Assembly: GCA_036404835.1 (NCBI GenBank) | Contig: DASWYT010000146.1 | Coordinates: 1-27,313 of the forward strand | Length of the DNA stretch: 27,313 nt | From: Alphaproteobacteria bacterium | GTDB lineage: Bacteria; Pseudomonadota; Alphaproteobacteria; Micavibrionales; SZUA-601 | Direction of reading: 5' to 3' | Translations under genes and position numbers: made by a program | Shown here: positions 1 to 27,313 of the stretch, piece by piece | Layout of the letters: each line of letters opens with the position of its first letter | How positions within the stretch are numbered: the first letter of the stretch is position 1 | Notes under the pieces: generated by a model | Told to the model about the DNA's origin: nothing | Database searches by the model: none | The model's input: the letters and a program-made list of their open reading frames with translations, nothing else

Positions 1-32
1 TTCAATCTTAATTAGGGTTAACACCAATATAA

Positions 33-61
33 ATTATAGCAATATATTCCTATTTTGTCAA
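33..61 (-). promoter_or_regulatory. Perfect-consensus sigma70 promoter firing leftward out of the window
   Basis: Minus strand reads TTGACA (61-56), 17 nt, TATAAT (38-33). Confidence 0.8.
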
Positions 62-67
62 TATCAA

Positions 68-89
68 TATGCTTGACCGCTCAAGCATA
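68..89. repeat. 9-bp perfect inverted repeat overlapping the transposase -35 box (candidate operator)
   Basis: TATGCTTGA-CCGC-TCAAGCATA. Confidence 0.7.
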
Positions 90-101
90 GTGTACTATAC
101 T
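73..101 (+). promoter_or_regulatory. sigma70 promoter of the transposase, probably leaderless
   Basis: TTGACC (73-78), 17 nt, TATACT (96-101), 6 nt, then ATG at 108. Confidence 0.7.
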
Positions 102-107
102 GATCCC

Positions 108-923
108 ATGAACCGGAAGTCTACCGCAGAACGCGCCAAGATACTTCAGTTGCTAGTCGAGGGTAATTCCCTCCGGGCGACCAGCCGGATTGCTGACTGC
201 TCTATTAACACCGTCTACAAGCTGTTCGCCGATGCCGGTGAAGCATGTAACTGGTACCAAGACCAGGTTCTACGTAATCTGACCTGCCAGCGGATAGAGG
301 TCGACGAGATATGGTCCTTTGTTTATGCGCGTCGCCAGAACGTCAGACCTGATATGGAAGTACCCGCTGGTGATATCTGGACCTGGACCGCTCTATGCCC
401 TGATACCAAGCTGATGGTCTCCTGGTACATCGGCAATCGTGACAGGGCAGCTGCTGAACAGTTTATGCTGGACCTGTGTCAGAGATTCCAGAACCGTATT
501 CAGCTCACCTCTGATGGCATGCCAGCCTATAAGGATGCGGTGGATAATGCCTTTGGCTCTGAAGTCGATTTTGCCATGTTAGTTAAGCAGTATAGCATTC
601 CAAAAGGGAAGCAACTAAGTGGTCCATATACCGGTGCTATACAAGAGCGTCGTATTGGTAACCCCGACATGTCAAAGGCCCGGACAACCTTCGTAGAGCG
701 TCACAACTTAACCATGCGTACCAATATCAAGCGGTTCACCAGAAGAACTAATGCTCATAGCAAAAAGATAGAAAACCACGCCTATGCTGTGGCATTGCAC
801 TGTATGTATTACAACTTCGTCCGCATACACAGTTCTCTAAAAGTAACCCCGGCCATGGCAGCCGGGGTGACCAATAAGCTCTGGTCTCTTCAGGACCTGG
901 TCGATATGATCGACAGCTATTAA
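108..923 (+). CDS. IS1-family DDE transposase, single ORF with N-terminal HTH and no zinc ribbon (ISMhu11-like)
   Basis: HTH-like EGNSLRATSRIADCSINTV; catalytic-type motifs RIEVDEIW, LTSDG, ERHNLTMR; C-terminal YNFVRIHSSLKVTPAMAAG. Start moved from 69 to 108 because ATG69 lies upstream of the -35 box. Confidence 0.88.
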   Translation: MNRKSTAERAKILQLLVEGNSLRATSRIADCSINTVYKLFADAGEACNWYQDQVLRNLTCQRIEVDEIWSFVYARRQNVRPDMEVPAGDIWTWTALCPDTKLMVSWYIGNRDRAAAEQFMLDLCQRFQNRIQLTSDGMPAYKDAVDNAFGSEVDFAMLVKQYSIPKGKQLSGPYTGAIQERRIGNPDMSKARTTFVERHNLTMRTNIKRFTRRTNAHSKKIENHAYAVALHCMYYNFVRIHSSLKVTPAMAAGVTNKLWSLQDLVDMIDSY

Positions 924-926
924 AAT

Positions 927-1256
927 CTATTTCTTACACTTTTTCTCTTTTTCTATGACCGTCAGATAATCCAATCGTTCATTTGCTGCTTTAGTGGCGT
1001 TTGTATAATTGGATTGTTTCGCCATGACGTTGAATGGGAACCACAGCAGACCATCGACTACATCGGCACCGGTCATGTCTTCCTTGTCCTGATTAACGCC
1101 ATCAATAACGGATTGAGCTTTCACCTTCTCCATTTTGATACCGGGACAGTCCAGGTACTCATCAGCACTTTTTGAAACCTGCAAGACATCATGACTGGCA
1201 CTATTGGCACAGGCTGATAGCAACAAGGCAGATACGATAATAAGGGGGTATTTCAT
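927..1256 (-). CDS. Small lipoprotein of unknown function (IS passenger)
   Basis: Signal peptide with lipobox LSAC; SD AGGAG at 1268-1264, 7 nt before the ATG; convergent with the transposase (3-nt gap). Confidence 0.8.
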   Translation of the reverse strand: MKYPLIIVSALLLSACANSASHDVLQVSKSADEYLDCPGIKMEKVKAQSVIDGVNQDKEDMTGADVVDGLLWFPFNVMAKQSNYTNATKAANERLDYLTVIEKEKKCKK

Positions 1257-1263
1257 ATTTTAG

Positions 1264-1381
1264 CTCCTCGCTCTGGTGATCGGGGAGTTAGAAAAACCCT
1301 ATGAGAGGTTGTGCTTGTCTTTACGTTCCCTTGCGGTTCGGCTGGACATACACAAGCACCTCCCCGACCAAGATCGAGGAG
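1264..1381 (-). ncRNA. Structured RNA resembling phage C4 antisense RNA, in the lipoprotein leader
   Basis: Helices 1264-1270/1375-1381, 1274-1277/1367-1370, 1281-1287/1360-1366 and 1311-1318/1352-1359; CCGCAAGG (GNRA) hairpin at 1336-1329; unpaired CUCAUAGGGUUUUUCUAA complementary to 1412-1430. Confidence 0.55.
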
Positions 1382-1416
1382 TGTTTTTTATTAACGACGA
1401 CACTGACGCCGCTCAT
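1321..1416 (-). CDS. Possible 31-aa leader peptide (MSGVSVVVNKKHSSILVGEVLVYVQPNRKGT)
   Basis: Open frame from ATG 1416 to TAA 1323-1321. The start codon lies in the 1412-1418 pairing site. Only a distant GGGGA as SD. Confidence 0.25.
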   Translation of the reverse strand: MSGVSVVVNKKHSSILVGEVLVYVQPNRKGT

Positions 1417-1457
1417 AGAGAGGTTTCTAATCCCCAAAGCCAGGGAAATCCCGGCTT
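1412..1457 (-). promoter_or_regulatory. Candidate C4 target site (a1/b1-like) preceded by a small hairpin
   Basis: Minus strand GGGGATTAGAAACCTCTCTATGAG (1435-1412) is complementary to 1305-1282; hairpin AAGCC-A-GGG-AAAT-CCC-GGCTT at 1437-1457. Confidence 0.5.
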
Positions 1458-1546
1458 CACCTAATAGGATAAATACTTCTTTATTAATGATTTAATAATT
1501 TATAGATAGCAATTTTATTTATGCTTTATTTTCAATGGAGTTTTTT

Positions 1547-1837
1547 ATGCCTGATAGAGAATTAGAAGAAATACTCAATGCTTTTGTTAGTTCTCACCGC
1601 TCTAGTGGAGAGATTATTTATTTACTCGTCAGTCTTCTCCATCATCGGGGCCTTCTCTTTGATAACGATCTACAAGCTCTAAAAGTTTGTTTTCAAGATT
1701 TTTTACAGGCCCAGGGCCAAACCCCCGACAGTCTATCTTATATACCCTATCAAAGTTTCGTGGATAGTTTTGAGAACAAAGAAGACGGCCCAAAAAGGCC
1801 AATCCTAACTGTAATAGATGGTGGGAAGAAAAATTAA
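1547..1837 (+). CDS. Hypothetical protein (IS passenger) with C-terminal RPILTVIDGGKKN
   Basis: AT-rich ORF; GGAG at 1537-1540 favours ATG1547 over ATG1535. Confidence 0.65.
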   Translation: MPDRELEEILNAFVSSHRSSGEIIYLLVSLLHHRGLLFDNDLQALKVCFQDFLQAQGQTPDSLSYIPYQSFVDSFENKEDGPKRPILTVIDGGKKN

Positions 1838-1850
1838 CCATTTAGAGTGA

Positions 1851-1869
1851 TTCAAACTGAGTCAGTACC
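1851..1869 (-). repeat. Right terminal inverted repeat of the IS1-family element
   Basis: Read inward it is GGTACTGACTCAGTTTGAA; the first 11 nt match IS1 IRR (GGTAATGACTC, from memory) at 10 of 11 positions. Confidence 0.7.
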
Positions 1870-1873
1870 TTCA

Positions 1874-1889
1874 TGGCATATTTTTTGCA
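1874..1889 (+). promoter_or_regulatory. sigma54 (-24/-12) promoter motif
   Basis: TGGCAT-ATTTT-TTGCA fits TGGCAY-N5-TTGCW; lies about 40 nt before ATG1929. Confidence 0.7.
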
Positions 1890-1928
1890 CATGATATCCG
1901 TTGACCTACATCAAAAATGAGGAAAATC

Positions 1929-2249
1929 ATGGATATTTCAGGTGTCAGCAGCCCGTCTTACGGGACATCCGTGCCGACGACCCGGCAAAATGCTCCCGGT
2001 ACGGTGCGCGGGGTCGGTGACAGTCCGGTCGTTCAGGAATTCACAGAGTACATGAAAAAATCCCCTGCCGAGCGCATGATGGATGACTGGCTGCGCGCCC
2101 ATGGCATGACCAAGGAAGAATTCGACGCATTAGGCCCGGAGGAAAAACAAAAAATCCTGGAAGAAATGAAACAGGATATCGAAGAGAAAATGAAAGAGAA
2201 AGCCGCCGAAGGTGCCGCGCCCGGTTCCTTTATCGATCTGCTGAGTTAA
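1929..2249 (+). CDS. Small hypothetical protein with Ser/Thr-rich N-terminus and helical C-half
   Basis: SD GAGGA before ATG1929; MDISGVSSPSYG start; EFTEYMKKSPAERM...EEFDAL helical block; ends GSFIDLLS. Confidence 0.8.
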   Translation: MDISGVSSPSYGTSVPTTRQNAPGTVRGVGDSPVVQEFTEYMKKSPAERMMDDWLRAHGMTKEEFDALGPEEKQKILEEMKQDIEEKMKEKAAEGAAPGSFIDLLS

Positions 2250-3094
2250 CCGGACTTGCCCGTGATCGCTGCTTTCAGTGCCGGAAAATTCTTTTCCGCG
2301 CATAATAGCCAATTATTTTTCATCTTCCAATTATCCTTGAAATCACTGATGGCAAACGAATCCAGGATACGATCCTCTTCCAGCAAGCGAATCTGATAAC
2401 CGACCCGTCTGGCAATGACAACTGAGGCTGCAACATCCCAGATCGAAAATTTCGCCGAAAGAATTGCGCCATACACCTGGCCTGTCAGGGCCGCATGAAA
2501 CCCATGCAAAGCGGATTCTGGTTTTTTCATTGAAAAACCATTTACATTTATAATATCATCCCGACCTAATTTCTGTCCGGCATGATCTTTTATAAATATC
2601 TGCGCGTCGATTGGCTTTATGACTTCATGAATATCTGCCGTCATTTCGTCCGGCGTACCGACATTTCTGATATGCCAGGCCTTTGTCGCATCTGCGACCA
2701 GCATCTCGCGAATAGCCGGCAAATAAATAATTCCTGCAACAGGCATCCCATGTTTCAGGATTCCCATGGATATTCCCCACAGATTACGGCCGGCTGCATA
2801 GCCCGATGTTCCGTCAATCGGGTCAAATGCCCATTGATATGTCGATTGCGCAAATACATCGGCAGGAATGCCTACATTTGTGATGCTCTCTTCATCCAAG
2901 AGAATATGATCAGGTTGATCAAACCAGTGTTTCAAACGCTCCTGCGCCAATTTTGAAATCGCCAGATCGGTTTCCGTAACGATCTGTTCGGCTTCTTTAT
3001 AAGATACTTTAGCCGATTTTTGCGTCTGCACAGCAAGTTTACCTGCCTCCAGCAAAAGATCTTCTATATCTTTCAAGGCGGCTGTTACATCCAT
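2246..3094 (-). CDS. Inositol monophosphatase-family protein
   Basis: Motifs QIVTETDL, DEES, DPIDGT, WDVAA. Confidence 0.9.
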   Translation of the reverse strand: MDVTAALKDIEDLLLEAGKLAVQTQKSAKVSYKEAEQIVTETDLAISKLAQERLKHWFDQPDHILLDEESITNVGIPADVFAQSTYQWAFDPIDGTSGYAAGRNLWGISMGILKHGMPVAGIIYLPAIREMLVADATKAWHIRNVGTPDEMTADIHEVIKPIDAQIFIKDHAGQKLGRDDIINVNGFSMKKPESALHGFHAALTGQVYGAILSAKFSIWDVAASVVIARRVGYQIRLLEEDRILDSFAISDFKDNWKMKNNWLLCAEKNFPALKAAITGKSG

Positions 3095-3101
3095 TGCAAT
3101 C

Positions 3102-3755
3102 TCACTCCGTACAATTGATCCCAGCCTGCTCCAGCATCTTGACGATGGATGGATCAGCCAGAGATTCCTGGACGGCCTGCCAGATATCCAGATTTAAACG
3201 CGCCCAGCGCATATAGTCTTTTTTGGCGAGGGCAGAGTAGAAATAAATATCCTGATCGACCAGTTTGCTTTGTTCGCCAACGATACGGCCGGACAGCTTA
3301 CGGATGCTGGAATTATTCTGCGCAATAAAACGCGGTGCAAACATCACCGGCGTTGTCGGCAGGATTTTGAACAAACAATCCGCATCGGATAAAGCTTTTG
3401 CTTCTAAGGATAAATGGTCACCGCCACGATTTAATTCACCGGTCAGGACGATATTTTCAATCAAACCGATCAGGGCCGCTGAAAAACCGCATTCATGTAG
3501 GATTTCTTCACGTATCTCCTGACCCGCTTCCGGAGACGACCATTGATTGCGTTTCGCCAGATAATTCAAATCATGCACCAGCGCTGCTGCCTGGGCCAGG
3601 TTTTTATTGGCACCCAGATCATCGGCGAAAATCGCCGTTTTTGTATAGACGAATTCAATATGGTGCCAGCCATGGAACGGTAGATCATCGACCGAGGCGT
3701 AAAGCTCTTTGACTGTCTTATAAAGCGCCTGCAGCTGATCGGTGGTGATGGTCAT
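3102..3755 (-). CDS. HD-domain phosphohydrolase
   Basis: HGWHH...AALVHDL...LSDAD metal-binding pattern. Confidence 0.85.
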   Translation of the reverse strand: MTITTDQLQALYKTVKELYASVDDLPFHGWHHIEFVYTKTAIFADDLGANKNLAQAAALVHDLNYLAKRNQWSSPEAGQEIREEILHECGFSAALIGLIENIVLTGELNRGGDHLSLEAKALSDADCLFKILPTTPVMFAPRFIAQNNSSIRKLSGRIVGEQSKLVDQDIYFYSALAKKDYMRWARLNLDIWQAVQESLADPSIVKMLEQAGINCTE

Positions 3756-3759
3756 CTTA

Positions 3760-4257
3760 TCATTCCTGCGGGAAAGCGTTTTTCAGGACCTGACGCAAGG
3801 TCATGTGTGCTTTGTCGCTGCCATAGATGATATCATCGATCTGCCAGACGCCGTTGATGTTTTTCAGTTTCAGACGGTCCGTCCAGCTGGCTTCCGGCGT
3901 GTCCGGGAAAATATAGGCGATGATCGCCTCGCCTTTACGGCGCTGATAAGTGATATCGTCGACACGGCAGAATGGCGCGTGATCCTGATAGGATTGATAC
4001 GGAATACCATCACCCAGCGGCGGCTTCTCATTCGGATAGGCTCGGGCGATCACACTGTTTTTATTTTCTGCCTTGCGGATAGCTTTCAACAGGCTGGTCG
4101 TTGCCAGCGGCTTGAAATGCGGCGCGAAAATATCACGGCGGCTGCTATCGATGAAATTGCAGAATTCACGGGCCACTTCATTCGGCGAACGATACTCCAC
4201 GGCCAGGGCCGGTGTCGTGAGACACATCATCATCGCAAAGGTCAGAATTTTCCGCAT
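3760..4257 (-). CDS. Secreted protein, YbjP/DUF3828-like
   Basis: Signal peptide ending ALA; C-terminal WTDRL...GVWQIDDIIY...TLRQVL pattern. SD AGGAG favours ATG4257. Confidence 0.6.
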   Translation of the reverse strand: MRKILTFAMMMCLTTPALAVEYRSPNEVAREFCNFIDSSRRDIFAPHFKPLATTSLLKAIRKAENKNSVIARAYPNEKPPLGDGIPYQSYQDHAPFCRVDDITYQRRKGEAIIAYIFPDTPEASWTDRLKLKNINGVWQIDDIIYGSDKAHMTLRQVLKNAFPQE

Positions 4258-4303
4258 CGCCACTCTCCTGTTATGCCGTTTATGAGAGCATAAAACGCCC
4301 CAT

Positions 4304-4332
4304 AAAAAAAGCCCGGATAAACCGGGCTTTTT
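4304..4332. terminator. Rho-independent terminator (bidirectional shape) after the 351-aa lipoprotein gene
   Basis: AAAAAGCCCGG-ATAAA-CCGGGCTTTTT with a 7-U tail on the minus strand. Confidence 0.85.
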
Positions 4333-4349
4333 CGGAATATTTTGACCGC

Positions 4350-5405
4350 TTAATTCAGCGATTTCATTTTCTTGATCAGGGCGCCGCGCGCATCGGTGAT
4401 GGCGTCATTAGCTGCCGCTGTATAATCCGCCGGGCGGGCCGCGAATTCATAGTTGCGGGTTGCGTTGGTCCCGACACCACCGAGAACACCGATCACATTG
4501 GCAACACCCTGCATGGTTTTATCCGTACCGGTGGTGGCATCGGTGACATCCGCGAATGGTTTGTCAGAGGTAACGGGCTGGCCCAGAGCGACGACACCGA
4601 TCTTGCTGCTGAATGTACCAGCCTGGCCGCCGATAATGCCGATCTTGGTTCCTTCCGGCACCACGGTCAGGCCCTGGCCCACCGCAATGGAGGATGACGT
4701 GCGCGCCCAGCCGCCATAACCTTCAGCATTGGCGAAATCGACCAGATAGACGGCATGGATAATGCGCGGACCACCTTTATCGGCAATCGTCGCAGCCGCC
4801 GTCATCGGATTACCGAAAGCGAAACCGCCGCTGAGGGCCGGGATATCACCCATAAAGACTTTCATCTTGCCGTTAAAGCTGGATGGCGCGAAATATTTGG
4901 TAATCGTGCCACGGCTGAAAATACCGCCAGTCGTGTCTTCATATGGTGATTCATAATCTTTGGTTTCGGCAAAGTCTTTGTTGTTCAGCAAAGTGGAACG
5001 GTCGACAACATTGTAACCGGCCGCTTTCAGGTCTTTCAGGAAAGCGTCATAGGCTTTGTCGGTGATGGATTGCAAGGTCGCATCATTAATACCGTTCAGA
5101 TTGCTGTGCGCGGTGGATTTACCGCCCATGCCATTGCCCAGCAGACCGCCGCCGGCTTTGGCGCTGTCGGTTTTCTGCGTCAGGAAGCCGACGGAGAATG
5201 CACCGATGACGACATCATTTGTGCCCTTGAACGCTTCTGGAGTGGTGGCGATGACACTGTCATTTTTGGCCAGGCCGAACAGGCCGCCTTTGCGCTCGGC
5301 ACCTTGTGTGATGCTGTCGGTTGCAGATGGACCGCCAACACAGGCCGCCAGCAGCAACGCTGCAACTGACAGGCTCAGAATGTTTTTGAATATAGGGGCT
5401 TTCAT
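4350..5405 (-). CDS. Lipoprotein of unknown function
   Basis: Lipobox LAAC, SD GAGGA, long Gly/Ala/Thr-rich ORF with its own terminator. Confidence 0.8.
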   Translation of the reverse strand: MKAPIFKNILSLSVAALLLAACVGGPSATDSITQGAERKGGLFGLAKNDSVIATTPEAFKGTNDVVIGAFSVGFLTQKTDSAKAGGGLLGNGMGGKSTAHSNLNGINDATLQSITDKAYDAFLKDLKAAGYNVVDRSTLLNNKDFAETKDYESPYEDTTGGIFSRGTITKYFAPSSFNGKMKVFMGDIPALSGGFAFGNPMTAAATIADKGGPRIIHAVYLVDFANAEGYGGWARTSSSIAVGQGLTVVPEGTKIGIIGGQAGTFSSKIGVVALGQPVTSDKPFADVTDATTGTDKTMQGVANVIGVLGGVGTNATRNYEFAARPADYTAAANDAITDARGALIKKMKSLN

Positions 5406-5524
5406 ATGGATTTCCTCTTCCTATTGGTTTTCAAATCCCATCGGGATAAGAATTTTATGCCTTGTTTTTAAAAGTGTGACAAGGTACCAATAAGTTAACA
5501 AATAACCGCGGAAAATAGATCATC

Positions 5525-5950
5525 ATGAGCTGGCTTGCCTGGTGCCTTGTCGTTATCGTCAGCAGTGTCAATTACCAGACATCGATGAAGATCTTTTCCG
5601 GCCGCCTGCCGATTTTTGTCTATACGACCATCGCCAGTGTCAGCATGCTGGTCATCAGCCTGATCGCATTGGCCATGACTTATAAACCGGACGATCTGGC
5701 CGCCCTGAACCAGAAAAATGTCCTGCTGGCCCTGTGGCTGGGGATTGCCTGTTTCATGATCGAATTCGGTTTTTATTTCCTATATAAAAACAACGCCCCG
5801 ATCTCGCTGGCGCGTATGATCACCCTGGCCGGCAGCGCCATTATTTTATTGCTGATCGGTATTCTCTTTTTCAAAGAGCGGCTTACCTTGAACCAGATCA
5901 TCGGCATGCTTTTTTCCATGCTGGGCCTGATCATGATTATCCGGAAATAA
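5525..5950 (+). CDS. DMT/EamA-like small membrane transporter
   Basis: 4-5 hydrophobic helices; C-terminal LLIGILFFKERLTLNQIIGMLFSMLGL is typical of the DMT superfamily. Confidence 0.8.
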   Translation: MSWLAWCLVVIVSSVNYQTSMKIFSGRLPIFVYTTIASVSMLVISLIALAMTYKPDDLAALNQKNVLLALWLGIACFMIEFGFYFLYKNNAPISLARMITLAGSAIILLLIGILFFKERLTLNQIIGMLFSMLGLIMIIRK

Positions 5951-5972
5951 CTTTTCAGAAAGGTATGTTGTT

Positions 5973-6755
5973 ATGCTGAAACCACTCCGTATCCTTTGCA
6001 CCTTTTCCATTCTGTTCGCGACCGCCGCCTGCAGTTCCGGCGTATCCAGCTATGCCGATACACCGATGGGCGGCACAGTGCCAACAGCAACGGCAACACA
6101 ACCAGCCCATAGCGCCGCCACCGCCATAACCCCTGCTCCGGCAACACCGGTCAATAGCAGCGGTGATTATCTCTGCGGTGACCAGCGTGTTACCTTTACG
6201 GCCAATGATCATACGGGCGATTTGCAGATCGCCAATACAGCCTATGCGATGCAACAGGTTGTTGCGGCTTCCGGCGCAAAATATGAGAATCTGGGTGATA
6301 GCAGCACTGTTTTCTGGTCAAAAGGCACGAACGCATTGCTGATCGTCAAAGGCCAGGATTACCCGCAATGCAAACAGACCGCCCCTGTGCAAAAAGAAAA
6401 AGTGCAATCACCGGACGGCTTGCGTGAGATCAACTGGATTTTGGAAGATATCAACAATACCGGCGTGATCGATAATTCCCACATCACATTGAAATTTACC
6501 AAAGAAGGTCGTGTTTACGGCAATGCGGGCTGCAATTCTTATAATGGTCAATATGAACTGGATGACCAGAACCTGATCATCGGTACAAATATGATCAGCA
6601 CGATGATGGCCTGTGTTGCCCCGGCGATGATGGAACAGGAAAACCGCTATAAAACCTTATTGCCGCAAATGAAAAAAGTGCAGTTGCTGAAAAACGGCGC
6701 GCTGGTGCTGATGGCCAATGACGGCCGCATCCTGCGCTTCATGCCGGAAGGTTAA
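5973..6755 (+). CDS. Lipoprotein with MliC (lysozyme inhibitor) and META domains
   Basis: Lipobox TAAC; Pro/Thr/Ala linker; MliC motifs ASGAKY and FWSKG with a Cys pair; META motifs WILEDI, GNAGCNSYNGQY, STMMAC. Confidence 0.85.
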   Translation: MLKPLRILCTFSILFATAACSSGVSSYADTPMGGTVPTATATQPAHSAATAITPAPATPVNSSGDYLCGDQRVTFTANDHTGDLQIANTAYAMQQVVAASGAKYENLGDSSTVFWSKGTNALLIVKGQDYPQCKQTAPVQKEKVQSPDGLREINWILEDINNTGVIDNSHITLKFTKEGRVYGNAGCNSYNGQYELDDQNLIIGTNMISTMMACVAPAMMEQENRYKTLLPQMKKVQLLKNGALVLMANDGRILRFMPEG

Positions 6756-6764
6756 GCAAACAGA

Positions 6765-8027
6765 TTAATCTTTCTGTGATTGTGCCACCGTAATCAAACG
6801 CACACCGCGTTCATGTGTAAAATATGACCAGAGCCAGTCGCACATGACAACAAAGCGATTGCGGAAACCGATCAGCGGCAGGAGATGGATTACACCCCAC
6901 ATCACCCAGGTGATAAAACCATCCATGGTGAATTTGCCGAAATCGACAATCGCGGCACCACGGCCGATCGTTGCCATCATGCCATAATGTTTATAAATAA
7001 ACGGTCCGGGCGCTGAGGTATCGCTGATACGGTGCGCAATAAGTTTCGCCACATAACGGCCCTGTTGCATCGCCGGCTGCGCCAGACCCGGTACAAAACG
7101 TCCATCGGGTAATTGCAGGGATGCCGTGTCACCCAGAACAAAAATATCATTATGCCCCGGCACGGACATATCGGTATTGACGATCACACGGCCGGCACGG
7201 TCTTTCTCCGCCTGCAGCCATTCCGCTGCCGGAGACGCTTTCACACCTGCTGCCCAGATCACGGTTTTCGCCGGAATGACCGTATCATTCATCGTCACGC
7301 CATCTTCATTACAATCCGCCACCGGGTGGCCGGTCACAATCTCGACACCCAGTTTGCGCAAATCTTTTTCCGCGCGATGGGATAATTTCTCCGGAAAGCC
7401 ATTCAGGACACGGTTTCCCGCTTCGGCCAGAATGACTCGTGTTTGCAGCGGGTCGATCTTACGAAAATCATCTTTCAGCGTATGACGCGCCAGTTCGGAA
7501 ATCGCACCCGCCATTTCCACACCGGTCGGACCACCACCCACCACAATAAATGTCATGAAAGATTTTTGTTCCGCCGGGTTATCTGATGCCTCGGCACGTT
7601 CAAAGGCGGAAAGAATACGCTGGCGGATGGATGTTGCATCTTCAATCGATTTCAGGCCCGGTGCAAACCGGCTCCAGCTATCTTTGCCGAAATAAGTATG
7701 GGTCGATCCGGTGGCGATGACCAGATAATCATACGGCACATCGCCATCGGAGGTAATCACAACGCGGCGTGCCTTATCGACACCGGTCACATCAGCCAGA
7801 TTGACACTGCAATTCGGATATTTGCGCAGGATGCCACGGATCGGCTGGGCAATCTGCGCAGGCGATAAGGCCGCCGTCGCAACCTGATAAAGCAACGGCT
7901 GAAACAAATGATAATTACGGCGGTCGATCAACGTTACCTGAACATCGACGCCTTTAAAGGCTTTGGCCGCGCTCAAACCGGCAAATCCGGCCCCGACAAT
8001 CACGACTCGTTTTTTAGCATTGGTCAT
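6765..8027 (-). CDS. ndh: Type II NADH dehydrogenase (NAD(P)/FAD oxidoreductase)
   Basis: GAGFAG, HLFQPLLYQVAT, VVGGGPTGVEMAG, IWAAGV. Start set at ATG8027 because the longer TTG start overlaps the -10 box. Confidence 0.92.
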   Translation of the reverse strand: MTNAKKRVVIVGAGFAGLSAAKAFKGVDVQVTLIDRRNYHLFQPLLYQVATAALSPAQIAQPIRGILRKYPNCSVNLADVTGVDKARRVVITSDGDVPYDYLVIATGSTHTYFGKDSWSRFAPGLKSIEDATSIRQRILSAFERAEASDNPAEQKSFMTFIVVGGGPTGVEMAGAISELARHTLKDDFRKIDPLQTRVILAEAGNRVLNGFPEKLSHRAEKDLRKLGVEIVTGHPVADCNEDGVTMNDTVIPAKTVIWAAGVKASPAAEWLQAEKDRAGRVIVNTDMSVPGHNDIFVLGDTASLQLPDGRFVPGLAQPAMQQGRYVAKLIAHRISDTSAPGPFIYKHYGMMATIGRGAAIVDFGKFTMDGFITWVMWGVIHLLPLIGFRNRFVVMCDWLWSYFTHERGVRLITVAQSQKD

Positions 8028-8033
8028 GCGCAA

Positions 8034-8042
8034 ATTATAGCA
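8034..8042 (-). promoter_or_regulatory. Extended -10 promoter of ndh, probably leaderless
   Basis: TG-C-TATAAT, then 6 nt, then ATG; no SD. Confidence 0.65.
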
Positions 8043-8069
8043 CAAACCTAACCTGAAAACAGACCCGCC

Positions 8070-8654
8070 TTATGAGGGAAGCTGATGGCGATTAAATTTC
8101 AGATTTGCAATGGCAGGCTTCCCATCCACATCAACCACATTGGCAAAACGTTTGTCTTTATAGATTGTTTCATTCTGGTTGAAATGCTGCAGAACCTCTG
8201 GTGTATAATCCAGTCCAACCAGATAAATCATGGCATTCACACCATTATCAGAAAAGAAATGACGCAGTTGAAGCTTGTTGGCTTCCTCTTTATCCCCACC
8301 GATGGATACTAGGAAGTCCATGAATTTCTCTGACTGGTCATTGAAAGCTTTTCTATCCTTCATCTGGCTACTTTTGATTGCATCTGTAAGCGGGTGCGAC
8401 AGGATAGTTTCACGCACTTTATAATCAACCTCGAAATGTGAACTACTATCCATATCTCTTATATCTTCAACTGTGATATCCGAAATATCCTGAACCAGCT
8501 TGTAACCTCTGACAAAACCATTGACGCCGCCCTTACTATCCCAGACAGATTGGAATTGTGGTGCGAGGTAATTAAAAGACTCCGCCCACTTGCCTTCGTT
8601 CTGAGTCTCGTAAAATGTGTAGACAAGTTTTTTGCGCTTTGCATGATTTGACAT
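8070..8654 (-). CDS. Hypothetical protein, possibly NTF2-like fold
   Basis: Open 194 codons with SD GGGAGA and its own promoter; more AT-rich than neighbours; N-terminal FY...GKWAESFNYL helix pattern. Confidence 0.7.
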   Translation of the reverse strand: MSNHAKRKKLVYTFYETQNEGKWAESFNYLAPQFQSVWDSKGGVNGFVRGYKLVQDISDITVEDIRDMDSSSHFEVDYKVRETILSHPLTDAIKSSQMKDRKAFNDQSEKFMDFLVSIGGDKEEANKLQLRHFFSDNGVNAMIYLVGLDYTPEVLQHFNQNETIYKDKRFANVVDVDGKPAIANLKFNRHQLPS

Positions 8655-8681
8655 GATTCTCTCCCATTAAAATATGACAAG

Positions 8682-8710
8682 AGAATACTGCCTGAACCGG
8701 TTTTTTGCAA
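8682..8710 (-). promoter_or_regulatory. sigma70 promoter of the 194-aa ORF
   Basis: TTGCAA, 17 nt, TATTCT on the minus strand. Confidence 0.55.
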
Positions 8711-8735
8711 GCGAATCAACGCATCATGACGATCT

Positions 8736-9464
8736 TCAGGCCGCTGCCTCTGTTACTCCGGCAGCCTGCTTTGCCAGATATGCCGCGCGTTTTTCTTTCA
8801 GGGACTGGATCTGTTCATACATCGGGTCCCGTTTCATGGCGGCATAGTCGATTCTGGCTTGTGGCTGTTCTAGCGGTGGATAGTTATTGAAGGCGCTTTG
8901 TGTCATGGCGGTGGTGGATTTTTCCACCTTGCCGCCCAGCAAAGCGGCAATTTTTTCCGCGCGGAGTTGTGCCAGGTCCGGGCCATTCGTGCCATTTACA
9001 TCGGCATAGTCTTCCAGCATTTTCTGCAACCTGGCCCCCACGGCATTGGATGTTTCCACACAGCCCTGATTATCGATTTTTGCAACCACCTTGCCATTCA
9101 CCGTCACGTTCGCATACGACTTGACGGGCGCATAGTTCGATAAATCCGCCGGCTCCGGCGGTGATCTGTATTTATAGTCCAGCATCATTTCCATGGAACT
9201 GAGAAATTGTTGATATTGCTCTTCCGGCATTTCTGCAACGGACATGGGCTTTAATTCCACATTCAGACGACGTGCGGTAAAAGTCTGGCCGTTATGTGTG
9301 AAGGTGACTTCTTCCGGTACGCTGGTTTTCTCGGCAATTTTTGCGCTGTCTTTGTCCGCCGCACCAGGCTCTAACAAACTGGCAAAATCCGCTCCCGAAG
9401 ATGCCTTAGCCGCACTGCTGCTCCCATAAGATGATGTTGCGATATCAGATCCGATGATGGTCAT
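8736..9464 (-). CDS. Hypothetical protein with Ser/Ala-rich N-terminus
   Basis: SD AAGG; starts MTIIGSDIATSSYGSSS...GADFASLL; family-like core VNGKVVAKIDNQG...NGPDLAQLRAEKIAALLGG; ends EAAA. Confidence 0.8.
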   Translation of the reverse strand: MTIIGSDIATSSYGSSSAAKASSGADFASLLEPGAADKDSAKIAEKTSVPEEVTFTHNGQTFTARRLNVELKPMSVAEMPEEQYQQFLSSMEMMLDYKYRSPPEPADLSNYAPVKSYANVTVNGKVVAKIDNQGCVETSNAVGARLQKMLEDYADVNGTNGPDLAQLRAEKIAALLGGKVEKSTTAMTQSAFNNYPPLEQPQARIDYAAMKRDPMYEQIQSLKEKRAAYLAKQAAGVTEAAA

Positions 9465-9470
9465 ATTTTT

Positions 9471-9626
9471 TTACCTTTCATTAGCTTCCCAAAGAGAACG
9501 ACAGAAAGGATATGCAAAAAATATGCCGTCATTATGCGCTTTCACGCGTTTATCGACATCATCGGTTATACCGACGTAAAAACGGTCTACGTTACTGATA
9601 GATTTCAAAGTATAAACGTATTTCAT
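9471..9626 (-). pseudogene. Truncated GIY-YIG (UPF0213-like) nuclease gene
   Basis: Translates MKYVYTLKSISNVDRFYVGITDDVDKRVKAHNDG (YVY, YVG, R, HN motifs), then 17 unrelated residues to TAA. The C-terminal half with the metal-binding Glu is missing. Not in the ORF track (51 aa). Confidence 0.75.
9513..9527 (-). promoter_or_regulatory. sigma54 (-24/-12) promoter motif
   Basis: GGCATATTTTTTGCA on the minus strand, identical to 1875-1889; about 50 nt before ATG9464. Confidence 0.7.
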
Positions 9627-9653
9627 ACAGCCAGTTCCCCGTAAGAACCAGCA

Positions 9654-9725
9654 CGTCTACGTTCTACGAACTTCGACGCGGCAGCCTTCGCTAAAGCTGC
9701 TACTTTACTTGGCACTTGGCTTGCC
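9654..9725. repeat. Short palindromic element upstream of the GIY-YIG remnant
   Basis: Nested short stems CGTC/GACG, GTTC/GAAC, GCAGC/GCTGC; contains CTTCGACGCGGCAGCCTTCGCT and GGCTTGCC. Confidence 0.4.
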
Positions 9726-9763
9726 GTGAACCGACAGTCTCATTCACCGGCTCATTCGCTATT

Positions 9764-9792
9764 TAAACAAAAAACCGCCCACGAGGGGCGGT
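9764..9792 (-). terminator. Rho-independent terminator after tRNA-Tyr
   Basis: Minus strand ACCGCCC-CTCGT-GGGCGGT followed by TTTTTGTTT. Confidence 0.85.
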
Positions 9793-9803
9793 CATTGTTT
9801 AAA

Positions 9804-9889
9804 TGGTGGAAGGAACAGGATTTGAACCTGTGTACGCTCACGCGGGCAGATTTACAGTCTGCTGCCATTAACCACTCGGCCATCCTTCC
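9804..9889 (-). tRNA. tRNA-Tyr (anticodon GTA), CCA encoded
   Basis: Acceptor stem GGAAGGA/TCCTTCC-ACCA; anticodon arm GCAGA-CTGTAAA-TCTGC; long variable arm; T-arm ACAGG-TTCAAAT-CCTGT. Confidence 0.97.
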
Positions 9890-9914
9890 ATGATGATCGG
9901 GTCTTAGGAGGGCG

Positions 9915-9943
9915 TTTTTACTGGTTTTGCCACGAAATGTCAA
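9915..9943 (-). promoter_or_regulatory. tRNA promoter
   Basis: TTGACA, 17 nt, TAAAAA (no T at the last -10 position), then a GC-rich discriminator CGCCCTCC. Confidence 0.65.
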
Positions 9944-10112
9944 ATGAAACCGACCCTGAAATGCGAAAAAATTAACATACGTTCTTATGGAGATTGGTTC
10001 GGGCTTGGATTCAGTCTTTTTGCCTTTAAAGATCAACAGTTAAGCCTGATTAGTAAACAGAATCAGTACATTATTTCATGTTGTGCGGTGGCGAAATTTA
10101 ACCCGAATTCGT

Positions 10113-10141
10113 TTGTAGCGCTTCCGGGCAATGTATAAACT
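10113..10141 (+). promoter_or_regulatory. Possible sigma70 promoter of the response regulator, leaderless
   Basis: TTGTAG, 17 nt, TAAACT, 6 nt, ATG10148; no SD. Confidence 0.45.
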
Positions 10142-10147
10142 CAACAC

Positions 10148-10555
10148 ATGACGACTCGTGGATCCAAAATCCTGTTAGTTGACGATTATCCGGCCAATGT
10201 GCTGGTCACCTCGCTGTATCTCGAGGATTTCGGTTATGCGTGCGATATTGCCGTGAACGGTGCCGAAGCCTTATCCAAAGCCATCACAGGCGATTACGCC
10301 GCCATTCTCATGGATGTCGAACTGCCTGATATTAACGGGCTGGACGTTACGCGCATGATCCGTTCGCACCAGGGCCGTCATTACCAGCAACCCTCCCTGA
10401 TTATCGGCATGACGGCACATGCCATGGTTGAAGACCGTAACCGCTGCCTGGCGGCCGGTATGGATGATTATATTTCCAAACCGTTCAATCCGGATCTGTT
10501 GCGCGAAAAACTGCATGACGGCATTACCAGCCGTATCACATCCATCGCCGCCTGA
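10148..10555 (+). CDS. Single-domain response regulator (receiver)
   Basis: LVDD, phospho-acceptor ILMDVELP, GMTAHA, YISKP. Confidence 0.93.
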   Translation: MTTRGSKILLVDDYPANVLVTSLYLEDFGYACDIAVNGAEALSKAITGDYAAILMDVELPDINGLDVTRMIRSHQGRHYQQPSLIIGMTAHAMVEDRNRCLAAGMDDYISKPFNPDLLREKLHDGITSRITSIAA

Positions 10556-10635
10556 CCCTCTCTTTATATTTACATATCGATTGGTTTGCGATATAGATCA
10601 GGACCTCTTCAGGCAGCGCGGAATGACGACCAGCG

Positions 10636-11457
10636 ATGGACACTCAAGATGTCAGTCATATCATTTTCGAGACATTTTTGCGTAACGCGAAAATGTCCGA
10701 TAACGCGCAAGCCCAGCGTATCAGCATGATCGCCGCCGAGATTATTGCGATCACCAGCGGCCTGGTCGCGCAAACCTTGCTGGCACCCTCCCTGCAAACA
10801 CAAACCATTATCGCCAGCCTGAAAAGAGCGCAAAGCGAAACAAATACGGACCGTATGTTCCATCCAACATGGCATGCCAATAAACAGGGCCATAGCGAGA
10901 ATGCATTTATTGACGGCGTTCTGACGATCCAGGAACCGGAAGCCATCGACACGGCCCGGCAAGCCATGCATAGCGTATTGGAACAGAGCACCTTTATGCA
11001 GATGGCTTCTCAACTGAAAAAAACAAATGAACTGGTTTACCGGGAAGACAGTGCCCCAAACAACCGCGATGCCGCGCTGAAAACTTTTGCACAAGACTTC
11101 CCGGCAGTGTCCAAAAATAACGATCTATGGAATGCCATCTGGAACAAGCTGAATAACGGCGGCTACACGCTGGATATACCCACACCGGATATGACACAAG
11201 CAGCCTTTTTTCTCCTGCAGGACCGTATCCGTATCAACACCCGTAAAACGGATATGATGATCGCCCTGTTCCCCGAAGAGATTATCCTATCAGGACCGTT
11301 ATTCGATAAAAATATGGAACGCTTAAAAAATACCGCATATTTTAAAGAGAATAGATTCTCGCTCATGACAAAAAGGATCGAAGGGACAACCCCTTATGAA
11401 GAGCGATTTTCTTTATACAGCCGGGAAGATGACAAACCTTATTACGTGATTTCCTAG
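10636..11457 (+). CDS. Hypothetical protein (ORFan-like)
   Basis: 273 open codons filling the gap between two real genes; no recognised motif; start uncertain. Confidence 0.65.
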   Translation: MDTQDVSHIIFETFLRNAKMSDNAQAQRISMIAAEIIAITSGLVAQTLLAPSLQTQTIIASLKRAQSETNTDRMFHPTWHANKQGHSENAFIDGVLTIQEPEAIDTARQAMHSVLEQSTFMQMASQLKKTNELVYREDSAPNNRDAALKTFAQDFPAVSKNNDLWNAIWNKLNNGGYTLDIPTPDMTQAAFFLLQDRIRINTRKTDMMIALFPEEIILSGPLFDKNMERLKNTAYFKENRFSLMTKRIEGTTPYEERFSLYSREDDKPYYVIS

Positions 11458-11609
11458 ATCAGCACCAATATATAAATTAAATCAAATTGCGGCTTTTACG
11501 CAATAATCGAAAATCACAAAATTTCCCTCTGGATTTTGCCTGAAACATGCTAGATTAGACCTTGTCCAGGCCAGCAGGCTTAATAACGAATAAGAGCGAG
11601 GAGTCCATT

Positions 11610-12053
11610 ATGCAGATTAAAAATGTTATGACCCAGAACCCGACATGGTTGTCACCAACCACAACCATCCAGGAAGCTGCGCAAAAAATGCAACAGCTTG
11701 ATTGCGGTTTCATCCCAGTGGGCGAGAACGACAAACTGACCGGTGTGATCACCGACCGTGATATTGCCTGTCGTGCCGTGGCCCAGGGTAAAAATGCAAA
11801 CACACCTGTCAGCGAGATCCTGTCCAACAAGGTTTTGTATTGCTATGAAACCGACACGGTTGATACCGTTGCCAAGAACATGCAGGAACAGCAAGTCCGC
11901 CGCCTGGTCGTTCTGAACAACCAGAATGACAAGAAACTGGTCGGTATCGTGTCTGTTTGCGACCTGGTCCAAAAAGCCCAGGACAACACCAACAGCCAGC
12001 TGATCAAAGGCGTATCCCAGTGCGATACCGCCAACAAGACCAAAGCGGCCTAA
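11610..12053 (+). CDS. Stand-alone CBS-pair protein (Hrp1/Rv2626c-like)
   Basis: IKNVMT, GFIPV, GVITDRDI, QVRRLVV, VGIVSVCDL; SD GAGGAG before ATG11610. Confidence 0.92.
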   Translation: MQIKNVMTQNPTWLSPTTTIQEAAQKMQQLDCGFIPVGENDKLTGVITDRDIACRAVAQGKNANTPVSEILSNKVLYCYETDTVDTVAKNMQEQQVRRLVVLNNQNDKKLVGIVSVCDLVQKAQDNTNSQLIKGVSQCDTANKTKAA

Positions 12054-12078
12054 GCCTGCTTTTCTATCCTTGATCGGG

Positions 12079-12115
12079 AAAGCCGTTGCGTTTTGACGCA
12101 GCGGCTTTTTCTTTT
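12079..12115 (+). terminator. Rho-independent terminator after the CBS gene
   Basis: AAAGCCGTTGCGT-TTTG-ACGCAGCGGCTTT followed by a U-rich tail. Confidence 0.85.
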
Positions 12116-12120
12116 ATAAT
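12093..12120 (+). promoter_or_regulatory. sigma70 promoter of nagA embedded in the terminator, leaderless
   Basis: TTGACG (12093-12098), 16 nt, TATAAT (12115-12120), 6 nt, ATG12127. Confidence 0.65.
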
Positions 12121-12126
12121 AGGGCC

Positions 12127-13254
12127 ATGACAACAAACTATACGCTCCGCGCCAATCTTGTCCTGACCGACCGCATCATGACGGGCGGGTATGTCCATAT
12201 ACATGACAATGTCATCCAGTCGATTGCTGAAACGCCGGTTGAGAATATCGAAATCATCGATCACAGCGATTCCTATCTGATGCCCGGCCTGATTGATCTG
12301 CAGGTCAATGGCGGCGGCGGCATGTTGTTCAATGATGTCAAGAATACCGACGATATCCGCACCATTGTGGATGCGCATCTGAAATACGGCACGACCGGCC
12401 TGCTGGCGACGCTGATAACCGATGCACCGGAACAATTGACCACACAATTGGCACTGATCGGCAACGCCATTCGCCATGATGCGTATATTGCGCAACATGT
12501 GCTGGGTATTCATCTGGAAGGCCCGTTCTTCAACCTGGAACGCCGCGGCACACACCCGCCGCAATATGTGATGGAACCATCCGTCGCCTGGATGGAAAAA
12601 TGGATCGAAGCCGCCCAGGGCACGTTGAAAATCGTGACACTGGCACCGGAATTGCCAAACGCGCTGGATGTCATTGCCTTGCTGCGCAAACATGATATCG
12701 CCGTATCGCTGGGCCATAGCGATGCCACTTATGACGACGTCAATGCTGCCATCGCCCAGGGCGCCACATTGGGCACACATCTCTTCAATGCCATGTCGCA
12801 ATGGCAGGGCCGCGCACCGAACATGGTCGGCACCTTAGTCGATCATCCATTGGCCAGCGTCAGCTTGATTAATGACGGTCATCATGTTCATGACGTATCG
12901 TTGCGGATGGTGCTGAAAGCCAAACCGCTCGACCAGATCTTTTTTGTCTCTGATGCGATGCATGTCATCGAACCGGGCGAAGCCGTGATCACCTATCGCG
13001 GCATGGTCATGCAGGCCCGCGACGGTGTCTGTTTCAACCAGGATGGCAAGCTGGCCGGCAGCGTGTCTCCGCTCTTCGCGGCCCTGCGCCGTGCCGTCAG
13101 CCATCTGGGCCTGACCCTGCCCGAGGCCGCCCGTCTGGCCAGCACCAACCCGGCCCGCGTGCTGACTCTGGGCCATCGCGGGAAATTAGCAGTCGGGACA
13201 CAAGGACCTTTTCTGCTGGTAAGCACAGATTTACAAGCTTTATCGCTTAAATAA
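12127..13254 (+). CDS. nagA: N-acetylglucosamine-6-phosphate deacetylase
   Basis: PGLIDLQVNGGGG, GIHLEGPF, TLAPE, SLGHS, THLFNAM, DGHHV, SDAM, LAGS. Confidence 0.95.
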   Translation: MTTNYTLRANLVLTDRIMTGGYVHIHDNVIQSIAETPVENIEIIDHSDSYLMPGLIDLQVNGGGGMLFNDVKNTDDIRTIVDAHLKYGTTGLLATLITDAPEQLTTQLALIGNAIRHDAYIAQHVLGIHLEGPFFNLERRGTHPPQYVMEPSVAWMEKWIEAAQGTLKIVTLAPELPNALDVIALLRKHDIAVSLGHSDATYDDVNAAIAQGATLGTHLFNAMSQWQGRAPNMVGTLVDHPLASVSLINDGHHVHDVSLRMVLKAKPLDQIFFVSDAMHVIEPGEAVITYRGMVMQARDGVCFNQDGKLAGSVSPLFAALRRAVSHLGLTLPEAARLASTNPARVLTLGHRGKLAVGTQGPFLLVSTDLQALSLK

Positions 13255-13364
13255 TTTCCATAGCGACAAATCACTATCGCCCTGTCTGGCAGTGATGCGT
13301 TAAGATTTGTGGCCTAATCTAGAATATAATTTAAGCCCCTCCCCAGACGCTTTATGACGGCCCA

Positions 13365-14684
13365 ATGAATACAACCAACAAACCGCCCGATCAGATTTTT
13401 GCAGGTCGTATCAACCAGGAAAAACTGGAAGAGCTGATCGCGCTGCATGAGGATTTCGTCAATGGCATCCGCGGTGGCAAACGCCTGGTTCTGCAGTTCA
13501 TGAATCTGTCCGGCCTGTCTTTTGCCCGCCGCAATTTAAGCGATGCCATCTTTGCCGGATCGGCTTTTATTCAGGCCGATCTGACCGGCGCGCTGTTTGA
13601 CCGTGCCAATCTATTCGGTTGCGATTTGCGTTATGCGATGCTTGAAGGGGCCAGTCTGAAAAAAGCAGATTTGCGTGGTGTCTGTGCCCGCGGTGCCCGC
13701 CTGAACGGTGCCGACATGTTGCTCGCCGACTTGCGTGAAGGCCAGATCCTGGTCAGTGAATTATCTCGTGAATTACAGGCTTTGTATGTCGAGATCGAAG
13801 CCCCCAGCAATCGTGGCCATGCCGATTTTTCCAGTGCGAAATTATCCAAAGCGAAACTGACCGATGTCCAGGCCAGCGCAGCCGATTTCCGTGAAGCGGA
13901 AATGCAATCGGTCCGCATGCGTAATGCCAACGTCCGTGGCGCGAATTTCGAAGGCGCCAATATGGAGAATATCGATCTGACCGGTGCCGATATGACCGGT
14001 GTCAATCTGCAGAATGCCAATATGATGGGCGCCGTGCTGGAACAGGTCAAAATGGACAATGCCAATCTGTCCGGTGTCGTCTATGATAAGAATTTAAAAC
14101 AGCTGGCCAATTTGCGTACCAGCCTGGACCAGTTGATTCAAATGCATACGCGTTGGGTGGCCACCGCCGGCCAGGAAGGCCAGGCACTGGATTTATCCGG
14201 CTATGATATGCGGACCGCCGCTGCGCATTTTCAAAAAGCGCGCCTGACCGCCGTCAAAGCCGAAAACGCCGTTTTCTTTGGCATGGACCTCGATGGCATT
14301 GAATTGCAATACTGCACTTTGCCGAATGCCGATTTCCGCAATTGCCGCATGAAAAATGCCGACTTCCGGGGCTCTGATCTCTCCGGCGCAAAATTCACCA
14401 AGGCCAATCTGGAGAATGCTAATTTCCAACCGCTCGTATTGGGTGGCGAACAGAAAATCGTCAATCTGAGCAATGCCAATCTGCGTTATTGTGATTTGCG
14501 CAATGCCAATCTGCGGTTTGCCGATCTGACCGGTGCCGATTTATCCTTTGCCTGGGTCGATGGCACTGATTTCCGCAACGCCGTCATGACCGATGTCCAG
14601 CTGGAAGGTGTCAATCTGCAGGATGCGCTGACTACTGCGCCACCATCCATCGATATTCCTTCTGAGAACAACGTTCAATCCTAA
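13365..14684 (+). CDS. Pentapeptide-repeat protein with two capped repeat modules
   Basis: Extensive A(D/N)(L/F)xx repeats; two caps, LEELIALHEDFVNGIRGGKRL and LDQLIQMHTRWVATAGQEGQAL. Confidence 0.92.
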   Translation: MNTTNKPPDQIFAGRINQEKLEELIALHEDFVNGIRGGKRLVLQFMNLSGLSFARRNLSDAIFAGSAFIQADLTGALFDRANLFGCDLRYAMLEGASLKKADLRGVCARGARLNGADMLLADLREGQILVSELSRELQALYVEIEAPSNRGHADFSSAKLSKAKLTDVQASAADFREAEMQSVRMRNANVRGANFEGANMENIDLTGADMTGVNLQNANMMGAVLEQVKMDNANLSGVVYDKNLKQLANLRTSLDQLIQMHTRWVATAGQEGQALDLSGYDMRTAAAHFQKARLTAVKAENAVFFGMDLDGIELQYCTLPNADFRNCRMKNADFRGSDLSGAKFTKANLENANFQPLVLGGEQKIVNLSNANLRYCDLRNANLRFADLTGADLSFAWVDGTDFRNAVMTDVQLEGVNLQDALTTAPPSIDIPSENNVQS

Positions 14685-14706
14685 TTTTCCTTTATTTTCA
14701 AAGCAG

Positions 14707-14734
14707 TTGCATCAACAGCCGTTATTGATAAAAT
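14707..14734 (+). promoter_or_regulatory. sigma70 promoter with extended -10 for the nucleotide-sugar dehydrogenase, leaderless
   Basis: TTGCAT, 16 nt (ending TG-A), TAAAAT, 7 nt, ATG14742. Confidence 0.6.
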
Positions 14735-14741
14735 GGCTGCC

Positions 14742-16028
14742 ATGAAACAGACATCTGAAAAAATCGCGATTATCGGCCTGGGCTATGTCGGCCTGCCGCT
14801 GGCCGTTGCACTGGGCAACAGATTCGAAAACATCATCGGGTTTGATATCCACCAAGCCCGCGTCGATGCATTGAAAAACAATCACGACTGGACCAACGAA
14901 ACCACCACCGCAGAATTGAAAGAGACCAAGGTCGCTTACACGACCGACAAGGATGCACTCAAAGACGCGACATTTTATATCGTCGCCGTGCCGACACCGG
15001 TTGATTCCTATCACCGTCCGGACCTGACACCGCTGGAAAAAGCCTCGCAACTGATCGGTCCTTATTTGAAAAAAGGCGATATCGTTGTTTTTGAATCGAC
15101 GGTTTATCCGGGCGTTACCGAAGAATTTTGCGGACCTGTCCTGGAAAAAGCCTCCGGCCTGAAAAGCGGCGTCGATTTCTTCCTGGGTTATTCCCCGGAA
15201 CGCATCAATCCGGGCGATAAAGTCAATACGCTGGAAACCATCGTCAAAATCATTTCTGCCCAGGATAAAAAGTCCCTGGACCGTCTGGCTGTTGTTTACG
15301 GCACCGTTGTTAAGGCCGGCCTGCACAGAGCAGAATCCATCAAAGTCGCCGAAGCCGCCAAAGTCATCGAGAACGCACAACGTGACGTCAATATCGCTTT
15401 CATGAATGAAATCGCCATGGTGATGACTGCTTTGGGCATTCGCACCGCCGATGTGCTCAGTGCGATGAACACCAAATGGAATGCGATGAAATTCACGCCA
15501 GGATTGGTTGGCGGCCATTGTATCGGTGTCGATCCGTATTATCTGACATCCCGCGCCGAACAGATGGGCAACCATCTTGATATCATCATGACCGGCCGCC
15601 GCATCAATGACGGTATGGGCGAATTTATCGCCAAACAGACCGTGCATGAAATGATCCAGTCCGGCCTGCTAGTCAAAGGCGCCAAAGTCGGTTTACTGGG
15701 CATTACCTTCAAGGAAAATGTCCCGGACCTGCGCAACAGCCGCGTGCCGGATATTATCAAAGTTCTCGAAGCCTATGGCGTTACCTGTTTCGTGCATGAT
15801 GCGGTCGCTGACCCTGCGCATGTCAAACATGAATATGATCTGACACTGGCTGGTGATGACAAATTAAAAGACCTGGATGCCGTGATCCTGACTGTGGCGC
15901 ATGACCATTACGACAAGAATGCCGCGCGTCTGACATCATACCTCAAACCGAATGGCGTGATGGTCGATGTCAAGTCACGTTACCAGCCGGATGATTTCCC
16001 TGCCCCGCTCCGCTATTGGTCTTTGTAA
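14742..16028 (+). CDS. UDP-N-acetylhexosamine C6 dehydrogenase (WbpO/TviB-like)
   Basis: GLGYVG, VAVPTP, ESTVYPG, YSPERINPG, catalytic VGGHCIGVDPYYL, FKENVPDLRNS. ATG14733 overlaps the -10 box, so ATG14742 is preferred. Confidence 0.92.
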   Translation: MKQTSEKIAIIGLGYVGLPLAVALGNRFENIIGFDIHQARVDALKNNHDWTNETTTAELKETKVAYTTDKDALKDATFYIVAVPTPVDSYHRPDLTPLEKASQLIGPYLKKGDIVVFESTVYPGVTEEFCGPVLEKASGLKSGVDFFLGYSPERINPGDKVNTLETIVKIISAQDKKSLDRLAVVYGTVVKAGLHRAESIKVAEAAKVIENAQRDVNIAFMNEIAMVMTALGIRTADVLSAMNTKWNAMKFTPGLVGGHCIGVDPYYLTSRAEQMGNHLDIIMTGRRINDGMGEFIAKQTVHEMIQSGLLVKGAKVGLLGITFKENVPDLRNSRVPDIIKVLEAYGVTCFVHDAVADPAHVKHEYDLTLAGDDKLKDLDAVILTVAHDHYDKNAARLTSYLKPNGVMVDVKSRYQPDDFPAPLRYWSL

Positions 16029-16068
16029 AACCTGTCCTATATCAGGCGTATAAAACAAAAGGTCCCCG

Positions 16069-17502
16069 ATGTCTTCTACGCTTTACTGGCACCGCCACGA
16101 CTTACGCCTGGGTGATAATCCCGCTCTTTCTTTTGCGGTGGAACAGGGTGCCGTTCAACCGGTTTTTATTCTGGACACGACCAACGATAACCCATGGCCC
16201 TATGGTGCCGCCAGCAAATGGTGGTTGCATCATTCACTGGAATCACTGCAGGAATCTTACAAAAAAGCCGGTGTAGCGTTGCTGTTGCTGGCCGGTGACC
16301 CCGTAAAGATCCTGCCGAAACTGCTCAGGGATACGAAAGCCACATGTGTGGTGTGGAATCGCCGCTATGATGCGTATGGGATTGCACAGGATAAATTCCT
16401 GAAAGAATCCCTGCCCGCCGAGGTCAAAAGTTTCAACGGCAATTTATTGCTGGAACCGTGGCAGATCAAAACCAAAACCGGCGAGAATTACAAAGTCTTC
16501 ACACCCTTCTGGCGCGCCCTGTCTGCGCAAAGCATTTCCATCGATCCGCTGGCAGGTACACCACATCAGATCAAACCTTTTAGCCCGCCGCCCGAAGGCC
16601 TGAATCTAAACGATCTGGATTTACGGCCCACCAAACCGGACTGGGCAAAATCATTTGAACCGCACTGGACCATCGGCGAGACAGAAGCGCAACAAAAACT
16701 GGATAAATTCCTGGATAATACGGTGATCGCTTATAAAGACGGGCGCGATTTTCCGGCACAGGATGATACGTCCCGCCTGTCGCCGCATCTGGCCTTTGGC
16801 GAGATCAGCCCACGCCAGATCTGGTATGCAACCCAGGCGCAACTTTCTGCCCATAAAAAGAATGCAGCCTATACAACTAACGCCGATCATTTCCTGCGCG
16901 AAGTGGCGTGGCGCGAATTTGCTTATCATTTATTGTACCAGTACCCGGACACGCCGACCGAGCCGCTTTATCCGAAATTCAAAGCGATGAAGTGGAAAAA
17001 GAGTAAAAAACACTGGGATTCCTGGACCAAAGGCCAGACCGGTTATCCGATCGTCGATGCCGGGATGCGGCAACTCTGGCAGACCGGTTACATGCATAAC
17101 CGCGTCCGTATGATCGTCGCCTCTTTCCTGATCAAGGATTTGATGATTGCGTGGCAGGACGGAGCGACATGGTTCTGGGATACGCTGGTCGATGCCGATC
17201 TGGCGAATAACACGCTGGGCTGGCAATGGACGGCCGGTTGCGGCGCCGATGCGTCGCCTTATTACCGCATCTTCAACCCCGGCCTGCAAAGTGCAAAATT
17301 CGACAAGAATGGCGATTACATCCGTACCTATGTGCCCGAACTGGCAAAACTCCCCGCAAAATATATCCACGAACCCTGGAAAGCCCCGCCGCTGATTTTA
17401 AAAGAAGCGGGCGTCATCTTAGGTAAAGATTATCCGGAACCGATCATCGACCACGCCACCGCCCGAGACTATGCGCTGCAGGCGTTTAAGGAACTCGTTT
17501 AA
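16069..17502 (+). CDS. phrB: Deoxyribodipyrimidine (CPD) photolyase
   Basis: DLRLGDNPAL, TSRLSPHLAFGEISPR, MHNRVRMIVASFL, GWQWTAGCGADASPYYRIFNP. Confidence 0.95.
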   Translation: MSSTLYWHRHDLRLGDNPALSFAVEQGAVQPVFILDTTNDNPWPYGAASKWWLHHSLESLQESYKKAGVALLLLAGDPVKILPKLLRDTKATCVVWNRRYDAYGIAQDKFLKESLPAEVKSFNGNLLLEPWQIKTKTGENYKVFTPFWRALSAQSISIDPLAGTPHQIKPFSPPPEGLNLNDLDLRPTKPDWAKSFEPHWTIGETEAQQKLDKFLDNTVIAYKDGRDFPAQDDTSRLSPHLAFGEISPRQIWYATQAQLSAHKKNAAYTTNADHFLREVAWREFAYHLLYQYPDTPTEPLYPKFKAMKWKKSKKHWDSWTKGQTGYPIVDAGMRQLWQTGYMHNRVRMIVASFLIKDLMIAWQDGATWFWDTLVDADLANNTLGWQWTAGCGADASPYYRIFNPGLQSAKFDKNGDYIRTYVPELAKLPAKYIHEPWKAPPLILKEAGVILGKDYPEPIIDHATARDYALQAFKELV

Positions 17503-18370
17503 GACGTGCTTTTTTCTCTGCCTTATAAAGCTTTTTCAGTTCTTTTTCTTTATTCTCCGTCCAATCTCCGGCAGCCTCGATCAAGGCCATCGTCGGACGC
17601 TGTGCAGGCGGCATCCAGACTTCATTATATTCCGGCAAAAGCGCCTGATAATTTCTGAACATACCTCGGAATATTTTTTGATACGGCGTGAAAGATTTGT
17701 CTGTCGGTTGATAATTTTTTCCGAAAGCCAGCACATCAATCATATTCGTCTCTTCCGGCAAGGTGACCGGCGCTTTACTCAGGTGGGCTGGATCCATGGC
17801 ATTACGCACCACATATTGCACCGCATGACCAATCGACATGTCCGGATTATTCGCATGATAGGTCCCGGCCTGGAACACAATCTCGTAAAGTGTATTCTGA
17901 TATTGTTTTTCGGTCTGTTGGTATTGCTGGTAAAATTTTGCCAGCTTTTCTTCATGACGCTCAGCCCAAAGCCCAACAACGTTCGCCATGGATTCGACAG
18001 GGCCGAGACCCGGGGGCGTATTCTCTTCTCTATCCTCATCTTCAGCATGCTGAAATTGCATTCCCAGCTCATAGAAACACCAATGACGGTCACTCTTTCT
18101 GCCAACCTCGTCATTATAACCATAGGCCAGCAATTTCATGATAAAATGATGTGGCAGGGATAATAAAACACCTTGCGCCGGTTCGTGTCCCTTTTCACCT
18201 GGCATCTGGGCATCAAAAGCGCTGCTCGCCATCGCAAAGGCAGCACTCTCTATGCCATGCTCTGGATTCAATTCCCGATACTGGCCCATATAGCGCACGA
18301 TATCCTGCATCGACTCCTGATAGAGTTCTTCCGTTACAATTAATGGTGTTTTCTTTTTCCGTGATGCCAT
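17486..18370 (-). CDS. Hypothetical protein (ORFan-like)
   Basis: 294 open codons; AGGAC before the ATG; basic termini; 17-bp convergent overlap with the photolyase. Confidence 0.7.
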   Translation of the reverse strand: MASRKKKTPLIVTEELYQESMQDIVRYMGQYRELNPEHGIESAAFAMASSAFDAQMPGEKGHEPAQGVLLSLPHHFIMKLLAYGYNDEVGRKSDRHWCFYELGMQFQHAEDEDREENTPPGLGPVESMANVVGLWAERHEEKLAKFYQQYQQTEKQYQNTLYEIVFQAGTYHANNPDMSIGHAVQYVVRNAMDPAHLSKAPVTLPEETNMIDVLAFGKNYQPTDKSFTPYQKIFRGMFRNYQALLPEYNEVWMPPAQRPTMALIEAAGDWTENKEKELKKLYKAEKKARLKRVP

Positions 18371-18527
18371 CGTATGTCCTGCCTGATACGCTTATTCTTA
18401 TAAACTTACCGATATTTTAGCGATTATGTCCATTTTTGCAATATGTATATTTATTAAGTTTTTGATTAACTTTACTCTCAACCCTGCTAAAATCACTGCA
18501 TCTTTGATTTTTTAAAGGCTTACCCGA

Positions 18528-19937
18528 ATGACCACGCGTACCGAGACCGATTCCTTTGGCCCGATTGATGTTCCGGCTGATAAATATTGGGGCGCCCAGA
18601 CCCAGCGTTCCCTGCAGAATTTCAAGATCGGCACGGAGACATTATCGCGCCCGATGATCCGCGCGCTGGCCATCGTCAAGAAAGCCGCTGCGCAAGCCAA
18701 TGCCGATTTGGGTGAATTGGACGCCAACCTGGCCGATGCGATTGTCCAGGCCGCCGATGAAGTGATGGAAGGCCGCCACGATAATAATTTCCCGCTCAAA
18801 GTCTGGCAGACCGGTTCCGGCACGCAAAGCCATATGAATATCAACGAAGTCCTGTCCAACCGTGCCATTGAATTGATGGGCGGCGAGATGGGTTCCAAGA
18901 AACCGGTTCACCCGAACGATCATGTCAATCGCGGCCAGTCATCCAACGATTCTTTCCCGACCGCGATGCATATCGCCGCCGCCGAAGAAGCCGTGCATGA
19001 ACTGATTCCGGCATTGGAAGAATTGCACGCCGCGCTCGATGGCAAGGCCAAAGAATTCAAGGACATTATCAAGATCGGCCGCACCCATTTACAGGATGCC
19101 ACACCGGTCACATTGGGCCAGGAATTTTCGGGCTATGCCCAGCAATTGCAGAACGGTATCAAGCGCGTCAAAAACACGCTGCCTTTCCTGTATGAACTGG
19201 CGCAGGGCGGCACGGCTGTCGGCACCGGCCTGAACAGTGCCGAAGGTTTCGCCGAAGGTTTCGCGGCGAAAGTCGCCAAGATCACCGACCTGCCTTTCGT
19301 TACGGCTCCGAATAAATTCGAAGCACTGGCGACGCATGATGCGCTGGTTGATTTCTCCGGCGTGTTGAACACACTGGCAGTTTCCCTGATGAAAATCGCC
19401 AATGATGTGCGTTTGCTGGGCAGCGGCCCGCGTTGCGGCATCGGCGAGATTTCCCTGCCGGAAAATGAGCCGGGTTCTTCGATCATGCCGGGTAAGGTCA
19501 ACCCGACCCAGTCCGAAGCCTTGACGATGGTGTGCGCACAAGTGATGGGCAACCATGTTTCCGTGACAATCGGTGGCGCCAACGGTCATTTCGAACTGAA
19601 CGTCTTCAAGCCGGTGATCATTCACAATGTACTGCAATCGGTGCGCCTGATCGCCGATGGTTGCCGTTCCTTTGCGCAAAATTGCGTTGTCGGGATCGAG
19701 GCCAATCATGACCGCATCACGAAATTGCTGAATGAAAGCCTGATGCTGGTCACCGCACTGAACCCGCATATCGGTTACGACAATGCCGCCAAAGTCGCGA
19801 AGAAAGCCCACCATGAAGGTACGACACTGAAAGAAGCCTGCATCGCATTGGGCCTGTTATCATCCGAAGATTTTGATCGTTTGGTAAAGCCGGACACGAT
19901 GATTGGCCCGACACCGAAGAAACAAAAAGCGGCTTAG
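18528..19937 (+). CDS. fumC: Class II fumarate hydratase
   Basis: [25 protein letters not shown], signature [15 protein letters not shown]. Confidence 0.98.
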
Positions 19938-19956
19938 TTATAACCCTCATAAAAAC

Positions 19957-19983
19957 AAAAGGCTCCCACTTGGGAGCCTTTTT
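19957..19983. terminator. Bidirectional rho-independent terminator
   Basis: AAAAGGCTCCC-ACTT-GGGAGCCTTTTT between convergent genes. Confidence 0.9.
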
Positions 19984-20428
19984 AGTATTCTACCTTGAGA
20001 GGAATTCCACGCAAAGAAAAAATACCGTAAATAACTAAAGCTGTTGCCAAATAAGGTCCCGCAATCCACAGGAATACGCTTCCTATATCGAAATAACTAT
20101 CCTTACCCTTTAAATATCCCCAGATCAGAAAAGCCATAGAAAAACCAAGGGGTATTAAAAGATAAAGAATTGCATATAGAAATTCTGGTACTTTATTATC
20201 AATCAAGTCATAAATTAATCGTGACAAAAAGACTATCAAAGAAATAAGTACTGCGCTTACTATGAGGGTAAACAATAAAAATAAAGTAGTTAGAACTACA
20301 AAATTTCTAATTTTATCAGTAGGCGTTTGTTTTATTATAAAAGAAATAATAACAATCGGATTACAAATAATCCATGTCCAAAGTGCCGTTTTATTTAAAC
20401 GCTCATACTCGACAATTAGATTATTCAA
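19982..20428 (-). CDS. AT-rich multi-pass membrane protein of unknown function
   Basis: About 4 hydrophobic helices; about 31% GC by hand count over 19981-20400; TTG start overlaps the upstream TGA. Confidence 0.7.
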   Translation of the reverse strand: MNNLIVEYERLNKTALWTWIICNPIVIISFIIKQTPTDKIRNFVVLTTLFLLFTLIVSAVLISLIVFLSRLIYDLIDNKVPEFLYAILYLLIPLGFSMAFLIWGYLKGKDSYFDIGSVFLWIAGPYLATALVIYGIFSLRGIPLKVEY

Positions 20429-20703
20429 TGCCCGGCTTTCCCCTTACCACTCAACACAAATCGTCTGTCGCAGTAACCGCAATCGACGAAACCGTTATGC
20501 GTGTCCATTGTCAGGTAAACAACCGGGTGACCGAGTGCACCGCCTGAGCCATTGCAGGATACGTGATCCGTATCGACATTGACGATTTCAGGCGGCAGGC
20601 GGTTGGTGGCAACCGGCTGGAGGTAACGGCCATGTGGCGCGACGGTGCCCTCAAGGGCTTCATCGGGCGGGGACAGACCTGTATCGGGTGTGTTTGTGCT
20701 CAT
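20425..20703 (-). CDS. zf-CHCC zinc-finger protein (NDUFS6-like)
   Basis: VSCNGSGGALGHPVVYL...CGYCDRRF; SD AAGGAG. Confidence 0.9.
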   Translation of the reverse strand: MSTNTPDTGLSPPDEALEGTVAPHGRYLQPVATNRLPPEIVNVDTDHVSCNGSGGALGHPVVYLTMDTHNGFVDCGYCDRRFVLSGKGKAGH

Positions 20704-20756
20704 GGGCTTAAATTACTCCTTGGCCGCGTTTTCGGCAAGTCTTTAACTTTCGAAAC

Positions 20757-22472
20757 TTAACTTTCAAACCTGGCCATCTGTTCCATCAGGAACGGGGTCA
20801 GTTCCGCCAGCATCGCCGGGCTGAAATCGAATTTGATCCCGGCTGTCTCATATAATTCAGGCAATGATTTGGTTCCCCCCAGAGCCAGAGCCGCTTTGTA
20901 CTGCGCGATAGTCTTGACCGGGTCACGCTGGTAATTGCGCCAGAGCTGCAGGGCCCCTAATTGCGCAATCGCATATTCGATATAATAGAACGGGTCTTCA
21001 AAGACATGGCCCTGTTTCTGCCATTGCGTCCGGTATCCCGGTGTAAACTCGCTGTAATCCACACCTTCGACAGAGAAACGTCTGGCAATCGCATGCCAGG
21101 CATCGTTCCGTTCTTCCGGTGTCATCTCCGGTTTCAGGTAAAACTCATGCTGGATCGCATCGATCTGGGCCATCCAGGGGAACATGACCAGGATAAAGGA
21201 GATAAATTCTTCCTGCGCCCGTTTGCATTCTTCCGTATCACTGAAAAAGACCGGCCATTGATCAAAGGCGAATAATTCCATGGTCATCGAAGCCACTTCG
21301 GCGATTTCCATACCGACAACCTTATAAGCGCCTAACGGTAATCTGCTTTTCAGTATGTCATGCGTCGCATGGCCGGCTTCGTGAATGAATGTTGATGCAT
21401 CATCGACAGTGCTGGTGGCATTGGCAAACATAAAGGCCACATGCGATTCATTCATCGATGCATTATAGGCTCCCGGACGCTTATGCGGACGCGACGCCAG
21501 ATCGAGACGGTCCATATCACGCTGGGCACGTACCACATCACCGAACATCGGATCAATCGCATCCAGCACGGCAATGCCTTTATCCACCATATCATCCGCC
21601 CCATCAAAGGCTTTCAAAGCCGGACGACCGAACGTATCACAAGCCAGGTCCCACGGCTTTAGCACATCCAGTTTCATCTGCCCGGCGCGTTTCTTATTCA
21701 TGTGCGCCAGGATCGGCAGGATATGTTTTTCTACAGCCTCATGGAATTTATAACAATCTTCCGGCGTATAGTCGAAACGCAAATAAGCGTCATGCTGGTA
21801 ATCACGAAAATTCTTGTAACCGGCATTCAGGGCCATTTGATGACGTTTTTTGACCATCTGGTCAAAGATATCATCGAACGTCTCTTTATCCTGCAGACGG
21901 CGGGCATTGATTGCGCGCCACGCCTCTTCCCGCTTGGCACGATCCGGCCAGAACAGGCGCTGGTTGGCCTGTGGCAATGTCATGGTCTCACCATCCAGTA
22001 CCACACTCATAGCACCACGGACTTCATTAGTCTGGCTGACCAGTTGCATCAGTTCCGTTTGCAGCGGCACATTCTCGCTGCGGAACATGGATGCTTCCTG
22101 TTTCAGGCGACGGAATAACAAACGTTCAGCCTCATCCTGCGGTTGCTCGATAAACGGGCTGGCCAGGATTTTCTGGTTGATCGCATTGCCCCATTCGGAC
22201 AATTGCGGCGAAATAAAGGCGACGTAATCATCATAGGCTTTTTTAGCAGCTTCATCATGCGTATACCGGCTGTTACGGACATAGCGCCACATTTCTTCTT
22301 CATTCACAGCCGCGCCAAACTCGGATTCATCACGCATAAATTTATCAAAATCATCGCGTGTGGAAATATCGCGCTCCAGCAATTGTTGCGCATAAGGCGC
22401 CAATGTCTCCCAGTTATCGATCTTTAAATCGACAGGCAGGAACTGGCGTTGCAGCGGCTTGATGTCCAACAT
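20757..22472 (-). CDS. pepF: M3B oligoendopeptidase F family, copy 1
   Basis: FIHEAGH, EVASMTME, KRPGAYN, HVFEDPFYYIEY. Confidence 0.92.
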   Translation of the reverse strand: MLDIKPLQRQFLPVDLKIDNWETLAPYAQQLLERDISTRDDFDKFMRDESEFGAAVNEEEMWRYVRNSRYTHDEAAKKAYDDYVAFISPQLSEWGNAINQKILASPFIEQPQDEAERLLFRRLKQEASMFRSENVPLQTELMQLVSQTNEVRGAMSVVLDGETMTLPQANQRLFWPDRAKREEAWRAINARRLQDKETFDDIFDQMVKKRHQMALNAGYKNFRDYQHDAYLRFDYTPEDCYKFHEAVEKHILPILAHMNKKRAGQMKLDVLKPWDLACDTFGRPALKAFDGADDMVDKGIAVLDAIDPMFGDVVRAQRDMDRLDLASRPHKRPGAYNASMNESHVAFMFANATSTVDDASTFIHEAGHATHDILKSRLPLGAYKVVGMEIAEVASMTMELFAFDQWPVFFSDTEECKRAQEEFISFILVMFPWMAQIDAIQHEFYLKPEMTPEERNDAWHAIARRFSVEGVDYSEFTPGYRTQWQKQGHVFEDPFYYIEYAIAQLGALQLWRNYQRDPVKTIAQYKAALALGGTKSLPELYETAGIKFDFSPAMLAELTPFLMEQMARFES

Positions 22473-22476
22473 GTTA

Positions 22477-24198
22477 TTATTCCTTATTCTTGTAACACGC
22501 TAATCGTTCCGTCAGGAAAGGTACCAGATCAGCAATCATGGCTTCACTGAAATCGAATTTAATTCCGGCTATTCGATAAAGCTCTGGCAGGGACTTGGTG
22601 TAACCCAAAGCCAATGCTTCTTTATACTGTTTGATGGTTTTTTGCGGGTCGTGCAGATAATTCCGCCAGATCTGCAAAGCTCCCATCTGGGAAATCAGAT
22701 ATTCGATATAATAAAATGGCGTACCAAAGAAATGACTGACATTGTGCCAACGCGTACGGTGAATCTCGGGATAAGAACCCAGATCAATCCCCGCCGGTGT
22801 AAAACCCTTCAATTGATCGTACCACAGATCATTCCGGTCTTCCGATGTCATGTCCAGATGGGTATAGATTTCGTGCTGGAATAAATCACCCTGTGCCACA
22901 GGCAGGAATTTCAACATCACCTCTTCCAGGAAATCTTCCTGGGCCCGTTCGCATTCTTCTGTATCGCTCAGGAAGATTGACCATTTATCAAAGACCAGCA
23001 ACTCCATGCTCATCGAAGCCAGTTCCGCCATCTCAATCGGCACCCGTTTATAGGCCTGCAACGGCAGGTCAACCGCCAATAAAGAATGCCCCGCATGCCC
23101 GGCTTCATGCACGAACATACGGACGTCATTCACTTTATCCGTGGTGTTCGCGAACATGAATGGCACATTCGTTTCCGGCAGGCCGCTATTATACGCACCC
23201 GGACGTTTATGCGGACGGGATGCGAGATCCAGACGGCCCATGTCACGCTGCAACCTGACAACATCACCGAAAAACGGATCAACGCCATCCAGCATGACGA
23301 GACCTTTTTCTAATAAATCATCGGAAGATGCAAAAACCTTCAAGGCCGGTCGGCCAAGCGGGTCGACCATCATATCCCAGGGCATCAATCTATCCAATTG
23401 CATTTGCTGGCTGCGTTTACGATACAAGTCAGTCACGAGCGGTGTGAAATGTTTCCGGATTGCCGCATGGAACGTCATGCAATCTTCCGGTGTATAATCG
23501 AAACGCTGCATGGCATCGAACTGGTAATCGCGGAAGTTCTTATAACCCGCATTCAAGGCGATCTGATGACGTTTTTTGACCATCTGATCGAAAATCGTAT
23601 CATATTTCTCTTTATCCTGCAGGCGGCGACCATGCATCGCATGCCAGGCTTTCTCACGCACAGCACGATCCGGACTATAGAAACGACCGGATAATTGTGG
23701 AATGGTCAGCGTTTCTCCATCCAGTTCGACCGTCATGGAACCACGCAATTTATCGCTATCGACGGATAATTGACGCAGCTCCGTCATCAACGGAATATTC
23801 TCGCTGCGGAACATTTTGTCGGCTGCTTTCATGCCGCGGAACATCAATCGTTCCGCTTCATCTCTCGGCTGATCGCTGAACGGGCTGGCCAAAAGTTTCT
23901 TCGTAAGTTTGTTACTCATTTCACTGGCAGCAGGCGTGATATTATTATTCATGTTGCTATAGGCATCCTGGGCTGCCTGGTCATTCGTATGTGTTGTCGT
24001 GCGAATGAAACGCCATGTACTCTCTTCCCCCAGGATACAAGATATTTCATTTATATCACGCTGGAATTGATCAAAATCGTCACGCGTGGAAATATCACGG
24101 CCCAGCAAGATCTGGAAATAAGGTTCGAGCGCCTTCCAATCCGTAACCTTGAAATCCGTTGGCAGGAAACGGCGTTGTAATGGCTCAATTTTTAACAT
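22477..24198 (-). CDS. pepF: M3B oligoendopeptidase F family, copy 2
   Basis: FVHEAGH, ELASMSME, KRPGAYN, HFFGTPFYYIEY. Confidence 0.92.
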   Translation of the reverse strand: MLKIEPLQRRFLPTDFKVTDWKALEPYFQILLGRDISTRDDFDQFQRDINEISCILGEESTWRFIRTTTHTNDQAAQDAYSNMNNNITPAASEMSNKLTKKLLASPFSDQPRDEAERLMFRGMKAADKMFRSENIPLMTELRQLSVDSDKLRGSMTVELDGETLTIPQLSGRFYSPDRAVREKAWHAMHGRRLQDKEKYDTIFDQMVKKRHQIALNAGYKNFRDYQFDAMQRFDYTPEDCMTFHAAIRKHFTPLVTDLYRKRSQQMQLDRLMPWDMMVDPLGRPALKVFASSDDLLEKGLVMLDGVDPFFGDVVRLQRDMGRLDLASRPHKRPGAYNSGLPETNVPFMFANTTDKVNDVRMFVHEAGHAGHSLLAVDLPLQAYKRVPIEMAELASMSMELLVFDKWSIFLSDTEECERAQEDFLEEVMLKFLPVAQGDLFQHEIYTHLDMTSEDRNDLWYDQLKGFTPAGIDLGSYPEIHRTRWHNVSHFFGTPFYYIEYLISQMGALQIWRNYLHDPQKTIKQYKEALALGYTKSLPELYRIAGIKFDFSEAMIADLVPFLTERLACYKNKE

Positions 24199-24230
24199 GA
24201 AAAATCCACAGAGAAATTATACCTTATAAG

Positions 24231-24262
24231 ATAAAAGGCGGCCGGAGTTTGTCCAGCCGCCT
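24231..24262 (-). terminator. Rho-independent terminator after icd
   Basis: Minus strand AGGCGGCUGGA-CAAAC-UCCGGCCGCCU-UUUAU; the U-G wobble supports this orientation. Confidence 0.8.
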
Positions 24263-24284
24263 CTTGATTCAATTCATGAATTAC

Positions 24285-25730
24285 TTATTCACCCTGGCCG
24301 GCCGTAAAGCCTTTGACACCATCATAAGTGAATAGGTTTTCCATCTTAATGACGTTCAGGCCTGCCTCGTTGATACGCTGCAACAGGCCCATCGTTTCTG
24401 CCGTGCTGGCCAATGTCTTGGCATCGGCGCTTTTCAGGAAACGGTTTGCCATATGCGACAGATATGAACTTTCCGGCTGACCGTTCGGCCAGAGTTTCAG
24501 GCCACGGCAGGAAATCATCGTCAGATTCAACGGCGCGGCCACCGCATTCAGTTTTGCCGCCAGTTCATCCGGCGTACCGTTCCAGTCAATATAAACATCC
24601 ATACCGACCAGTTCTTTTTTCACACCGGTGGTTGGTTTGACATCCGGAATAGTAATACGCTTGGCATCGGATGGATAATTCATTGCCGGTAATTTGGTTG
24701 GCACCTGGCCCAGGCGCGCAATCACGGCATCGGAAAATTCTTTTGTGCCGACACGTTTGGTGCTGACGCCTTCTTTATAAATATCACCTGTGTGAATGCC
24801 GTCTTCCAGCGTTTTCAGCCAGGCATTGTGCAGTTTCGTCGCAACATCATTCTGGCCGATATGGACCAACATCATGATAGCCCCCAGCAACAGGCCTGAC
24901 GGATTGGCAATGCCTTTCCCGGCAATATCCGGTGCGGAACCATGCACGGCTTCGAACATGGCCTGTTTCATACCGATATTGGCAGAACCACCCAGGCCAA
25001 CGGAACCCATCACTTCGGCGGCAACGTCGGAAATAATATCGCCATATAAATTCGGTGCGACGACCACGTCGAAACGTTCCGGATCGGCAGCGATTTTCGC
25101 GGTGCCGATATCGATGATCATGCGGTCATTTTCGATGTCCGGGTAATCCTTCGCGATCTCGGCAAAAACTTTATAGAACAGGCCGTCCGTCATCTTCATG
25201 ATATTGTCTTTGATCATGCAGGTGACTTTCTTGCGGCCATTGGCGCGGGCATATTCGAATGCGTAACGGCTGATGCGCTCGCAACCCTGACGGCTGATCA
25301 GTTTCAGGCACTCCATCACATCCGGCGTATGCTGGTATTCGATCCCGGCATAGAGATCTTCTTCATTCTCGCGCACGATCACCATATCCATTTTCGGGAA
25401 ATGGGTTTTGACGAACGGGGAATAAGCCATATAGGGACGCACATTGGCAAACAGGCCCAGCGTCTTGCGGGTCGTCACATTCAGGCTTTTGTAACCGCCA
25501 CCGAATGGCGTGGTAATCGGTGCTTTCAAAAAGACACCGGTGCGGCGGATCGACGCCCAATCCTTGTCCTCAATCCCGGCCGTCACCCCACGCAGATAAA
25601 CCTGCTCACCGATCTCGATGGTCTCAATCTCGAGCTGCGCGCCCGCAGCGTCCAGCATCTGCAAGGTCGCGGCCATGATCTCCGGGCCAATGCCATCGCC
25701 ATGCGCTACGGTAATCGGGGTTTTTGCCAT
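24285..25730 (-). CDS. icd: NADP-dependent isocitrate dehydrogenase, long form with C-terminal domain
   Basis: GDGIGPEI, LKAPITTP, RENEEDLY, KDNIMK, PNLYGDIISD, FEAVHGSAPDIAG. Confidence 0.96.
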   Translation of the reverse strand: MAKTPITVAHGDGIGPEIMAATLQMLDAAGAQLEIETIEIGEQVYLRGVTAGIEDKDWASIRRTGVFLKAPITTPFGGGYKSLNVTTRKTLGLFANVRPYMAYSPFVKTHFPKMDMVIVRENEEDLYAGIEYQHTPDVMECLKLISRQGCERISRYAFEYARANGRKKVTCMIKDNIMKMTDGLFYKVFAEIAKDYPDIENDRMIIDIGTAKIAADPERFDVVVAPNLYGDIISDVAAEVMGSVGLGGSANIGMKQAMFEAVHGSAPDIAGKGIANPSGLLLGAIMMLVHIGQNDVATKLHNAWLKTLEDGIHTGDIYKEGVSTKRVGTKEFSDAVIARLGQVPTKLPAMNYPSDAKRITIPDVKPTTGVKKELVGMDVYIDWNGTPDELAAKLNAVAAPLNLTMISCRGLKLWPNGQPESSYLSHMANRFLKSADAKTLASTAETMGLLQRINEAGLNVIKMENLFTYDGVKGFTAGQGE

Positions 25731-25737
25731 GATTTTA

Positions 25738-25769
25738 CTCCTTTAAATTCAATCAACAATTTAAAGGAG
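25738..25769 (-). promoter_or_regulatory. Perfect 12-bp hairpin covering the icd Shine-Dalgarno
   Basis: CTCCTTTAAATT-GTTGATTG-AATTTAAAGGAG, then 7 nt, then ATG25730. Confidence 0.75.
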
Positions 25770-25795
25770 ATGGGTTAAGTAAGATCTAATGCGAA

Positions 25796-26140
25796 TCAGG
25801 AATTCGGGTTATGCCCCACAGCACGGCCCATTTTATGGGCCAGAGTCACAACACCGGCGATCAGCAAACCGCTCAAAAGAGGGGTACAGGCCGACAGGGC
25901 ATTATCTTTTAAATAATTCATAGAAGGTGAATATTCTTCGACGGTCTGCAACACCATTTGCGTTTGTTTAGAGAAAAATTTACATCCTGCAAATGTTCCC
26001 AAAAGTGCGACTGCGGCCATATTCGCGCCCAGCATCTTTTTATCGACGGCATTCATCGCCTTTAATTCTTCCGCAGTCGGTTCCGTCAGATTGACCTGGT
26101 CCTCGCTCAACCATTCATCCAGCCAGTCAAAATTCAACAT
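25796..26140 (-). CDS. Small hypothetical membrane protein
   Basis: SD GGGGAG; two hydrophobic segments; acidic N-terminus. Confidence 0.65.
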   Translation of the reverse strand: MLNFDWLDEWLSEDQVNLTEPTAEELKAMNAVDKKMLGANMAAVALLGTFAGCKFFSKQTQMVLQTVEEYSPSMNYLKDNALSACTPLLSGLLIAGVVTLAHKMGRAVGHNPNS

Positions 26141-26164
26141 CCTGCTTTTCTCCCCTTAAACCAG

Positions 26165-26192
26165 ATCCTACACCCATAAAATATTATGTCAA
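26165..26192 (-). promoter_or_regulatory. sigma70 promoter overlapping the nhaA stop
   Basis: TTGACA, 16 nt, TAGGAT. Confidence 0.55.
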
Positions 26193-27313
26193 TATTTAAT
26201 TTTCCCTGGTCTGATATTTCGTGCACCTATCACCGCAGCCAAAACCGCTCCCAGCGACCCCAGCAGGATTCCCAGTTTGACCAGGTCGCGCACAACCACA
26301 TCGTCAAACGCCAGATCGCCGACAAACAATGCCATGGTAAAACCAATGCCGCACAGACAGGCCATGACCAGATAACCGCCCCACGAAGCCTGCACATCCT
26401 TAGGCGCCACACCGGTCATGTGACCGAGCAGGAGCCCCCCCATAATTCCCAGCGGTTTACCCAGCAACAAACCGAACAACACACCCAATGTCAGGCTGTG
26501 GCCCAGCATGGAACCATTCAGCCCATGCAATGACAATCCGGCATTCACAAAAGCAAAAACCGGCAGGACCAGAAAACCGACATACGGATGCAGGTGATGC
26601 TCGAGACGATAAAGTGGTGCCATATGGGACGATGCGCCTTTTTGATTGCGCATCGGCACTGCGAAGGCCAGGATGACACCGGCTAATGTCGGGTGAATGC
26701 CGATCCGCAGGAAACTGATCCAGACCGCAAAACCCACGATCAGATACCAAATCAAATTTTGCGCATTGCGTTTGTTCAGCAACCACAACGCTGCCAAACT
26801 GGCGATGACCGGCGGGATAAAATCGGGATTGAGATGATCGGTGTAAAAGAACGCAATCACCAGGATCGCACCCAGATCATCGAGAATGGCAATGGCCGTC
26901 AACAGGATTTTGATCTCTTTGGGAATACGCTTACCAAACAGGCTTAAAATACCCAGCGCAAAAGCGATATCGGTCGCTGCCGGAATAGCCCATCCACGCA
27001 GATAGGATGGGTCATGCCAATTGAATCCAGCAAAAATCAGACTGGGTACGACCATCCCGCCGATGGCGGCAAAGAGCGGCTGTAACAGGCGCTGGCGGCT
27101 GGAGAGTTCACCCGCAACGATCTCGCGCTTAAGTTCCAGACCGACCAGTAAAAAGAACAATGTCATCAGACCATCATTGACGACCAGCATGATGGAGGGC
27201 GTCGTGACCTGTGCATAAAAATCCTGTAAAAACGGCAGATTGGCAAAGAGCAGCGCAAACGCGGCGGTGACCATCAGACAGAGACCGGCAGCGGCCTCAT
27301 GAGCGATAAAGTC
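26189..27313 (-). CDS. nhaA: Na+/H+ antiporter NhaA (5' end beyond the window)
   Basis: VNDGLMTLFFLLVGLELKRE, GWAIPAATDIAFALG, AILDDLGA, GIHPTLAG, GIGFTM; the frame stays open to the edge (DFIAHEAAAGLCL). Confidence 0.96.
   Translation of the reverse strand, partial: DFIAHEAAAGLCLMVTAAFALLFANLPFLQDFYAQVTTPSIMLVVNDGLMTLFFLLVGLELKREIVAGELSSRQRLLQPLFAAIGGMVVPSLIFAGFNWHDPSYLRGWAIPAATDIAFALGILSLFGKRIPKEIKILLTAIAILDDLGAILVIAFFYTDHLNPDFIPPVIASLAALWLLNKRNAQNLIWYLIVGFAVWISFLRIGIHPTLAGVILAFAVPMRNQKGASSHMAPLYRLEHHLHPYVGFLVLPVFAFVNAGLSLHGLNGSMLGHSLTLGVLFGLLLGKPLGIMGGLLLGHMTGVAPKDVQASWGGYLVMACLCGIGFTMALFVGDLAFDDVVVRDLVKLGILLGSLGAVLAAVIGARNIRPGKIKY

Follow-up and report, generated by a model that had tools for sequence, protein, structure and literature searches.

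Results

A structured leader precedes a small lipoprotein gene

The window, by which we mean the whole stretch of 27,313 nucleotides analysed here, carries on its minus strand at 1257-1457 a folded RNA leader of ~200 bases, located 5' of a small lipoprotein gene. The encoded protein has the lipobox LSAC, two further conserved cysteines and the motif LWFPFN, and matches no Pfam family. An IS1-family transposase gene at the start of the contig is convergent with this leader-lipoprotein module, and its end lies 4 nt from the lipoprotein stop codon. An earlier note on this DNA had placed the module inside an insertion sequence, which our data do not bear out: positions 1-68 contain neither an IS1-like left end nor an inverted partner of the putative right end (near 1845-1869), the assembly holds no second copy of the transposase region, and elsewhere the module is found in hundreds of copies that have a promoter of their own and no transposase. 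Only 68 nt of contig precede the transposase gene, which leaves the left end of the IS out of view; an IS carrying the module as cargo is neither proven nor needed.

The leader folds far more stably than expected (MFE -84.1 kcal/mol, compared to -58.8 (sd 4.3) for shuffles; z -5.83), with 0 of 200 shuffles being as good. The MFE structure is a long nested stem of the minus-strand RNA, in which the outer 7 bp pair CUCCUCG (1381-1375) with CGAGGAG of the Shine-Dalgarno (SD) region, and folding gives the lipoprotein SD a probability of being unpaired of ~0.05. All nested helices and the SD pairing named in the earlier note were recovered on this strand. In plus-strand letters, the pairings are CTATGAG (1299-1305) with CTCATAG (1412-1418), TTAGAAA (1288-1294) with TTTCTAA (1424-1430), and GGGGA (1282-1286) with TCCCC (1431-1435); CCGCAAGG is found at 1329-1336. 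The 18-nt loop of the note consists of the P3 loop plus the single-stranded joint between P3 and P1, and two elements have to be added to the listed helices, the hairpin P0 and a pseudoknotted spacer hairpin (Table 1). Frequent U-G pairs in the anti-P1 helix (27, 34 and 33 of 48 copies at example columns) fix the strand and thus identify the leader as a minus-strand RNA.

A sigma-70 promoter scan 5' of P0 returned no convincing site in the window copy, and relatives carry TTGAC-17-TAnnnT at this position. When sequencing runs were searched for the locus, matches were confined to DNA runs of soil metagenome, with no RNA run among them; one wastewater run labelled RNA-Seq yielded a 155-nt contig that is <90% alike over 1340-1383 and stems from a relative.

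Table 1. Features of the leader and its downstream gene, in window coordinates
Feature	Positions	Strand	Basis or remark
P0, 5' hairpin adjoining the arm	1437-1457	-	formed in the MFE structure
a1 hairpin: GGGG (1435-1432), loop with box a1 UUAGAAA (1430-1424), CCUC	1420-1435	-	
Box b1 CUAUGAG, the arm's 3' half, which complements the P3 loop	1412-1418	-	
Spacer hairpin; loop AGUGU (1404-1400) pairs with ACACU (1384-1380) as a pseudoknot	1395-1411	-	
Anti-P1 / anti-SD strand CUCCUCGAUCUU	1370-1381	-	folding
P1 5' strand GGUCGGGGAG of the C4/Xcc1-like core	1360-1369	-	sRNA-Xcc1 model alignment starts here
P2 hairpin, including the CCGCAAGG tip at 1336-1329	1311-1359	-	fold and alignment
P3 hairpin, with box b' CUCAUAG (1305-1299) in the loop	1295-1310	-	Rfam alignment and fold
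Box a' GGUUUUUCUAA, joint between P3 and P1 3' strand	1288-1298	-	complementary to a1
P1 3' strand CUCCCCGAUC	1278-1287	-	fold and covariation
ACCA tail right after P1, resembling the RCCA end of tRNA	1274-1277	-	sequence
Shine-Dalgarno region CGAGGAG	1263-1269	-	sequestered by 1375-1381 in fold II, free in fold I
Downstream ('cargo') gene, 109-aa lipoprotein	927-1256	-	ORF

The leader is a member of a multi-copy family

We built a covariance model, R1, which is not a published family, from 28 seed sequences. R1 finds the window copy over model positions 1-156 with 73.1 bits (E 1.8e-14 for the whole genome), a match that is partly by construction because the window copy was one of the seeds. 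In the order as a whole, R1 detects the element in 109 of 151 genomes; matches number more than 300 there, and a single genome may have as many as 12. Elsewhere in the class, 29 of 150 other families contain it. Judged from the sequences of same-genus and class-level copies, the leader family is real. The window's own assembly contains the element once and nowhere else, and a typical copy had no blastn match in plasmids or phages.

The genes that follow the copies are diverse, most of them coding for envelope proteins; they include lipoproteins, membrane proteins, Uzume, a methyltransferase, and Ank and Sel1 proteins. The leader of a same-genus relative shows 81% column identity, yet the lipoprotein downstream of it is only 24% identical, so that the leader is conserved where the downstream gene is not. 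We also considered a leader specific to the lipoprotein family and rejected this idea, given that, among 29 loci on genome contigs that code for lipoprotein relatives, the same-order one alone has the leader.

Arm and core form two mutually exclusive folds

The core adopts the architecture of the C4 RNA of phage P1, comprising an outer stem (P1), two hairpins (P2 and P3), the boxes b' and a', and the ACCA tail. Because an arm located ~60 nt upstream on the same transcript (GGGG-a1-b1) is complementary to both boxes, a' and b', as well as to CCCC (1285-1282) in the P1 3' strand, the leader RNA has two exclusive folds, each backed by covariation. Fold I pairs the arm with the 3' third of the core and ties up the P1 5' strand in a local anti-P1 hairpin; fold II contains the C4-like core and leaves the arm free. 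The anti-P1/anti-SD strand has a partner in either state, namely the P1 5' strand in fold I and the SD region in fold II.

An alignment of 48 homologous copies (A7) was used to examine both folds. In fold I, 92.4% of the cells are paired and 36 of 45 pairs have changed on both sides. Its covariation score is 0.454; shuffles give 0.202, with 0 of 500 attaining the observed value, and slid controls stay at or below 0.104. These shuffle statistics overstate the significance, as the fitting of A7 used fold I and its copies are related to one another. Fold II, whose specific helices were absent from the model that built the alignment, reaches 92.2% paired cells and 34 of 40 doubly changed pairs. 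The competing upstream arm postulated in the earlier note, which had called for a covariation check in homologous leaders, is hence conserved and covarying, and the signal extends to both folds.

The individual helices behave alike. The a1 hairpin, which forms the 5' half of the arm, has a local 4-bp stem that is 99% paired, and its box pairs with a' through many double changes (columns 11:272 read UA 18, AU 16, GC 6 and CG 3). The pairing of b1 with b' is hypervariable yet complementary (columns 26:260: UA 18, CG 13, AU 11, GC 4), and the b1 sequence differs already in the same-genus and same-order copies. In the spacer hairpin (92% paired) and in the pseudoknot formed by its loop (82.5%), all pairs, six in each helix, are doubly changed. 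Paired cells amount to 93.7% in the anti-P1 hairpin, 92.8% in P1 (with 6 doubly changed pairs), 99.6% in the outer P2 stem and 90% in the P3 stem; P2 of the window copy is a 'type B' variant with GUAUGUCCA...UAAAG. Nearly all copies carry a hairpin of differing sequence at the position of P0. In one copy (L039), the arm and the P1 5' strand both read GAGG and the P1 3' strand reads CCUC, a three-way change; in the window copy, this segment of the P1 3' strand doubles as the partner of the arm's GGGG.

Duplex energies computed independently of the alignment agree with these data: arms pair with their own target at -32.3 kcal/mol, compared to -21.4 for the targets of other copies and -13.4 for shuffled ones, and a second comparison of the 48 copies gave -32.6 for a'b' with the own arm and -22.4 with other arms. 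Among paralogues, the own target ranks as the best partner for 14 of 16 arms, a result to be read as a ranking only, the target slice being too wide. Paralogues inside one genome bear different a and b boxes.

Folding of the window leader depends on its length. Cut short at 1275 or 1262, the transcript adopts fold I, and the full leader adopts fold II (-85.7 kcal/mol, versus -80.3 for a forced fold I). In these models, fold II is the predicted ground state of the full leader by ~2-5 kcal/mol and fold I is predicted to be best for the growing transcript. In terminator-type copies (see below), fold I beats fold II by ~6-35 kcal/mol, which counts against fold II forming there.

The output is swapped from a terminator to the Shine-Dalgarno region

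In 40 of the 48 copies, a hairpin of 9-13 bp followed by a U run, that is a terminator, begins within the P1 3' strand. This hairpin, one of the features by which membership of the family was judged, is missing in the window copy and in two others (L004 and L046), which instead place an SD 13-20 nt past the core; in other copies, the next gene begins at a fixed distance of 40-55 nt after the core.

Taking the observed family membership, the two folds, the swapped platform and the missing downstream target (see below) together, we propose, at a probability of about 70%, that the window leader belongs to a multi-copy class of self-pairing, C4/sRNA-Xcc1-like leaders and that its two folds gate the SD. 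In most copies, the P1 3' strand overlaps the hairpin of an intrinsic terminator as well; in the window copy, an extension of P1 takes its place and pairs the anti-SD CUCCUCG with the SD. Fold II would therefore block translation and fold I would permit it, and the partition between the two would set the output of lipoprotein. The window core begins P1 with GGU and ends in its ACCA tail (1277-1274), a sequence context in which RNase P may cut at the 5' end of P1. The finished C4-like RNA might then bind the arm of new transcripts in trans. Besides the promoter and sequencing-run results and the preference for fold I in terminator-type copies, two points count against this explanation. First, the apparent sign of control is opposite in the two types, as fold I leaves the terminator intact in terminator-type copies and frees the SD in the SD-type window copy; one of the two readings of the output, if not both, may thus be mistaken. 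Second, the window copy is an atypical member and the weakest match to Rfam.

A bolder version, which we regard as rather unlikely, holds that the family constitutes a self-templating RNA switch and that each copy is a heritable ON/OFF controller of one envelope or defence gene. Here, core RNA in fold II, with a'/b' exposed and possibly trimmed by RNase P, would bind nascent arms of its own copy only; arm binding would prevent lock-in of fold I, and fold II would propagate. Such a circuit would be bistable and resemble phase variation, divergence of the boxes among paralogues would keep the switches independent, and the propagated state of the window copy would be SD-closed (OFF).

Alternative explanations

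An outside signal might set the folds, be it a small ligand, a protein or temperature, making the RNA a riboswitch-, protein- or thermometer-type leader. Joining one conserved sensor to exchangeable platforms, here a terminator or an SD, is a hallmark of riboswitches, and P2 has invariant internal loops that both folds contain. We nonetheless consider this explanation unlikely: the downstream genes share no pathway or ligand, cmscan returned no Rfam riboswitch match, and the a and b boxes are the most variable parts, differing even between paralogues of one genome, which fits specificity determinants and not a ligand pocket.

The leader could also be a free-standing gene for a trans-acting sRNA with targets elsewhere, its adjacency to the lipoprotein gene being incidental. 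The closest Rfam relative, sRNA-Xcc1, was cloned as a discrete 88-nt RNA from Xanthomonas campestris 8004 (PMC2996969), most copies end in a terminator, and the strongly conserved P2 loops could bind a protein such as Hfq. Still, this view is distinctly unlikely, given that the window SD lies within the structure and no terminator follows, that the fixed spacing of the next gene in other copies leaves no room for a promoter, and that the genomes searched lack a second a/b site. Published copies of sRNA-Xcc1 themselves lie in mobile DNA, immediately 5' of symE and an ORF6N gene (bioRxiv 10.1101/2025.06.18.660453; 10.1101/2020.03.17.996009).

In a classical C4/CI switch, the processed core would use a'/b' to pair with a second target (a2/b2) at the ribosome-binding site of the lipoprotein gene and block it. 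In the core and 5' of it, the elements are arranged as in P1 c4, but the target is missing: across the 48 copies, a'b' pairs with its own downstream 160 nt no better (-19.1 kcal/mol) than with the corresponding regions of other copies (-18.4, sd 4.0), and a joint search for a and b boxes in the window's assembly and one complete single-copy genome (G000 and G031) recovered the arm itself only. Moreover, the ~20 nt between core and ATG of the window copy are already taken up by the P1 extension. The only partner of a'/b' that we found is the leader's own upstream arm, and we consider the classical arrangement very improbable. A DNA-level repeat (a MITE, IS end or recombination site) or a chance palindrome beside the IS, with no RNA involved, would account for the inverted-repeat character, the nearby transposase gene and the mobile-looking contexts of other copies such as L003 with its AlpA-like and replication genes, but its probability is close to negligible, as many conserved G-U pairs would turn into A-C mismatches if the opposite strand were read, the orientation to the downstream gene and the order of promoter, leader, terminator and SD are constant, and the element is present once in its own assembly, with no IS-like terminal repeat pairing with 1-68.

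Discussion

Many genome annotations list sRNA-Xcc1 as a stand-alone 'virulence' sRNA, and C4 is usually seen as a peculiarity of phage immunity. Our data suggest that both are faces of one widespread and portable control cassette, in which a promoter is followed by a self-complementary leader, a C4-like core and either a terminator or an SD. Alphaproteobacteria with small genomes carry hundreds of such cassettes at genes for lipoproteins, membrane proteins, defence functions (Uzume, methyltransferase) and eukaryote-like repeat proteins, and the window copy shows that one sensor can be switched over from transcription termination to translation initiation. The a1/b1 sites of phage P1 have no settled function and are annotated in the P1 record merely as 'putative' target sites; given that the arm is the only partner of a'/b' here, the role of such sites becomes directly testable.

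With respect to Rfam, the region has no match at gathering thresholds, and cmscan of 1100-1650 on both strands at E <= 10 detected no C4, c4-2, c4-a1b1 or isrK, while the same procedure applied to phage P1 recovered C4 with 68.8 bits and c4-a1b1 with 51.0 bits. The C4-like label of the earlier note is thus justified for the order of elements and not for membership in the Rfam C4 clan: like members of this clan, the leader has a core with two hairpins and an ACC tail as well as an upstream a1 followed by b1, and it lacks the covariance model match and a downstream a2/b2 at the ribosome-binding site. The nearest family is sRNA-Xcc1 (RF02221), to which the window core aligns over all model positions 1-87 with 24.6 bits (E 0.062; threshold 53). 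Scores increase to 30.8 in the same-genus and 42.3 in the same-order copy, both aligned in the identical register, and rise continuously to 57.9 within the order; the copy with this highest score (L036) lies above the cut-off and likewise carries, upstream, an arm that complements its P3 loop and joint. The Rfam entry describes the core only, labelled as a trans-acting sRNA, without the arm, the pseudoknot hairpin, the anti-P1 strand or the expression platform, whereas the ACC tail is part of the Rfam consensus of both C4 and sRNA-Xcc1. The earlier note's remark on the novelty of the arrangement has to be qualified, since Rfam already lists the core family as an sRNA.

The immI region of phages P1 and P7 (RF03163 c4-a1b1 and RF01695 C4) is built in the same order: a promoter, a hairpin and a G-rich 4-bp hairpin with a1 in its 8-nt loop, then b1 a few nt later, and ~60 nt on the core, in which P1 encloses two hairpins, b' lies in the loop of the second and a' in the joint (the position of a' in the window copy), followed by an ACC tail. 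The a and b boxes of C4 are variable specificity determinants (PMC5320573), as are the boxes of the present family in their variability. Several features differ. The family lacks a2/b2 at the start of the regulated gene, where or near which C4 and CI act on their targets, so the structured two-fold leader gating the SD stands from the switch originally proposed and its C4/CI-type target does not. Arm and core are complementary over ~28 nt, nearly continuously (~-32 kcal/mol), compared to two boxes of 7-8 nt in C4, so that the cis fold is a competitor of the C4 fold. P1 itself incorporates the output, either a terminator or an SD, and the downstream genes are envelope and accessory genes in place of icd/ant; a phage immunity context (icd/ant or a kil-type gene downstream) is not found at the window, where the gene encodes a lipoprotein.

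In phage P4, the C4-like CI RNA is processed from the leader and pairs with an upstream sequence of the same transcription unit to cause termination; in P4, a further complementary site lies downstream, and nascent phage transcripts are targeted in trans. A further system that works in a similar way is the hok-type mRNA, in which a metastable co-transcriptional fold and a different ground state of the full-length RNA decide on opening of the SD; unlike hok, the present leader has no separate antisense gene, and its lipoprotein is at most a hypothetical toxin. The 'Group 1' C4-like sRNAs of Acinetobacter baumannii are likewise multi-copy, chromosomal and processed from longer transcripts (PMC5320573), although these RNAs match the C4 model and those of the present family do not. 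Finally, the IsrK model (RF01394) overlaps the a1b1 leader of P1 (35.1 bits), so an interplay between a short leader and a long transcript is known in this class of RNAs.

A structured leader upstream of a lipoprotein gene

The stretch 1257-1457 is the 5' leader of a lipoprotein gene on the minus strand (927-1256; 109 aa, lipobox LSAC, without Pfam family), and all pairings named in the earlier note were found where it had placed them. In the minimum free energy (MFE) structure, 1460-1245 folds into a long nested stem of -84.1 kcal/mol (shuffled sequences: mean -58.8, sd 4.3; z = -5.83), the outer 7 bp of which pair CUCCUCG (1381-1375) with CGAGGAG (1269-1263), the Shine-Dalgarno (SD) sequence of the gene. 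The opposite strand folds more weakly (z = -4.1), and given that G-U pairs are frequent, the folding strand is the minus strand of the window.

Compared side by side, 33 copies of the leader revealed a conserved composite element whose parts follow each other in a fixed order (see table). In most copies, a hairpin and a U run lie 3' of the core and the SD of the next gene follows 40-55 nt after the core. The promoter of the window copy is not evident.

Parts of the composite leader, with positions in the window, and anti-phage genes located directly behind other leader copies
Feature	Position (strand)	Remark
Sigma-70-like promoter		5'-most part, in many copies
P0	1457-1437 (-)	5' hairpin
GGGG-a1-CCUC	1435-1420 (-)	4-bp G-rich hairpin, box a1 in loop
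Box b1	1418-1412 (-)
Spacer hairpin	1411-1395 (-)
Pseudoknot	1404-1400 with 1384-1380 (-)	spacer-hairpin loop with downstream partner
Anti-P1 / anti-SD	1381-1370 (-)	complementary to 5' strand of stem P1
Stem P1, 5' strand	1369-1360 (-)	start of Xcc1-like core
P2	1359-1311 (-)
P3	1310-1295 (-)	box b' in loop
Box a'	1298-1288 (-)	in P3-P1 joint
Stem P1, 3' strand	1287-1278 (-)
ACCA	1277-1274 (-)	RCCA-like tail
SD	1269-1263 (-)
ATG	1256 (-)
Anti-phage gene	L051:652-1455 (-)	behind leader
Anti-phage gene	L058:1040-1999 (+)	behind leader
Anti-phage gene	L084:1708-2898 (+)	behind leader

Covariation behind two exclusive folds

The leader can adopt two structures. In fold I, the upstream arm (GGGG-a1-b1) pairs with the 3' third of the core and the 5' strand of stem P1 is held in an anti-P1 hairpin; in fold II, the core (P1, P2, and P3) is formed and the arm is free. 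With the arm-locked structure as template, 28 copies served to build a covariance model, R1, against which 48 copies were then aligned (alignment A7). For fold I, counting the arm:target helix, the spacer hairpin, the anti-P1 hairpin, and P2, 92.4% of cells are paired, both sides have changed in 36 of 45 pairs, and the covariation score is 0.454 (shuffled 0.202, observed value reached by 0 of 500; slid controls at most 0.104), figures that depend partly on the model fit and the kinship of the copies. For fold II, counting the a1 hairpin, the spacer hairpin with its pseudoknot, P1, P2, and P3, the corresponding values are 92.2%, 34 of 40 pairs, and 0.330 (shuffled 0.183, reached by 0 of 500; slid controls at most 0.093). 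This support is not a fitting artefact, because P1, P3, the a1 hairpin, and the pseudoknot are absent from R1.

An alignment-free duplex test, run again on the 48 copies, agrees with fold I: arms pair with their own target at -32.3 kcal/mol, with the targets of other copies at -21.4, and with shuffled ones at -13.4. In one copy, L039, the arm reads GAGG, the 5' strand of stem P1 GAGG, and the 3' strand CCUC, a three-way change as predicted if one strand has two alternative partners. Judged from covariation, the leader thus has two exclusive folds, both of which are under selection.

Terminator and SD as alternative outputs

In 40 of the 48 copies, a hairpin of 9-13 bp (-10 to -22 kcal/mol) with U3-5 behind it starts within the last four nucleotides of the 3' strand of stem P1. 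The MFE structure of the whole leader in these terminator-type copies is the arm-locked fold with the terminator intact, roughly 6-35 kcal/mol more stable than the C4-like fold; forcing stem P1 leaves a terminator stem of only 6-7 bp. The terminator hairpin is absent from the window copy, a same-genus copy (L004), and the copy at locus L046, with the SD in its stead, so that in the window copy the terminator has been swapped for the SD.

Window transcripts truncated at 1275 or 1262 adopt fold I with the SD free, whereas the complete leader adopts fold II with the SD paired (-85.7 versus -80.3 kcal/mol for forced fold I; probability of an unpaired SD ~0.05). Fold I is therefore predicted to be permissive here and fold II closed, and in terminator-type copies fold I appears as the OFF state, seemingly the inverse of the window copy. 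According to these fold models, lipoprotein output would be set by the partition between the folds. We infer a trigger for switching between them, and the leader might also be processed by RNase P and its core RNA act in trans.

A portable module with diverse downstream genes

The same-genus leader (genome G001; 71% DNA identity, 81% column identity) precedes a different lipoprotein (24% identical, E 0.074), and a same-order leader (G027) precedes an orthologue of the window's lipoprotein. The lipoprotein family is widespread, yet the leader was present at only 1 of 29 loci checked and absent from members outside the order. Its occurrence before other genes and absence from most loci checked mark the leader as a portable module rather than a feature of the gene family. 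Searches with R1 gave a single copy in the window's assembly (81% complete) and matches in 109 of the order's 151 genomes, with at most 12 in any one genome; among 150 other families of the class, 29 have copies (28 of 149 without genome G190, which is flagged as unpublished and on which nothing else here depends). Paralogues in one genome differ in their a/b boxes, and for 14 of 16 arms the own target is the best partner.

Simple heuristics sort the products of the 48 downstream genes into 18 lipoproteins, 11 proteins with an N-terminal hydrophobic segment, nine with a membrane segment elsewhere, and ten apparently soluble ones. The few named products are DUF2846 lipoproteins, GIY-YIG, Sel1, ankyrin, and Hsp70-like proteins, and three anti-phage proteins encoded directly behind leader copies, namely an EcoRI-type adenine methyltransferase (E 3e-130) and two UzuA proteins of the Uzume defence (E 2e-91). 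The window's lipoprotein and proteins P0002-P0027 form an uncharacterised family characterised by two Cys besides the invariant one of the lipobox and by the motif DGLLWFPFN; in its longer members a SHOCT domain (PF09851) makes up the C-terminus, and leader copies L004, L070, and L055 are followed by a lipoprotein of a distantly similar type. In a wastewater run labelled RNA-Seq, one 155-nt contig shows under 90% similarity to 1340-1383 (anti-SD and 5' part of stem P1), probably a copy from a relative with no bearing on expression of the window locus.

The earlier note had placed the leader inside an IS. An IS1-family transposase gene (69-923, +) does lie at the contig start (NCBIfam IS1, 80.3 bits, below the cut-off of 100; Pfam DDE_Tnp_IS1), convergent with the lipoprotein gene, the two stop codons being 4 nt apart. 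The lipoprotein C-terminus is intact relative to its orthologue. A cargo-carrying IS reaching to 1869, proposed in a companion note, went unconfirmed: no terminal inverted repeat was identifiable in 1-68, and no IS1-like repeat there pairs with anything near 1845-1869. Given also that the transposase region is single-copy in the assembly and that the same-genus and same-order leader copies adjoin no transposase, residence in an IS is unsupported, and unnecessary to explain the module.

Elsewhere in the window, an inverted repeat (1875-1901 and 9501-9527; 27 nt, 81% complementary) contains GGCATATTTTTTGCA, read as a sigma-54 motif in a sequence-only note, each half being upstream of a gene. Direct-repeat families D1, D3, and D7 (spacing 1726 nt) correspond to tandem paralogous M3-family oligoendopeptidase genes (20757-22472 and 22477-24198, -). 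Many short direct repeats in ORF 13365-14684 (+; families D2, D4, and D5, periods 15 and 45 nt) form the pattern that a pentapeptide-repeat protein would be expected to show. The DNA stems from a soil metagenome, and its class is most likely Alphaproteobacteria, the isocitrate dehydrogenase encoded in the window being a match to the ICDH_alpha equivalog.

Relation to sRNA-Xcc1

At gathering thresholds, Rfam has no match in the flagged region, and at E <= 10 C4, c4-2, c4-a1b1, and isrK all remain without one. The best match is sRNA-Xcc1 (RF02221; 24.6 bits, E 0.062), which aligns all 87 of 87 model positions to 1368-1271 (-) and matches the G001 and G027 leaders in the same register (30.8 and 42.3 bits). 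With relaxed E, full-length matches occur in 35 of 61 relatives, and only two of these matches exceed the cut-off. As judged by these matches, the leader is related to sRNA-Xcc1. One locus above the cut-off, L036, also has the upstream arm (-33.3 versus shuffled -22.4, sd 3.1), which makes the arm a probable general part of sRNA-Xcc1 loci that is absent from the Rfam model.

Published loci of sRNA-Xcc1 include Xanthomonas integron cassettes, where it precedes symE (bioRxiv 10.1101/2025.06.18.660453), APSE phages, where it precedes an ORF6N gene (10.1101/2020.03.17.996009), and a Xylella prophage, where isrK and C4 are its neighbours (PMC12189769). Two tandem leader copies in one genome (L038, 1196-1348 and 1435-1583, +, ~240 nt apart) recall the array of five sRNA-Xcc1 copies in Xylella fastidiosa Temecula1 (PMC12189769).

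Comparison with phage P1 C4

The earlier note had labelled the leader C4-like. The label does not extend to the models of the C4 clan, which find no match, nor to the downstream target a2/b2, which is defining for C4 and lies at the icd start in phage P1, but is absent in the present leader. The a'b' boxes pair no better with their own downstream region (-19.1) than with those of others (-18.4, sd 4.0), and a joint search for a and b boxes in the window's assembly and one complete single-copy genome returned only the arm itself.

What stands is the layout. The phage P1 immI annotation lists promoters, a1, b1 7 nt on, a 66-nt spacer, the 77-nt c4, and a2 and b2. The C4 consensus that Rfam aligns to this region is built like the core of our leader: inside an outer stem sit two hairpins, the second with b' in its loop; a' occupies the 3' joint, and the tail reads ACC. 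Further 5', too, the two agree, a hairpin preceding a 4-bp G-rich hairpin whose 8-nt loop contains a1. According to published work, RNase P processes C4 at the base of stem P1, and a' and b' are variable specificity loops (PMC5320573). Given the build common to phage P1 c4 and this published description, the reading by analogy that our leader may work like C4 is well founded. Rfam matches phage P1 immI with C4 (68.8 bits), c4-a1b1 (51.0 bits), and, overlapping the latter at 8231-8312 of AF234172, isrK (RF01394; 35.1 bits, below the cut-off of 50). Considering this match over the a1b1 leader of phage P1, IsrK-type sRNAs and C4 leaders appear to be elements of one kind.
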